The notes beneath the pieces were generated by a model. It ran no database searches. It was not told the DNA's origin and saw only the letters and a list, made by a program, of their open reading frames with translations. A stretch of 64,000 bases of DNA. Origin: Obrimoposthia wandeli (Eukaryota). Below are positions 1-64,000 of this stretch, one piece after another. The stretch lies in NCBI GenBank assembly GCA_977020255.1, contig CDROCS010000506.1, forward strand, positions 2,170,001 to 2,234,000. Direction: 5' to 3'. Each line of letters begins with the position of its first letter. The first letter of the stretch is position 1. The position numbers were made by a program, and so were the translations under genes.

Positions 1-91
1 GTCTTGGTTTTTAAGTTGTTGATAATAAATAACTAAGATAATAGTGTGATCTGTATCTTGTATTTTTTATGCAAAAAAATCGATTTATGTA

Positions 92-119
92 TTGCAGCAA
101 AATGGGATTTCTCTATAGT
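92..119 (+). promoter_or_regulatory. Putative sigma70 promoter of csrB copy 1
   Basis: TTGCAG (92-97), 16 bp spacer, TATAGT (114-119), immediately before the first GGA hairpin. Confidence 0.55.
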
Positions 120-125
120 AGGTAT

Positions 126-452
126 CCGTAAGGACGCAGACGTAGTTGGTAAGGATTACTAACTAGATATGGATTATCGAATAGGATTTACCACAGGATG
201 TGGTCGCAAGGAAAAGTCTTCAGGATGAAGATGCGATGGACACTCAACGGATTTGAGTTTAAGGACACCTCCAGGATGGAGAAGAAATAAATCGGATTGA
301 TTTATTGTACCAGGATGGTAATAAAAAAAACCCGATGGATTGGGAGTTAAACCTAAAGGACATTAGGTAAGTCAATTTGCAGGGAGCAAGATTAGCTCAA
401 GGATTGGGCTATAAGACTATTTAAGGACGGCATTTATGCCGTCCTTTTCTTT
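126..452 (+). ncRNA. csrB: CsrB/RsmB-family sRNA (CsrA sponge), copy 1; 5' end approximate
   Basis: About 20 GGA motifs, many in hairpin loops (ccaca-GGA-tgtgg, tcttca-GGA-tgaaga, ctcca-GGA-tggag, tacca-GGA-tggta); no ORF; ends in an intrinsic terminator. Confidence 0.9.
423..452 (+). terminator. Intrinsic terminator of csrB copy 1
   Basis: aaggacggca-ttta-tgccgtcctt followed by a T-rich tail. Confidence 0.9.
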
Positions 453-767
453 ATCTGCTATTTTATTTCTCCCCTCTTCGACAAAGACCTATTCACACTA
501 TCATGCTGCTTTATTGAACAATATCTGTCTATAATGACGTACTTATTAGCATGCACTATTACGACGCTAGAGCTTATGTCTGTTAACCGATTCTTAATAT
601 TCGACTGCCATATCGTTAAATCTGTTTTCTCCTCGTTAAAACGCGATTACCCCGCTTAAAATAGCCATTATAACCCTGTGTTTTTATTTCAATTTAGTGA
701 TGGAATAGTGCTAGGTATGGGAACCATATTGGTAGTAACCTGATGCTAATTCGAGCAAGGGAACAAG

Positions 768-1427
768 ATGATGAAGACGACCGATAACACCTTTATTGAA
801 ACAGATTTTAGCGATCAAGATTTAGAATCGATGATCTTTACGCGCTGTGCTTTTTACCGTTGTGATTTTAATCATGCGCAATTAAGTGATGCTGAATTTA
901 TTGATTGCCAATTTTTTGAAGCGGGCAACCTGTCCGGTTGTCGATTTGATTACGCGGATTTGAAAGGCTGCAGTTTTAAAAATTGTGACTTAAATATGAG
1001 TCTGTTTACTGGTGCCGAATGTTTTGGTATTGAGTTTCGAGGTTGTAATCTACAAGGCGCAGATTTTAACCGAGCTAGCTTTGCTAATTATATCACTCAG
1101 AAAATCTTCTTTTGTTCTGCTTATATAAGCCAATGTAATTTGAGTTATGCCAACCTTGCGGATCAACGCCTCGAAAAGTGTGAGTTGTATGAAAACCGTT
1201 GGACCGGCTGTAATTTAGTTGGGGCATCATTACAGGGTTCAGATCTAAGCCGTGGCGAGTTCTCTCAAGAGAGTTGGTCACAGTTTAATCTGCAACATTG
1301 TAATTTAAGCCATGTAGACCTTACTGGTCTTGACCCTAGACAGGTTCATTTACAAGGGGTGACGATTTGTAGTTGGCAGCAGGAACAACTATTAGCGCCG
1401 TTTGGATTGATTATTGGTGGTGATTAA
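768..1427 (+). CDS. qnr: Qnr-family pentapeptide repeat protein (gyrase protection / quinolone resistance family)
   Basis: 219 aa of pentapeptide repeats with Qnr hallmarks (GC.F.YADL, CFGIEFR.CNLQGADF, loop B SFANYITQKIFFCSAYI, LEKCEL.ENRW, WQQEQLL). Confidence 0.9.
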   Translation: MMKTTDNTFIETDFSDQDLESMIFTRCAFYRCDFNHAQLSDAEFIDCQFFEAGNLSGCRFDYADLKGCSFKNCDLNMSLFTGAECFGIEFRGCNLQGADFNRASFANYITQKIFFCSAYISQCNLSYANLADQRLEKCELYENRWTGCNLVGASLQGSDLSRGEFSQESWSQFNLQHCNLSHVDLTGLDPRQVHLQGVTICSWQQEQLLAPFGLIIGGD

Positions 1428-1435
1428 TAACGCAG

Positions 1436-1451
1436 AGTGATCATGATCACA
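1436..1451. promoter_or_regulatory. CRP-like site upstream of csrB copy 2
   Basis: AGTGA-tcatga-TCACA, 9/10 to TGTGA-N6-TCACA. Confidence 0.5.
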
Positions 1452-1509
1452 TATTTATTGCTGCTATTACTGGTTCAATAAGCACGGTATTTATAAGCTG
1501 CTTTTTGCG

Positions 1510-1527
1510 TGTAAGAGATCGACCATT
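1510..1527. promoter_or_regulatory. Putative UvrY/GacA/VarA upstream activating box
   Basis: TGTAAGAGATC matches the first 11 nt of the csrB-type box TGTAAGAGATCTCTCACA, about 200 bp upstream of the sRNA; the second half is degenerate. Confidence 0.55.
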
Positions 1528-1719
1528 CAAACCTGTAGATAAAGTACTTATATTCAAGTGTGATCCTCGGGTATGAATGTTTTTATTTCTTGGTATACAA
1601 GGCTTACAGCCTATTCTCACGGTATTTTTAGCGATTCACACTGCAAAATTAGTGTTCTAGCACTAATTAAATTTGTTTTTTATCGCTATTTATTGTTTTT
1701 AGATTTGTTATATTTGTTT

Positions 1720-2036
1720 CCAGAGACGCAGGAAGCTCATCAGGATGATGACTTGGCTCTCTACTGAAACCGCAAGGATGTGGTGGATTACAAGGATAGC
1801 ACTCACGGATTTAGAGTGAATAAAGGACACCTCCAGGACGGAGATGAGAAACAGGTTAGGATGACTTGTTAGGCTAGGATTGCCAAAGGAACAACTCAAA
1901 GGATTGGGGAAAAGTAAATCACCTAACGGATTAGGTAAAAACGTCTAAGTGCAGGGAGCACAATAAGTTCAAGGATATGAGCTATTACGACAACGTAAAA
2001 AGGCCGCATTAGTTATCTAGTGCGGCCTTTTTCTTT
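1720..2036 (+). ncRNA. csrB: CsrB/RsmB-family sRNA, copy 2; 5' end approximate
   Basis: About 17 GGA motifs in hairpin loops, collinear with copy 1 (shared aaggacacctccagga, gcagggagca); ends in a terminator. Confidence 0.9.
1997..2036 (+). terminator. Intrinsic terminator of csrB copy 2
   Basis: aaaaaggccgca...tgcggccttttt followed by ctttg. Confidence 0.85.
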
Positions 2037-2116
2037 GCCTAAAATTTAGTGATTGTAGCGATTAAATTACTAAAATAGAGCAAAAACAATAATATAAGCA
2101 GTGGTGTCACTGAAAT

Positions 2117-2155
2117 CATACCAAGGATGTAAATCTTATTCACGGCCTTGGTATG
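2117..2155. repeat. Short intergenic palindrome with CCAAG...CTTGG arms
   Basis: cataccaagg-N19-ccttggtatg, perfect 10-bp arms. Confidence 0.6.
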
Positions 2156-2164
2156 GACTTCACC

Positions 2165-2476
2165 TTAAAAGCTAACGTCTTCACCGCCCTGATTTTTAAC
2201 CGCTTCAGTCAACACTACAGATAATGACTGCTGCGTACGATTATCTATCCAGGTATCATTAATTAAAGCAAAATGATGGCCATTGGCTTTCGTTGCTACC
2301 CAAAGCTGATGTAATGGTGCTTGTTTGTTCAAAATGATTTGCGAACCATCACGGCAGTATAAAGTCAAAATACTGTTGCTGTTTTCATAATCGAGCTCAA
2401 CATCACTGTCATCAATGATCTCTTCAAAGCTAATTAATAGTTCATCTACTTGTTCGTGGAATTCTGAATCAGTCAT
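2165..2476 (-). CDS. cyaY: Iron donor protein CyaY (frataxin family)
   Basis: MTDSEFH start, IILNKQ.PLHQLW.ATK..G.HF motif; usual position divergent from the lysA-dapF operon. Confidence 0.95.
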   Translation of the reverse strand: MTDSEFHEQVDELLISFEEIIDDSDVELDYENSNSILTLYCRDGSQIILNKQAPLHQLWVATKANGHHFALINDTWIDNRTQQSLSVVLTEAVKNQGGEDVSF

Positions 2477-2552
2477 TTTTTATTAATCCTATTGCTTTTA
2501 ATTTTGTCAGTGCGATTATAAGGGATAGAATTAATTTATCATTGAGTCGGTT

Positions 2553-2750
2553 ATGAGCCAAGCAAGAAAAACAACATTTATCACATTAGCCTTTCTATTT
2601 GGTGCTAGCTTACTGAGTGGTTGTGGTATTTCAGGTCCTTTATATGCACCTGGAACTGGACCTGATGCAGGTAAAGCTAAGCCAAAAAAAGCTGAAACAA
2701 GTGTTGTTAGTAATACTGAAAGTGAAACGCCAAACGCGGCAATTGAATAA
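2553..2750 (+). CDS. lptM: Small lipoprotein, LptM/YifL family
   Basis: Lipobox LLSGC followed by G..GPLY.P; lies before lysA/dapF. Confidence 0.8.
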   Translation: MSQARKTTFITLAFLFGASLLSGCGISGPLYAPGTGPDAGKAKPKKAETSVVSNTESETPNAAIE

Positions 2751-2816
2751 ACAAACATTGTTGTATAATCGACAATGAATGGATGTGTTTACGAATTATA
2801 GAAAAGGAATAGAGCA

Positions 2817-4073
2817 TTGGATTACTTTAATTATCAGGATGATGGCCAGTTATTTGCAGAACAGTGTGCAATTGCAGACGTTGCAGAAAAATTTGGTACG
2901 CCAACGTACGTATATAGCCGAGCGACAATTGAACGCCATTGGCATGCATTTAATGATGCTGCTGGTGAGCATCCGCATTTGGTTTGTTATGCGGTAAAGG
3001 CTAATTCGAATATTGCAGTGCTTAACGTGATGGCGCGTTTAGGTTCAGGTTTTGATATTGTTTCTGGTGGAGAGTTATTACGCGTTATAGCGGCCGGTGG
3101 TGATCCAAGTAAGATTGTATTTTCTGGTGTTGGTAAAACAGTCGCTGAAATTAATTTAGCACTCGATCATCAAATCCATTGTTTTAATGTTGAATCTACA
3201 TCTGAGTTAGAACGCATTAATGAAATTGCGATAAGCCGAGGTGTACAAGCGCCAATATCTATCCGCGTAAATCCGAATATTGATGCTGGTACGCACCCGT
3301 ATATTTCAACTGGTTTAAAAGAAAATAAATTCGGTATCGATATCGATCTTGCTGAAGGTGTTTACCAAGCGGCTAGCAAAATGCCCGGTATTAAATTAAA
3401 CGGCGTTGATTGTCATATTGGTTCTCAGTTAACTGAGCTTTCACCGTTTTTAGAAGCTGTAGATAAGTTATTGGTATTAATTGATAAACTGTCAGCACAA
3501 GGCATCGTGCTTGCACACCTAGATGTTGGCGGCGGTTTAGGCGTTCCTTATGAAGGCGAAACCCCACCATTACCAGCAGAGTATGCTCAGGCATTAAAAG
3601 ATAAGTTAGCGGGTCGCAAACTGGCGCTTATTTTTGAACCTGGTCGTGCGATCATGGCGAATGCCGGTATTTTGGTGAGTAAAGTTGAATATATTAAACT
3701 TACTGAACATAAAAACTTTGCTATCGTTGATGCGGCGATGAATGATCTGATTCGTCCAGCGTTATACAGCGCATGGCAAGCCATTGCTCCGGTGAATAAA
3801 TCATTAGTGCGTGAATCTCGCAACTATGATGTTGTTGGTCCTATTTGTGAGACCGGCGATTTCTTAGGTAAGAACCGTGATTTAACCATCGCTATGGATG
3901 ACTATATTGTTGTACGTTCTGCCGGTGCTTATGGTTCAACCATGAGTTCTAACTATAATTCGCGTAGTCGTCCTGCCGAAGTGATGGTTGATGGTGATGT
4001 CGCACATTTGATCCGCCGCCGAGAAGAACTGGCTGAGATCTGGAAAGACGAAACGATTTTACCTGCACAGTAA
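2817..4073 (+). CDS. lysA: Diaminopimelate decarboxylase
   Basis: YAVKANSN (PLP lysine), HIGSQ, EPGR, GP.CETGD motifs. Confidence 0.97.
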   Translation: MDYFNYQDDGQLFAEQCAIADVAEKFGTPTYVYSRATIERHWHAFNDAAGEHPHLVCYAVKANSNIAVLNVMARLGSGFDIVSGGELLRVIAAGGDPSKIVFSGVGKTVAEINLALDHQIHCFNVESTSELERINEIAISRGVQAPISIRVNPNIDAGTHPYISTGLKENKFGIDIDLAEGVYQAASKMPGIKLNGVDCHIGSQLTELSPFLEAVDKLLVLIDKLSAQGIVLAHLDVGGGLGVPYEGETPPLPAEYAQALKDKLAGRKLALIFEPGRAIMANAGILVSKVEYIKLTEHKNFAIVDAAMNDLIRPALYSAWQAIAPVNKSLVRESRNYDVVGPICETGDFLGKNRDLTIAMDDYIVVRSAGAYGSTMSSNYNSRSRPAEVMVDGDVAHLIRRREELAEIWKDETILPAQ

Positions 4074-4131
4074 TAGTTTACCTGCGTAACAATAGTTTAC
4101 CTACTGAATGAAATAAGGGTTACAGGTTCAT

Positions 4132-4962
4132 ATGTTTATACAGTTTTCCAAGATGCACGGTTTGGGTAATGATTTCATGGTTGTTGACTGTGTGACCCAA
4201 AATGTATTCTTTAATAATGACAATATCCGTCGTTTGGCGGATAGAAATACCGGTATTGGCTTTGATCAACTGTTGGTGGTCGAAGCGCCTTATGATCCTG
4301 ACCTTGATTTTCACTATCGTATTTTTAATGCTGATGGCAGTGAAGTAGAGCAGTGTGGCAATGGTGCGCGCTGTTTTGCTAGTTTCGTACGTCATAAAGG
4401 CTTAACCAATAAAAGTAAAATAGCGGTAAGTACTAGCTCAGGTAAGATCTCGTTACAAGTGGAGTACGATGGTCAAATAACGGTGAATATGGGCGTGCCA
4501 GAATTAGCCCCTGATAAAATTCCCTTTCGGGCCAAGCAGCAAGAAAAAACCTATATTTTACGCGCATTAGATAGCACGGTATTTTGTGGGGCTGTGTCTG
4601 TGGGTAACCCGCATTGTGTGACGTTAGTCGATGATATCGAGTCGGCACCGTTGGCCGATCTTGGTCATGCGATCGCCCATCATGAACGTTTCCCTAACCG
4701 TGTAAATGCTGGCTTCATGCAGGTATTGTCACCGGAACATGCAAAATTACGCGTATACGAGCGTGGTGTTGGTGAAACGCAAGCGTGCGGTACTGGTGCT
4801 TGTGCGGCTGCGGTTGTCGGTCAATTACAGGGTAAACTGGGTCAAGATGTATGTATGGAACTGCCTGGCGGTAAATTACAAATAGCATGGCGAGGTCCAG
4901 GTACTCCGGTATTTATGACGGGTCCTGCTACTTTGGTATACGATGGACAAATAAATATATGA
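4132..4962 (+). CDS. dapF: Diaminopimelate epimerase
   Basis: [40 protein letters not shown]. Confidence 0.97.
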
Positions 4963-5684
4963 TCGATGTTTCTGCGTCGGTATTAAATGTGGAACTGCCT
5001 GCTATCTCAGAGCAAGATGTCATTGCTTTTTTGCAGGCTGAACCGGATTTTTTTGTCCGTAATAATGACTTAGTTGATTCTCTGCCTATATCACATGGTG
5101 CACAAGGCAGTGTGTCTTTAGTTACCTTACGTTTAGAGCGTCAACGCCAACGTATTGCCGATTTAGAACTGCAGTTACAACAGTTAGTCGCGATTGCTGC
5201 CGATAACGATAAGTTATTTCGTATCTATGCAGATATTTATACGGCCTTGTTTAATTGCACTTCGGTGATGCAAATGCAGCGTATTTTAGTCAATGAGATC
5301 CAATCTCAGTTGCCTTTAGCCGCGGTAAACTTACATTTGAATGAAGCTTATTTTCACCTTAAATCGCAATATTTACCTTTAGCTATTTCGGCTGGACAAT
5401 TAATTCGTATTCGTCAGCAACAATTTGCCGGTGGTGATCATTACTTTGGCCCTGTGACTGGCGTGGATAAACCATTACTGTTTGGTCAAGACGCTTTAGT
5501 TAACTCGGTCGCCTTAATGGCACTGGGTGAGCGTGGCGAATATGGTTTACTCGCTATCGGTAGTGCCAACGCCGATCATTACCAAGCGGGCATGGATAAC
5601 TTGCTGTTAGGTCAACTTTGCCGCATTATCTCTACCCTGTTACCGCAACTGATGCCTTTACGTGACAACGCCATCAAAAAATAA
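4959..5684 (+). CDS. yigA: DUF484/YigA-family protein; likely start 4959 overlapping the dapF stop
   Basis: V..FL...PDFF, G.VSL...LER.R.R..LE; conserved position between dapF and xerC. Confidence 0.8.
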
Positions 5685-6666
5685 TATCGCTGCAGGGAAT
5701 AACCTACCTGCACGATCTGATCTACCGACACAATGCGATCTACCTGCACAATTGCTGAAACCAATTGAACGGTTCTTACGTTATATCACCAGTGAGCGAC
5801 AATTGAGTCTGCATACTGCGCGTAACTATCGTCGCCACCTGACCTTATTCGCCGAGCAAATGCTGACATTTCCGCTCTCGGAATGGCGTGAGCTTGATGC
5901 ATCGCAAGTACGTAAGTTAGCGACCTTAAATCATAAATTGGGTTTATCGCCGCGCAGCCTAGCCACTAAATTATCTGCCTTGCGTAGTTTCTGTGATTAC
6001 TTGGTGCTGCAAGGTGACTTGAGTGCCAATCCAGCCAAAGGCGTATCGGCACCTCGACAGCATAAATCATTACCCAAAAATCTGGATGTTGATGAAATTA
6101 ATCAATTACTCGCGGTATCCAATGCGGAAGAAAAAGACACTCCGTTTTTAGTACTGCGTGATAAAGCCATGATGGAATTAATGTATTCGGCAGGTTTACG
6201 GTTAGATGAACTAGTTAACTTAGATTTAAAAGATGTGAAACTAAGTGATAAAACCATGCGCGTGATTGGTAAAGGTGATAAACAGCGCCAATTACCCATT
6301 GGCAGTGTGGCCATCACCGCATTAAAAGCCTGGCTAAAAGTACGTAGTGAATATGCTGATAGCGCGCAACCGGCATTATTTGTCAGTCAATTGCGCCGTC
6401 GGATCTCACATCGCAGTGTGCAAAGTCGTATGGCGAAGTGGGGGCAACAGCAAACACTGACTAGTCATGTGCATCCGCATAAATTACGTCATTCATTTGC
6501 TACCCATATGCTTGAATCAAGTGGTGATTTACGTGCCGTACAAGAATTATTAGGGCATGTTAATATCAGTACTACGCAGATCTACACCAGCTTAGATTTT
6601 CAACATCTGGCTAAAGTGTATGATGCGGCTCACCCTCGGGCAAAGAAAAAAAACAGAGAGGATTGA
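5662..6666 (+). CDS. xerC: Tyrosine recombinase XerC
   Basis: [21 protein letters not shown]...[17 protein letters not shown]; dapF-yigA-xerC-yigB synteny. Confidence 0.95.
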
Positions 6667-7382
6667 TGAAATTCTATCGACGATTACAGCAGATTAAAGC
6701 CATGAGCTTCGATCTTGACGATACCTTATATGATAATGGCCCCGTGGTGCGACGAGCTGAAGCTTGGATGCACATGCATTTACGCAGTCAATATCCACAC
6801 ATTCGGCATCTAGATGATAATGCCTGGGCGCAGCTAAAACGCCACGTGATACATCAGCAACCGAGTCTGATCCATGATGTCAGTGCGATGCGTATTGCTT
6901 GTTTAACCGCGTTGTTTTTACGTCATGATTATAGTGAACAGGACGCTCGTTCTGTCGCAGAAGTCATTTTTAAGCAAGTACTGGCTGTACGCAGTGACTT
7001 TGTCGTACCAGAAAAGACCTTTGCGGTGCTATCTGAATTAGCGAGTAAAATCCCGTTAATTGCAGTAACCAATGGCAATGTTGATACCGATAAAATTGGC
7101 CTAACGCCATTTTTTACTGCGGTAATAAAACCGGGTAATGGCTTGAGAATGAAACCCTATCCGGATTTGTTTACGCTCGCAGCAGAAACATTAGCATTAC
7201 CACCGCAACATATTCTCCATGTTGGTGATCACCTTAAGTCTGATGTGGCTGGTGCAATCAGCAATGGTTTCATGTCAGCTTGGTTTAATGATCAACAACA
7301 ATCGTTAATGACGAGTAACAGAAGCAGTCATTTACCCGATATTGAAATAACGCACTTGGATGAATTAACAAGCCTGTTATAA
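6663..7382 (+). CDS. yigB: HAD-superfamily phosphatase YigB
   Basis: [23 protein letters not shown]...DV.GA. Confidence 0.85.
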
Positions 7383-7395
7383 TCCTTTTATTCTA

Positions 7396-7411
7396 CTGAT
7401 TAAATATACAG
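7396..7411. promoter_or_regulatory. LexA (SOS) box upstream of uvrD
   Basis: CTG-attaaatata-CAG, 17 bp before the uvrD start. Confidence 0.8.
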
Positions 7412-7428
7412 TCTAAGGTGACTAAATT

Positions 7429-9597
7429 ATGGATGTATCTCTCTTACTGGACGGCCTCAATGATGAGCAGCGTAATGCCGTTGCGGCCCCACCATCAAGC
7501 ATGCTGGTTTTAGCTGGCGCAGGTAGTGGCAAAACCCGAGTATTGGTACATCGCTTAGCTTGGTTGATGCAGGTGGAAGACTGCTCACCTTATTCTTTAT
7601 TAGCAGTAACCTTTACCAATAAAGCCGCCGCAGAAATGCGTGGCCGTGTTGATAAGCTATTAAAAGGCCGTCAGCAAGGCATGTGGATTGGTACCTTCCA
7701 TGGTATCGCTCATCGTCTATTACGCGCCCATCATTTGGATGCGGGTTTGCCCGCTGAATTTCAAATTATCGACAGTGACGATCAACTGCGTTTATTAAAA
7801 CGTTTGATCAAAGCCATGAATTTGGATGAAAAACAGTGGCCAGCAAAACAGGCAATGTGGTACATCGGCGGTAAAAAAGACGAAGGTCTGCGCCCTGAAC
7901 ATTTACAGGCCTACGATCCAATTGAACGTACCTGGATCAAGATTTATCAAGCTTATCAAGAATCTTGTGATCGTGCTGGTTTAGTCGATTTCGGTGAGCT
8001 GTTATTACGATCACATGAACTTTGGTTGAACAAACCACATATTTTAGCCCATTACCAAGATCGTTTTTCTAACATCCTAGTCGACGAATTCCAAGATACC
8101 AATAACATCCAATATGCGTGGTTACGTATGTTAACGGGTGATCGCGGTAACTTGATGATCGTGGGTGATGATGATCAGTCTATTTACGGCTGGCGTGGCG
8201 CACAAGTGGCAAATATCCAACGCTTCTTAACTGATTTTAAAGGTTCAAAAACCATTAAGTTGGAACAAAACTACCGTTCTAGCAGTAATATTTTGAATGC
8301 CGCCAATGCGCTGATTGTGAATAATAGCGAGCGTATGGGCAAAGAATTATGGACCGAAGATAAAGAAGGCGAGCCGATTTCCTTGTATGCGTCATTCAAT
8401 GAAGTCGATGAAGCACGTTTTGTCGTTGGCCGCATTAAAGAATGGCAAGATAAAGGCGGCTCACTCAGTGATTGCGCGATCTTATACCGCAGCAATGCCC
8501 AGTCTCGCGTTGTGGAAGATGCGTTATTACAAGAACAACTCGCTTATCGTATCTATGGTGGACTGCGTTTCTTCGCGCGTCTTGAAGTGAAAGATGCGAT
8601 GGCTTATATGCGTTTGAAGAATAACCGTGACGATGACGCGGCATTCGAACGTATCGTTAATAAACCTACCCGTGGTATTGGTGATCGTGCATTGTCATTA
8701 TTACGAGATGCGAGTCGTGAACAGGGCTCAACCTTGTGGCAAGCCGCGATCTATTTACTCGATAACAATTTGATTGCCGGTCGCGCAGCAAGTTCGATCC
8801 GTAAGTTTGTTGAGCTGATCACCGAACTGGATAACGATGTTGCTGAGTTAGCGCTACATGAACAAATCGATCATGTGGTGTTATATTCAGGTTTGAAATC
8901 TATGTATCAACTGGAAAAAGGCGAGAAAGCCCAATCCCGTATTGAGAACTTAGAGGAACTCGTTTCTGCTGCTCGTGGTTTTAAAATTCCGGATGACAGT
9001 GAAGAAATGACCGAGCTATCGGCATTCTTAGCGTTTGCGGTATTAGAATCTGCAGAAGGCCAAGCGGATGAATTTGAAGATGCTGTGCAATTGATGACAT
9101 TACACTCGGCGAAAGGTCTGGAGTTCCCAGTTGTCTTCATGGTAGGTGTTGAAGAGGGGATGTTCCCAAGCCAACAATCGACTGAAGAATCAGGGCGTAT
9201 GGAAGAAGAACGTCGTCTTTGTTATGTCGGTATTACCCGCGCCATGAAGAAGCTCTATATCAGTTATGCTGAGTCACGTCGTTTATACGGTAAAGAGATG
9301 AATCACCGTCCATCACGCTTCATTCGTGAAATACCTGAAAAGTACATTGAAGAGATCCGCTTAAAAACTCAGATCCGCCAACCAACGCAGTTTGGCCGCT
9401 TTAGTGCTGGTTCTGAAAAAATGTCATTTGAGTCGACGGGTTATCAGTTAGGTCAACGCGTATTACACGCTAAATTTGGTGAAGGTATTGTGATGAACTA
9501 TGAAGGCAGTGGCCCGCAATGTCGCATTCAAATTGAGTTTGATCAACTCGGTAGCAAATGGTTGGTAGTATCTTATGCTAGATTGCAGGCTCTATAG
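7429..9597 (+). CDS. uvrD: DNA helicase II
   Basis: AGAGSGKT, DEFQDTN, VGDDDQSIYGWRGA, LEQNYRS, TLHSAKGLEF. Confidence 0.97.
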   Translation: MDVSLLLDGLNDEQRNAVAAPPSSMLVLAGAGSGKTRVLVHRLAWLMQVEDCSPYSLLAVTFTNKAAAEMRGRVDKLLKGRQQGMWIGTFHGIAHRLLRAHHLDAGLPAEFQIIDSDDQLRLLKRLIKAMNLDEKQWPAKQAMWYIGGKKDEGLRPEHLQAYDPIERTWIKIYQAYQESCDRAGLVDFGELLLRSHELWLNKPHILAHYQDRFSNILVDEFQDTNNIQYAWLRMLTGDRGNLMIVGDDDQSIYGWRGAQVANIQRFLTDFKGSKTIKLEQNYRSSSNILNAANALIVNNSERMGKELWTEDKEGEPISLYASFNEVDEARFVVGRIKEWQDKGGSLSDCAILYRSNAQSRVVEDALLQEQLAYRIYGGLRFFARLEVKDAMAYMRLKNNRDDDAAFERIVNKPTRGIGDRALSLLRDASREQGSTLWQAAIYLLDNNLIAGRAASSIRKFVELITELDNDVAELALHEQIDHVVLYSGLKSMYQLEKGEKAQSRIENLEELVSAARGFKIPDDSEEMTELSAFLAFAVLESAEGQADEFEDAVQLMTLHSAKGLEFPVVFMVGVEEGMFPSQQSTEESGRMEEERRLCYVGITRAMKKLYISYAESRRLYGKEMNHRPSRFIREIPEKYIEEIRLKTQIRQPTQFGRFSAGSEKMSFESTGYQLGQRVLHAKFGEGIVMNYEGSGPQCRIQIEFDQLGSKWLVVSYARLQAL

Positions 9598-9671
9598 TCA
9601 CATTCAACTTTTTGTAGTATAGTTGCGCGATTTTTTAGGATAGTATCACTGCATATTGCACGCTAACTTGG

Positions 9672-10346
9672 ATGTTAGCGCTACCTATGTGGCTACAGGG
9701 AGTTATTTTGATATTACGATCAATCGTCGCGCTTATGTGTCTGTTCAGCTCATTCGCTTATTCTGCTGTATTCAAATCAGAGAATACTGCGTTATTAAGA
9801 GAGTGGTTAGGGGGGATTCATCAATCAACTAACGATATTATTCAGGGCCGCAGAGTTAATATCGGCCTGCAAATATTACCTATTTGGCAAGACCGTATTG
9901 ATGGTGAATGGCTGTATATTGAAAGTCGTATTGTTGACTCGCCAAACAAGCCATTCCGCCAGCGTATTTTGCAACTTGTTGCTACACCCAACGGTTTAAT
10001 TCGTTTATACAGTTACACTATCCCACGTGCATCTGATTTTGCTGGTGCTTATTATTTCCCGCAAGTATTAGCTAGCTTGACTCAGTCTCAGCTTAGTATC
10101 AGTAATAACTGTGAGTTACTTATTGAGTTAAAAGTGACGAGTACTTTTGTCGGAGAAACGGATGCTGATTCTTGTTTATCACGTAAAGGCAGGGCATTGT
10201 TAACAACGTTTTTCGCGGTATCAGAAGTGAATATTTCATTTTTAGATGGCGGTTATGACAAGTTTGGCAATTTACTACCAGGTCGACTCGAAGAGCCTGT
10301 CACATTTTTAAAGTTAGAAGATTATACCTCGCGTGAGGATAATTAA
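9672..10346 (+). CDS. CpcT/CpeT-like (bilin lyase fold) protein with a signal-peptide-like N-terminus; start uncertain
   Basis: PIW.DR.DG.WLY.E....P.KP.RQR motif typical of CpcT/CpeT; SSFAYS-A resembles a signal peptidase site. Confidence 0.6.
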   Translation: MLALPMWLQGVILILRSIVALMCLFSSFAYSAVFKSENTALLREWLGGIHQSTNDIIQGRRVNIGLQILPIWQDRIDGEWLYIESRIVDSPNKPFRQRILQLVATPNGLIRLYSYTIPRASDFAGAYYFPQVLASLTQSQLSISNNCELLIELKVTSTFVGETDADSCLSRKGRALLTTFFAVSEVNISFLDGGYDKFGNLLPGRLEEPVTFLKLEDYTSREDN

Positions 10347-10370
10347 TAACACTAACACTAACACTAACAC
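10347..10370. repeat. Hexanucleotide tandem repeat (TAACAC)4
   Basis: Four exact copies directly after the stop codon. Confidence 0.9.
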
Positions 10371-10371
10371 C

Positions 10372-10440
10372 CATACCAACATCAACAACCAGTCATACTT
10401 ATAATAAGATGACCTTGGGTGCTGATGCAGATGTTGATAC
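10372..10440. repeat. Imperfect long hairpin between convergent genes
   Basis: caacatc/gatgttg outer arms; gtcat-a-cttat-a-ataag-atgac inner stem followed by cttgggt. Confidence 0.5.
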
Positions 10441-10488
10441 CTATGTTGATAATAGAATAGATATTTTCATACCTATTTTTACGCGTTA

Positions 10489-11394
10489 TTAAGGTTTTAA
10501 TTTAGCCCGTTGATGACGGTTATTCTTAAAACCATCAATGCTAAATACTACAAGTGCAGCCCAAATAAAGCCAAATGTCATCAGTGTTTCTGCATTGACC
10601 ACTTCATCATATAGCGTCACACCCAGAATAAAGATCAATGTTGGACCAATATACTGGAAGAAGCCTAACGTTGATAACGGTAAGCGTACGGCAGCATGAT
10701 TAAAGCATAATAGCGGTATTGTCGTGACAAAAGCAGCACTGAGTAACAGTAAGTTAAGGTGCATGCTGTTGGCGCTTAGATCCGATGTCGCAGAGTCTGC
10801 GAAGATGAACAAATACGTGGCCGCGATAGGTAACATGATAATGGTTTCAATCAACAGACCAACCAGTGCATTGAGTTTTAACTTTTTACGCAGTAACCCA
10901 TAAAAACCAAAGCTACAACTTAATACTAACGCCACCCAAGGCAGGTACCCTAGTGCAACGATTTGAATTAAAATGCCGACAACCGCTAATAATATCGCTG
11001 CCCACTGCAATTTACGTAATCTCTCAGATAAAAAAATCATCCCCAGAAACACGTTAATAATCGGGTTAATAAAATAGCCTAAACTGGCATCGAGTAGATG
11101 ACCGTTATTCACCGCCCAAATATAAGTTAACCAGTTAATACTGATTAGAAAGGAAGTGCAAAGCAGCAATAACACATTCTTAGGCACGGATAATACCGAT
11201 TTTACCATGGGCCATAATTTAAATAGGCTAAGTAATACAGCGATAAAGATACAAGACCATAATGCGCGATGGGCTAGAATTTCATAAGCTGGAACTTGTT
11301 GTAACTGTTTAAAGTAGAGTGGAGCCATGCCCCACATTACATACGCGAGAACGGCGAATATTATCCCGTGCTTAGTATCATTATTGGTTGTCAT
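10489..11394 (-). CDS. rarD: EamA-family transporter RarD
   Basis: AYVMWG..PLYFK, EIL.HR..WS, NW..YIWAVN, ASLGYFINP, GFFQYIGPT. Confidence 0.92.
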   Translation of the reverse strand: MTTNNDTKHGIIFAVLAYVMWGMAPLYFKQLQQVPAYEILAHRALWSCIFIAVLLSLFKLWPMVKSVLSVPKNVLLLLCTSFLISINWLTYIWAVNNGHLLDASLGYFINPIINVFLGMIFLSERLRKLQWAAILLAVVGILIQIVALGYLPWVALVLSCSFGFYGLLRKKLKLNALVGLLIETIIMLPIAATYLFIFADSATSDLSANSMHLNLLLLSAAFVTTIPLLCFNHAAVRLPLSTLGFFQYIGPTLIFILGVTLYDEVVNAETLMTFGFIWAALVVFSIDGFKNNRHQRAKLKP

Positions 11395-11490
11395 TGGTTA
11401 TGCCAGCGATTTTTATAGGAATAAATAGGTCGGCTAGCATAACAATGATGGATAATCAGGGATAGTGATATTAATAATGTTTATGATTGG

Positions 11491-11979
11491 CTAGCCAACT
11501 AAATAGGTGCCAGTACCAAAAGCGATGTGTACGCCTTCTTGATTGTGCAATTCCATCCGCGTGACAGCGACTTTATTACCGGAACGGATAATTTGGGCGG
11601 TAGCGGTAAACTCATCACCCCAACCAGGACGTAAATAGTCGACGCGTAAGTCGATAGTGCCCAGTGATTTCAGGTTTTTATGGAAGTTGGCAGCACTCTT
11701 GGTCGCCATTTGTGGAATGGCAGCGGCGGCGACTAACATGCCGCCAGCGACATCAAGCAAACTTGCGGTTACGCCACCGTGGAGTATTTTACGAATCGGG
11801 TTACCAATCAGCTTATCATCCATGTTGATACGTAACTCGATACTGTCAGTGGTGTAACTGGTGATCCGCATACCCAGTAAATCATTAAATGGCATTTGGT
11901 TCATGAACATATCGCTGATGAAATCAAGCATTTGCTGTTCAGTGAGTTCTTGGTCAATTACATCTTGCTCGGTCATCAT
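11491..11979 (-). CDS. yigI: Hotdog-fold acyl-CoA thioesterase YigI; start 11979 or 11985
   Basis: MPFN.LLG, LIGNP...ILHGGV, TIDLRVDYLRPG, GNKVAV.RMELHN. Confidence 0.85.
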   Translation of the reverse strand: MMTEQDVIDQELTEQQMLDFISDMFMNQMPFNDLLGMRITSYTTDSIELRINMDDKLIGNPIRKILHGGVTASLLDVAGGMLVAAAAIPQMATKSAANFHKNLKSLGTIDLRVDYLRPGWGDEFTATAQIIRSGNKVAVTRMELHNQEGVHIAFGTGTYLVG

Positions 11980-12100
11980 GTGCATGCATCCTGCTTAAGC
12001 TTGGTGGTTAATTCGTTTGTCACTAAATTACTGAGTTACGTTAAGGTAACTCAGTTTGGCAGCGAATACACCTGAAATTGTCTATTCGCTTAGTTTTATT

Positions 12101-14278
12101 TTATGTTGTGGGCTGTTCTGGGATCAAAATAACACCTTGATAACCAGTAAGCGTAATACTGTCGGTAACTTCACCTAGGCTGCCATCGGCATTTAGTCTG
12201 CGGTATTGACCGGGTAATTTAACGGTTTTTGTTGCTTGCTGACTGAATGTTTTATTTTGACCATTTCGGTCTGTGTAATAGAGGATTAACCCTTGTTGAT
12301 ATTGTCGTGCGATCACAGCTTCTAGCGGTACCGCATTTTGCCATGGCAGCGTAAGAGGGGGTTTGCGGTAGAGATAAAACCAATGGCTTGGAGTGATTGT
12401 TAATGTTTGCTTATTCAGGGTGAGCTGCGCATCGCTGCTTAATGCCAGTGGCTTATTGGCTTTATCTAGATACTCAACGGCAGGGTAATTAACGGGTGCT
12501 GAAATTGGTTTGCCAAGGTCCTGTTGTAGCATCGCAGTTGGTTGATAAGCCACATTGTTAGGAATACCGGGTTGGTAGTAATTATCTTTACGGGTATTTT
12601 TACTGGAGTAATAGAAACTATGATTCCATTGCTGATAAAAATCTAATTTTGGATTATTTAGCAGGTAAAATATAGCCAGGTTAGTCGTCTGGTCATGTTG
12701 CCAGTTTACCTTACTATCTCCTTGCCAGCGTACCTTTCCACCTTTTCGCATATGCGCCATTAATACACTGCGTTTACCTTGGGCACTTAATACAAAGTGC
12801 TCCCAGCGTTGTAGTAATCCACGTTGTTGAGATAATCCGAGACTGGGATGGATATAATCTTCTCGGACAAAGAAATTAAAACCATCGGTTAAAGGCTGTA
12901 AGCCGGGTTCAGTGAACAGGTTTAAATCTGATATGTTGGCGCCAATCCAAGCTTGTTGATTAGTTTTTTGTAAACCGCTATTAAAAGTACTGAGGCTTTG
13001 CCAATAAAATTTACCTGCTTGGCGAACTGGATATTGCAGTTCGAGTACCTTTCCGCCCTTCGTCGTCGGAAATTGGCTGCTGTTGGGAACGCGAAATAGG
13101 GAATCGTTATAAGCACCTTGATAACCTTGTTGTTGCCAGTGCTGCTGTAAATAATTGTTTAACAAGGTACGGTTTTCAGCTGAGAATAAGTTTGTATAAC
13201 ACAGTGCAGATCTTTCATCCCACATTCTGCCTAATGGTATCAATCGGGCTTGATACGGTAAACGTGCGCTGGCATTAGGGTTTAAGCGTTGTTGGTATTC
13301 ACGATCATCAATGTAGCCATCGTGATTATTATCGTTAAGCGGATCCCAACCGGGGATAGTGACATAGTGCTTATTTGATATCTGGCTAAACTGATACCAA
13401 CTCGGTAAACGCAGTTTGGTCAGCGTTACATCACTGGTTAGATTGTTAAGGGTTATTTTAAAAACAAAAAAACGCGCGTTTTTGATGTTTAGTTGGCCAC
13501 CTAACTGCTTGCTGAGTGGCGCTGAAATAGCGACTCTAGGCCAATTTTTTGGCTGTGACCAACGGTTGTTTAATGTTATTGATAACGGTTGTGTTAATAG
13601 CGGTTGCCAGCCGTACTCCAATGTATTGTAGGAGATATCCTGGGTGGCATAAGAAATGGTTATACTGGCGGCTGCTAATTGTTGACCACTGAACTCAATA
13701 TCCAGCCCGGTTAATTTTTCGGATGAAAAGAGATATAAGGTTTGGTTATTTTGTAATGCTAACTCTTGTTGCATGGGCATGCTAATACGTTTTATTTTCC
13801 CTTGTGTGGTGACCGTCGAAACTTGCTGGACAGCAACAAACTCGGGTATGCCGTAGAGTGGGGTATGAGATCCGTGAAGGTTGTTGGGTATTTCAAATTG
13901 GGTATCATGCTGAAAGTGTAGAAATAGTGATTCATAATCTTGCTTTTTTTCGGTTATCCAATAACGCAGTTGTTGTTCTTTAGCCCCCATCTGCCAATCC
14001 AGCTTTTGGCTGTACATATAACCTAGTTGAGTGATTTTTTTAGCTTGGTATTGGTCATAGCTACCACCAATACTGATGTCAGCATGGTCATCTTCCCATT
14101 GTGATACGGCACTAGTAGAGCTAAATTGTTGCTGCCATTGCGGAGCTGTTGCGGCTTGCTGTTGACCGTTTATCACCCACGCGGTCCCTGCGGAAGGGTA
14201 TACCTGGGCGACTGCGCTGGATATTGAAACAATGAATATCATTAGCCCCACGCAGTTGCCGACAATCGCGTTATACAT
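12101..14278 (-). CDS. Exported 725-aa protein, putative glycoside-hydrolase-like (GHL15-type C-terminus)
   Basis: Signal-peptide-like N-terminus; C-terminal ARQYQQGLILY...TVKLPGQYRRLNADGSL...ITLTGYQGVIL resembles hypothetical glycosyl hydrolase family 15; DxDxDG-like Ca loop DNNHDGYID. Confidence 0.5.
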   Translation of the reverse strand: MYNAIVGNCVGLMIFIVSISSAVAQVYPSAGTAWVINGQQQAATAPQWQQQFSSTSAVSQWEDDHADISIGGSYDQYQAKKITQLGYMYSQKLDWQMGAKEQQLRYWITEKKQDYESLFLHFQHDTQFEIPNNLHGSHTPLYGIPEFVAVQQVSTVTTQGKIKRISMPMQQELALQNNQTLYLFSSEKLTGLDIEFSGQQLAAASITISYATQDISYNTLEYGWQPLLTQPLSITLNNRWSQPKNWPRVAISAPLSKQLGGQLNIKNARFFVFKITLNNLTSDVTLTKLRLPSWYQFSQISNKHYVTIPGWDPLNDNNHDGYIDDREYQQRLNPNASARLPYQARLIPLGRMWDERSALCYTNLFSAENRTLLNNYLQQHWQQQGYQGAYNDSLFRVPNSSQFPTTKGGKVLELQYPVRQAGKFYWQSLSTFNSGLQKTNQQAWIGANISDLNLFTEPGLQPLTDGFNFFVREDYIHPSLGLSQQRGLLQRWEHFVLSAQGKRSVLMAHMRKGGKVRWQGDSKVNWQHDQTTNLAIFYLLNNPKLDFYQQWNHSFYYSSKNTRKDNYYQPGIPNNVAYQPTAMLQQDLGKPISAPVNYPAVEYLDKANKPLALSSDAQLTLNKQTLTITPSHWFYLYRKPPLTLPWQNAVPLEAVIARQYQQGLILYYTDRNGQNKTFSQQATKTVKLPGQYRRLNADGSLGEVTDSITLTGYQGVILIPEQPTT

Positions 14279-14951
14279 AGATCATATGCCTTACCCCATT
14301 GACGTATTTTGAGTGTCGCGATGGGTTGAGTGGACAATGGCTAACTAACTCACTGAGTAGGCGTTCGTGTTGGTCTTGGCATTTTAATTCCAGCAATACA
14401 TAGTCGCCCATTTTTCGTGAGCGGGTGGTATTGGGTTTACTCCAATAGCGTTGATCGTATACTTCCATATTACTATCGAGCGTTGCGCGTATGCGGCCAC
14501 AAAAACTGACCAAGTACTGGCGCTTATAGCGGCCGAGTAATATGGGATAAGTTTGGCTATCCCATTCTGACAGAGCTTGCAGCGATAATTGTGATTGGCA
14601 GTGTTTAATATGTTCTGACCAAGTGATATTGGGATCATCAAAGTTCAACTGTAAAGGATAAATAACTTTGCAGCCTTTACCGCTGCGGCGTTGTTTAAAT
14701 TCTAACTGGGCTTTACCCGCGTTAGTAATATCGTGATACCAACGTATACGCATTTTGTTACGGTTACTTATGCCTGTGAGGTTTTCAGCAAAGCACGCCA
14801 TTTGGTGACTATCAAAATACACGCTATTCACATGTTGGTCTGGGTGATGTTGACGAAACCCCATCGATGACAGCCTTAACCAAGACAGCATATACTCTAA
14901 ACGGTTAAGCGGGATTGGTATTTTAATTTCAAAGCGATAGTCTGGGGTCAT
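14271..14951 (-). CDS. VTC-domain (CYTH/triphosphate tunnel) polyphosphate-polymerase-like protein
   Basis: RFEIK, SVYFD, RNKMRIRWY, LEFKQR, YKRQY, RATLD, LELK, SKY motifs. Confidence 0.8.
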   Translation of the reverse strand: MTPDYRFEIKIPIPLNRLEYMLSWLRLSSMGFRQHHPDQHVNSVYFDSHQMACFAENLTGISNRNKMRIRWYHDITNAGKAQLEFKQRRSGKGCKVIYPLQLNFDDPNITWSEHIKHCQSQLSLQALSEWDSQTYPILLGRYKRQYLVSFCGRIRATLDSNMEVYDQRYWSKPNTTRSRKMGDYVLLELKCQDQHERLLSELVSHCPLNPSRHSKYVNGVRHMIYV

Positions 14952-17563
14952 TTTGGTTTGTCCGAGCGCATGGAGCTAGTGTAAAGTTTCTTCACGTTTA
15001 ATTTCTTCGCCGTCTGTTGCTGGCCATCTAAAACCAGTACGTTATTTTTTTGCAGCATGCTGATGTTACTGCAGTTATGACAGCTAAAGTTAGATGCTTG
15101 CAGGTTGGCACCACCAAAGAAGGGCTTCTTCATATAAGCCATGAACAGGTAATGTTTAATATCGACACCAGATACATTATCAGCAACTACCCGTGAACCA
15201 TCTTTGGCGACAATACCAAACGCCGCGCTATTCACTTGGATATTGGCAGCATCGACATCACTGTGTTCTCCGGCTGAAATGGCTTTGTCACGGATCTGAC
15301 TAAATTGACTATTGCGTACTATGATGCGAGAGCCACTAATATCGATAGCGTCCCCTCCCGATCTAACGCCCACCGTATTGAATTGACTGTCACTGATCTT
15401 GCCCTGACAAAAATCACAATCAAAACCATCGGAGTAAGCATTCTCGATGCTTAACTTGGTTAAATTAAAGGTACTGTTGATCATGTTCAGTGAATCTTCA
15501 GAGCGATTGTCACGTAGGGTGATATCACTAGCATTAAGATCCACATCGTACATGTATAAGGCGCCTCTTGGTTGCCAGTTGCCTTGTTTAGGACTAGCGC
15601 TTTTTGCCATATCTAAATGTTGGACTGTTGATTTACTGCCCGAACCGAATACCGCAATACCTTGCCATGTTTTTTTACTACTTGCGGTTAGGGTTACTGG
15701 CTGTTGCGCGCTACCTTCGATATCAAGTTGGCCAAAAATCAGTAAGCCTGCACGTTTACTAAAGCTGATGTTGGTATTGGCGGGTATAAATACCCGTGTA
15801 TCGGCGGGCGTGATCAGGTAATCATTTATTTGCCAGTCACCGGGTTTAAAATACCAACCATCCTGTTGTCTTTGGATAAAGTCATAAGCAGCCAGTACAT
15901 CGGCTTCTTGTTGCATTGGTAATGGACGCGGTAGGAAGCTAGTGGCTGATTCACCCAGTTGGAAACGATATGTTTGTAGTTTTTTGTCACCCTGACGACT
16001 AAGTAATTTAATGCTGTAGGCATCATCATGATCAATAATCAAACTGCCGTCGGTTTGATTAGCGGCGAGGGTAAAGGGTAACTCAGGTGCATCCGCTAAA
16101 CTAATTTCACTGCCCCATTTATCACTGACAATTAAATCGATGATCGAGACAGGTGCTTGGTTATTATTATGTAATTGCAGTTGTTTTTGATTATTGCTAT
16201 AGCGGAATTTACTCGCTAAATCCCAAGGTAGCTCGGCACTAAAGCTATCGACATGACGGTGCCATGCGCTTGGCATTGTCGGTAAATCACGACAACCTTG
16301 CGCTAAACACTGTGCGTGCGCAGTTAAACTATCAAAGCTATACCCTTGCAGTAGTGGTGAACCATGCTGCATTTTTTTGAGTACTTGCTGTTGTAGTACA
16401 GCTAGCTGTTCGGGTAGTTGCTTGCTATTGACTAACGTGAGTAAATGATTGAGTGCCTGATTGTATTGGTCTTTGACTTTATTATCAGCAAGCATGGCTT
16501 TAATCAGTGGGAATTGGTCACTGACGGGCTGTAATAAAATTTTATCAGGTACCGGAGATAATGCTTCATCACTTTGGATCGGTTCAAGTTTAGCTGTATG
16601 CGGGTTGTAGTAAAAACGTAAGTTATTCCAACTAAAGGCATGCCAGGCAGACCAGAGATCGACGGTCGCTATGTATTGGCCTAGCTTGCGGCTATCAAAG
16701 ACATCGGATGCACTGCGACGACCATTGAGAAAGTCACTGAGTAAGGTGAGTGCGATCTTGCGCTGCTGATTTAGGCTTGGATTATTGATGGCATCACTTT
16801 GTTGAAATACTTTAGGACGGAAGACCTTATGTAGTTGGTTATTTTTTTCATTAAGCGTGGCTTGTTCTAATTTAACAATCAGGCCTTCGGTACGGTTGTT
16901 ATTGGCGAGTAATTCTTTGGCAAATACTTCTTCCAATAACATTAAACCCCATGGTGTTCCGTTCACGGTGAGATTCACCGGGATATGTTGCGGGGAAATA
17001 ATATCGAAGCCAGCGATGTCTAAGGTTTTACTAAATAACAAGGGCGCGTGATTACCACGTACATTAGGGCTGAGTAGGGCAAATCTTTTTACTTTTAGTA
17101 GACTGCTTTTACCTTTTAATTCGACCCGTAACGACCAACGCTGTGGTCCTGCTACATGATCGAGTAAATCACCTTGTAGGCGCACTTTGGCGTTGTATTT
17201 ATTTTCTTCATAGCTAACGCTGGCTTTTACTTCAGCGCGACGTTCAGGGATCTGACCTTGTTGTAATGCTTGTTTGCGATCGGCAACTATGCGCATCCAA
17301 TCTTGATATTTAATGTCTAGTTGTAACTGAGGAATATCAGTATCGGCATTTAGGTATCTCATTGGCGCATCAATTAGCGCATCGATTAATTGAGCTTGTT
17401 TCGCGCTGTTATCAGTACTGTGAGCGACAAAGCCATGCTCAACCAACATGTTTTTAATACTACTTGGTGATGGCGTGACAAAGAATAAAACCAGTAATAT
17501 CCCGCCAATCGTATACCAGCGGTCACGTTTAGCAAACCGCGACCGGTTCTCGGATAGGATCAT
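14948..17563 (-). CDS. Membrane-anchored CotH-kinase-family protein with a C-terminal right-handed beta-helix
   Basis: N-terminal TM; KVRLQGDLLDH...RWSLRV, VNG.PWGLM.LEE, WHAFSWNNLRFYYNP.T.KLEPI..D; beta-helix repeats SEDSLN, DGFDCD, GDAIDISGS, DKAISAGE. Confidence 0.7.
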   Translation of the reverse strand: MILSENRSRFAKRDRWYTIGGILLVLFFVTPSPSSIKNMLVEHGFVAHSTDNSAKQAQLIDALIDAPMRYLNADTDIPQLQLDIKYQDWMRIVADRKQALQQGQIPERRAEVKASVSYEENKYNAKVRLQGDLLDHVAGPQRWSLRVELKGKSSLLKVKRFALLSPNVRGNHAPLLFSKTLDIAGFDIISPQHIPVNLTVNGTPWGLMLLEEVFAKELLANNNRTEGLIVKLEQATLNEKNNQLHKVFRPKVFQQSDAINNPSLNQQRKIALTLLSDFLNGRRSASDVFDSRKLGQYIATVDLWSAWHAFSWNNLRFYYNPHTAKLEPIQSDEALSPVPDKILLQPVSDQFPLIKAMLADNKVKDQYNQALNHLLTLVNSKQLPEQLAVLQQQVLKKMQHGSPLLQGYSFDSLTAHAQCLAQGCRDLPTMPSAWHRHVDSFSAELPWDLASKFRYSNNQKQLQLHNNNQAPVSIIDLIVSDKWGSEISLADAPELPFTLAANQTDGSLIIDHDDAYSIKLLSRQGDKKLQTYRFQLGESATSFLPRPLPMQQEADVLAAYDFIQRQQDGWYFKPGDWQINDYLITPADTRVFIPANTNISFSKRAGLLIFGQLDIEGSAQQPVTLTASSKKTWQGIAVFGSGSKSTVQHLDMAKSASPKQGNWQPRGALYMYDVDLNASDITLRDNRSEDSLNMINSTFNLTKLSIENAYSDGFDCDFCQGKISDSQFNTVGVRSGGDAIDISGSRIIVRNSQFSQIRDKAISAGEHSDVDAANIQVNSAAFGIVAKDGSRVVADNVSGVDIKHYLFMAYMKKPFFGGANLQASNFSCHNCSNISMLQKNNVLVLDGQQQTAKKLNVKKLYTSSMRSDKPK

Positions 17564-17565
17564 AG

Positions 17566-18288
17566 TTACACTCCAGCAATATTATGTTGCTCGAGTAATG
17601 ATAACGATACGCCGGGATAGTGGACTTTTAACGCTTCAAACAAGTTATCTAAATGCTCACTGTTGGCGAACGAAATGAAGAAAGTGGCTTCAATTAGTTT
17701 TTGTTCATGGTCGTACCGTCGTAGATCGCTGCGGGTGGTATGTTTGGTAAATATTTCTTGTAGTTCACTGATACTGATTTCATTCTCACCTTCATGTTGG
17801 TGGCGTAATGATAAGAAAATACCTTTTTCACCATGATGCTCTGTTTTCGAGTGTTTGATAAAACTCACTAATATTAATGTGGTAATACAAGCTGAAATGG
17901 CTGCGATGGTTTGTCCTGCGCCAAGGGCAACAGCGATACCAATATTTAAAAATAAATAAAGCAGTTCTTCAGGCTCTTTAATTGGGGTTCGGAAACGGAC
18001 GATTGATAATGCCCCTACAAGACCGAGAGCCAGTGCCAGAGACGCTTTTACAATCGAAATAATAAGGATCACAGTCAACATCAGTAGCGGAAATAAACGG
18101 GAGAAATCTTGGCGATTACAAAACGAAGAGGCGAAATAGCGAAAGTGTGCACCAATAACCCAAGACAGGGCAAAACCTATGACTAAGTTGAGTAACAAAG
18201 GCGCAAGCATGACACTGGCATAAGGGAAGAACATATCCTGAACTTCATTCGGTAAAAATGCCGCTATAGCTGGATTAACTGGTTCCAC
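17566..18288 (-). CDS. DUF4956-family membrane protein (MgtC-like TM bundle plus ACT-like C-terminus)
   Basis: SLALALGLVGALSIVRFRTPIKEPEE signature; GTG start with AAGGAG SD. Confidence 0.85.
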   Translation of the reverse strand: MEPVNPAIAAFLPNEVQDMFFPYASVMLAPLLLNLVIGFALSWVIGAHFRYFASSFCNRQDFSRLFPLLMLTVILIISIVKASLALALGLVGALSIVRFRTPIKEPEELLYLFLNIGIAVALGAGQTIAAISACITTLILVSFIKHSKTEHHGEKGIFLSLRHQHEGENEISISELQEIFTKHTTRSDLRRYDHEQKLIEATFFISFANSEHLDNLFEALKVHYPGVSLSLLEQHNIAGV

Positions 18289-18531
18289 AATAGACTCTCC
18301 TTGTATGTGGGTTAAGCATAAATATAACTATTTTTTATGCTGTTATGATTAAGTGTAGGCAATATTTATTCGATTGGAGAGGCTGTTAATATTGTTTGTA
18401 TAAATTTTGTTGTGGTTAGAGTTTGTTTACTACCTCGATAACCTGTTAAAATTACCGATTGCGTTATTTACAGCATTACCGCTATTTAGAGCATAGTCCT
18501 AAACGACTACTCAAACTGAGATCGAATCATC

Positions 18532-20352
18532 ATGACTGCAACCGTTTCTACCCTGCCATCCGCGCAACAAGTGCTTGAAAGTGTTTTTGGTTATCAACAA
18601 TTCCGCATGGGTCAGGAAGAGGTGATCGCACATGCGGTTGCTGGTCTCGACAGTTTGGTCATCATGCCTACTGGTGGCGGTAAATCATTATGCTATCAAG
18701 TGCCCGCATTGGTGCGTGGTGGTTTAACCATCGTACTGAGCCCACTTATTTCCTTGATGAAAGATCAGGTCGATGCCTTACGTGCCAGCGGTGTCTCGGC
18801 TGCGTATATGAATTCGAGCTTGGCACGTCAAGAATCAGCTCAAATCTATCAGGATCTACAGAACAACCGTTTACAGGTATTGTATTTATCACCTGAGCGT
18901 TTGATGGTGGGGGATTTTTTACAATACCTACAGCAGTTTCCTATCAGCTTGTTTGCCATTGATGAAGCGCATTGTATTTCCTCTTGGGGTCATGATTTTA
19001 GACCTGAATACAATCAATTAGGTAAGTTGAAACAACTGTTTCCTAATGTACCTATGATGGCATTAACGGCCACGGCTGATGATGCAACGCGGTTAGATAT
19101 TCTTAATCAATTGCAAATGCATGAGCCAAAAGTGAGTATGTCGAGTTTTGATAGACCGAATATTCGTTACTCGTTGGTGGAAAAGTTTAAAGCCTTAGAT
19201 CAATTGAAGCGTTATGTAAAACAGCAAGATGGCGTCAGTGGTATCGTTTATTGCACCAGTCGTAAACGGGTAGAAGAAGTCGCGGAAGGCTTAAGCCGTG
19301 CTGGCTTTGATGCTAAACCTTATCATGCTGGGTTATCGCAGCAAGAACGCCAAGATACCCAAGAAACCTTCATTCGTGATGAACTTGATATTGTCGTGGC
19401 AACCGTCGCTTTTGGTATGGGTATCAATAAACCCAATGTGCGCTTTGTGGTGCATTATGATCTGCCGAAAAATATCGAATCGTATTATCAAGAAACCGGT
19501 CGTGCAGGGCGTGATGGTTTACCTGCAGAAGCGTTATTGATGTTTGATCCAGCCGACATAATGCGTGTGCGTTATATGGTTGAGCAAACTGAAAATGAAC
19601 AGCAACAACGTGTTGAAATGCACAAGCTTAATACCATGGTGGCCTTTGCTGAAGCGCAGACTTGCCGTCGTCAGGTACTACTGAATTATTTTGGTGAATT
19701 TAATGATAGAGCGTGTGGTAACTGCGATATTTGTTTAGATCCGCCAAAACGTTATGACGGCGCTGAAGATGCAAAAATGGCATTGTCGTGTGTATACCGC
19801 GTTGGCCAAGCATTTGGTATGGCCTATGTTGTCGATGTCTTAAGAGGCTCGCAAAATCAACGGGTGAAAGAACGTGGTCACGATAAATTGTCGACGTTTG
19901 GTATTGGTAAGGCAAAATCACAAGAACATTGGTTAAGTGTTCTGCGTCAATTAGTCCATAGCGGATTATTATTGCAAAACATTACCCGTAGCTCGGTATT
20001 GCAGTTAACCGAAGCCGCGCGCCCGGTGTTACGTGGTGAGCAGGCATTGGAGTTAGCCGAGCCACGCTTACAACCTATGACCAATGTGGATAAAGCGCCA
20101 AAACGCAGCAGCCGTATCGCTAATTTTAATTATGATCGTAAACTCTTTGCTGCTTTGCGTAAGTTACGTAAAGACATTGCTGACAGTGAAAATATTCCGC
20201 CGTATGTGGTGTTTAATGACGCGTCATTAGCTGAAATGGCAGAGATAAAACCACAAAATGAAGCGGAAATGTTAGATATCAATGGTGTTGGTCACGTTAA
20301 ATTAGAACGTTTTGGCCGTCAATTTCTAACTAAAATAGCCGCTTACGATTAA
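18532..20352 (+). CDS. recQ: ATP-dependent DNA helicase RecQ
   Basis: [36 protein letters not shown], Zn-binding Cys, RQC and HRDC regions. Confidence 0.97.
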
Positions 20353-20392
20353 CCGTGAACATTGTAGAGCAAACGTATTTAAGGATAAAAAC

Positions 20393-20692
20393 ATGAACTG
20401 GACACTGGCAACGCAGCAAGCGACTGATAATATTTTGATGTTGGAACATGCTGAAGTGAATTTTGAAAACTTTACCGCGCTTGCACCATCTTTGGTGGCA
20501 GTATTAGACGCACGAGTATGTGATAAAAACTGGGGCGCAGATCGCCACGCTTGGGTATTAGAATACCAAGACATTAATTTATTATTTGAATTTGAAGACT
20601 ACACCAGCAGTGCATGGTTGGCGGTTGCTCGTGAAGAAGAGCAGGGCATTCTTGTTGAAATAGCAGAAAAGTTGAAATTACAGCAAAACTGA
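20393..20692 (+). CDS. Small conserved protein, DUF3630-like
   Basis: 99 aa; WGADRHAW.L......L..E.....WL pattern; follows recQ. Confidence 0.6.
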   Translation: MNWTLATQQATDNILMLEHAEVNFENFTALAPSLVAVLDARVCDKNWGADRHAWVLEYQDINLLFEFEDYTSSAWLAVAREEEQGILVEIAEKLKLQQN

Positions 20693-20747
20693 AATGGTGA
20701 TAAAGCTAACGGCTAGTTAGTTTTATTCTACTATCTACTATTTAATG

Positions 20748-21119
20748 TTAAAAAATTTCTTCTTCGTTAAACCATAACTCAGCCTGTAACGTCGTTGAAA
20801 AACTTTCGACAGTGATCGGGTTGATCGCTTCAATAGCGGTTACCATGGTATGCAACCATTTCGGTTCGGCTATAAACGCTATTTTATGCCAGTATTGCCA
20901 ATACTTTATCCCCATCATCGCATCATCTATTAACGCCTGTAGTTCGAATCCGACAAAATCATTGGCGAAAATAACGCAGACATTTACTTGTTGATGTTGC
21001 TTGAGGATATCGGCGATCACAGGTTCTAATACGGTTTCGTAATCACTGTGGGTGATGGTCTGCGATAGGTTAATGAATAGATTAGCTTCAGCTAGATTTA
21101 TGATGGTTATCATGGACAT
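20748..21119 (-). CDS. SpoIIAA-like (STAS/SEC14) protein
   Basis: ITHSDYE, F.GFEL.AL.DD...G......KIAFI....W pattern. Confidence 0.75.
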   Translation of the reverse strand: MSMITIINLAEANLFINLSQTITHSDYETVLEPVIADILKQHQQVNVCVIFANDFVGFELQALIDDAMMGIKYWQYWHKIAFIAEPKWLHTMVTAIEAINPITVESFSTTLQAELWFNEEEIF

Positions 21120-21229
21120 CTCCGGGTGGCTGAATGTCCTTAATTAGGCGGCGCAAAGCGGCTAACATTCATGATGATGCATTAATTATAGTCGCTATTT
21201 GCTGATAATTATTGGGTGTTGCGATTAAC

Positions 21230-21361
21230 TTATCGACTTTTCACAACAAACATACTGAGGAGTACGCTGACCACAATACAAGTCAGTGCAATTACACTGA
21301 TTGAGGCAATGCCGACAGTATCAGAAAAAAGATCGCTTAAAAGTTTAGTCCAAATGTCCAT
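21230..21361 (-). CDS. 43-aa single-pass membrane protein, DUF3149-like (below the ORF-track cutoff)
   Basis: GAGGAG SD then ATG; MDIWTKLLSDLFSDTVGIASISVIALTCIVVSVLLSMFVVKSR. Confidence 0.7.
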   Translation of the reverse strand: MDIWTKLLSDLFSDTVGIASISVIALTCIVVSVLLSMFVVKSR

Positions 21362-21608
21362 TGTGTAACTCCTCTCACTTCGGTGATATCAGTAGTTCGT
21401 TAAAATTGTATATTTTAATAATTGTTACTTATTTATAGGTAATATTACTGATATTACAATTGGATTAACTGATCCAGATCAGTGAATGGTTTTGTTACTA
21501 GTATGTTATTTTTAAACTGTGATGATGACTCACTTTTACATTCTTATTCAGGTGCCATTCATATTATTAATTAGATACTAATGTCATGTATTCTATGGAA
21601 GCTTAAAC

Positions 21609-22136
21609 ATGATTATTGAATTTTTAAAAAATCCTTCTAATACTGGTTCTGTAATACCTAGTAGTCGGTTTTTAGTTGATGAAATGGTTTCGCATATATC
21701 GAAAAAAGGACCGGTAATTGAATTAGGCTCAGGCTCGGGAGTTATAACTAGAAAGTTAGCCTCGATGAGGTCAGTAAGTACCATATATGCATATGAAAAT
21801 AATGACGAATATCATCATTCACTTAAGAATATAGATAAAACTATCTGCTTGTCAGATCTTTTTACAATGGCGGCTACGCACCGAAATAAAAAAGTAGACA
21901 CTATTTTATCCAGCATCCCCTTTGTCAATTTCTCTGGCGAAAATAGAAAAAAAGCACTGAATATAATAAGTAAAACACTCGATGATGATGGGGTGTTTAT
22001 TCAATATACTTATTTAAATCGATGTCCATTTGGCCATGCTGCTTTACAGGAAAATAACTTCAAGGTTAAACAGGTCAAAAAAATATGGCTTAACATTCCA
22101 CCCGCGACCGTTTACGTTTACGAAAAAACCATTTAA
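21609..22136 (+). CDS. SAM-dependent methyltransferase, phospholipid N-methyltransferase-like (COG3963 type)
   Basis: FLKNP..TGS..PSS..L, VIELGSGSGVIT, ILSSIPF, FIQYTY. Confidence 0.75.
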   Translation: MIIEFLKNPSNTGSVIPSSRFLVDEMVSHISKKGPVIELGSGSGVITRKLASMRSVSTIYAYENNDEYHHSLKNIDKTICLSDLFTMAATHRNKKVDTILSSIPFVNFSGENRKKALNIISKTLDDDGVFIQYTYLNRCPFGHAALQENNFKVKQVKKIWLNIPPATVYVYEKTI

Positions 22137-22433
22137 GCATTTAAGCATTTACATCTTCAGGTGATAAATAAGTTTGCGATTTAATTGGCATAAATTAAGG
22201 TACAAATTACTGGCGGAATATGGCAGCACGGGTGCGGGTAAAGCAACGGGTTACTTCACTATCGAGGGCTTACGGCATTCACACAATCAATGTGTTTCAA
22301 CGTGGTCTGGAGGTGAGTAAAACCATTATAGATAACTGCGAGTTCGCTTGTATCATGATGCCAAAAACGCCTAAATCAGCTGTGCCACTACATTATGTAT
22401 AGTGGTATAGCCTCTTTTCTTGGGTGAAATTAA

Positions 22434-22631
22434 CTACAACATATTAATAAGGTTCGCGACTCGATGCTTATCTACATTGTTTAGTAATGAGACCATTTTA
22501 ACTATAGATGCTATGTCTTTTTCTATTCTTTCATTCGCATTCTGAATTACTTTTGGTGTAGGAACTAGCTCGCCTCTAAATACTTCATGTAATGCATTCA
22601 TTTCTTCATTACTAATTATGCTTTTTATCAT
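22434..22631 (-). CDS. 65-aa hypothetical protein
   Basis: ATG-started, helical-looking ORF in an AT-rich region; weak SD. Confidence 0.45.
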   Translation of the reverse strand: MIKSIISNEEMNALHEVFRGELVPTPKVIQNANERIEKDIASIVKMVSLLNNVDKHRVANLINML

Positions 22632-23031
22632 GAGGCTGCCTTTTATTTCTTATCTTTAAATTAATAATGCATATCTTATTTATTCAGAAAAATCGTACTA
22701 TTGAATATCAGAAGGGATTAGTCTCATCACTATTTAAACATTAAGCGTCAACATTGATGGTTGTAAGCTAGGGTATTCTAATTAAGATCAACTGGCGTCA
22801 GCATTTAATATCCAGTTATACAGTGTAAAAACGCTAATTATAAACGTAATAATAAATATTATTTTTAAAAAAAACATGTACTCTCCCCCCATTCACAATG
22901 TCTATATAGCCTATCATTTACATTATTAATTGTATTTTAAAATAATGTAAGCGTTAGTCATACGACAATATATTGGTTCATTGCAGTTAGCCTCCTAATT
23001 GGAGGATTTTTATGTCTGAAACATAATTACA

Positions 23032-23059
23032 TTGAATTGCGGGTCAGCTTTTGTATAAT
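23032..23059 (+). promoter_or_regulatory. sigma70 promoter of yhhQ
   Basis: TTGAAT, 16 bp spacer, TATAAT. Confidence 0.6.
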
Positions 23060-23100
23060 GCCCGTCCGCCTGCTTCAATTGAAAGGGCGGATACAATTTG

Positions 23101-23138
23101 CATGGGTTCCCTCACCCCATGAATTTAACTAAAAAGGT
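23101..23138 (+). ncRNA. preQ1-I riboswitch (type III, E. coli yhhQ-like)
   Basis: catgggttccctcaccccatg...ctaaaaagg, nearly identical in core to the E. coli yhhQ leader TGGGTTCCCTCACCCCA...AAAAAGG, which ends at the SD. Confidence 0.9.
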
Positions 23139-23143
23139 TTATT

Positions 23144-23821
23144 ATGCGTGAATTAACTGCAATGCAGACGCGTCAAGCGTTGATCTGTCTCTCTTGTTTT
23201 CATATATTAGTGATCACAGCGAGCAACTATTTAGTCCAACTTCCAATCAATATATTTGGTTTCCACACGACGTGGGGAGCATTTACATTTCCGTTTATCT
23301 TTTTAGCAACCGATCTGACTATTCGTGTCTTTGGTGCTGGCATGGCGAAACGCATTATTGCGCAAGTGATGTTACCGGCATTAGCGATCTCGTATGCGTT
23401 ATCCGTGGTGTTCTTTGAAGGTAGTTATCAAGGGTTCGCTGGTTTAAGCGAGTTTAATAGTTTTGTTGGCCGTATTGCGCTAGCAAGCTTTTTAGCTTAT
23501 TTATTCGGTCAGGCGCTTGATATTGTTGTTTTTAATCGCTTAAGACAATTAAAAACATGGTGGGTTGCACCAGTATCATCAACGGTATTTGGTAACTTAA
23601 TTGATACCATAATATTTTTCTTTGTGGCATTTTACCAAAGTTCAGATGCATTCATGGCAGCTAACTGGGTTGAAATTGCGACGGTTGATTACGGCTTCAA
23701 ATTATTGATTAGTTTGGCTATATTTTTACCATTGTACGGTGTGCTATTAACTAAATTGGCGAGTGTTATTACTTTCCAAGGTAATAGTAACAACAGCCTC
23801 ACAAGTGCAAAGCTGAGTTAA
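23144..23821 (+). CDS. yhhQ: Queuosine precursor (preQ0/preQ1) transporter YhhQ
   Basis: H...I..SNYLVQLP, TWGAF.FPFIFLATDLT.R.FG, RIALASF.AY..GQ.LD; riboswitch upstream. Confidence 0.93.
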   Translation: MRELTAMQTRQALICLSCFHILVITASNYLVQLPINIFGFHTTWGAFTFPFIFLATDLTIRVFGAGMAKRIIAQVMLPALAISYALSVVFFEGSYQGFAGLSEFNSFVGRIALASFLAYLFGQALDIVVFNRLRQLKTWWVAPVSSTVFGNLIDTIIFFFVAFYQSSDAFMAANWVEIATVDYGFKLLISLAIFLPLYGVLLTKLASVITFQGNSNNSLTSAKLS

Positions 23822-23845
23822 TACAACTTAGCTAGCACGAGGGCG

Positions 23846-23895
23846 AAAGGCGCTAAACTTATTCACCAAAAAGTGAAAGGTTTAGCGCCTTTTTT
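23846..23895 (+). terminator. Intrinsic terminator after yhhQ
   Basis: aaaggcgctaaac...gtttagcgcctttttt long hairpin. Confidence 0.8.
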
Positions 23896-23985
23896 GTTTT
23901 ATTACAGTAAATGTATTGGTAGTTAAGGTATAATCGCCGCGTCCCAGATTTTACGCTTTTAATTTACACGCAATTGAGGTGCCGA

Positions 23986-25134
23986 ATGGCAACTGACGTC
24001 GGTTTATACGATGATATCCGCCCTTTTAATGATGGCGAGATCGCAAGTGTTGTTGAACGCTTGGTTAACGATAAAGAATTTATTACTGCGATAGCGCATT
24101 TCCAATTCCCGCGCTTGATCAAGCATTTTAGTTGGGTGATATTCCCAATGATCCGCATGGCGCTACGCCGTAAATGTGGCAATATTACGAGTGTGAGTGA
24201 AATTCAGCACGAAGTAATTGCCTACATGGAAAAAATGATTGCCACCACGACTACCCAAGTTACTTTTAACGGTACTAATAATTTAGACAAAGATAAAAAT
24301 TATTTATTTATTTCTAATCACCGTGATATCGCGATGGATCCAGCGTTTGTAAACTGGGCATTGCATCATCATGGTCTGGATACCGTGCGTATTGCCATTG
24401 GTGATAACTTATTGAAAAAGCCATTTGTATCTGATCTGATGCGCTTAAATAAAAGCTTTATTGTAAAACGTTCGGCGAAAGGCGTGCGTGAGATGATGGC
24501 GGCATTTAAATCGTTATCGGGTTATATTTCTCATTCAATAAAAGAAGAACATCAATCGATTTGGATTGCACAGAAAGAAGGTCGTGCCAAAGACGGTAAT
24601 GATCAGACTGACCCGGCTATTTTAAAAATGATGTACATGAATGGTAAAGGCCAGAAAATTAGCTTTCCAGAGTACATGAAATCATTAAATATCGTGCCAG
24701 TCACTATTTCTTATGAATACGATCCAAACGATGCGGCGAAAGCCAATGAGATTTGTCAGTTAGCGACTGCTGGTGAATACAATAAAGCTGAATTTGAAGA
24801 TATTGATAGTATTGTACAAGGTATTATCGGCTTCAAAGGTCATGTTAATGTCACTTTTGGTGATGTCATCACCGATGATATTGCCGATGCCAATGAATTA
24901 GCGCTGCGTATTGATCAAGTCATCGATAATAATTATCACCTGCATAGCACTAATTTATTAGCGGCAGAGCAATTACATGGCTCTGATGAATACAAGCAAG
25001 CGGCGAGTTCGGTAACAAAGGCTGAGCGTGCTAAGTTTACTGCGCACTTGCAAAGTATACCGACAGCGCTACATGCAACAGTATTAGCTGGTTATGCTAA
25101 GGCAGTAGAGAAACAGTTAACGACAGCTGTTTAA
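23986..25134 (+). CDS. Glycerolipid acyltransferase (PlsC/GPAT-like)
   Basis: SNHRDIAMD (HX4D), IAIGDNLL, KSFIVKR, WIAQKEGRAKDG. Confidence 0.85.
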   Translation: MATDVGLYDDIRPFNDGEIASVVERLVNDKEFITAIAHFQFPRLIKHFSWVIFPMIRMALRRKCGNITSVSEIQHEVIAYMEKMIATTTTQVTFNGTNNLDKDKNYLFISNHRDIAMDPAFVNWALHHHGLDTVRIAIGDNLLKKPFVSDLMRLNKSFIVKRSAKGVREMMAAFKSLSGYISHSIKEEHQSIWIAQKEGRAKDGNDQTDPAILKMMYMNGKGQKISFPEYMKSLNIVPVTISYEYDPNDAAKANEICQLATAGEYNKAEFEDIDSIVQGIIGFKGHVNVTFGDVITDDIADANELALRIDQVIDNNYHLHSTNLLAAEQLHGSDEYKQAASSVTKAERAKFTAHLQSIPTALHATVLAGYAKAVEKQLTTAV

Positions 25135-25172
25135 TTATAGTCATTAGACATGGTTATTTAGATGTGATTTTT

Positions 25173-25196
25173 AAGCCCAGTATCGCTGGGCTTTTT
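25173..25196 (+). terminator. Intrinsic terminator
   Basis: aagcccag-tatcg-ctgggcttttt. Confidence 0.8.
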
Positions 25197-25247
25197 AATA
25201 CCTAAAATTCAGGGGGAAAGTTATTTTAAGTTTTTTTGCGGAAAGAC

Positions 25248-25278
25248 TTGCATATCTAAATGAGAATGATTATTATTA
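25248..25278 (+). promoter_or_regulatory. ryhB promoter overlapped by a Fur box
   Basis: TTGCAT, 17 bp spacer, TATTAT; AAATGAGAATGATTATTAT resembles the Fur consensus. Confidence 0.85.
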
Positions 25279-25282
25279 CCTT

Positions 25283-25457
25283 GTTCTTCAGGAAGTCAGT
25301 ATTTATTTCAGTAGGACAAGACATTGCTCACATTGCTTCCGGGTTAATTTTAATCCATTACTCCTTGCAGGGTAAACCGAATCTTTTTCGGGCCGGTAGG
25401 TCAAACTTCTAATCCCTCGATTATAGAGAAGTTTGATCAATACCGGCTTTTTATTTT
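25283..25457 (+). ncRNA. ryhB: RyhB iron-sparing sRNA with an extended 3' region
   Basis: Exact RyhB core GACATTGCTCACATTGCTTCC (25320-25340), TCAGGAAG near the 5' end, Fur box, long terminal hairpin plus U-tract. Confidence 0.92.
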
Positions 25458-25539
25458 CTGCAATAAACTCCTCTTTATTAACATAAATCAAACATTAAGA
25501 TACTTACCTAGTGTATTATTTTTAATCATCATGACTTCT

Positions 25540-25762
25540 TTTTACACATAAAATCCTGCTGCGTAAGATTCTTTTCCACATATTCTAAAATTGTCAGATA
25601 ATTTAAGATCTAACTTTAAATATATTTAACTTGTTGTTATTTATGTTTATTTAAGTTTTATCATCAAGATCTTAACAGGTTGGCTATTTTTTTGATCGTC
25701 ATTATTAACAGAGTTATCCACAGTTGGATCTAGATCTACGATCTAGTGGTTAAGATCTGATC
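25540..25762. promoter_or_regulatory. DnaA-box and GATC cluster upstream of polA
   Basis: TTTTACACA (25540), TTTTCCACA (25572), TTATCCACA (25714); eight GATC sites between 25607 and 25762; AT-rich spacer. Confidence 0.65.
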
Positions 25763-25854
25763 GCGAGATATATTTTTATCATCAACATAGCGTGAGTTGG
25801 CGGCTTGTGGCATGCTTAGTCTATTCATCACTTATTTCATTGAGTTTAATTTTT

Positions 25855-28656
25855 ATGTCTACGATCCCTAGCAATCCCCTTGTGCTTGTCGATGGCTCTT
25901 CGTACCTGTTTCGTGCTTATCATTCACCTCCGCATTTAACCAATGCCGAAGGTATGGCAACGGGTGCTGTGTATGGTGTCGTTAACATGTTGAAGAGTTT
26001 ATTAACCCAGTTTGACCCAAGTCATATCGCTGTGATCTTCGATGCGAAAGGTCCGACGTTCCGAAATGAAATGTATCCTGATTATAAAGCGCATCGTCCA
26101 CCAATGCCGGATGATCTACGTTGTCAGATCGAGCCTGTGCATAACGCTGTTAAAGCATTGGGTTTACCATTGATCTGTATTTCGGGTGTTGAAGCCGATG
26201 ACGTGATCGGTACGATCGCGAAACAAGCGAGTGCAGAAGGTCGTGCCGTCTTGATCAGTACAGGTGATAAAGATATGGCGCAGTTAGTTGACGAACATGT
26301 CACGCTGATCAACACCATGACTGATACTGTATTGGATCCGCAAGGCGTTAAAGACAAATTCGGTGTACCACCAGAGCTGATCATCGATCTGCTTGGTTTA
26401 ATGGGCGATGCCGCTGATAATATTCCTGGTGTACCGGGTGTTGGCGAAAAGACAGCGTTAGGCCTGTTGCAAGGACTCGGTAGCATCAAAGATATCTACA
26501 ATAACTTAGATGCGATCGCACCTTTAGGTTTCCGTGGATCGAAAACACTAGCTAAAAAGATGATCGAACATAAAGACAATGCTGAAATTTCTTATGCATT
26601 AGCAACGATCAAACTCGATGTTGAAACAGGTGTAACGCTTGATGATCTCGCGATCGCAGAAACAGATGTTGATGCATTAGCTGAGTTATACAAACAGATG
26701 GGCTTCAAACGTTGGTTAGCGGCGTTAGTTGGCGGCGCTGATGCAACCAAGCATGTACATGCAGGTAAAGCAGCGAAATCAACTTCAGCGACAAGCGAGT
26801 CTGATTCTGACACTGCTGATGTAGTAGCGCCTTGTACTATTGATCGCAGTAACTATGAAACGATTTTAACCCAAGCTGATTTTGATCGCTGGTTAGAAAA
26901 ATTACAAAAAGCCGATCTGTTTGCACTTGATACTGAAACAACAAGCCTTAATTACATGCAGGCTGAATTAGTCGGTCTGTCATTTGCTGTTGCAGAAGGC
27001 GAAGCGGCTTATTTACCTGTTGCGCATGACTACATTGACGCGCCTGAGCAATTAGATCGTGACCATGTATTAGCGTCATTAAAAGCCTTACTAGAAGACA
27101 GTAATGCTAAAAAGGTCGGCCAGAATTTAAAATACGATACTTCAGTGTTAGCCAACTACGGCATTAAGTTAGCTGGTATTGCTTATGACACTATGATCGA
27201 ATCGTATGTCTATAACAGTATTGCGACGCGTCATAATATGGACAGCTTAGCGGAAAAATATTTAGGTCATCAAACTATTAGTTTTGAAGAGATTGCGGGT
27301 AAAGGTAAAAAACAATTAACCTTTAACCAAATCGAGATCGAGCAAGCATCTCCGTATGCAGCTGAAGATGCAGATGTAACTTTACGCTTACACAATGTGT
27401 TGTGGCCTAAAATCGAAGCTGAACCTTCGTTAGTGACTTTATTTAACGAAGTTGAATTACCGTTAGTGAGCATCTTGTCGTCGGTTGAACGCGAAGGTGT
27501 GTTGATTGATAAATCAAAACTAGATGCCCAAAGTGTAGAGCTTGGTGCTCGTATGCTAGAACTGGAAGCAAAAGCGCACGAAATTGCTGAGCAACCTTTT
27601 AACCTAAGCTCGCCAAAACAGCTGCAAGAAATTCTATTTGTACAAATGGAATTACCGGTCATCAAGAAAACACCAAAAGGTGCACCGTCGACAGCGGAAG
27701 AAGTGTTACAAGAATTAGCACTAAATTACCCGTTACCAAAATTGATTTTAGAATACCGTAGTTTAAGTAAACTGAAATCAACCTATACGGATAAGTTACC
27801 AACCTTGATTGAAGAAAAAACTGGTCGTGTACATACGTCTTATCATCAAGCCGTTACTGCGACCGGTCGTTTATCATCAAGCGATCCAAATCTACAAAAT
27901 ATTCCTGTACGTGCCGGTGAAGGTCGACGTATCCGTCAGGCGTTTATTCCTGCAGCAGGTTATAAATATGTCGCAGTGGATTATAGCCAAATTGAATTAC
28001 GTATCATGGCGCATTTATCACAAGATAAAGGCTTATTAACGGCGTTCTCGGAAGGTAAAGATATTCACAGCGCGACAGCTGCTGAAGTATTCTCTGTTGA
28101 TTTAGCAGATGTCACGACAGATCAACGTCGTAGTGCTAAAGCGATTAACTTCGGTCTTATTTATGGCATGAGTGCATTCGGTCTAGGCCGTCAGTTAAAT
28201 GTGCCACAGAAAGAAGCTAAGCAGTACATGGCGCGCTACTTTGAGCGTTACCCTGGCGTACTTACATACATGGACGAAACGCGTAAAGTAGCCAAAGAAA
28301 ATGGTTATGTTGAAACGTTATCGGGTCGTCGTCTGTATTTACCGGAAATTAATGCACGTAATAAAATGCGTCAAATGGCTGCAGAACGTGCTGCGATCAA
28401 TGCACCAATGCAAGGTACTGCATCAGACATCATCAAGAAAGCGATGATTAATGTTGCTGGTTGGATGGAGACTGTTGAAACCGGTTCTATTCGCATGTTA
28501 ATGCAAGTACACGATGAATTAGTCTTTGAAATTAAAGAACAGCATGTTGAAGCTTACGTTATCAAAATTAAAGAACTGATGGCGGCTGCAATGTCGTTAG
28601 ATGTTCCACTACTTGCTGAAGCGGGTGTCGGTGATAACTGGGATGAAGCACATTAA
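25855..28656 (+). CDS. polA: DNA polymerase I
   Basis: [49 protein letters not shown]. Confidence 0.98.
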
Positions 28657-28718
28657 TATCCCATTAGAAGCTGATTACGCGCTGATTTTATAAAGCGAGT
28701 ATATTAAGTATAGAAACT

Positions 28719-28742
28719 AAAACCAGTCTTCGGGCTGGTTTT
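28719..28742 (+). terminator. Terminator after polA
   Basis: aaaaccag-tcttcggg-ctggtttt. Confidence 0.7.
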
Positions 28743-28771
28743 GTTGTTTTTATACATAAAAAAAAGCTATT

Positions 28772-28787
28772 AGTGCGCATTGTCACA
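28772..28787. promoter_or_regulatory. CRP-like site upstream of spf
   Basis: AGTGC-gcattg-TCACA (8/10); spf is CRP-repressed in E. coli. Confidence 0.45.
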
Positions 28788-28850
28788 AAAAATGTAACTA
28801 AATAACGTATTTTACTTTCGTATGAAATAAGTTTGCAGTATATTGGCGAG

Positions 28851-28947
28851 GTAGGGTATGGAGGTTCGAAATTATATTTCAAACCTTTTGTTTCAAATTG
28901 AATTTATTATTCATCGCCACGTCACTTTTTGACGAGGCGTTTTTTTT
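28851..28947 (+). ncRNA. spf: Spot 42 sRNA homolog
   Basis: Starts GTAGGGTA..GAGGT, contains TTTCAaACCTTTT, ends in a cgcc..gtca/tgac..ggcg hairpin plus T8; -10 TATATT at 28839; between polA and engB as in E. coli and Vibrio. Confidence 0.85.
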
Positions 28948-28976
28948 GCCTGCGATTTACTAACTACTCAGAACGA

Positions 28977-29660
28977 CTAATCGTCTTCGTTGATGTATTC
29001 GTAGTCGCTGTCATCGTATTCTTCCGCGTCTTCACTTGGAATACCAGTTGAAGGTTCTAGCGCATACCATTCACATAGCTTGTTTTTCAGTACATCAATA
29101 CCGGTATGCTTTAATGACGAGAATGGTGCAACTGTTACGTCACCACCAAATTCTTTCACTGCCGCTTGAACTTCTTTAACGGTTTTACTACGAACGCCTT
29201 GTTTTAATTTATCAGCTTTCGTTAATAACGCCATTACTGGGATTTCAGAATCAATTGCCCAAAGAATTAATTGTTTATCTAAATCTTTAAGTGGGTGACG
29301 AATATCCATTAAAACCACGATACCTTTTAATGAATCGCGTTTCTGTAGATATTCACCTAATGCTTTCTGCCATTTTTTCTTTACTTCAAATGGTACTTTA
29401 GCAAAACCGTAACCTGGTAAATCGATTAGGCGTTTGCCCTCTTCGATTTCAAATACGTTGATAAGTTGTGTACGACCAGGTGTTTTACTGGTTCTCGCTA
29501 AGCTTTTTTGGCGTGTCAAAGTGTTTAATGCACTTGATTTACCTGCATTTGATCGCCCAGCGAAAGCAATTTCAATGCCCGAATCATCTGTCAGGTGACT
29601 AATGTCTGGTGCACTAATCCTAAACGCAGCGTTTTCGAAGTGTATCTTTTTGTTATCCAA
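28977..29660 (-). CDS. engB: Ribosome-biogenesis/septation GTPase EngB (YihA); probable TTG start
   Basis: [34 protein letters not shown]. Confidence 0.95.
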
Positions 29661-29799
29661 TCTAATATCTCTCATTGAAATTGTGTTAAATGATTACTTT
29701 TTTTTGAAAATGTGTAAAATAGTCAAATAGAATAATAATAAGTGTAACATGTCACGCCGTGACATGGGATCGGAAGCTGAAAATAACAAGTGGAATGCT

Positions 29800-30423
29800 A
29801 TGAAAAGTCTTGTCTTATCTTTTGCAATGTTAATCGGATTAATGGGTACCGCTCAAGCTGCAGGGGATGCAGCGGTTGGTGAAGCTATTTCCGGTACATG
29901 TGTTGCTTGTCATGGTGCTGATGGCAATAGCCCAGCAAGTATCTATCCTAAACTAGCCGGGCAGAATGCCTCGTATATTGTTAAGCAGTTGAAAGATTTT
30001 CAACTTGCGATGCAAACTGGTGGTGAAAAGGGTCGTAATGATCCTGTCATGATGGGTATGGCGGCAATGTTAACTGAAGAAAACATGCAGGATCTTGCTG
30101 CATTTTACTCAGCGCAAACAATGAAGCCTGAAGAAACGCCTGAAGAAGTGGTTGCTGCTGGTGAACTATTGTACCGTGGTGGCGACATCGAACGTGGTAT
30201 TGCTGGTTGTGCTGCATGTCATGGTCCACGTGGTAATGGTAGCGAAACGGCTAAATTCCCGAAAATCTCTGGTCAACATGCTGATTATATTAAAGCGCAG
30301 CTAGAGAAATTCAGTAGCCAAGAACGTGCAAATGACCAAAATGGTATGATGCATGATATCGCATATAAAATGAAACCTGCGGATATGGAAATTATTTCTA
30401 AATATCTAGGTGGCCTTCACTAA
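29800..30423 (+). CDS. Dihaem cytochrome c4
   Basis: Signal peptide; CVACH and CAACH; YPKLAGQ and FPKISGQ; divergent from engB. Confidence 0.92.
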   Translation: MKSLVLSFAMLIGLMGTAQAAGDAAVGEAISGTCVACHGADGNSPASIYPKLAGQNASYIVKQLKDFQLAMQTGGEKGRNDPVMMGMAAMLTEENMQDLAAFYSAQTMKPEETPEEVVAAGELLYRGGDIERGIAGCAACHGPRGNGSETAKFPKISGQHADYIKAQLEKFSSQERANDQNGMMHDIAYKMKPADMEIISKYLGGLH

Positions 30424-30458
30424 TCATTTTTTGTTTAGTAAGCACATTTTAATATCGT

Positions 30459-30487
30459 AAAAAACTCAGCCTCGGCTGAGTTTTTTA
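30459..30487 (+). terminator. Terminator after cytochrome c4
   Basis: aaaaaactcagc-ctcg-gctgagtttttt. Confidence 0.85.
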
Positions 30488-30694
30488 TTTTCATCTGACC
30501 TAAATTATCTTTTTTCTTCCTTGCTTTTTTGGTAGTCTGCGCTCACTTAAAGAATTGCCTACTTATGCCCTTAATAAAGATTGGTACATTGACTATCTTT
30601 AAATAAGGCGAAATACGATACCCGCTAATCAACAAGATTGTAAACAAGCTTATTGTTAACCTTGTGATTAGACAGATCTAAAACAGAGAATACT

Positions 30695-31348
30695 ATGACT
30701 CGTAAAAGAAAAGAACGCTCAGGCGGCCCATTAGCCATTGCTAAATCAGACCGTACTAAACGTGAAACAAATACTCAAGCAGTAGAAGCGCGTAAGCTAA
30801 AACGTTTAAAAAAACGTAAAGGTTTAGCATCAGGCAATAAAATGGCTGAAGCTGAAGCGGGCAAAAAACAACCTCGTGCTCCACGTAAATCTAGCGATCC
30901 GCGTGTAGGCAGTAAAACACCTATTCAATTAGTAGCGACTGTGACACCTGTTGCACAACCTAAAATTGTAAAAGTAAAACAGCCGAAAGCAGACGTGAAA
31001 CCAGTAGCACCTGTATTAACGTTCGAGCAAGAGCTTGATAAGTTAGAAAGTGATGCGCGTCTAAATAGTCTATTGTTACGTTTAGATAACAATGAAGTAC
31101 TAAACCATGATGATCAAGATTATGTTGATCAAGGTGTAGAGCGCCATGCATTCTTACTTGAAGAACTTGGTTATGCTGATGACGAAGAATTTGAAGAAGA
31201 TTACGACGAAGATGAGTGGGATGAAGCGATGATGGCTGAACTTGATGCTAAAGCGCTGAACACGAACACTGAAAAACTATCTGAAGATGAGTTGTATGAA
31301 CGCTTCTTAGCGACAGAGAAAAAATTAAAGAATAACGACGAGGGCTAA
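30695..31348 (+). CDS. yihI: Der GTPase-activating protein YihI
   Basis: KK.KGL.SG, DPR.GSK.PI.L, EL..LE.D.RLN.LL; acidic tail. Confidence 0.88.
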   Translation: MTRKRKERSGGPLAIAKSDRTKRETNTQAVEARKLKRLKKRKGLASGNKMAEAEAGKKQPRAPRKSSDPRVGSKTPIQLVATVTPVAQPKIVKVKQPKADVKPVAPVLTFEQELDKLESDARLNSLLLRLDNNEVLNHDDQDYVDQGVERHAFLLEELGYADDEEFEEDYDEDEWDEAMMAELDAKALNTNTEKLSEDELYERFLATEKKLKNNDEG

Positions 31349-31350
31349 TA

Positions 31351-31812
31351 ATGCAAGCGAGTTGGATGATTTTAATCGGCATTGGATGCCTGATCATTCT
31401 GGCATTATCAGTGTATGCAGGACGTTTACTTTATCGTGTAAAAGCGCAAAAAGTGCAGCAGCTAAATCAACAAAATAGCGCTATTGCTGCACGTAAAGTT
31501 CGCATCACTGAAAGTGTACAGATTATTGCTAAAGCTATGGGTAGTGAAGAGTGTGACTTGTCTGAAGGCACAATTCGTATCTGCAAGTTACTCGCCGCAA
31601 TCCCAGCAGCGGAACCTGTTGATTGGGTTAAGCTATATCCTGATTTACATGCGTTTTATGAAACAATAAAACACATGCCGATTATGGATGCTCGCAGTGA
31701 GTTATCAAAAAAAGAGCGCATGCAATTAGACTTAAACCGTTTTCGTTTTGAAGGTGAATACGCTGATCGTGTGCAACAAGATGTTGCTCGCTTAATCACG
31801 TTTGAATGTTAA
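31351..31812 (+). CDS. DUF2489-family protein
   Basis: N-terminal TM ending L..YAG.LL; ES...IAKA, CDLSEG.IR; lies between yihI and hemN. Confidence 0.75.
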   Translation: MQASWMILIGIGCLIILALSVYAGRLLYRVKAQKVQQLNQQNSAIAARKVRITESVQIIAKAMGSEECDLSEGTIRICKLLAAIPAAEPVDWVKLYPDLHAFYETIKHMPIMDARSELSKKERMQLDLNRFRFEGEYADRVQQDVARLITFEC

Positions 31813-31900
31813 TTAATAACGGCCTAATCGTTAATATTATGATGTAAGACAAACCGCACGGTATTGCTTTTCGGCATACTGTCGCGACTTGTCTTAGGGG

Positions 31901-33280
31901 ATGAATATGCTAAATCAAAAATTAGTCTGGGATCAGGCTATGATCGAAAAATATAATTACAGTGGCCCAAGGTATACATCGTATCCAACTGCGTTGGAAT
32001 TTGATGAATCGTTTGGTTATCAAGACTTTCGCTTTGCTTGCGACGAGACGCCAGATAAACCGTTGTCATTGTATGTGCATATTCCTTTCTGCCATAAGCT
32101 TTGTTATTACTGTGGTTGTAACAAGGTTATTACCCGCCATCTGCATAAAGCCGATAAGTACCTAGATGTACTCGAAGCTGAAATTAAGCTACAAGCACCG
32201 TTTTTCAAAAACCGTAATGTATCGCAATTACATTGGGGTGGTGGTACGCCTACATTTTTAACACAGCCACAAATTCAACGTTTGATTGATGTGTTAAAAG
32301 ACAGTTTTAATTTTGACGACGATGCTGAAATTTCGATTGAAGTTGACCCGCGTGAAATTGAACTGAGTACTATCGATCTATTATCTAAGGTTGGTTTTAA
32401 CCGTTTAAGCCTTGGTGTACAAGATTTTGATAAAAAAGTACAAGTTGCAGTTAATCGTGAGCAAGATGAAGATTTCATTTTTGCCATTATTAAACGTGCG
32501 CATGAACTTGGTTTTAAATCGACTAACATTGATTTAATTTATGGCTTACCACACCAAACTAAAGAAACTTTCCATAAGACTTTAGAACGTGTACTTGATT
32601 TAGACCCGGCTCGATTAACCGTATTTAACTATGCGCACATACCGAGTTTATTTGCTGGCCAGCGTAAAATGAAAGAAGAAGATATGCCGTCAGCTTCAGA
32701 TCGCTTAGCGATTTTGGAAGACGCGATTTCATTTTTAACTGACAACGGTTACCAGTTTATTGGTATGGATCACTTTGCTAAACCGGATGATGAATTGGCC
32801 ATTGCGCAGCGCGAAGGTATACTACATCGTAACTTCCAGGGTTATACAACCCAAGGTGAAAGTGATTTATTAGGTCTGGGTGTTTCTTCAATTAGTCAGA
32901 TTGGTAATGCCTATTCGCAAAACCAAAAAGAATTAAAAACTTATTACAAGCAAGTTGAAGAACTCGGTCATGCTCAATGGCGTGGTGTTGGTTTGAATGA
33001 CGATGATTCTATTCGTCGTGCTGTGATCAAGCAGCTAATGTGTAATTTTGAACTTGATATGGACAAAATTGCTCAGACATTTGACCTTGATTTCGCGAAC
33101 TACTTCGCTGAAGACATGGAGTTATTGCAAACGTTCATTAATGACGAATTGGTTATTATTGAAGGCAATATGCTGCAAGTTGCACCGAAAGGTAAATTGT
33201 TGATCCGTAATATTTGTATGTGTTTCGATGTGTATTTACGTCAACGCGCACGTCAGCAACAGTTTTCTCGGGTGATTTAA
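31901..33280 (+). CDS. hemN: Oxygen-independent coproporphyrinogen III oxidase
   Basis: GPRYTSYPTA, HIPFCHKLCYYCGC radical SAM motif, HRNFQGYTT. Confidence 0.97.
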   Translation: MNMLNQKLVWDQAMIEKYNYSGPRYTSYPTALEFDESFGYQDFRFACDETPDKPLSLYVHIPFCHKLCYYCGCNKVITRHLHKADKYLDVLEAEIKLQAPFFKNRNVSQLHWGGGTPTFLTQPQIQRLIDVLKDSFNFDDDAEISIEVDPREIELSTIDLLSKVGFNRLSLGVQDFDKKVQVAVNREQDEDFIFAIIKRAHELGFKSTNIDLIYGLPHQTKETFHKTLERVLDLDPARLTVFNYAHIPSLFAGQRKMKEEDMPSASDRLAILEDAISFLTDNGYQFIGMDHFAKPDDELAIAQREGILHRNFQGYTTQGESDLLGLGVSSISQIGNAYSQNQKELKTYYKQVEELGHAQWRGVGLNDDDSIRRAVIKQLMCNFELDMDKIAQTFDLDFANYFAEDMELLQTFINDELVIIEGNMLQVAPKGKLLIRNICMCFDVYLRQRARQQQFSRVI

Positions 33281-33307
33281 TCGTCCCAGTAAAATGACAT
33301 AATAATG

Positions 33308-33329
33308 AGGCACCTAAGGGTGCCTTTTT
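33308..33329 (+). terminator. Terminator after hemN
   Basis: aggcacc-taa-gggtgcctttt. Confidence 0.7.
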
Positions 33330-33532
33330 AATACCCGAAAGACAGGGGTTAGCCTTGTTATGACAAAATAGTACTCTCGATTTTTTGACTATTACGTTAG
33401 TATTAGCGACTTGATTTCATGGAAGATTAATATACATAACTTGGTATCTATGTAATATTGCTCTTCGACTAACATTATCGTATTTTATATAACGATTAAT
33501 GACGAAATGATCACAAAAATGGAAGAGCGCCT

Positions 33533-34138
33533 ATGAAAGCGATAGTCATTGATATTGATGATACAGTATTAGATTTTGGTTCTCGATTACGTGAATTTGT
33601 TAATCATCAATACGATAAGCAAGTGACTGGCAAACCATTAGCATGGGACTTATGTGAATGGTTGGGGATTAAAGAAGGTCAGGACGTTAAAATATTAAAA
33701 GAGTTTGCATCTAGCTGGCAATTTGGCGCGTTGGACGCATTACCAGGCGCATCTCGTATTCTGACGAAGTTAGCGCAAGAAGGTTATGAAATATTCTGTA
33801 TTACCGCCTGTAGTCGTGATGCACAAGTTGAAGCGCTACGTCGCGCCAATATGTATCATTGCTTTGGTAATATTTTCCAAGAAATTTTCTTTGTTGAATT
33901 TGGTGAGTCAAAAGCGACTTATTTAAATAAAATTCAACAGACACATGAAATCCATGCTTTTGTTGATGATAAATATGACAATCTAGTGGATGCGAAAAAT
34001 GCCGGTATCGACAACTGTATTATGATAAAACAACCGCATAACAAGGTGTTTCGAGATAATGTAACTTGTGCACACGATTGGTATGAAATTTCTCATATCA
34101 TTCAAACTTGGCACGGTAAGACATGGTCGATACAGTAA
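33533..34138 (+). CDS. HAD-fold 5'(3')-deoxyribonucleotidase-like protein
   Basis: IDIDDT motif I, ITAC motif II, K..YL, FVDD motif IV. Confidence 0.65.
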   Translation: MKAIVIDIDDTVLDFGSRLREFVNHQYDKQVTGKPLAWDLCEWLGIKEGQDVKILKEFASSWQFGALDALPGASRILTKLAQEGYEIFCITACSRDAQVEALRRANMYHCFGNIFQEIFFVEFGESKATYLNKIQQTHEIHAFVDDKYDNLVDAKNAGIDNCIMIKQPHNKVFRDNVTCAHDWYEISHIIQTWHGKTWSIQ

Positions 34139-34287
34139 GCTAAACTTAGTATTAGCGATGAAGGTCTCAGTTATGCACAGTATCTGAGTTTTTCAATTTG
34201 TAGTTTTAATTAGTACTTATGACTTTCAGATGAAAGTGGTACTATCTATTTTATAGGTAACCTTAATTGTGTGGGATATGAGCAATC

Positions 34288-35025
34288 ATGCAGCAACGAC
34301 ATACTGATATTATTAATCTTGTAAATGAAGAGGGACGCGCGTCTGTCGGCGAAATGTCGGTTAAGTTGGGTGTTTCAGAGGTCACGATCCGTCATGATCT
34401 GAACAAGTTAGAAAAAGAAGGCTTCATTCGTCGTGTTCATGGTGGTGCTACTCCACATAATACCGATAACGTGTCTCACCGTATTACGGTTAATTACGAA
34501 CACAAGCGTAAGATGGCTATGTGCGCAGCAAGTCTGGTTGAGCATGGCGAAACTGTCATGATCGAAGGCGGTAGTGCGAATGCATTATTGGCGAAAGAAC
34601 TGGGCAAACGTAGTGATGTAACTATCATTACACCAAGCAGCTATATTGCACACTTGATGAAAGAAACAGACGTTAAGATCATTGTATTAGGCGGCCTGTA
34701 TCAACATGAAAGTGAAAGTATGGTGGGTACATTGACGCGTCTTTGCATCAAACACACTCACTTTACTAAAGCATTCTTGGGCATTGATGGCTTGCACCCT
34801 AATACTGGCTTTACTAGTCGTAATATGATGCGTGCAGATGTTGGTGTGGCAATTTTAGAGAAAGGTGCGCAGAATATTGTTATCACTGATTCTTCTAAAT
34901 TTGGGCAAGTGCACAATACGCCATTATATCAATTCGAACAGGTTGATATGGTTATTACTGACGAAGATGCTTCGTTAGAGTATGTACATTTATTAGAAAA
35001 ACATAATATTAAAGTCGTAAAATAA
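34288..35025 (+). CDS. yciT: DeoR-family transcriptional regulator, YciT-like
   Basis: HTH VSEVTIRHDL..LE..G...RVHGGA; DeoR C-terminal D.SKFG. Confidence 0.75.
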   Translation: MQQRHTDIINLVNEEGRASVGEMSVKLGVSEVTIRHDLNKLEKEGFIRRVHGGATPHNTDNVSHRITVNYEHKRKMAMCAASLVEHGETVMIEGGSANALLAKELGKRSDVTIITPSSYIAHLMKETDVKIIVLGGLYQHESESMVGTLTRLCIKHTHFTKAFLGIDGLHPNTGFTSRNMMRADVGVAILEKGAQNIVITDSSKFGQVHNTPLYQFEQVDMVITDEDASLEYVHLLEKHNIKVVK

Positions 35026-35064
35026 TTTTCCTCTACGGCTAATTTAATCTATGTTTTATTAAAA

Positions 35065-35101
35065 CCAGTTAGAATTGTTATAATATAACAATTCTAACTG
35101 G
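35065..35101. promoter_or_regulatory. Perfect 18-1-18 palindrome centred on TATAAT; candidate operator
   Basis: ccagttagaattgttata-a-tataacaattctaactgg. Confidence 0.6.
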
Positions 35102-35162
35102 CGTCCGTCATAAGTGTTATGTTATATTATAACGCTTGTTTACTGACCCTCGTGTTTATACC

Positions 35163-37199
35163 ATGTCTTTATTGTTATTTCTGAGTATTGCTACGCTTTT
35201 CCTTGGCCCTTATTTATGTAAATTTGTCGGCTCTAAATCCGATCGTTTTGCTTTCTTCGACAGCTTTATTTTTGTCTCTATTGGCGGTTTGGTATTATTC
35301 CATATCTTGCCTGAGCTGCTGGAAAGTGGCGGTATTGCTGTGCTTGGATTAATGCTGGTTGGCTTATTTGGCCCTGGCATGGTCGAAAAAATATTCCATA
35401 AAGTCGCTAAACAAACCCATTCGGTTACCTTGATATTAGGTGTGTTGGGTTTAGTCTTGCACGCGATCACCGATGGTGGCGCGCTGGCTATTGAAGACGA
35501 TCAGACCGCTTATTTGTTAGCTATTGGTGTGGTACTACATCGTTTCCCTGTTGGTTTGACCGTGTGGTGGTTGTTACGACCGCATTATGGTCGCGCGCTA
35601 CCTTTAGCTGTATTAACGGCAATGTCAGTGGCAACGGCTGCTGGTGCTTGGTTGGGCGGTGAACTGATTGCCCACGATAGCGGTAATTGGTTGATCTGGT
35701 TCCAAGCGTTAGTAATGGGCTCTATCTTACATGTGGTATTTCACCAGCCTTATAAACAAGAACACGGTAAAGAAACTCAGCGTGATAAATTTGCCGCCGG
35801 TACTGGTAGCTTAATTGGCGCTATGTGTTTACTTGCGGTATTACTGCCACATTGGTTAGGTTATGCGCCACATAATCATGATGCCCCAGCAACCGTAGCG
35901 TCACAGACTGTTACCTCAACAGAATTACACGCTGATGAGCACGCTGGACATGATGACCGTGTTGGACATGATGACAATCATGAAGGGCACGATGACCATG
36001 CAGGACATGATGACCATGCAGGGCACGATGACCATGTTGGACATGATGACCATGTTGGACATGATGACCATGTTGGACATGATGACAATCATGAAGGGCA
36101 CGATGACCAAACAGAAAATGCTGATCACGCAGGACACGAACACAGCAGTGAAACAGCAGAAACCTTACTACGTTTCGTGAGCTTATCACTGCATGCTGCA
36201 CCAGCATTATTATTCGCTTATATCCTTACTTGGCTGATTAATTTTGTGAAACCAGCCTTTAATATGGTCGGTCAACTGCGTAGTAGTAGCCCTGTTGCTG
36301 GCGCCTTAAAAGGCACATTAATTGGTTTACCACTACCGATTTGCATTCCTGATGCATCGGGTATGTATAAGCAATTGATTAAAGCGGGTTGTGGTTCTGC
36401 ATTAGCGGTTTCATTTTTAGTGGCATCGCCTGTTATTGGTTTTGATGCGCTACTTATTTCATTACCGCTGTTGGGTGTTGAGTGGGTTGGTATACGTTTA
36501 GTGATGGCTGTGATCTTAGCGGTGACCTTAGGTCTGCTTATTGGCTCATTATTCAAAAAACATGACTTGAATAACGATACTTGCGCGACGACGGCAGAGT
36601 TAGAGGCGTCAACGTCACGCCTTAAGCGTGCATTTGAACATGGTTTCTCACACCTTATTGATCATACTGCACCTTGGGTATTATTTGGTTTGATTGCGGC
36701 GGCGACATTTACGCCAACCATTGGCTGGGAGTTCTTACAGCAAGAACCTTGGTTACAGGTTGTATTGGCTATTCTAATTGCCTTACCGTTCCACTTCTGT
36801 GCAACTGGTATTACGCCTGTGCTAGCCATTATGTTGGTTGCTGGTGTTTCACCTGGTGCGGTTGTGGCCTTTAGTTTAGTGGGTCCAACGCTGAACTTAG
36901 ATTTGTATCGCTTCATTAAAGATAATCAAGGTAAGCATATTGCGATGGCTGTCGTGATGGCGATTGTTACTGTCGCGCTACTGCTAGGCTTAGGCATTAT
37001 GTATTGGGTACCTGAGTTACCTAAACCTTGGTTAACGTTAGCGCCGCATTGGCAAGATGATTGGTGGCGTTATGTTAGTTTAGCGATAGTGACAGTGCTA
37101 TTTGCGATTAGTATTTTACGTCGTGGAGCACGTAGCTTCATGCTGGAGTTATTACCGCATAGCTTTAAAAATGCGAAACCACATCATCATCACCATTAG
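35163..37199 (+). CDS. Metal-efflux-type permease (SO_0444-like; ZIP-like N-half plus ArsP/DUF318-like C-half) with a His-rich loop
   Basis: LFHILPEL, LHAITDG, LHRFPVG, LHVVFH; multi-TM; C-terminal HHHHH. Confidence 0.75.
   Translation: MSLLLFLSIATLFLGPYLCKFVGSKSDRFAFFDSFIFVSIGGLVLFHILPELLESGGIAVLGLMLVGLFGPGMVEKIFHKVAKQTHSVTLILGVLGLVLHAITDGGALAIEDDQTAYLLAIGVVLHRFPVGLTVWWLLRPHYGRALPLAVLTAMSVATAAGAWLGGELIAHDSGNWLIWFQALVMGSILHVVFHQPYKQEHGKETQRDKFAAGTGSLIGAMCLLAVLLPHWLGYAPHNHDAPATVASQTVTSTELHADEHAGHDDRVGHDDNHEGHDDHAGHDDHAGHDDHVGHDDHVGHDDHVGHDDNHEGHDDQTENADHAGHEHSSETAETLLRFVSLSLHAAPALLFAYILTWLINFVKPAFNMVGQLRSSSPVAGALKGTLIGLPLPICIPDASGMYKQLIKAGCGSALAVSFLVASPVIGFDALLISLPLLGVEWVGIRLVMAVILAVTLGLLIGSLFKKHDLNNDTCATTAELEASTSRLKRAFEHGFSHLIDHTAPWVLFGLIAAATFTPTIGWEFLQQEPWLQVVLAILIALPFHFCATGITPVLAIMLVAGVSPGAVVAFSLVGPTLNLDLYRFIKDNQGKHIAMAVVMAIVTVALLLGLGIMYWVPELPKPWLTLAPHWQDDWWRYVSLAIVTVLFAISILRRGARSFMLELLPHSFKNAKPHHHHH
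35940..36107 (+). repeat. In-frame minisatellite of nine GHDD units (7 x 18 bp plus 2 x 21 bp)
   Basis: Encodes H[AV]GHDD, RVGHDD and NHEGHDD; 168 nt. Confidence 0.92.
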
Positions 37200-37315
37200 A
37201 CGGTGATATCAATCTTACTGCCACGGGCGTCACGTCGTTTACTGACTCGGCGTTCGTAACGGGGATTGTGATTTAATTTTCGTTGCCGCCGCTCATGGCG
37301 GTGACGATGCTCCAT
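37196..37315 (-). CDS. Small Arg/His-rich protein (39 aa from 37315; 64 aa if started at 37390)
   Basis: AAGGAG SD before the ATG at 37315; MEHRHRHERRQRKLNHNPRYERRVSKRRDARGSKIDITV. Confidence 0.5.
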   Translation of the reverse strand: MEHRHRHERRQRKLNHNPRYERRVSKRRDARGSKIDITV

Positions 37316-37600
37316 GATAAATTCTCCTTTCACTTCTATCGTGTCGATGACCTCGATATCTTGATTTATATTCTCTATATTTGCTTCCATGCCGACCTGC
37401 TTGTGGTTTATAGAAATAACTCTCTGTTAATATGCAATTTTTGTATCAACCTTTAGCTAATTAGTTTTACATTTGTAAGGTTAAATCTGATCTGGTTTAC
37501 TAATATTAGTATAGTTACAGGTAAACTAAGTATTCATTACCGATGAATGTTGGGTAACAGACAAAAGAGGCTAGTATGCTAAATCAGGGACGGTTACTTC

Positions 37601-38215
37601 ATGCCAAAAAACGTTAGCGATGTATTAAGCCAAGATGAGCTTAATTTATTACAGGAAGTCATCGAAAGCCAAGCTGAACATAGCTGCAATGATATTACGA
37701 TGCTTGATATATCGAAACAGTTGCTTAATATTTTAGCGCAATCGAGTGATATTGTACTTGTTGCTCAGCGCGAGCAAGAGGAGTATCGCTTTCCGCTGTA
37801 TTTACTCAATGATGAGCTGAAGGAATTAGGCCTGCCAGATATTATTGATCATAAAGGTGGTGGGGGCCGCTATTGGCGTTTCGCTGCGCCAAAAGGGCTG
37901 AAAATTTTCGACCATAAAGGCGATGTGTTATTAGGTGTCGTCAGTAATATTTCCACCTCGGGATTATTCATGCTTTGTAGTGAACAGCAACTTGCATCGT
38001 CAGGTCTTAATCTAAAAGAGGGGGGGAATCTACGCTTTTATCTCAAGATCCCACAGCGTGGTTTTCACTTAGTGGATGCCACCGTCGTCAGGATTGAAAG
38101 TGAGAAAAATAATATTAAAGGACTTGCGTTAAAATTTAATATTAACGCTGAACTGACGTTAATATTACATGATTATATTATTGAACAGCACGATACTTTA
38201 ACTCAATTAGATTAG
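37601..38215 (+). CDS. PilZ-domain protein with an N-terminal FliM-N-like helix
   Basis: NISTSG (D/NxSxxG), RYWR variant of RxxxR, C-terminal VVR...GLALKF; N-terminal DVLSQDELNLL. Confidence 0.65.
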   Translation: MPKNVSDVLSQDELNLLQEVIESQAEHSCNDITMLDISKQLLNILAQSSDIVLVAQREQEEYRFPLYLLNDELKELGLPDIIDHKGGGGRYWRFAAPKGLKIFDHKGDVLLGVVSNISTSGLFMLCSEQQLASSGLNLKEGGNLRFYLKIPQRGFHLVDATVVRIESEKNNIKGLALKFNINAELTLILHDYIIEQHDTLTQLD

Positions 38216-38290
38216 CAGTTAACCGGCTCAACTGTTGCCAGCTAACTGCGCGTAACATCTATTTATACATGGATGTATACGTTGATTTAA

Positions 38291-39706
38291 TTAACTGATA
38301 TCCAGTTCTTTTAATTTACGCGTCAGGGTATTACGACCCCAGCCCAATAGTTTTGCTGCATCTTGCTTATGCCCTTGGGTATATTCTAATGCCGTCTGCA
38401 ACATAATTCGTTCAAAATCAGGCATGGCTTCGGCAAGAATATCGCTTTGTCCTGATGCTAATTGCTGCGCTGTCCAGGTCTTTAATTGGCTACGCCAATC
38501 GCCAAGTTCTGCGCCACTATTATTCAGTTTTACAGGTTGTTCATTGGTGATCTCTGGTGGTAAATCATCAATGAAAACTTCTTGGCCACTGGCCATTACT
38601 GTTAACCAACGACAAATATTTTCAAGTTGACGCACATTACCAGACCAATGGTGATTGGCTAAGTAAGTTTCGGCTTCTTTGCTGAGGATTTTGGTTTCGA
38701 CACTTAGCTCTTTGCCTGCGCGAATTAAAAAGTGCTGGGCTAATTTAGGGATATCTTCACGGCGCTGATTCAGTGAGGGAATGTGAATTCGGATCACGTT
38801 TAAGCGATGAAATAAATCTTCACGAAAACTACCATCAGCGACCTTTTGTTCTAAGTTTTGGTGAGTTGCGGCAATGATACGCACATCAACACTTACCGGT
38901 GAATGACCACCGACACGATAAAACTGACCATCGGATAATACCCGTAACAGCCGCGTCTGAATATCGATCGGCATATCACCAATCTCATCTAAAAATAGCG
39001 TACCGCCATTGGCTTGTTCAAAACGACCATTACGGACATTTGCGGCACCAGTAAAGGCACCTTTTTCATGGCCAAACAGTTCTGATTCAATTAAATCTTT
39101 GGGGATCGCAGCCATATTCAAGGCGATAAACTCATTATTTACCCGTGGGCTATGCTTGTGCAATGCCTGGGCAACGAGTTCTTTACCTGTGCCTGATTCG
39201 CCATTAATTAATACACTGATTGATGAGCGTGATAAGCGTCCAATCGCGCGAAAGACTTCCTGCATGGCAGGTGCTTCTCCAATAATTTCCGTCACGGGCG
39301 CGACTTTATTATTTTTGCGGCGATTCTTCGATTGCTCTCTGGCATGCGTGACTGCACGAGTCGCTAAAGACACCGCTTCATCAATATCAAATGGCTTGGG
39401 TAAGTATTCGAATGCACCAGCCTGATACGCATTAACAGCACTATCAAGATCGGAATGAGCGGTCATGATGATGATAGGTAAGTCTGGATGAGTAGCATGT
39501 ACTTTACCCATCAATTCTAACCCTGTCATTTCCGGCATACGGATATCAGAGATGATAATGTCAGGCTGTTCGAATTCTAATTTATTTAATAAAGCATGTG
39601 GTTCAGCAAATGCAACGGTATTAAACGCTTGTGATTTTAGTGCTTTATCAAGTACCCAACGGATAGAACTATCGTCATCGACAATCCAAACTGTAGCTGT
39701 TGTCAT
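38291..39706 (-). CDS. glnG: Nitrogen regulation response regulator NtrC
   Basis: REC domain, GESGTGKE, ESELFGHEKGAFTGA, C-terminal HTH LGWGRNTLTRK. Confidence 0.97.
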   Translation of the reverse strand: MTTATVWIVDDDSSIRWVLDKALKSQAFNTVAFAEPHALLNKLEFEQPDIIISDIRMPEMTGLELMGKVHATHPDLPIIIMTAHSDLDSAVNAYQAGAFEYLPKPFDIDEAVSLATRAVTHAREQSKNRRKNNKVAPVTEIIGEAPAMQEVFRAIGRLSRSSISVLINGESGTGKELVAQALHKHSPRVNNEFIALNMAAIPKDLIESELFGHEKGAFTGAANVRNGRFEQANGGTLFLDEIGDMPIDIQTRLLRVLSDGQFYRVGGHSPVSVDVRIIAATHQNLEQKVADGSFREDLFHRLNVIRIHIPSLNQRREDIPKLAQHFLIRAGKELSVETKILSKEAETYLANHHWSGNVRQLENICRWLTVMASGQEVFIDDLPPEITNEQPVKLNNSGAELGDWRSQLKTWTAQQLASGQSDILAEAMPDFERIMLQTALEYTQGHKQDAAKLLGWGRNTLTRKLKELDIS

Positions 39707-39717
39707 CGTTTAATCCT

Positions 39718-40770
39718 TTATTTTCTTAATGGCAGGTAGATGGCAAATTCAGTGTGTCCTGGCCAGCTATTACACTCAATTTTGCCTTTATGCTGTTTCA
39801 CTAAATTTTGCGCAATAGACAGACCGAGTCCGGTGCCACCTTGTCGGGCGGTAACCATCGGATAGAATAAAGTATCTCTGATATGTTCAGGGATACCGGG
39901 GCCATTATCAATGATCTTAATTTCAGCACACAGGCGATATTTCTGTCCTTGAATATTCACTTGATGCGCTGTTCGGGTAATAATTTTGATACTACCGGAT
40001 TGTTTTAGAATTTGAATTGCATTACTAATGATATTCAACAGTGCTTGTTGTAATAAATCCGGTTCCATCTCAAAGTCAGGGATTGAAGGGTCGTAATCAC
40101 GTTCGATAGTAATACCTGAGGGTAAATCAAACTCGACTAATGTTTTTACTTTTTCAATCACGGAATGAATATTTAAAATGGTTTGCTTACCGGGTTTCTG
40201 TGGCCCTAATAAGCGGTCGACGAGTGCGCGTAAACGGTCGGCTTGTTCGATGATAATGCCGGTAAACTCTTTTAACTCGGCTGTTGGCAATTCTTTTTCC
40301 AGTAATTGCGCTGCGCCACGTAAGCCTCCCAGTGGGTTCTTAATCTCGTGGGCCAAGCCTCGCACTAGTTCTTGCGCCGCTTGTTGTTGTACATGCTGAT
40401 AAAGCTCTTGGCTGATCTTTTTTTGTAAATCGATTTGCCTTGCTTCAATTAAAATACAGGTATCAGCCCCAAAGTTAGTGAGCGTTGCCGATATCTCGAC
40501 TAACAGTTGGCGATCATCAATCACTAACGACACTTCATTATCGGTAAACCCTTGGCCTGTTTTAATCGTGCTGGCGAGTAACGATAAATCGAGCGTCGTG
40601 TATTCAATGATATCGGTTATCTTCATGTCCTGTACACGCGTCGCACTTGATCCCAATAACTGTTCACCTGCTGGATTAAGGTATTTAATATGCAGATCAT
40701 TATCGAGCACGAAAACAGAAGATACTAAATTGTTGAGCAATGATTGCTGTGTTTCGGGGATCATGATCAT
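39718..40770 (-). CDS. glnL: Nitrogen regulation sensor kinase NtrB
   Basis: PAS domain, LAHEIKNPLGG H-box, DNGPGIP, GGTGLGL. Confidence 0.95.
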   Translation of the reverse strand: MIMIPETQQSLLNNLVSSVFVLDNDLHIKYLNPAGEQLLGSSATRVQDMKITDIIEYTTLDLSLLASTIKTGQGFTDNEVSLVIDDRQLLVEISATLTNFGADTCILIEARQIDLQKKISQELYQHVQQQAAQELVRGLAHEIKNPLGGLRGAAQLLEKELPTAELKEFTGIIIEQADRLRALVDRLLGPQKPGKQTILNIHSVIEKVKTLVEFDLPSGITIERDYDPSIPDFEMEPDLLQQALLNIISNAIQILKQSGSIKIITRTAHQVNIQGQKYRLCAEIKIIDNGPGIPEHIRDTLFYPMVTARQGGTGLGLSIAQNLVKQHKGKIECNSWPGHTEFAIYLPLRK

Positions 40771-40807
40771 AGTACTTCCTTATCAGGATAACGGTTAGTT
40801 ACTACTT

Positions 40808-40824
40808 TGCACCATTTTGGTGCT
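40808..40824. promoter_or_regulatory. NtrC binding site at the glnL promoter
   Basis: TGCACCA-ttt-TGGTGCT, 13/14 to TGCACCA-N3-TGGTGCA. Confidence 0.85.
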
Positions 40825-40873
40825 TACATTGAAATACTACTGCACAGCGTGATGAAATTAAAGCCGTTATACG

Positions 40874-41407
40874 TTAATTGGCCTTAAAACGATGTAAATA
40901 AACAGTAATTAGTTCAGATGATGCAATTACCTTGCCTGAATTGTTAATTATTTGTAACTGTAGCTGATGAGTGCCAATGGGAATGTTATTGATATTAAAT
41001 TGGCCATCAATTTGCTCGCTATGGATCACGCCATCAATTAATAAACGAATATTTAAACCGTAGGTGAGTGTGCGACTGAGTGTTGCTGAAACGTTTATCT
41101 CACCGCTGTTACTGCGTAAGGTTTGTTGATCGACTGGGCTGTTGATACTAATGTCAATCGGCATTAAAGGTGCGTCAATTGTACTCGCGTTGGTGCTAGC
41201 GTTTGCGGCACTGGCCTCAGGTGTTCTTGATTGGGTTAACGAGTCAATCGAGGGCGGGGTTAATTGCACGTCAATTTCAGTCGCTGATTCAGGTTTACTG
41301 TCATTATCTGAAAAGTGGGTAACACCTTGTTCATCAGTCCATTGATAAATCGCCGATATACTGGGATAGGAAAGTAATAACGCTATTAGTACCATCATGT
41401 GTTTCAT
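40874..41407 (-). CDS. Exported DUF4124-domain protein
   Basis: Signal peptide, IYQWTDEQGVTHFSD motif, Ig-like C-terminus; lies between glnA and glnL. Confidence 0.8.
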   Translation of the reverse strand: MKHMMVLIALLLSYPSISAIYQWTDEQGVTHFSDNDSKPESATEIDVQLTPPSIDSLTQSRTPEASAANASTNASTIDAPLMPIDISINSPVDQQTLRSNSGEINVSATLSRTLTYGLNIRLLIDGVIHSEQIDGQFNINNIPIGTHQLQLQIINNSGKVIASSELITVYLHRFKAN

Positions 41408-41477
41408 TTCGACATCCTGTCTTTTGATTACTTGATTTGTATGGTTATTCTCACCTAGTTACATAAATTTAACAAAT

Positions 41478-41506
41478 AAAAAACCCGCTAAATAGCGGGT
41501 TTTTTT
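41478..41506 (-). terminator. Terminator after glnA (bidirectional form)
   Basis: aaaaaacccgcta-aa-tagcgggttttttt. Confidence 0.85.
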
Positions 41507-41530
41507 AGATTAATTTGTATTAACAACAAA

Positions 41531-42940
41531 TTATACGCTGTAGTACATTTCAAACTCAATTGGATGAGTTGTCATGTTTAGTCTTTCAACTTCTTCAGCT
41601 TTAAGCGTGATGTATGCATCGATAGTATCGTGTGCCATTACATCGCCAGCAATCAAGAATTCACGATCGGCATCTAGTGCTGATAATGCTTCTTCTAGAG
41701 AAGATGCCACTTGTGGGATCTCAGCTGCTTCTTCTGGAGGAAGGTCATATAGATCTTTATCCATTGCATCACCTGGGTGAATACGGTTTTTGATACCGTC
41801 GATACCCGCCATTAACATTGCAGAGAATGCAAGGTATGGGTTAGCCGCTGGATCTGGGAAACGTACTTCAATACGTGTCGCTTTTGCAGACGGTACGATT
41901 GGGATACGGATAGATGCAGAACGGTTACGTGCAGAGTAAGCAAGCATTACAGGTGCTTCAAAACCAGGAACTAGACGTTTGTACGAGTTAGTTGCAGGGT
42001 TAGCAAATGCGTTAATTGCTTTAGCATGTTTGATGATGCCACCAATGTAGTAAAGCGCTGTTTCAGATAGACCGCCATATTGATCACCAGCAAAAATGTT
42101 TTCACCGTTTTTCTGTAGTGATTGGTGACAATGCATACCTGAACCGTTATCGCCTACTAATGGCTTCGGCATAAATGTTGCTGTTTTGCCGTAAGCGTGT
42201 GCAACATTATGGATAACGTATTTAGTGATTTGAACTTCATCTGCTTTTTCAACGATAGAGTTGAATAGTGCAGCAATTTCATTTTGACCAGCTGTTGCTA
42301 CTTCATGGTGATGCGCTTCAACTGTTAAGCCCATTTCTTCCATTACTAAGCACATTGCGCTACGGATGTCTTGTGCAGAGTCAACTGGTGATACTGGGAA
42401 GTAACCACCTTTAACGCCTGGACGGTGACCCATGTTGCCGCCTTCGTACTCTTTATCAGAGTTCCAAGAAGCTTCTTCAGCGTCAATTTTGTACATACTA
42501 CCTGACATGTCTGTTTTGTATTTAACATCATCAAATAGGAAAAACTCTGGTTCTGGACCGAAGAATACGTCATCTGCGATACCAGTTGAACGTAGGTATG
42601 CAAGAGCACGTTTTGCTACAGAGCGTGGGTCACGGCTATAACCTTGCATTGTTGCAGGTTCTAGTACGTCGCAACGAAGGTTAAGCGTTGTTGCTTCTGT
42701 GAACGGGTCAAGTACAGCGGTAGCAGGATCTGGCATTAATACCATATCTGATTCATCGATGCCTTTCCAACCTTGGATAGATGAGCCATCAAACATTTTG
42801 CCTTCTTCAAAGAAGCCTGCAGTAATCTGATGATACGGTAGAGAAACGTGCTGCTCTTTACCTTTCGTATCTGTAAAACGTAAATCTACAAATTTAACGT
42901 CATGTTCTTTAATTAGAGCTAATACGTTTTCTGCTGACAT
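41531..42940 (-). CDS. glnA: Glutamine synthetase type I
   Basis: [29 protein letters not shown], adenylylation Tyr in DKDLYDL. Confidence 0.98.
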
Positions 42941-43017
42941 AATAAAATAACCTCCGGTGTCATCAATATGATGGCTTCATTTAAGTTGTTGACTATAAAC
43001 AGTCATGAATTAAATAA

Positions 43018-43033
43018 TGCCATATGCGTGCCA
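43018..43033 (-). promoter_or_regulatory. sigma54 promoter glnAp2
   Basis: Minus strand TGGCAC-gcata-TGGCA with -24 GG and -12 GC. Confidence 0.75.
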
Positions 43034-43118
43034 ACTATGTAAGTTGTTGATTTAAGTATTGTAATGTACTTGTCGTCTGGTGTACCACTCCGCTGTTGCA
43101 CATTGGCTGTGCGTTCGG

Positions 43119-43135
43119 TGCACTATATTGGTGCG
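43119..43135. promoter_or_regulatory. NtrC enhancer site for glnA
   Basis: TGCACTA-tat-TGGTGCG about 100 bp upstream of the sigma54 site; a weaker site lies at 43097-43113. Confidence 0.75.
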
Positions 43136-43458
43136 GCGCTAAGTAGAAACCATTAAACGTATACACTTGTTATTACTATGCTCGATATTATGGTTTATTT
43201 TCAACTATTACCAGTAAAATCGTGTTCAAATTGTTTTGCGAAATACGATGCTATATAAGCAGGATTAATTATTGATTAAAACATTTTATATACTTTATCG
43301 TTGCGCGATAAAAGCGCGTCTTGGGCCTAACAGGCGGTTTCCAACTAAAATAAATGCAATCATTTTACTCTTCGCCAAAATTTTGCTAGGTAGATCACAG
43401 CGGGACGGTTACAATACCGCTTAATTTTTACCCATATAAAAAATATAGAGGCATCACA

Positions 43459-45276
43459 GTGCTAGATAAACTACGCAACATTGCGATTATCGCTCACGTT
43501 GACCACGGCAAAACGACTTTAGTTGACAAATTATTAGAACAGTCAGGTACTTTAGAAACACGTGGTGGTAATGAAGAACGTGTAATGGATTCAAACGATC
43601 TTGAAAAAGAACGTGGGATTACAATTCTTGCTAAGAACACAGCAATTATCTGGAAAGATTACCGTATCAACATCGTAGATACTCCAGGACACGCCGATTT
43701 CGGTGGTGAAGTTGAGCGTATTATGTCTATGGTAGACAGTGTTTGCTTGATCGTTGACGCAGTTGATGGCCCTATGCCACAAACTCGTTTCGTAACACAA
43801 AAAGCATTCGCACACGGTCTTAAGCCAATTGTTGTTATCAACAAAATTGATAAGCCTGGTGCTCGTCCTGAATGGGTTATGGACCAAATCTTCGATTTGT
43901 TTGATAACTTAGGCGCAACTGATGAACAGCTAGACTTTAAAGTTGTTTACGCTTCTGCTCTTAACGGTTGGGCTAACGCTGAATCTGAAGAAGCAACAGA
44001 AAACATGGAACCTTTGTTCCAAGCTATTGTAGATGGTGTTGCTCCACCTGAAGGCGATCGTGACGGTGATTTCCAAATGCAAATTTCACAACTTGATCAC
44101 AACGCATACGTTGGCGTGATCGGTGTTGGTCGTATTACACGTGGTTCTGTAAGAGTAAATCAACAAGTTACTATTATTGGTTCTGACGGTAAAGAACGTA
44201 AAGGCAAAGTTGGCCAAGTATTAGGTTACTTAGGTCTTGAACGTCATGATGTTGAACTTGCACAAGCAGGCGATATCATTGCTGTTACTGGTTTAGGCGA
44301 ACTTAAAATTTCTGACACTATTTGTGCACAGAACAATGTTGAAGCGCTTCCACCGTTATCAGTTGATGAACCAACTGTAACAATGACGTTCCAAGTAAAT
44401 AACTCACCATTCTGTGGTAAAGAAGGTAAATTTGTTACTTCACGTAACATCCTTGACCGTCTAAACAAAGAGTTAGTACACAACGTTGCACTTAAAGTTG
44501 AAGAAACTGCTGATCCAGATAAATTCAAAGTATCTGGCCGTGGTGAACTTCACTTAGGTATCTTAATTGAAAACATGCGTCGTGAAGGTTTCGAGCTAGC
44601 AGTATCTCGTCCTGAAGTTATCGAAAAAATGATCGATGGCAAGTTACACGAACCAATGGAAACATTGACAGTTGATTGTGAAGATCAACACCAGGGTTCT
44701 GTTATGGAACAGTTAGGTATCCGTAAAGCGGAACTAACTAACATGACTCCAGATGGTAAAGGTCGTATTCGTTTAGACTTCATCATCCCAAGCCGTGGTT
44801 TAATCGGTTTCCAAACTGAATTCTTAACAATGACTTCTGGTTCTGGTCTTCTATACCATAGCTTCGATCATTACGGCCCTCATAAAGGCGGTACAATTGG
44901 TCAACGTCAAAACGGTGTATTAGTTTGTAATCAAACTGGTAAAGCTGTTACTTACTCTCTATTCTTCTTACAAGATCGTGGTCGCCTATTCTTAGGTCAC
45001 GCTACAGAAGTTTATGAAGGTCAAATTGTTGGTATTCATAACCGTGCTAACGATTTAACAGTTAACTGTATTCGTGGTAAGCAGCTTACTAACGTACGTT
45101 CTTCTGGTACTGATGAAGCACAAACGCTTTCACCAGCAATCGTATTGACTCTTGAGCAAGCGCTTGAATTCATCGACATCGATGAGCTAGTTGAAGTTAC
45201 GCCGAAAAGCATTCGTATCCGTAAGAAACTTCTTTCAGAAAACGATCGTAAACGTGCTGGTCGTCCAGTTAAATAA
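43459..45276 (+). CDS. typA: Translational GTPase TypA/BipA
   Basis: [34 protein letters not shown]. Confidence 0.97.
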
Positions 45277-45320
45277 TGATAGTTGGCGGGGTTATTATTT
45301 AATAATCTTGGCGCTATGAC

Positions 45321-45355
45321 AAAAAAAGGTGATACTTAGGTATCACCTTTTTTTT
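45321..45355 (+). terminator. Terminator after typA
   Basis: aaaaaaaggtgatac-tta-ggtatcacctttttttt. Confidence 0.85.
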
Positions 45356-45382
45356 ATCTTAAAATTACCAAGGACGGAACCT

Positions 45383-46357
45383 GTGGTTACTTTATCTTAT
45401 CAACAATCGTTGGTATTACTGGCTAAAACAAAAACCAGCCTCTGGTTATTCTTACTCACTTGTTTTGCCTTTCTCCGCTATTTCGGTAAACGCGTCAGCG
45501 ATGATCGGATCACGGTAAACGCCAGTTCTCTTGCCTATACGACATTACTTTCTCTGGTGCCTTTAATTACGGTATTATTTTCTGTGATGTCTGCGTTTCC
45601 TGTTTTTGAAACATGGCAGCAAAGTGTAGAATCCTTTTTATATACCAATCTAGTACCGAATGCGACAGGCGCAGTGCAGGGGCATATCGAAGGTTTTGTC
45701 GCGAATACGGGGAAGATGACCTCTATTGGTTCCGGGGCGTTATTCATGGTAGCGCTGCTACTGATTAACACTATCGATAAGCACATTAATCATATTTGGC
45801 GCTGTAAAATAGATCGTAGTTTCTTTTTATCGTTTGCTGTCTATTGGCTTATTTTAACGTTTGGGCCACTTTTTATCGCCATCAGCTTAGGTATTTCGTC
45901 TTACTTATTATCCTTATCATTCGTGGCTGATGTCACTGAAGTCACTGGCACGGTCAGTTTATTAAAACTGGTGCCTGCTTTACTCGGTACTCTGGGATTA
46001 TTTGTCATGTATGTGGTGATTCCACATCGCCATGTACCAATGCGTTATGCGCTTATTGGTGCCTGTATCAGTGCGTTATTGTTTGAAGCTATAAAGCGTC
46101 TCTTTGCTTGGTATTTAGTACAATTTCCGTCTTATGAAGTGATTTATGGCGCATTAGCAACTATACCTATCTTACTGGTTTGGATTTATATGTGCTGGTT
46201 AATCGTATTGTTAGGCGCTGAAATCACGGCGTCATTAACCGAATTCACTGAGCAGTTACAACTCAAAGCGCTACAATCGGAAATAGAACCAGAACGCCAA
46301 CAACAGTCACATAACCAGCAGCAAAAACACCGTTCTATGGATGACAGTGCTGACTAA
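45383..46357 (+). CDS. yihY: YihY/BrkB-family inner membrane protein; start uncertain
   Basis: ASSLAYTTLLSLVP, YW..LT.GP, IYGALA..PI.L.WIY..W.IVL.GAE. Confidence 0.9.
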   Translation: MVTLSYQQSLVLLAKTKTSLWLFLLTCFAFLRYFGKRVSDDRITVNASSLAYTTLLSLVPLITVLFSVMSAFPVFETWQQSVESFLYTNLVPNATGAVQGHIEGFVANTGKMTSIGSGALFMVALLLINTIDKHINHIWRCKIDRSFFLSFAVYWLILTFGPLFIAISLGISSYLLSLSFVADVTEVTGTVSLLKLVPALLGTLGLFVMYVVIPHRHVPMRYALIGACISALLFEAIKRLFAWYLVQFPSYEVIYGALATIPILLVWIYMCWLIVLLGAEITASLTEFTEQLQLKALQSEIEPERQQQSHNQQQKHRSMDDSAD

Positions 46358-46464
46358 GTAAGACAATTAAAATTCGCTAACGCGATAACATTGTATTTGC
46401 TGATGTTAGATTTCAACTCTCAACCTTTGTGTCCTTTGTTGCGGAAAAGGAGGTTGAGAAGATT

Positions 46465-47439
46465 ATGATTGGACTGTACCCCGCCATCCAGCATTATGCT
46501 GAACATTATTTACCTGTAAACACCCAACATTGCCTTTATATTGAGGAAGTGGGAAATCCGGACGGTATACCGTTATTATTTCTGCATGATGGTCCCGGTA
46601 AGGGCATTATGGAGGATGATCGACGTTTATTCGACCCTAAGCTATACCGCATCATTTTATTCGACCAGCGCGGTTGTGGGGGCTCTAAGCCATATGCGTG
46701 TGTTGATGATAATACGACGCAAGATCTAATTCAGGATATCAATGCAATATTAACGTTATTGGCTATCCAGCGCTGTGTATTATTCGGTGAAGGCTGGGGC
46801 GCAACTCTGGCATTGTTATACAGTTTGAAACACCGCGATAAGGTACAGGGTTTGATATTACACAGTGTGTTTTTAGCGCGTAATCAAGATCTCGCTTGGC
46901 AATTTTCAGCCTCTGGTGGTGCTGCTCAGCTCTTTCCTGAACATTTTAAGCATTTACAGCGTCATGCTAATGGCAATGATTACACGGCGCTACTATCCTC
47001 CTATAGTCAGTTGCTAGTCAGTGATAATGACATCGAAAAAATGACGGCAGCAAAAGCGTGGGTGGAATGGCAGGCGCAAATTGGTAATCCCCATCCGGAA
47101 TTCCGTAGTAAAGTGGACTTAATTGATGCGGATGTGGCGTTAAGTATGTCGACCTTACAGTGTCATTATTTTTCCCAACGCTGTTTTATTAGTGAAAATT
47201 ATATTTTTGAATATTGCAGTGCATTAGCGCAAGTGCCGATGATCATGGTTCATGGTCGTTTTGATATTTCTAATCCACTTGGGCCTGCCTATGCATTATG
47301 CCAACATTTACCACGCGCGCAGTTGTTCATCGTGCCTTATGCCGGGCACTTCGATTGTGAGCCGGGCATGATAGATGCGTTACGAAAAGCGACTGAGCTC
47401 ATGGCTGAGATCATCGACTATGAGTTTGTCAGTGATTAA
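46465..47439 (+). CDS. Proline iminopeptidase homolog, predicted catalytically inactive (nucleophile Ser replaced by Gly)
   Basis: GNPDG.P..FLHDGPG, FDQRGCG.S.P, DNTT.DL; nucleophile elbow reads GEGWG; D (HGRFD) and H (AGH) retained. Confidence 0.75.
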   Translation: MIGLYPAIQHYAEHYLPVNTQHCLYIEEVGNPDGIPLLFLHDGPGKGIMEDDRRLFDPKLYRIILFDQRGCGGSKPYACVDDNTTQDLIQDINAILTLLAIQRCVLFGEGWGATLALLYSLKHRDKVQGLILHSVFLARNQDLAWQFSASGGAAQLFPEHFKHLQRHANGNDYTALLSSYSQLLVSDNDIEKMTAAKAWVEWQAQIGNPHPEFRSKVDLIDADVALSMSTLQCHYFSQRCFISENYIFEYCSALAQVPMIMVHGRFDISNPLGPAYALCQHLPRAQLFIVPYAGHFDCEPGMIDALRKATELMAEIIDYEFVSD

Positions 47440-47500
47440 TTTCAGCAGTTTCGGTATTATCAATAACATTAAAATTGAATAATGATTATTGAGGCAAAAC

Positions 47501-47938
47501 ATGATTGCATTGATCCAACGTGTGCGCAAAGCAGATGTAAGCGTTGAAAATGAAGTGATTGGTAAAATAGAACAAGGATTACTGGTATTTCTAGGCGTTG
47601 AAAAAGGCGATACTGAAGCCAAAGCAAAGCGTTTATGCGAGAAACTATTAGCTTATCGCGTGTTTAGTGATGCTGATGACAAGATGAATTTGAATGTACA
47701 ACAAGTGAATGGTGAGCTGTTGGTGGTATCACAGTTCACCCTTGCGGCAGATACTAATTCTGGCACCCGACCGAGTTTTTCGACGGCGGCAGCACCTGCA
47801 GATGCTAATCACTTATATGAGCACTTTGTTGGGCAATGTCACCAGAAAGAAATAACCACAGCGACAGGGCGTTTTGCCGCTGATATGCAAGTGTCGTTAG
47901 TCAATGATGGACCAGTTACTTTTTGGCTGCAGGTGTAA
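47501..47938 (+). CDS. dtd: D-aminoacyl-tRNA deacylase
   Basis: [19 protein letters not shown]. Confidence 0.96.
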
Positions 47939-47978
47939 GTAGCAGACCATGAGTGATAGTAATAGACAAGGAGAGACT

Positions 47979-48878
47979 ATGTTTCACGTGCACGTACCTG
48001 AAACGGAACAAGAATTAGAAGATTATTATCATTTACGCTGGTCGCTGTTAAGAGCACCTTTACAGCGTCCACGTGGTACTGAAAAAGATATTTACGATGA
48101 GCACAGTGAACATCGTATGATCTTGGATAATACTGGTACGCCTATCGCCTGTGGTCGAATTTACACTGCGGGGGTGAACGAATCGCAAATCCATTACATG
48201 GCGGTAGATCCGAGTCACCGTAAGAAAGGCTTAGGTAGCTTGCTGATCTCGGCGTTAGAAGATGAAGCCTATAAAGCCGGTAGTGAACGTATTGTCATGA
48301 ATGCACGCGTTGAAGCGGTGCCATTTTATGAAAAGTGTGGTTTTTCTTTAGTCGGTAGTGGCCAAATCACGGAAGGTGTTCGTCATCGTCAGATGATTAA
48401 AGAAGTCAGCGCGATGGATAAGATATTACGCCATCCTGGCTGGTGTGCAGAACTGCAAAACGAGTGGGCGACTAAGATCCCAATTAGTCAGCATATGGGC
48501 ATTAATATTCGCCAATATAGCGGTTGGCGATTTGAAACTTCAGCGCCATTAAACGCTAATGTCAACGTCCACGATACCATGTTCGCTGGTAGTATTTATA
48601 GCCAAGCGACTTTAACGGGTTGGGGATTAGTGTGGCTGATGCTGAAAGAACAAGGCTTGATGGGTAATATTGTGCTGTCTAAAGGTAATATCCATTATAA
48701 ACGTCCGATTAATCTTGAGCCGTTTGCGGTGGCACATAAATATCGCATGAAGGGCAGTTTGCTTGAGCTACTAGAAGGGCGCAACGCCAAGTTGGATATT
48801 GACGTTGATGTTTACAGTGGACCTAAGTTAGCCGCGGTGTTTAGTGCGACCTTTGTGGTGATCCCTGTCGGTGCTTAG
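47979..48878 (+). CDS. yiiD: YiiD (FabY) GNAT plus thioesterase-fold protein
   Basis: GNAT motif R.KGLG..L; C-terminal IPISQ.MG, N.H.TMFAGSIYS.ATL.GWG. Confidence 0.85.
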   Translation: MFHVHVPETEQELEDYYHLRWSLLRAPLQRPRGTEKDIYDEHSEHRMILDNTGTPIACGRIYTAGVNESQIHYMAVDPSHRKKGLGSLLISALEDEAYKAGSERIVMNARVEAVPFYEKCGFSLVGSGQITEGVRHRQMIKEVSAMDKILRHPGWCAELQNEWATKIPISQHMGINIRQYSGWRFETSAPLNANVNVHDTMFAGSIYSQATLTGWGLVWLMLKEQGLMGNIVLSKGNIHYKRPINLEPFAVAHKYRMKGSLLELLEGRNAKLDIDVDVYSGPKLAAVFSATFVVIPVGA

Positions 48879-48927
48879 TCTTTGGCTTAGCGCTTAATTC
48901 TTATCCCTTAAAACAGCGTTATTAGCG

Positions 48928-51000
48928 TTAAGCGTTAGAATAAATGTCTTTGTCGGCCATCCAACGCTGGGTGATCGCATGGGCATTTTCAGGGTGCTGT
49001 TGCAATAAGTGGCGAGCAATATTTTGTACCAAGGGTATCAGTTGTTGGTCACGCACTAAATCTGCCACTTTTAAGTCGGCAATACCGGTTTGTTTGCTGC
49101 CAAGCATTTCACCTGGACCACGGATCTCAAGATCCCGCTGTGCAATTCTAAAACCGTCGGTAGTTTCGCGTAATACCGACAAGCGCTTACTACCTGTATC
49201 GGAAAGGGGCGCATGATAAAGTAATACGCAATGGCTGGCGACTTTACCACGACCCACACGCCCGCGTAGCTGATGTAATTGTGCTAGACCCAAGCGTTCC
49301 GGATTTTCGATAATCATCAGACTGGCATTTGGTACATCCACGCCCACTTCAATTACGGTTGTCGCGACCAGTAAGTCTAATTCTTTATTCTTAAATGCTG
49401 CCATGACGTATTGTTTTTCAATGGCCTTCATTCGTCCGTGGACTAAACCAATACGTAAGTCGGGTAATTGTTTCTGCAAATCATTAGCGGTATCTTCAGC
49501 AGCTTGTGCCTCTAAGACTTCCGATTCTTCAATTAGGGTACATACCCAATAGACCTGACGGCCTTCATTTTTAACCGCTAACTCGACACGTTCAATAATT
49601 TTACCGCGTTTAGTGTCGGGCATCACGACAGTTGTAATGGGCGTACGACCGGGCGGCAGTTCATCGATCACCGAGGTATTTAAATCGGCATAAGCAGTCA
49701 TGGCTAATGTGCGCGGGATCGGTGTTGCTGTCATAAATAATTGATGGGGGTATAAACCACTCACTGCGCCTTTTTCGCGTAGTGCAAGGCGCTGCTCAAC
49801 ACCAAAGCGATGTTGTTCATCAATGATGACTAAGGTTAAATTTAAAAAATGCACTGCATCTTGAAAAATAGCATGGGTACCGACAATCATCTGCGTTTCG
49901 CCACTGGCAATCGATTCCAGTTCGGCTTCCCGGGCTTTACCTTTTTGTTTACCTGACAACCAACCGACTTTAATACCCAGTTGATTGAACCAGCCTTTGA
50001 AATTTAGTGCGTGTTGCTCGGCTAATATCTCCGTCGGTGCCATCAATGCCACTTGATAGCCATTTCCGATAGCCTGAAGCGCCGCTAGAGCTGCCACAAG
50101 GGTTTTACCTGACCCAACGTCACCTTGGACTAAGCGCATCATAGGATAGGCTTTCTGGAGGTCCTGTTGGATTTCTTTAACGACACGTTGCTGTGCATTG
50201 GTCGGTGTGAATGGCAGTTGTGCTAAAAACTTATCGGTAATGGTTTTGCTCGGTTGTAATTTGACAGCTGGATGCTGCTGCATTTTTTTACGTAATTGCA
50301 GCATGCTGATATTTTGCGCCAGCAGTTCTTCAATAATTAAGCGTTGCTGGGCGGGGTGTTGACCTTGTTCTAATAATTCCAGCGATACATCGGGTGTTGG
50401 TCGATGTAATAATTGAATGGCATGGTTTAATTCAATTTGGCCGGTATACAGTCCTGTCGGCAGTAATTCTTGCAATGTACTTTGGCTGAGGTGCTGCAGT
50501 GCTTGGTCGGTTAGATTACGCAAGGTTAATTGTTTTAAGCCATCGGTTGAAGGATAAACCGGTGTGAGGGTTTCTTCACTCATATCTGAATACGTAGATT
50601 GGGCAATTTTGTATTCTGGATGGACAATTTCATAACCAAAGCGGCCACGGCGGAATTCGCCAAACGCGGTAATGGTTTTACCGACATTGAAACTGTTTTT
50701 TTGTCCGGCATTAAAATGGAAAAACAATAGCGTGATGATGCCTGTGCCGTCGTTGACTTTACAAGACATGATTTTGCGTTTACCAAACGTGACATCGCAG
50801 CTGACGATCTCGCCTTCGATAGTGCCGTGCAGACCGGGCAGTAGGTCTTGGATTGGATAGATGGTAGTACGATCTTGGTATCGACTTGGCAAGTGAAAAA
50901 GCAAATCCTGAACGGTAATGAGGTTCAGCTTCGCTAATTTTTCGGCCATTTTCGCGCCGACACCTTTTAATTCAATAACCGGGATCTTATCTAATCGCAT
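48928..51000 (-). CDS. recG: ATP-dependent DNA helicase RecG
   Basis: QGDVGSGKT, DEQHRFGV, MTATPIPRT, QLRGRVGRG, RGPGE. Confidence 0.97.
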   Translation of the reverse strand: MRLDKIPVIELKGVGAKMAEKLAKLNLITVQDLLFHLPSRYQDRTTIYPIQDLLPGLHGTIEGEIVSCDVTFGKRKIMSCKVNDGTGIITLLFFHFNAGQKNSFNVGKTITAFGEFRRGRFGYEIVHPEYKIAQSTYSDMSEETLTPVYPSTDGLKQLTLRNLTDQALQHLSQSTLQELLPTGLYTGQIELNHAIQLLHRPTPDVSLELLEQGQHPAQQRLIIEELLAQNISMLQLRKKMQQHPAVKLQPSKTITDKFLAQLPFTPTNAQQRVVKEIQQDLQKAYPMMRLVQGDVGSGKTLVAALAALQAIGNGYQVALMAPTEILAEQHALNFKGWFNQLGIKVGWLSGKQKGKAREAELESIASGETQMIVGTHAIFQDAVHFLNLTLVIIDEQHRFGVEQRLALREKGAVSGLYPHQLFMTATPIPRTLAMTAYADLNTSVIDELPPGRTPITTVVMPDTKRGKIIERVELAVKNEGRQVYWVCTLIEESEVLEAQAAEDTANDLQKQLPDLRIGLVHGRMKAIEKQYVMAAFKNKELDLLVATTVIEVGVDVPNASLMIIENPERLGLAQLHQLRGRVGRGKVASHCVLLYHAPLSDTGSKRLSVLRETTDGFRIAQRDLEIRGPGEMLGSKQTGIADLKVADLVRDQQLIPLVQNIARHLLQQHPENAHAITQRWMADKDIYSNA

Positions 51001-51017
51001 AATTACTCACGAATCTA

Positions 51018-51033
51018 CTGTATATATAAACAT
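51018..51033. promoter_or_regulatory. Probable LexA box upstream of recG
   Basis: CTGTatatataaACAT, one mismatch to CTGT-N8-ACAG. Confidence 0.6.
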
Positions 51034-51049
51034 ATATTATCAGAAGACT

Positions 51050-51101
51050 TATACCCAAGCTACTTCAAAATGATATAGCATCTTAGAAGTAGCTTGGGGA
51101 T
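51050..51101. repeat. Short ERIC-like palindromic intergenic element
   Basis: tata-cccaagctacttc ... gaagtagcttggg with 13-bp perfect arms; TATACCC terminus as in ERIC/IRU elements. Confidence 0.65.
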
Positions 51102-51114
51102 GGATTATACTAGC

Positions 51115-51801
51115 CTAGTTTGAGCTACGTAATGCATTCCACCACGTTTCGTCAGCAACTATCTGACCTTCTTCGTCTAATTCTGGGTAAGCGAGGCCTT
51201 TACGTTTACAGGCTTTAGCAAAAACAGGGTGACCGCCTTCAAAGTAAATTTTGTGCTGTTCTTCAAGCGGTAACTTGCTTTCGCCTTGGTACATGCCAGC
51301 ATTGTCACGTTGACGCTGTGCTTCGTACAAGATAGTCGCAGTCGCGACTGATACGTTGAGTGATTGCACCATGCCTACCATAGGAATAATGATATCTTGA
51401 TCGGCAAGTGCTAATGCTTCTGCACTGATACCAGTCTTTTCTTGACCCATTAAGATCGCTGTTGGTTTGGTGTAATCAATTTCACGGAAATCCACGGCAT
51501 TATCAGACAGGTTCGTTGCAAGTACTTGCATGCCCTGTGCTTTCATTTCTTTAATGGCTTCAGCAATATTATCGTGAGAGTGTACTTTCACCCAGTTTTG
51601 GCTACCGGTAGCTGTGCCACCAGATACTTTTGTTGGGCGTATAGACCATACCGCGTGAACATTGTTGACACCAACAGCATCACACGTTCTTACTACTGCA
51701 GCAAGGTTATGTGGTTTATGCACTGCTTCCATACAAACGGTTAAATCTGGTTGGCGGTGTTGGAGCATTTTAGTAATGCGGTCTAAACGTTCTGGGGTCA
51801 T
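51115..51801 (-). CDS. trmH: tRNA (Gm18) 2'-O-methyltransferase
   Basis: HKPHNL.A..R.CDAVG, G.EK.G, IPM.GMVQSLNVSVA. Confidence 0.95.
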   Translation of the reverse strand: MTPERLDRITKMLQHRQPDLTVCMEAVHKPHNLAAVVRTCDAVGVNNVHAVWSIRPTKVSGGTATGSQNWVKVHSHDNIAEAIKEMKAQGMQVLATNLSDNAVDFREIDYTKPTAILMGQEKTGISAEALALADQDIIIPMVGMVQSLNVSVATATILYEAQRQRDNAGMYQGESKLPLEEQHKIYFEGGHPVFAKACKRKGLAYPELDEEGQIVADETWWNALRSSN

Positions 51802-51909
51802 GGTCTTACTCTATAAGATTTAATTGGCGAGGTATTATACCCAAATAATCGGCTAATGCGAGTATCTGCTGTTAGCTTAGTGGGTCAGGGAGAGTTGAAT
51901 GATAAATAT

Positions 51910-51946
51910 ATCGCCAAGGTATTGAGGAGTTCAAGACCTTGGCGAT
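51910..51946. repeat. Palindrome with CCAAGG/CCTTGG arms (terminator-like, after spoT)
   Basis: atcgccaaggt ... accttggcgat. Confidence 0.55.
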
Positions 51947-51985
51947 TAGCGTAATAGCGAGTAATTATGCTTCGTTATTGGCTTT

Positions 51986-54109
51986 TTAGTTGTAACTGCG
52001 TGATATTTTCAATACATCTTGCAGGGTGCGGATCTTCTTCATGACATCGGCGACATGTTTACGGTTTTTAGCGGTAATAAGAATATCAACGTTATAAACC
52101 CGCGCATCTTTTTCATCGGTGACGATATTGTGAATGTTGGCGCCACTTGATGCCACGGTATTCGTTAGTTTAGCCAATACACCTTGGTGATTTACCACTT
52201 GAATACGGATCTCGGTTTTAAACTCTTGGCTTGGATCAATATTGTCATCCCATTCAACAGGGATGTAACGATCTGGTTCATTTTGATAACCGTGAATATT
52301 ACGACAAGTCTCAATATGTACCACTAGCCCTTTGCCTGGACTTAAATGCGCAACAATCGGATCACCCGGAATTGGGTGACAGCAGTTAGCAAAACTCACT
52401 AACATACCTTCCGCGCCTTTAATTGGCATTTTGTCTTGTTCTTCTGAACGCGGTGCTAGATCGGTCAGTTCATCAACTCGACCTTGTAGACGACGTGCGA
52501 CGAGAATACTCATGATATTGCCTAAACCAACTTCGATAAGTAAATCGTCGATGGTTTCACATTTGGTATCAGCGAGCACTTGCGCTAGATTCTCAGCGAC
52601 AATATCTTCTATTTTTACGCCATTAAGGGCATGGTTTAAGAGACGGCGACCTAAAATAATAGAATCTTCGGTACGCATATTTTTCAATTGTTGACGAACG
52701 CGACCACGGGCTCTGCCGGTGACAATGAAGTTTAACCAAGCTGCGTTTGGACGTGCACCCGGAGCAGTAATGATTTCCACTGTTTGACCATTTTTCAATG
52801 GCTGGCTAAGTGCGTGTGGTTGGCGGTTAACACGTGCACCAACACAAGTATGACCAACATCGGTATGAATTGAATAAGCCACATCGACAGGTGTTGCACC
52901 ACGAGGTAATTCAATGATCTTACCTTTCGGCGTGAACACATAAATTTCATCTGGGAACAGATCGGTTTTCACACTTTCAATAAACTCAAACGATGAACCC
53001 GCACTTTGCTGTAATTCCAGCAAGCTTTGCATCCATTTTTGCGCTCGTAACTGCGCGTTGGTATTAATCTTGTCAGCGCCTTGCTTATATGACCAATGCG
53101 CGGCAACACCACGGTCAGCCATCAGATCCATATCTTTAGTACGGATTTGAATTTCCAGAGGTACGCCGTGTGGGCCAACCAATGAAGTATGCAGGGATTG
53201 ATAACCATTGGTTTTGGGAATGGCTATGTAATCTTTAAAGCGCGTTATCTTCGGCTTGTACAAACTGTGCATTTGACCGAGTACACGGTAGCAGGTATCA
53301 AGATCGTCTACGATAATTCTGAATGCATAAATATCGACAACTTCATGGAACTGAACGCGTTTCTTTTTCATCTTGTTGTAGATACTAAAGATTAGCTTTT
53401 CGCGGCCATGGGTTTCCGCTGGTACACCAGCTTCTTCTAAACGACCTTCAATTTCTTGACGGATGTTAGACATGACTTCTTTACGGTTACCACGTGCTGC
53501 TTTTACGGATTCGACAAGAATACGGTAACGCATTGGGTACATGGCTTCTAACCCAAGTTCCTCTAATTCATTTTTAATATTATGAATACCAAGGCGGTTA
53601 GCAATCGGCGCAAAAATTTCTAATGTTTCGCTGGCAATACGACGGCGTTTGTCAGGTCTCAGTGCCCCTAAGGTGCGCATGTTGTGCGTACGATCGGCTA
53701 GTTTGATTAAGATAACGCGAATGTCTTGGACCATTGCCATGAACATCTTACGGAAGTTTTCCGCTTGGGCTTCTTTACGATCGCGGAATTTTAGCTTATC
53801 AAGTTTCGACACACCTTCGACTAATTCAGCAACTGTATTGCCAAATAATGAAGCGAGGTCTTCTTGCGTTGTTGGCGTATCTTCAATCACATCATGAAGC
53901 AGGGCGGCCATAATGGTTTTATGATCAAGACGCATATCCGCCAGAATTTCAGCAACGGCAACAGGGTGAATAATATAAGGTTCGCCCGTGCTTCTTTTTT
54001 GAGGTAGGTGCGCTTCCCGCGCGACTAAATAAGCATGCTCAATGAGTTCGACTTGTTCAACCGATAGATAGGTTGATGTCGTTGCTTTTAAATTTGCGAA
54101 TATATGCAA
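51986..54109 (-). CDS. spoT: Bifunctional (p)ppGpp hydrolase/synthetase; probable TTG start
   Basis: H..Q.R..GEPYI.HP, HDVIED, KLADR.HN, YQSLHT; TGS and ACT domains; follows rpoZ. Confidence 0.96.
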   Translation of the reverse strand: MHIFANLKATTSTYLSVEQVELIEHAYLVAREAHLPQKRSTGEPYIIHPVAVAEILADMRLDHKTIMAALLHDVIEDTPTTQEDLASLFGNTVAELVEGVSKLDKLKFRDRKEAQAENFRKMFMAMVQDIRVILIKLADRTHNMRTLGALRPDKRRRIASETLEIFAPIANRLGIHNIKNELEELGLEAMYPMRYRILVESVKAARGNRKEVMSNIRQEIEGRLEEAGVPAETHGREKLIFSIYNKMKKKRVQFHEVVDIYAFRIIVDDLDTCYRVLGQMHSLYKPKITRFKDYIAIPKTNGYQSLHTSLVGPHGVPLEIQIRTKDMDLMADRGVAAHWSYKQGADKINTNAQLRAQKWMQSLLELQQSAGSSFEFIESVKTDLFPDEIYVFTPKGKIIELPRGATPVDVAYSIHTDVGHTCVGARVNRQPHALSQPLKNGQTVEIITAPGARPNAAWLNFIVTGRARGRVRQQLKNMRTEDSIILGRRLLNHALNGVKIEDIVAENLAQVLADTKCETIDDLLIEVGLGNIMSILVARRLQGRVDELTDLAPRSEEQDKMPIKGAEGMLVSFANCCHPIPGDPIVAHLSPGKGLVVHIETCRNIHGYQNEPDRYIPVEWDDNIDPSQEFKTEIRIQVVNHQGVLAKLTNTVASSGANIHNIVTDEKDARVYNVDILITAKNRKHVADVMKKIRTLQDVLKISRSYN

Positions 54110-54308
54110 GTACTGCCTCGTCACTAAAAAGTTGATATAAATGAGATGGTAATATTATCAAGATAATAAAAAGTGGGGTTAATTGCACCTTTAAATTTAC
54201 ATCTTTGCCATATTTATACTAACTCAAGCGAGAATTAGCCATTTAGAGGTTTGAGTTTTAAACATACATAAAACTCAATAATCCATCCCCTGACGGATTT
54301 TAGGTATT

Positions 54309-54335
54309 AAAAAAGGTGCAAAATGCACCTTTTTT
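54309..54335 (-). terminator. Terminator between rpoZ and spoT
   Basis: aaaaaaggtgca-aaa-tgcacctttttt. Confidence 0.8.
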
Positions 54336-54364
54336 ATCAAACCACCAAAAAAGATGATTCGGTA

Positions 54365-54640
54365 TTAACCACGGCCTTCAGCAATTGCTGCTACTGCTGC
54401 AACTTGCTGTGCTTCGTGCTCTTGCTGTTCTTGACGGTCGCCAGCATCCATTAATTCGTTGCTCATTAGACCTGCTTCAATTTCACGAAGTGCGATTACA
54501 GTCGGCTTATCATTCTCTGGTGCTACCAAAGGCTCTTTGCCATGAATCTGTAATTGACGAGCGCGACGTGCCGCCATTAATATTAGGTCGAAACGGTTAC
54601 CAACCTGTTGTACAGCATCTTCTACGGTTACGCGTGCCAT
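54365..54640 (-). CDS. rpoZ: RNA polymerase omega subunit
   Basis: [17 protein letters not shown]...[20 protein letters not shown]. Confidence 0.98.
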
Positions 54641-54699
54641 GCAGGAACTCCCAGTGAATTAAGTCTAAAAAATGACGAGAAACTATACTTTATTTTTGC

Positions 54700-55326
54700 C
54701 TACTTAACCAGCAAATCTTTCATTATCACGCTGTTTTTCGCAGCTTGCTTTGCTGAACCAAGTCGTTCTGCGCGCACAATTGCATGTAGATCTTCAAGTG
54801 CGGTCGAGAAATCATCGTTAATGATCAGGTAATCATATTCATTATAGTGCGACATTTCAGCTTCTGCTTCAGCCATTCTGCTGGCGATGATGTCATCACT
54901 GTCTTGACCGCGACTGTTTAGACGACGTTCAAGTTCTTCGCGACTCGGTGGTAGGATAAAAATACCACGTGCATCAGCAATTTGTTCTTTGATTTGACGC
55001 GCACCTTGCCAGTCGATATCTAAGAAAATATCAATACCACGCGCCAGGGTGTTTTCAATCATTACACGTGAAGTACCATAGTAATTACCGAATACTTCAG
55101 CCCATTCGAAAAATTCATTATTTTCGATTTGTGCTTTAAAATCAGCAACTGGAATGTAGTGGTAATGAGTACCGTCAACTTCACCAGGGCGGATATCACG
55201 GGTAGTATGCGAGACAGACACTTTCATATCGCTGCTTGGGTTTGCATCTAAAAGTGCTTTGATAAGACTTGATTTTCCTGCGCCACTTGGAGCGGATACA
55301 ATAAATAGAGTGCCTTTACGTGCCAT
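54700..55326 (-). CDS. gmk: Guanylate kinase
   Basis: [31 protein letters not shown]. Confidence 0.97.
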
Positions 55327-55452
55327 GATGAGCCTTTAATAGGATTTAAAAGCGACCCAAGATAGCATAAATATTAGGAGGAATTAAATAGCTTTAATAG
55401 TTTACTTAGTAACGACCACAAAAAAGAGCGATAAATTGCTGAGTGGATCGAT

Positions 55453-55782
55453 TTAATGCGTGTGTGGTGTTGATGATAGGTTGATTAACGCAATGCCGAC
55501 AGCGATAAATAACATGCCAATCCAAACTTTAGTATCAAGGTGTTGTTTGTAGACTAAGCTCGACATGTAAGTGACTAAAATAATCGCTAAACCAGCCCAT
55601 GACGCATGCACAATTCCGACGGGTAAGTTTTTAACGGCTTGGCCTAAAAATAAAAACGCGAGTAGGTGACCAAAAATAACAATGACGCTGGGCCAAAAGT
55701 TACTAAATCCGTTGGTGGCTTTCAGTGCTACATGTGATGTTGCTTCTGCTAATACGCCTAATAAAAGAAATAACCAACCCAT
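55453..55782 (-). CDS. SMR-family (EmrE/QacE-like) transporter
   Basis: Four TMs, conserved Glu in LAE...H.ALK...GF, P.G...A.W.G. Confidence 0.85.
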   Translation of the reverse strand: MGWLFLLLGVLAEATSHVALKATNGFSNFWPSVIVIFGHLLAFLFLGQAVKNLPVGIVHASWAGLAIILVTYMSSLVYKQHLDTKVWIGMLFIAVGIALINLSSTPHTH

Positions 55783-55826
55783 AACGATACCTACTCATTT
55801 TATGATTTATAGAAAATTTATACTGT

Positions 55827-55865
55827 AAAAAAAACGCCTTCACATACTTGTCGCAGGTGAAGGCG
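55827..55865 (-). terminator. Terminator after frmA
   Basis: cgccttcac ... gtgaaggcg with an A-run on the plus strand (U-tract on the minus strand). Confidence 0.7.
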
Positions 55866-55934
55866 GATATAACACGACTCTTTACTAAGCTATTGTTTAA
55901 TAATAGCTACTGTAAATGTTTCTTGTGAAAAGTG

Positions 55935-57080
<1,146 letters not shown>

Positions 57081-57153
57081 TTATATTGTCATTTGGGAGG
57101 TAACGCTGAGGTCCCTCGTTTTGTTGGAGCCATTATAGTTATTTCTGTAATAT

Positions 57154-57198
57154 TGATAATCCCATTAAATTGCAAATTACTTTTACTGTGTAGTAATA
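57154..57198. promoter_or_regulatory. LysR-type operator upstream of frmA (copy A)
   Basis: TGATAAT-N11-GCAAATtACTTTTACTGtgTAGTAATA; palindrome TTACT-gtgt-AGTAA fits T-N11-A. Confidence 0.6.
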
Positions 57199-57479
57199 GT
57201 TGGCGGGTGTTAGCGGTGATTCCCTTATAATAAGCATTACTTATGGGACTAATAAGTAATAGTCATTAGTTCTTTCAGCATCAAATTATCATAATGCCTC
57301 CCAACAGATAGCGTCGCATGGATTTGCTGATAGCGGTTGGCTTTGGTTTTGTTATTTTGGTATTAGATTATTGATATACCTTCAAAATCATTGTCGTTGT
57401 GCCAATGGAAATGGCGATGATTTCGCCACTGATGAACGTTAGGTATCAGTGAACTTTGATTAGACTTAGGGTATACATT

Positions 57480-58046
57480 ATGAATAAATCTCTTTTGGCA
57501 ACGATTGTCTCTGCTTCTCTATTTTTAGCAGGCTGTTCTTCTTCGGGTGACTCAAGCAACGGTGGACCGGGTGATCCTGTTATTCCTGATATCGATGCAT
57601 CACCAGAATGGGGACTTGATATTGGTGATGCACCTGATTGGGGGTTAACTGATCCGGATTTCGGACAACCAATGCCTTCAATTCCAGATAGATTGCCACC
57701 AATATGGGGGGGACCTGGAATGCCTGTGATTGATAATGGACCTGAGGCCAGTTACACCATTTCAGGAAGTACAATCACTGATGCTAATGGCAACATTTTC
57801 AACATTACAGAAGTGGAGTGGATTGGCCAACATATGATAGTTCAAGATCAAGAGGGTAATGAATACCGCGTAGATGTTCGTCGCCAAGGTGAGTTTGAGG
57901 GGGATTTTGTCGTCATGATTAATGGAAATGCGATCATCATTGGCGGTGATACCGTTCAAGGTGGGCCAAAACCACTGATGGAAAATAGTGGGCGCACAAT
58001 TGATCGTAATGCTATCCGTGATTCAATTCGCTCTCATTTAAAATAA
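57480..58046 (+). CDS. Lipoprotein with Pro/Gly/Asp-rich PxWG repeats
   Basis: Lipobox LAGC; PEWG, PDWG, PDFG, PIWG; beta-rich middle; C-terminal helix IDRNAIRDSIRSHLK. Confidence 0.75.
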   Translation: MNKSLLATIVSASLFLAGCSSSGDSSNGGPGDPVIPDIDASPEWGLDIGDAPDWGLTDPDFGQPMPSIPDRLPPIWGGPGMPVIDNGPEASYTISGSTITDANGNIFNITEVEWIGQHMIVQDQEGNEYRVDVRRQGEFEGDFVVMINGNAIIIGGDTVQGGPKPLMENSGRTIDRNAIRDSIRSHLK

Positions 58047-58106
58047 TTCTCTATTTTATGTATTCAGCTCCTAGCGTTTGCTTGGAGCCTCCCCCTAGGT
58101 TAGAAC

Positions 58107-58781
58107 ATGAAAACTATTTCAATTACTTGCAGCGCAATGATGCTCTGTACTTCAGCGTTTGCTGGAATTGATCTATCAATTGAAAAGGATGTTATAGAGA
58201 TCGGTGTTACCGCGACGGTAACTGATAATACTTATTTATATATTGGTGGAGACAGCAACGAATGGCTCGGGATTGGTGTTGGTTACCATCAATTTGTTAA
58301 TTCGAATTGGAAGTTGGATTCTTATTATGAGTTCAGCTTGGAGGATGATTGGCTTATGGGGGAGTTGGCTGGTGTTGATGGCGTTAAAACAAAAACACAC
58401 TTTGTTGACCTTTCTGCAATCCGATTTTTCGACGGGTACTCTGCCAAGTTTGGGGTGACAAGCGAATTTGTCCGCAATGGTTTCACTTGGATGACGGTTG
58501 ATGATGCGAATAAGTATTCGGCCTATTTCGCCGCAGCTAAGTACTTCCAGCATGCTTATGTTATTGGTAAATTTGAGTTTCACTATGCAGAAGACAAATC
58601 GGATATGATTGATTTCAACCAAGGGACCGCGAATGAATGGGAAATATCGATAGGTACTATGCGTCCGATTTTACATATCTATCCGTATGCGAAAGTATCT
58701 GCTTTTAGCCCTAACGGTACTTATTATGGCATGGATGACATTGATTACAGTTGGACTATTGGAGGGCGGATTTCATTCTAG
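58107..58781 (+). CDS. Predicted outer-membrane beta-barrel protein
   Basis: Signal peptide ending AFA, amphipathic beta-strand pattern, C-terminal WTIGGRISF (terminal Phe). Confidence 0.7.
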   Translation: MKTISITCSAMMLCTSAFAGIDLSIEKDVIEIGVTATVTDNTYLYIGGDSNEWLGIGVGYHQFVNSNWKLDSYYEFSLEDDWLMGELAGVDGVKTKTHFVDLSAIRFFDGYSAKFGVTSEFVRNGFTWMTVDDANKYSAYFAAAKYFQHAYVIGKFEFHYAEDKSDMIDFNQGTANEWEISIGTMRPILHIYPYAKVSAFSPNGTYYGMDDIDYSWTIGGRISF

Positions 58782-58799
58782 AGGATGATTATTGAACAT

Positions 58800-58830
58800 A
58801 AAAAAACCTGATATTGCTATCAGGCTTTTT
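58800..58830. terminator. Bidirectional terminator
   Basis: aaaaaaacctgata ... tatcaggcttttt. Confidence 0.75.
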
Positions 58831-58871
58831 GGTATTAATTAACTTGGCTGGGCGCCATTTTATATTTGAAT

Positions 58872-59234
58872 CTAAGAAGCGAATTTCTTTTCTAAATGGG
58901 CAATGATGTCATTTGATTCATACATCCATTGCACTTGACCATTTTCTTCAATACGTAGGCAAGGAACTTTACGGCGACCGCCTTCTTGCTCTAGTTCGTT
59001 ACCAAACGTAGCATCATTTTTCGCATCACGTACTGCAATATCTAGGTTTAAACGTTTCATGCTACGACGTACTTTTACGCAAAATGGGCAAGCCTCAAAT
59101 TGGTAAAGTGACATGTTATTGATTTCGCTATCAACCTTTGCCTGTTCTTCAGCAGGACGTTTCATGCTTTTTGGTGAAAAGATGAAATTAAGCGTTAAAA
59201 TAAGACGGCCTAGTAACCAGCGAACAACTTTCAT
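58872..59234 (-). CDS. Glutaredoxin/GST-N-like protein
   Basis: LYQF..CPFC.KVRR, G.RKVPCLRI, MYES.DII. Confidence 0.85.
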   Translation of the reverse strand: MKVVRWLLGRLILTLNFIFSPKSMKRPAEEQAKVDSEINNMSLYQFEACPFCVKVRRSMKRLNLDIAVRDAKNDATFGNELEQEGGRRKVPCLRIEENGQVQWMYESNDIIAHLEKKFAS

Positions 59235-59381
59235 GAATGAGTACCTTGTGAAAATAGGATTAGTTTTTCGGTATGCTACCATATTTGTAGCGGGTAAGGC
59301 GACGCCTAGACGATGCTTGAAATCGATTAAGAATAACTAAGCACATAAAGTCTAGGCGTATATATCAGCTTATGAGTGGCT

Positions 59382-60614
59382 TTAAGCGCGGCGTTTTCTA
59401 AATGCGTAGATGCCAGCGCTATAGATGGTTTTGAAGAATACCGGCCAAGTGCCTAAATCTGCTTTCGGCTGTTGCTGTTTAGCAATGCGAGCAAGTTGGG
59501 CTTCGTACCAGGTAATGTCTAACATCGCCATACGGTCAATGGCTTTAACACCTGTGGTTAAGTTAGGCAGGCTAATCTTATGTTCATCAGATGCCATTAA
59601 TTTATTCGGCAGTTGCGTATCTAGCGACATTGGACGCGCGATACCGATAAAGTCAGTGGCATTGCTTTGCAGTGCTGACAACATGGCTTTACTTGAACGG
59701 AAACCACCTGTCACCACTAACGGTGTGTCGGTGATCGCACGTACTTTTTCAGCATAACTCAGGAAGTAAGCTTCACGCGCTAAGGTTGATTTTTTTACCT
59801 TGTGACCGGTCATCGTTGGACTTTCATAGGTACCACCGCTGATTTCAATCTGATCGATTCCCGCATCGGATAATGCTTTAACTACTTGCATTGATTCTTC
59901 TTCGGTAAAACCACCACGCATGAAATCGGCTGAATTTAATTTAATGCCAATTGGGAATTCATCACCGACTTCAGCACGAATTGCTTGATAGATTGATAAT
60001 ACAAAGCGCATGCGGTTTTCAATGCTACCGCCCCATTGATCGTCACGTTGATTGTGGCGTGGAGACAAAAATTGATTCACTAAATAACCGTGGGCACCGT
60101 GAATTTGCACGCCTGTAAAACCAACTTGCTTAGCCAGTTTCGCACTCGTTTGAAATTGACCAATAATGTTTAAAATTTCTGATTCAGTTAAGGCGCGTGG
60201 AGTATTAAAGCCTTTTTCTAAACCATTGGTTAATGCGATAGCAGATGGCGCGACAGGTTCTTTATTAATAAAGTTCGGAGTCTGTTTACCGGGATGATTT
60301 AACTGCGCCCATAACTGAGTATCGTTAAGGCTGCCTTGCTGAGCCCAGTTTTTAAATTCAGTTAAATCACTTTGTTCATCTAATACCACTTGTTTTGGTT
60401 CGCCAAGCGCGTTGCGATCAACCATCAAGTTACCCGTAATTGATAATCCTAAACCGCCTAAAGCCCAAGCGCGATACAGTGTTGCTAGACCTGGTAATGG
60501 GTTGTGTTGTGCATCACTAAGTTGTTCGCTCATTGCCGATTTAAATAAACGGTTTTTAATAAACGTGCCATTTTTTAAGGTAAAACCTTGTTGTAATGTA
60601 ATTGCTGTAGTCAT
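59382..60614 (-). CDS. NADH:flavin oxidoreductase (Old Yellow Enzyme family)
   Basis: NRLFKSAMSE, QLNHPG, GVQIHGAHGYL..QFLSP..N.R.D.WGGS.ENR.RF. Confidence 0.9.
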   Translation of the reverse strand: MTTAITLQQGFTLKNGTFIKNRLFKSAMSEQLSDAQHNPLPGLATLYRAWALGGLGLSITGNLMVDRNALGEPKQVVLDEQSDLTEFKNWAQQGSLNDTQLWAQLNHPGKQTPNFINKEPVAPSAIALTNGLEKGFNTPRALTESEILNIIGQFQTSAKLAKQVGFTGVQIHGAHGYLVNQFLSPRHNQRDDQWGGSIENRMRFVLSIYQAIRAEVGDEFPIGIKLNSADFMRGGFTEEESMQVVKALSDAGIDQIEISGGTYESPTMTGHKVKKSTLAREAYFLSYAEKVRAITDTPLVVTGGFRSSKAMLSALQSNATDFIGIARPMSLDTQLPNKLMASDEHKISLPNLTTGVKAIDRMAMLDITWYEAQLARIAKQQQPKADLGTWPVFFKTIYSAGIYAFRKRRA

Positions 60615-60640
60615 TATTAATCCTGCTTTAAATAAATCAT

Positions 60641-60655
60641 TAGACCGGTCGTCTT
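60641..60655. promoter_or_regulatory. TetR operator upstream of the OYE gene
   Basis: TAGAC-cggtc-GTCTT, NemR-box-like; near-identical copy at 61344. Confidence 0.65.
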
Positions 60656-60732
60656 AATTTGGGGGTCAAAAAAACGATATTACAATTTTGTTCATAATAT
60701 CGTGTCTGTTTGCTGTTTTGTGACGTAATTAG

Positions 60733-61332
60733 TTAGCTAGCTTTTAAAATATCATCAAAAATGAAGTCGGTGATCTGCGTTAGATTATCGGTATTACCGG
60801 CGATCTTCATTTCGATTAAACTACCTTCCCATGCTGTCCACATTAGTGTCGCGAGCTGTTTGGCTGGTAAGTCTGTGCGGATTAATTGCTGTGCTTGTGC
60901 ATCGCTGATCAATCCAGATAATAAGTTGTTTAGTGCCTTAACTGAACGTTGCATCGCCTGTTGGCATAATGCACTTGAATCACCAATATCGTTAGCAACA
61001 CTTGCGACTAAGCAGCCTTGCTTACCTTGATTCTGTGTGTACTTTTGGCGGCCTTTTTCAAATAGCGCACGCAATTTTTGTATTGGGTTCAGGTTTACGT
61101 CATCTAATAGCGGTTGAATTTCCTTGGCATTGGCGTGCATATCGGCTTCGATTAGCTCGGCAACAAAGGCTTCTTTGCTATTAAAATAGTTATAAAAGGA
61201 CCCTTTAGGTACTTTAAGCTCGTCTAGGATCTGTTTAATCCCAGTGCCGTGATAACCGTGTTGAGAGATATGTTTGATACCAACTTCAATCAGGGCTTCG
61301 CGGGTATGTTCGTTTTGTTTAGGTCTTGGCAT
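60733..61332 (-). CDS. TetR-family regulator (NemR/AcuR-like)
   Basis: GYHGTGI..IL....VPKGSFY.YF.SKE, GCLV..VA.D. Confidence 0.9.
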   Translation of the reverse strand: MPRPKQNEHTREALIEVGIKHISQHGYHGTGIKQILDELKVPKGSFYNYFNSKEAFVAELIEADMHANAKEIQPLLDDVNLNPIQKLRALFEKGRQKYTQNQGKQGCLVASVANDIGDSSALCQQAMQRSVKALNNLLSGLISDAQAQQLIRTDLPAKQLATLMWTAWEGSLIEMKIAGNTDNLTQITDFIFDDILKAS

Positions 61333-61343
61333 TTGGCTATTCT

Positions 61344-61358
61344 ATGACCGATCGTCTT
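61344..61358. promoter_or_regulatory. TetR autoregulatory operator
   Basis: ATGAC-cgatc-GTCTT, 11 bp before the TetR start. Confidence 0.65.
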
Positions 61359-61422
61359 GAAATGCAATTATTAAGGTAGGAGGCTTATCTTTTCCGACCT
61401 TAATAACGCGAGTTAGGGGCGA

Positions 61423-62691
61423 TTATATTTTATCCTGCTGCCATTTATCAACAACTAACGCTGCAATCAAATCACCTTCCACATTAACTGCGGTTCTGAA
61501 GGTATCGAGTGGACGTTCGATAATAAGCAAGATCGCGATACCTTCTAATGGAATACCTGCTGCAAGCATTACTAATTGCATACCTGACATCGAGCCTGAT
61601 GGCATACCTGGTGCGCCAATTGATGAAACCATGGCCATGATAAATATCATCACAATGCCAGTAGTGCTTAAATCAATACCAAATAACTGCGCGAGGAAGA
61701 TAGCTGCTACACCTTCAAACAAGGCGGTACCATCCATATTCATCACCGCGCCAAGTGGCAGTACAAAACTGCTGGTACTTTGTGATATGCCCAGCTCGTT
61801 CTCTGCTGCTTGCATAGATAAAGGCAGTGTTGCCGAGCTTGATGAAGTGGCAAACGCCATCGCGAGTGGTGCGGAGATTGCTTTAAATAAGGTGCTAAAT
61901 TTAATGCCAGTAAAAATTTTAGCCAGAGTCGGTAATACAATTACGCCGTGAATCAGCGTGAGTACAAATACCAACAAGGCGAATAGCGCCAATTGACCAA
62001 ATAAGCCGGTATTTCCTGTCACCGTAAACTCAAATACGATCGCGAACACGGCTATCGGGGCGAGACGAATGATGCTCTGCACTAATTTATTTAAACCTGT
62101 ATTCAACCCCGCAATCACAGTAAATACCACATGGTCTTGTGGCAATGAACGTAATAACGATACTGAAAATAACAACGAGAATAAAACAATCGCTAACAGG
62201 TTACCGTTAACTAAGGCTGAAAAAGGATTCACTAACGCCATCGCCAATAATTTAGCGGTAATGCTTGAGCCTGTGACTGTATCTTGTTCAATTAAATTAA
62301 TGTGGTCAGCAACAACGACTGGCTCTACAAGTGGCTGCCATTCTGGCATTAATAGCGCAGCACCAAGTCCGAGACTAATCGCGATAATCGACGTTAAGCT
62401 GTAAAAGGCGAGGGTGCTGACGCCTAAGGTTTTTAACTTTAGCGTTGAGCCTATATTGGTAATACCCTGCATTAACGACAGCATTACTACTAAGCCGATA
62501 ACCATTTTCAGCAAACCGATATAAGTGGTCTTGCCTAACAAGATTAATTGATACCAAGTTTGTTCAGTAATATGTTCAGCCACGGGCTCGGTAATATTGG
62601 CTACTGCAGGCATTATTGTGGCAAAAACCCAAGCCAGTATAGCGGCTATGACTAGTTGCAATGGCAATGAACGCTTGATCGTTGATAGCAT
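61423..62691 (-). CDS. Dicarboxylate/amino acid:cation symporter (DAACS)
   Basis: AFATSSSSATLP, LGAVMNMDGTA, RTAVNVEGD. Confidence 0.92.
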   Translation of the reverse strand: MLSTIKRSLPLQLVIAAILAWVFATIMPAVANITEPVAEHITEQTWYQLILLGKTTYIGLLKMVIGLVVMLSLMQGITNIGSTLKLKTLGVSTLAFYSLTSIIAISLGLGAALLMPEWQPLVEPVVVADHINLIEQDTVTGSSITAKLLAMALVNPFSALVNGNLLAIVLFSLLFSVSLLRSLPQDHVVFTVIAGLNTGLNKLVQSIIRLAPIAVFAIVFEFTVTGNTGLFGQLALFALLVFVLTLIHGVIVLPTLAKIFTGIKFSTLFKAISAPLAMAFATSSSSATLPLSMQAAENELGISQSTSSFVLPLGAVMNMDGTALFEGVAAIFLAQLFGIDLSTTGIVMIFIMAMVSSIGAPGMPSGSMSGMQLVMLAAGIPLEGIAILLIIERPLDTFRTAVNVEGDLIAALVVDKWQQDKI

Positions 62692-62758
62692 AATCTTTCT
62701 CGTTAGAGTTACTGGATATCAGTAATGAAGGCGAGATTATATTGGAGTTATGTGCTGA

Positions 62759-62803
62759 TGATAATTAGCTGGATAAGCAAATCACTTTTACTGGATAGTA
62801 ATA
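62759..62803. promoter_or_regulatory. LysR-type operator between the symporter and LysR (copy B)
   Basis: TGATAAT-N11-GCAAATcACTTTTACTGgaTAGTAATA; 33/45 identical to copy A. Confidence 0.65.
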
Positions 62804-62868
62804 ATTTAGGTTTATTGTCGCTAATAACTTATAATTGTTACCTAACAGTTGAATAAGAGAATGTGTTG

Positions 62869-63753
62869 ATGAGTGATTGGTCTGGTGTCAGTGAGTTTGT
62901 AGCGGTTGCCGAAACCGAAAGTTTTACCGCCGCAGCAAAGCGTTTAGGGATCTCGACCGCGCAAGTGAGTCGACAGGTGTCTGCACTTGAAGAGCGCTTG
63001 TCGGCAAAGTTATTCTACCGGACCACACGTAAAGTATCTGTAACCGAAGTGGGTGGCATTTACTATCAGCATTGTCGTCAGGTAATGGATGGTTTAGCAG
63101 ATGCTGAACGTGCCATCAGCAATTTACAAAGCACACCCAAAGGTAAGTTAAAAATAACAGCACCAATTACTTACGGTGAACGTAGTGTTGCGCCATTAGT
63201 GAATGATTTTGTGATCCAATATCCTGAATTAGAAGTGCAATTAGTATTATCTAATCAGCAGATTGATTTAATCGATGAAGGCTTTGATTTAGCCATTCGT
63301 CTCGGCCAGTTAGGTGATTCATCGATGATTGGTAAGCGTTTAGCGACTCGTAAGCAATATGTTTGCGCTGCGCCGGAATACTTAAGTGCCTTTGGTGCTC
63401 CGCATACCTTGTCAGAATTAGATCGCCATAATTGTTTATCGGGCACCTTGGATTACTGGCGTTTTCAAGAAAAAGGCAAAGCTCGTAATATTCGCGTGAA
63501 AGGTAATTTTAGCTGTAACAGTGGCCCGGTATTAGTCGATGCGGCATTGAAAGGCGTGGGTATTGTGCAACTGCCTGATTATTATGTGCAGGAATATATT
63601 AACCAAGGTCTGCTGATTGAATTGCTGCCAAACTACCGTGAACCGGATGATGCTGTGTGGGCTTTATATCCACAAAATCGCCATCTGTCGCCGAAAGTAC
63701 GTATGTTGGTAGACTATTTAGCCAAAGAATTAGCGATAAAAGCAGCACCATAA
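62869..63753 (+). CDS. LysR-family regulator of the type usually divergent from frmA/adhC; start 62863 or 62869
   Basis: W.G..EFVAVAE..SFT.AA.RLG.STAQVSRQ..ALE.RL..KLFYRTTRKVS.TE. Confidence 0.9.
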   Translation: MSDWSGVSEFVAVAETESFTAAAKRLGISTAQVSRQVSALEERLSAKLFYRTTRKVSVTEVGGIYYQHCRQVMDGLADAERAISNLQSTPKGKLKITAPITYGERSVAPLVNDFVIQYPELEVQLVLSNQQIDLIDEGFDLAIRLGQLGDSSMIGKRLATRKQYVCAAPEYLSAFGAPHTLSELDRHNCLSGTLDYWRFQEKGKARNIRVKGNFSCNSGPVLVDAALKGVGIVQLPDYYVQEYINQGLLIELLPNYREPDDAVWALYPQNRHLSPKVRMLVDYLAKELAIKAAP

Positions 63754-63771
63754 AGTGCCAATATTTATCGC

Positions 63772-63999
63772 TTAATGCATCCAACAAATATGATTGAATC
63801 CTTCGATATTATTAGCGGAGTAAAGATAAAGGAAGTTACCCTTTCGTTCAACCTTATAATTTATCGTAAAGTCTTTATATAATAATTGATCATTGTTGAT
63901 GACGGCATCAGGATGCTTTTTGGTAAAAATAATATTATTGAAAGTCATCGATAAGCTATTGCCGTTTAAAGTATATTTGCCTACGAAGAGAAATTCAGC
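63772..63999 (-). CDS. 3' part of a beta-rich hypothetical protein running off the window
   Basis: Open frame AEFLFVGKYTLNGNSLSMTF...GNFLYLYSANNIEGFNHICWMH* to the window edge. Confidence 0.5.
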   Translation of the reverse strand, partial: AEFLFVGKYTLNGNSLSMTFNNIIFTKKHPDAVINNDQLLYKDFTINYKVERKGNFLYLYSANNIEGFNHICWMH

Positions 64000-64000
64000 T

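What the first reader, a model, noticed from the sequence alone, without database searches (positions are those of the whole stretch)
12101..18288. Coupled DUF4956 - CotH/beta-helix - VTC - GHL15 operon: candidate split-VTC polyphosphate export and surface-glycan phosphorylation system
Seen: four co-oriented genes inserted between yigI and recQ with tight coupling (DUF4956 stop 2 bp before the CotH start; CotH/VTC ATGA overlap at 14948-14951; VTC/GHL15 8-bp overlap). Known: eukaryotic VTC polymerases join a CYTH-fold catalytic domain to a TM channel and thread polyP across the membrane as it is made; CotH proteins are atypical kinases acting outside the cytoplasm; right-handed beta-helices often bind polysaccharides. 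Inference: the VTC protein plus the DUF4956 TM bundle form a split bacterial VTC that delivers polyP to the periplasm. There the anchored CotH-beta-helix enzyme would use it as phosphoryl donor for a glycan or envelope protein that the exported GHL15-like protein binds or trims. This would explain how an extracytoplasmic kinase works without periplasmic ATP. DUF4956/VTC/CotH co-occurrence is familiar, but I know of no established function, and the beta-helix fusion plus GHL15 gene point to a glycan substrate.
Basis: partly seen in the sequence, partly recalled or inferred. Interest (0 to 1): 0.8.

Follow-up and report, generated by a model that had tools for sequence, protein, structure and literature searches.

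The report
Bacterial VTC–DUF4956–CotH envelope phosphate operon
A Moritella operon joins a cytoplasmic polyphosphate-polymerase-like enzyme, a membrane protein and a periplasmic kinase-like/beta-helix enzyme; this trio is conserved across many phyla, is uncharacterised, and probably supplies phosphate chemistry outside the cytoplasm.

Summary
The four co-oriented, overlapping minus-strand genes exist exactly as described, between yigI and recQ in a Moritella housekeeping region. Three domain calls hold: DUF4956, CotH-like plus right-handed beta-helix, and VTC. The GHL15 call does not hold. The 725-aa protein has no Pfam or NCBIfam match. It belongs to a rare family (34 clusters), and its model looks like a secreted TIM-barrel glycosidase.

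The conserved unit is the first three genes only. They sit in the same order in at least 49 of 64 well-flanked loci spanning many phyla. The glycosidase-like gene joins them only in Moritella.

The VTC protein keeps every Vtc4 catalytic-tunnel residue, including the catalytic lysine. DUF4956 is a 5-TM MgtC-like protein, not a homologue of the VTC channel domain. The CotH-like domain is periplasmic. It keeps the metal-binding Asn and Asp but has Ala/Gly at the canonical catalytic Asp position, next to an invariant His.

Twenty of 79 related loci carry exported pyrophosphatases or metallophosphoesterases beside the trio. That independently suggests a phosphoanhydride outside the cytoplasm.

Polyphosphate export is plausible but unproven. 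A glycan target has only indirect support. The trio is already reported as a Pel accessory module in Gram-positives, with no known function.

The parts
18289..18531 (.). Divergent intergenic region shared with recQ; presumed operon promoter. The RBS GGAGAG lies 5 nt before the TTG/GTG start.
   Evidence: Sequence read. A weak sigma-70-like site on the minus strand at 18389-18361 is not above shuffle expectation. No Pho box and no Rfam match.
17566..18288 (-). DUF4956 membrane protein, 240 aa. Predicted N-out, about 5 TM, MgtC-like. An invariant SIVRFRTxIKEPEEL motif lies on the cytoplasmic loop after TM3. The C-terminal soluble domain is cytoplasmic and is reported as ACT-like in the streptococcal homologue.
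   Evidence: Pfam PF16316 E 5.5e-16. Invariant residues from A4. Topology from hydropathy and charge. Weak MgtC hits in 38 of 42 members and no DUF202 hit. PMC12345266 for the ACT/MgtC description.
14948..17563 (-). 871-aa periplasmic, membrane-anchored enzyme with four parts: N-terminal TM anchor (aa 17-36), CotH-like kinase fold (aa ~75-435), beta-sandwich (aa ~440-535) and right-handed beta-helix (aa ~560-850).
   Evidence: AF2 model with pLDDT 87.9 and pTM 0.87. Foldseek: 5jd9 at E 1e-10, and GH87, alginate lyase, AlgG and PL6 for the beta-helix. The family profile matches 5jd9 at E 1e-7. Positive N-tail, single TM and three close Cys pairs.
16259..17341 (-). CotH-like domain. Invariant H136, S144, R169, E211, H308, N314 and R316 (all 86/86) and D332 (85/86). 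The canonical catalytic Asp position is A309 (Ala, Gly or Ser across the family).
   Evidence: Alignment to B. cereus CotH. Column counts over 86 family members. B. subtilis D228 and D251 are required for activity (PMC7821199).
15014..15886 (-). Right-handed beta-helix domain with a dense set of invariant acidic and basic residues (D690, D712, D715, D717, D738, D741, D759, K760, E766, K787, D788, K812, K813). This looks like a second active or binding centre.
   Evidence: conservation; model; fold matches to polysaccharide-active beta-helices. Relatives carry PF13229.
14271..14951 (-). VTC-domain protein of 226 aa with a triphosphate-tunnel fold. No TM segment or signal peptide, so it is taken to be cytoplasmic. 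It carries the complete Vtc4-type catalytic tunnel.
   Evidence: Pfam PF09359 E 3.5e-27. 25 invariant residues in A3. Profile match to Vtc2, Vtc4 and Vtc3 at E 7e-11 to 4e-7, with K10 aligned to the Vtc4 RQTTKYW lysine. No hydrophobic segment.
12101..14278 (-). 725-aa secreted protein with a signal peptide. It models as a TIM-barrel glycosidase-like protein with flanking beta-sandwich domains and an EF-hand-like Ca loop (aa 312-327). It is a Moritella-specific fourth gene.
   Evidence: No Pfam or NCBIfam hit. Only 34 relatives among 5.8 billion clusters. AF2 pLDDT 81.7. Foldseek hits to GH13, GH66 and GH168 at E 2e-8 to 1e-5 with low TM-scores. Linked to the trio only in Moritella.

Best explanation
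The conserved unit is a three-protein system that spans the inner membrane. Inferred step 1: the cytoplasmic VTC-type tunnel enzyme polymerises phosphate from ATP into polyphosphate. Inferred step 2: the chain, or its terminal phosphoryl groups, is handed to the MgtC-like DUF4956 protein. Its invariant basic/acidic loop lies on the cytoplasmic face, and its cytoplasmic C-terminal domain may gate the process. Inferred step 3: on the periplasmic side, the membrane-anchored CotH-like/beta-helix enzyme receives the phosphate donor. It uses or processes the donor on an extracytoplasmic polymer, most likely a glycan bound by the beta-helix. The invariant His308 beside the missing catalytic Asp may act as base or phospho-carrier. 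In Moritella, a secreted TIM-barrel glycosidase-like protein has been translationally coupled to the trio, probably to trim the same polymer. Shown here: gene order and coupling, domain folds, active-site conservation, topology, and conservation across phyla. Inferred: polyphosphate synthesis, membrane passage, the donor role, and the glycan target.
For: The trio occurs in the same order with 0-4 bp junctions in at least 49 of 64 well-flanked loci. These come from Gammaproteobacteria, Deltaproteobacteria, Planctomycetota, Anaerolineae, Bacteroidota and KSB1. The VTC family keeps K10, R68, R70, E84, K86, Y142, R144, R155, E188, K190, S214 and K215, which align with the Vtc4 catalytic-tunnel residues. 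The CotH/beta-helix protein has a positively charged N-tail, one TM and three close Cys pairs, so it is periplasmic, where ATP is absent. It keeps the metal ligands N314 and D332. Beside the trio, six loci carry lipoprotein family-I pyrophosphatases. Sixteen (two of them the same loci) carry exported metallophosphoesterases, 20 of 79 loci in all. P0095 fuses DUF4956, a TM anchor, CotH and the beta-helix in a topologically consistent order. Glycan links come from several directions: beta-helix fold matches to GH87, AlgG and PL6, ConA-like domains fused to the outward-facing N-terminus of DUF4956, and the trio embedded in an EPS cluster on plasmid pNP95 and in Gram-positive Pel loci (PMC7112168). 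Deleting DUF4956 or CotH alters Pel level and aggregation in S. intermedius (PMC12345266).
Against: No biochemical data exist for any bacterial VTC-domain protein in the searched literature. DUF4956 has no detectable similarity to the VTC channel domain or to any solved structure, and MgtC-type proteins are not known channels. No VTC-DUF4956 fusion was found among the top 150 of 6634 representatives. Six well-flanked loci have DUF4956 and CotH without a nearby VTC gene. The streptococcal VTC deletion had no reported phenotype (PMC12345266). The CotH-like domain lacks the canonical catalytic Asp, so it may not be a phosphotransferase at all. The bacterial VTC keeps one Glu (E8) of the hydrolase-type ExExK motif where Vtc4 has Thr. 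The 64-kb window contains no glycan-synthesis genes.
Confidence: 0.4

Rival explanations
1. Exported polyphosphate is itself the product, forming a periplasmic or surface phosphate and cation reserve analogous to the acidocalcisome lumen. The CotH-like/beta-helix protein is then a non-kinase handler that receives, anchors, measures or cleaves the chain. The exported phosphatases recycle the chain to phosphate.
For: The VTC active site is intact. The canonical catalytic Asp is lost from the CotH-like domain. The beta-helix carries many invariant Asp residues that could bind polyP through divalent cations. Exported pyrophosphatases and metallophosphoesterases sit beside the trio. Most gammaproteobacterial loci are bare three-gene operons with no glycan genes.
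Against: The invariant H308, N314, R316 and D332 pocket looks catalytic rather than merely binding. The association with EPS loci in Firmicutes, the glycosidase-like fourth gene here, and the ConA-like fusions all point to a carbohydrate partner.
Confidence: 0.2
2. There is no export. DUF4956 is a membrane sensor or regulator whose cytoplasmic ACT-like domain reads a metabolite made or consumed by the VTC enzyme (triphosphate, polyP or a nucleotide). It then controls the periplasmic CotH-like/beta-helix enzyme, which modifies or cleaves an exopolysaccharide through its beta-helix.
For: DUF4956 resembles MgtC, which is a regulator and not a transporter (PMC12345266). The DUF4956-CotH pairing is tighter than the pairing with VTC: six loci lack VTC, and P0095 is a DUF4956-CotH fusion. 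The streptococcal VTC deletion is silent, while the DUF4956 and CotH deletions shift Pel levels in opposite directions (PMC12345266). The beta-helix matches epimerases, lyases and hydrolases.
Against: This does not explain why exported pyrophosphatases and metallophosphoesterases recur beside the trio. It also does not explain why a kinase-like metal site is kept in a compartment without ATP.
Confidence: 0.2
3. The large protein is a conventional ATP-dependent CotH protein kinase acting on envelope proteins, as in spore coats. VTC and DUF4956 serve unrelated phosphate homeostasis.
For: The CotH fold match and the NCBI naming of relatives as 'CotH kinase family protein'.
Against: The catalytic Asp equivalent to B. 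subtilis D228, whose mutation inactivates CotH (PMC7821199), is Ala, Gly or Ser in 80 of 86 family members and never Asp among the residues listed. The domain is periplasmic, where ATP is lacking. The tight coupling across phyla argues against unrelated functions.
Confidence: 0.08
4. The adjacency is fortuitous, or one or more ORFs are not real genes.
For: None found.
Against: All four ORFs have conserved homologues under purifying selection, with 25 or more invariant residues each. The trio is syntenic in dozens of distant taxa.
Confidence: 0.01

Closest known systems
Eukaryotic VTC polyphosphate polymerase/translocase (yeast Vtc4/Vtc3/Vtc1; PDB 3g3q, 7ytj, 8i6v)
   Same: It has the triphosphate-tunnel catalytic domain, and every catalytic-tunnel residue is conserved, including the K200 equivalent. 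It is genetically coupled to a multi-pass membrane protein. The product is presumed to be delivered to the non-cytosolic side.
   Different: There is no SPX domain. The catalytic domain is a separate soluble protein. The membrane partner is MgtC-like DUF4956, not the DUF202-type VTC transmembrane domain. One ExExK glutamate (E8) is retained where Vtc4 has Thr. An obligatory periplasmic CotH-like partner is present. Polymerase activity is untested.
Bacillus CotH spore-coat Ser/Thr kinase (PDB 5jd9/5jda)
   Same: The atypical kinase fold (Foldseek E 1e-10, TM 0.66; profile E 1e-7). The Asn and Asp metal ligands are conserved, with identical 18-residue spacing.
   Different: The canonical catalytic Asp is replaced by Ala or Gly, with an invariant His just before it. 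The Pfam score sits only at the cut-off. The protein is anchored in the inner membrane facing the periplasm, is fused to a beta-sandwich and a beta-helix, and comes from a non-sporulating Gram-negative host.
Accessory module of Gram-positive Pel loci: cotH, polyphosphate polymerase, DUF4956 and DUF4832 glycosidase (S. intermedius SIR_1594-1591; PMC7112168, PMC12345266)
   Same: The same three protein families are present, plus a TIM-barrel glycosidase-type fourth gene in one operon. The CotH protein is extracytoplasmic.
   Different: No pel or other EPS genes lie in the 64-kb window or in most of the 79 related loci. That contrasts with the published statement that the trio is not found outside Pel loci. 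CotH is fused to a beta-helix rather than FN3. The fourth protein has no DUF4832 or any other Pfam match. The gene order differs.
MgtC/SapB/YhiD family membrane proteins
   Same: A multi-pass TM domain followed by a cytoplasmic ACT-type domain. Weak but consistent Pfam MgtC hits occur in 38 of 42 family members.
   Different: The scores fall below the MgtC gathering threshold. The invariant SIVRFRTxIKEPEEL loop was seen in this DUF4956 set and was not compared with MgtC. MgtC has no known link to VTC or CotH.
Synthase-dependent exopolysaccharide systems (e.g. alginate Alg8/Alg44 with periplasmic AlgG and AlgL)
   Same: The logic is similar: a cytoplasmic-face polymerase, an inner-membrane partner, a periplasmic right-handed beta-helix modifying enzyme (AlgG is among the fold matches) and an accessory depolymerase-like protein.
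   Different: The predicted polymer is inorganic. There is no glycosyltransferase, outer-membrane porin or c-di-GMP receptor in the operon.

Membership tests
VTC domain / Vtc4-type polyphosphate polymerase | Match to the Pfam VTC domain (PF09359) above its gathering score | tested here: met
   95.9 bits against a cut-off of 23, E 3.5e-27, covering profile positions 10-234 of 235.
VTC domain / Vtc4-type polyphosphate polymerase | Catalytic lysine (Vtc4 K200) and basic/acidic tunnel residues (R264, R266, K281, R361, R373, E426, S457, K458; the Vtc4 numbering is recalled from the literature, not tool-derived) | tested here: met
   K10, R68, R70, K86, R144, R155, E188, S214 and K215 are invariant in 42 sequences. 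They align to the Vtc4 motifs RQTTKYW, HRLRWYG, VERK, YNR, VRISLD, LEVK and SKF.
VTC domain / Vtc4-type polyphosphate polymerase | Catalytic domain fused to the VTC transmembrane domain (DUF202), with an SPX domain in the complex | tested here: not met
   The 226-aa protein has no TM segment and only the VTC domain. The neighbouring membrane protein gives no DUF202 hit and no match to Vtc1, Vtc3 or Vtc4 chains.
VTC domain / Vtc4-type polyphosphate polymerase | ATP-dependent polyP synthesis | not testable with these tools
   This needs an enzyme assay. No bacterial VTC-domain protein has been characterised in the searched literature.
CotH kinase family (PF08757) | Pfam match and CotH fold | tested here: met
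   Pfam gives 23.8 bits, equal to the cut-off. The family profile matches 5jd9 at E 1e-7. Foldseek against 5jd9 gives E 1e-10 and TM 0.66.
CotH kinase family (PF08757) | Metal-binding Asp (B. subtilis D251) and the Asn of the catalytic loop | tested here: met
   D332 is present in 85 of 86 members and N314 in 86 of 86. They align to the B. cereus PWD and HN positions with the same 18-residue spacing.
CotH kinase family (PF08757) | Catalytic Asp (B. subtilis D228; the D228Q mutant is inactive) | tested here: not met
   The aligned position is A309: Ala 38, Gly 36, Ser 6, Thr 2, Met 2 of 86. The preceding H308 is invariant. This rests on a profile alignment at about 15% identity, anchored by the conserved flanking residues. 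D228 and D251 are from PMC7821199.
DUF4956 (PF16316) | Pfam match above the gathering score | tested here: met
   59.2 bits against a cut-off of 30.6, E 5.5e-16. All 42 aligned relatives match.
   No Pfam family at E <= 10 for the protein, and no GHL family for any of its 26 relatives. No NCBIfam match either.
(beta/alpha)8 glycoside hydrolases, fold level | TIM-barrel fold similar to known GH families, with acidic residues at strand ends | tested here: inconclusive
   The AF2 model has pLDDT 81.7. There are 451 PDB matches at E <= 1e-3, led by GH78, GH13, GH66 and GH168, but TM-scores are only 0.2-0.46. D392, E413, E473 and D529 are invariant. No catalytic pair could be assigned.
Right-handed parallel beta-helix (PF13229) | Beta-helix fold in the C-terminal third | tested here: met
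   The model has stacked strands over residues 563-845. Foldseek matches GH87, alginate lyase, GH28, AlgG and PL6. Relatives carry precomputed PF13229 hits.
Pel-locus accessory module (Gram-positive) | Contiguity with pelDEADAFG | tested here: not met
   49 of the 54 called window ORFs were scanned with Pfam. None is a glycosyltransferase or Pel-type protein.

The most novel reading that the evidence does not exclude
The trio is a prokaryotic, three-component counterpart of the VTC machine. A cytoplasmic tunnel polymerase feeds polyphosphate through an MgtC-like membrane protein to a periplasmic CotH-like enzyme. That enzyme has swapped its catalytic Asp for a His and uses the chain as phosphoryl donor for surface polymers. 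This would be a general answer to how kinase-fold enzymes work outside the cytoplasm without ATP, and it would add a PPK-independent route of bacterial polyphosphate synthesis.
Probability: 0.25. Interest if true: 0.85.

Novelty: new variant of a known kind. Interest (0 to 1): 0.6.

Why it matters
Bacterial polyphosphate synthesis is attributed to PPK1 and PPK2. A working VTC-type polymerase in bacteria would add a third route. Coupled to a membrane protein and an extracytoplasmic kinase-fold enzyme, it would also suggest where the eukaryotic 'make it and thread it across the membrane' mechanism came from. It would offer a phosphoryl donor for enzymes in the ATP-free periplasm. The module is widespread: at least 564 relatives of the large protein in one-genome-per-species data, and 6634 DUF4956 representatives. 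In streptococci it sits next to biofilm polysaccharide loci, where two of its genes affect aggregation. The stand-alone three-gene operons of culturable marine gammaproteobacteria give a clean, tractable system for testing the function.

Tried and rejected
- **GHL15 assignment.** Pfam at E <= 10 on all 27 family members, and NCBIfam on the window protein, gave nothing. The assignment is rejected.
- **Profile search for the 725-aa family.** A second search returned the same 34 proteins, so no bridge to a named family exists.
- **Single-sequence PDB searches.** The CotH-like protein found nothing and the VTC protein only a marginal Vtc2 hit (E 1.3). Profiles were needed (versus 26, 50).
- **DUF4956 profile against the PDB.** No match, so no sequence evidence ties it to Vtc1 or Vtc4 channels.
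- **VTC-DUF4956 fusion proteins.** None among the top 150 representatives. The long hits carry ConA-like or Sel1 N-terminal domains instead.
- **Exact-protein contig look-up for the window VTC.** It gave only contigs of 5.3 kb or less, which is useless for context.
- **hhalign against the Pseudobutyrivibrio CotH.** The CotH family profile gave no usable alignment. That protein's canonical D motifs were read by eye.
- **Regulatory signals.** No Pho box, no Rfam match, and the promoter/terminator scan was not above shuffle expectation.
- **Composition.** The profile shows no foreign-DNA signature.
- **Literature.** The original CotH structure paper (PMC4922149) is not held, so residue roles come from PMC7821199.
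- **Limits.** Both structure-prediction jobs went to the two large proteins. No model of DUF4956 or of a VTC-DUF4956 complex was made.

Full report
**Observation.**
The region holds four minus-strand ORFs: 17566-18288 (240 aa), 14948-17563 (871 aa), 14271-14951 (226 aa) and 12101-14278 (725 aa). There is a 2-bp gap (TAA-CT-ATG), an ATGA overlap at 14948-14951, and an 8-bp ATGTATAA overlap at 14271-14278.

Pfam gives DUF4956 (E 5.5e-16) for the first gene and VTC (E 3.5e-27) for the third. For the second it gives CotH at exactly the gathering score (23.8 bits). The fourth gets nothing, and NCBIfam adds nothing.

The flanks are a yigI-like 4HBT thioesterase with a rarD-like EamA gene on one side and recQ on the other. 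The rest of the window is housekeeping: lysA, dapF, xerC, uvrD, polA, engB, hemN, ntrBC-glnA, typA, recG, spoT and gmk. It contains no glycosyltransferase or EPS/LPS genes. Base composition is uniform. Homologues at 75-92% identity place the window in Moritella.

**The conserved unit is a trio, not a quartet.**
A scan of one genome per species with a profile of the 871-aa protein found at least 564 relatives, of which 79 loci were kept. I called ORFs in these loci and searched them with the window proteins.

- DUF4956 is present in 68 of the 79 loci and VTC in 61.
- The order is almost always DUF4956, then CotH/beta-helix, then VTC, with junctions of -4 to +2 bp.
- Of 64 loci with at least 2.5 kb on both sides, 49 have all three genes by strict calling, and two more (L030, L058) appear to have all three once my gene-calling losses are allowed for.
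- The taxa include Moritella, Pseudoalteromonas, Vibrio, Photobacterium, Colwellia, Endozoicomonas, Deltaproteobacteria, Planctomycetota, Anaerolineae, many Bacteroidota and KSB1.

No other neighbour is broadly conserved. The 725-aa gene follows VTC only in Moritella (L004-L006 and the window). Its 34 known relatives elsewhere (Endozoicomonas, Photobacterium and metagenomes) are stand-alone genes in unrelated contexts in the four places checked.

**VTC protein.**
Forty-two family members share 25 invariant residues. A profile of them matches yeast Vtc2, Vtc4 and Vtc3 (E 7e-11 to 4e-7). The alignment puts K10 on the lysine of the Vtc4 RQTTKYW motif. It puts R68/R70 on HRLRWYG, E84/K86 on VERK, Y142/R144 on YNR, R155 on VRISLD, E188/K190 on LEVK, and S214/K215 on SKF.

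From my knowledge of the Vtc4 structure work, these are the catalytic lysine K200 and the tunnel residues R264, R266, K281, R361, R373, E426, S457 and K458. One difference stands out. The bacterial family has RxExK, keeping one glutamate (E8) of the hydrolase-type ExExK motif, where Vtc4 has Thr.

The protein has no hydrophobic segment or signal peptide. It is therefore taken to be a cytoplasmic enzyme, and its conserved tunnel suggests it is active. The chemistry (polymerase versus phosphatase) is inferred, not shown.

**DUF4956.**
Hydropathy and charge over the family alignment predict four features:

- an acidic N-terminus outside the cytoplasm;
- about five TM helices;
- an invariant SIVRFRTxIKEPEEL loop on the cytoplasmic face;
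- a cytoplasmic C-terminal soluble domain.

The profile matches no solved structure. Thirty-eight of 42 members give weak MgtC hits (best E 5e-4) and none gives DUF202. This agrees with the MgtC-plus-ACT description of the streptococcal homologue (PMC12345266). 'Split VTC' is therefore an analogy of logic, not homology of the membrane part.

A full HMM search of 1.84 billion representatives found 6634 family members. None of the top 150 is fused to VTC. The longer ones carry ConA-like/3-keto-disaccharide-hydrolase or Sel1 domains at the outward-facing N-terminus. One protein, P0095, fuses DUF4956, a TM anchor, CotH and the beta-helix in exactly the gene order and a consistent topology.

**CotH-like/beta-helix protein.**
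The AF2 model (pLDDT 87.9, pTM 0.87) shows an N-terminal TM helix, a CotH-like domain, a beta-sandwich and a right-handed beta-helix. Foldseek gives B. cereus CotH at E 1e-10 (TM 0.66). For the beta-helix it gives GH87 glucanases, alginate lyase, GH28, AlgG epimerase and PL6 lyases.

The arginine- and lysine-rich N-tail, the single TM and three close cysteine pairs place the bulk of the protein in the periplasm.

In the profile alignment to B. cereus CotH, the Asn and Asp metal ligands (window N314 and D332) align with identical 18-residue spacing. The catalytic Asp position, however, is A309, directly after H308. Across 86 family members, H308, N314 and R316 are 86/86 and D332 is 85/86. Position 309 is Ala, Gly, Ser, Thr or Met in 84 of the 86 and never Asp among the residues listed.

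B. subtilis D228Q and D251A are inactive (PMC7821199). This family therefore fails one defining CotH feature and may use different chemistry. The CotH in the Pseudobutyrivibrio trio keeps the canonical Asp motifs, so the His variant is specific to the beta-helix-fused lineage. The beta-helix carries 13 invariant Asp, Glu and Lys residues, which suggests a second functional centre.

**Independent hint of extracytoplasmic phosphoanhydride.**
In 20 of the 79 loci, the genes beside the trio include one of two enzyme types. Six loci have family-I inorganic pyrophosphatases (Pfam E 4e-37; PDB E 2e-22). Sixteen loci, two of which also carry such a pyrophosphatase, have calcineurin-like metallophosphoesterases.

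All six pyrophosphatases begin with lipoprotein signal peptides. Most of the metallophosphoesterases start with a signal peptide, lipobox or TM anchor. Exported pyrophosphatases make sense only if pyro- or polyphosphate occurs outside the cytoplasm. This is the best new support for the export idea, but it is circumstantial and absent from the Moritella locus itself.

**Fourth gene.**
The 725-aa protein has a signal peptide and an EF-hand-like loop at residues 312-327. Its AF2 model (pLDDT 81.7) has beta-sandwich domains flanking a TIM barrel. Foldseek returns hundreds of glycoside hydrolases (GH78, GH13, GH66, GH168) at E 2e-8 to 1e-5, but with low TM-scores. It is glycosidase-like at fold level. 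GHL15 is not supported, and neither activity nor substrate is known.

**Literature.**
A cotH, polyphosphate polymerase, DUF4956 and DUF4832 gene set is reported as an accessory group of Gram-positive Pel loci (PMC7112168). In S. intermedius, the DUF4832 protein is an active glycosidase. Deleting DUF4956 or CotH halves aggregation and shifts Pel levels, while the VTC deletion showed no reported change in the aggregation or Pel assays. The authors state they did not find the trio outside Pel loci (PMC12345266). The present data show it is common outside them.

A Pseudobutyrivibrio plasmid carries the trio inside another EPS cluster, alongside a phosphodiester glycosidase. I found no biochemical study of a bacterial VTC-domain protein.

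**Verdict.**
The polymerase-type active site, the periplasmic location of the kinase-like enzyme and the exported phosphatases all fit export of polyphosphate.

Several findings weaken it:

- the membrane component is not VTC-like;
- the kinase-like domain is non-canonical;
- VTC is dispensable in the only genetic test, and is missing from some loci;
- the glycan target rests on fold and context only.

I put 0.4 on the export-and-use model. I put 0.2 on polyphosphate as the end product, 0.2 on a regulatory, non-export model and under 0.1 on a conventional protein kinase. It is a new variant of a known but uncharacterised module. Interest is 0.6.

Noticed in passing
window 13298-13345 (-), aa 312-327 of the 725-aa protein: There is a canonical EF-hand-like calcium loop (D-x-N-x-D-G-x-I-D-x-x-E pattern), largely invariant in the family. 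Weak EF-hand Pfam hits occur in up to 9 of 27 relatives. This fits an extracytoplasmic, Ca-stabilised protein.
   Followed up: partly
P0095 (metagenome protein, 1077 aa): This is a single polypeptide made of DUF4956, a TM anchor, a CotH-like domain and a beta-helix. It mirrors the gene order and predicted topology of the first two operon genes. Only one example was seen, so a sequencing frameshift cannot be excluded.
   Followed up: partly
L026:8108-8755, L028:8114-8761, L057:13245-13865, L062:13132-13737, L074:13090-13746, L078:15637-16251: Family-I inorganic pyrophosphatases with lipoprotein signal peptides lie beside the trio. Exported soluble-type pyrophosphatases are unusual in themselves.
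   Followed up: partly
L052:4784-13799, L053:4483-13392, L061, L072, L075, L076, L022: Several Bacteroidota loci and one Legionellales MAG locus carry two to four tandem CotH/beta-helix paralogues next to one DUF4956 gene. Often no VTC gene lies within 10 kb.
   Followed up: no
L083 (Pseudobutyrivibrio xylanivorans plasmid pNP95), 1-24450: The CotH-VTC-DUF4956 trio sits inside a plasmid-borne exopolysaccharide cluster with GT2, GT4, GT61, acyl- and pyruvyl-transferases, GH99-like proteins and a 'phosphodiester glycosidase'. This CotH keeps the canonical catalytic Asp motifs.
   Followed up: partly
P0236, P0238 (DUF4956 representatives, about 450-500 aa): These DUF4956 proteins have an N-terminal ConA-like/3-keto-disaccharide-hydrolase domain, predicted to face outward. 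This hints at a carbohydrate link for the membrane component.
   Followed up: no
window 9672-10346 (+): A CpeT/CpcT-family (DUF1001) protein (E 1e-22) is encoded between uvrD and the rarD-like gene. In cyanobacteria this family is a phycobilin lyase, and it is unexpected in a non-photosynthetic Moritella.
   Followed up: no
window 35136-37199 (+): This 687-aa protein has an ArsP_1 permease match over residues 344-619 only. The N-terminal ~340 residues have no Pfam match at E <= 1e-5.
   Followed up: no
window 57456-58046 (+) and 58107-58781 (+): Two adjacent ORFs of 196 and 224 aa have no Pfam match at E <= 1e-4.
   Followed up: no
L008-L024 (Pseudoalteromonas/Colwellia loci), e.g. L008:7670-9106 (-): In 13 loci a gene encoding an Lcl_C-domain protein (Legionella collagen-like C-terminal domain, E 1.6e-54) is divergently transcribed immediately upstream of the trio.
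   Followed up: no
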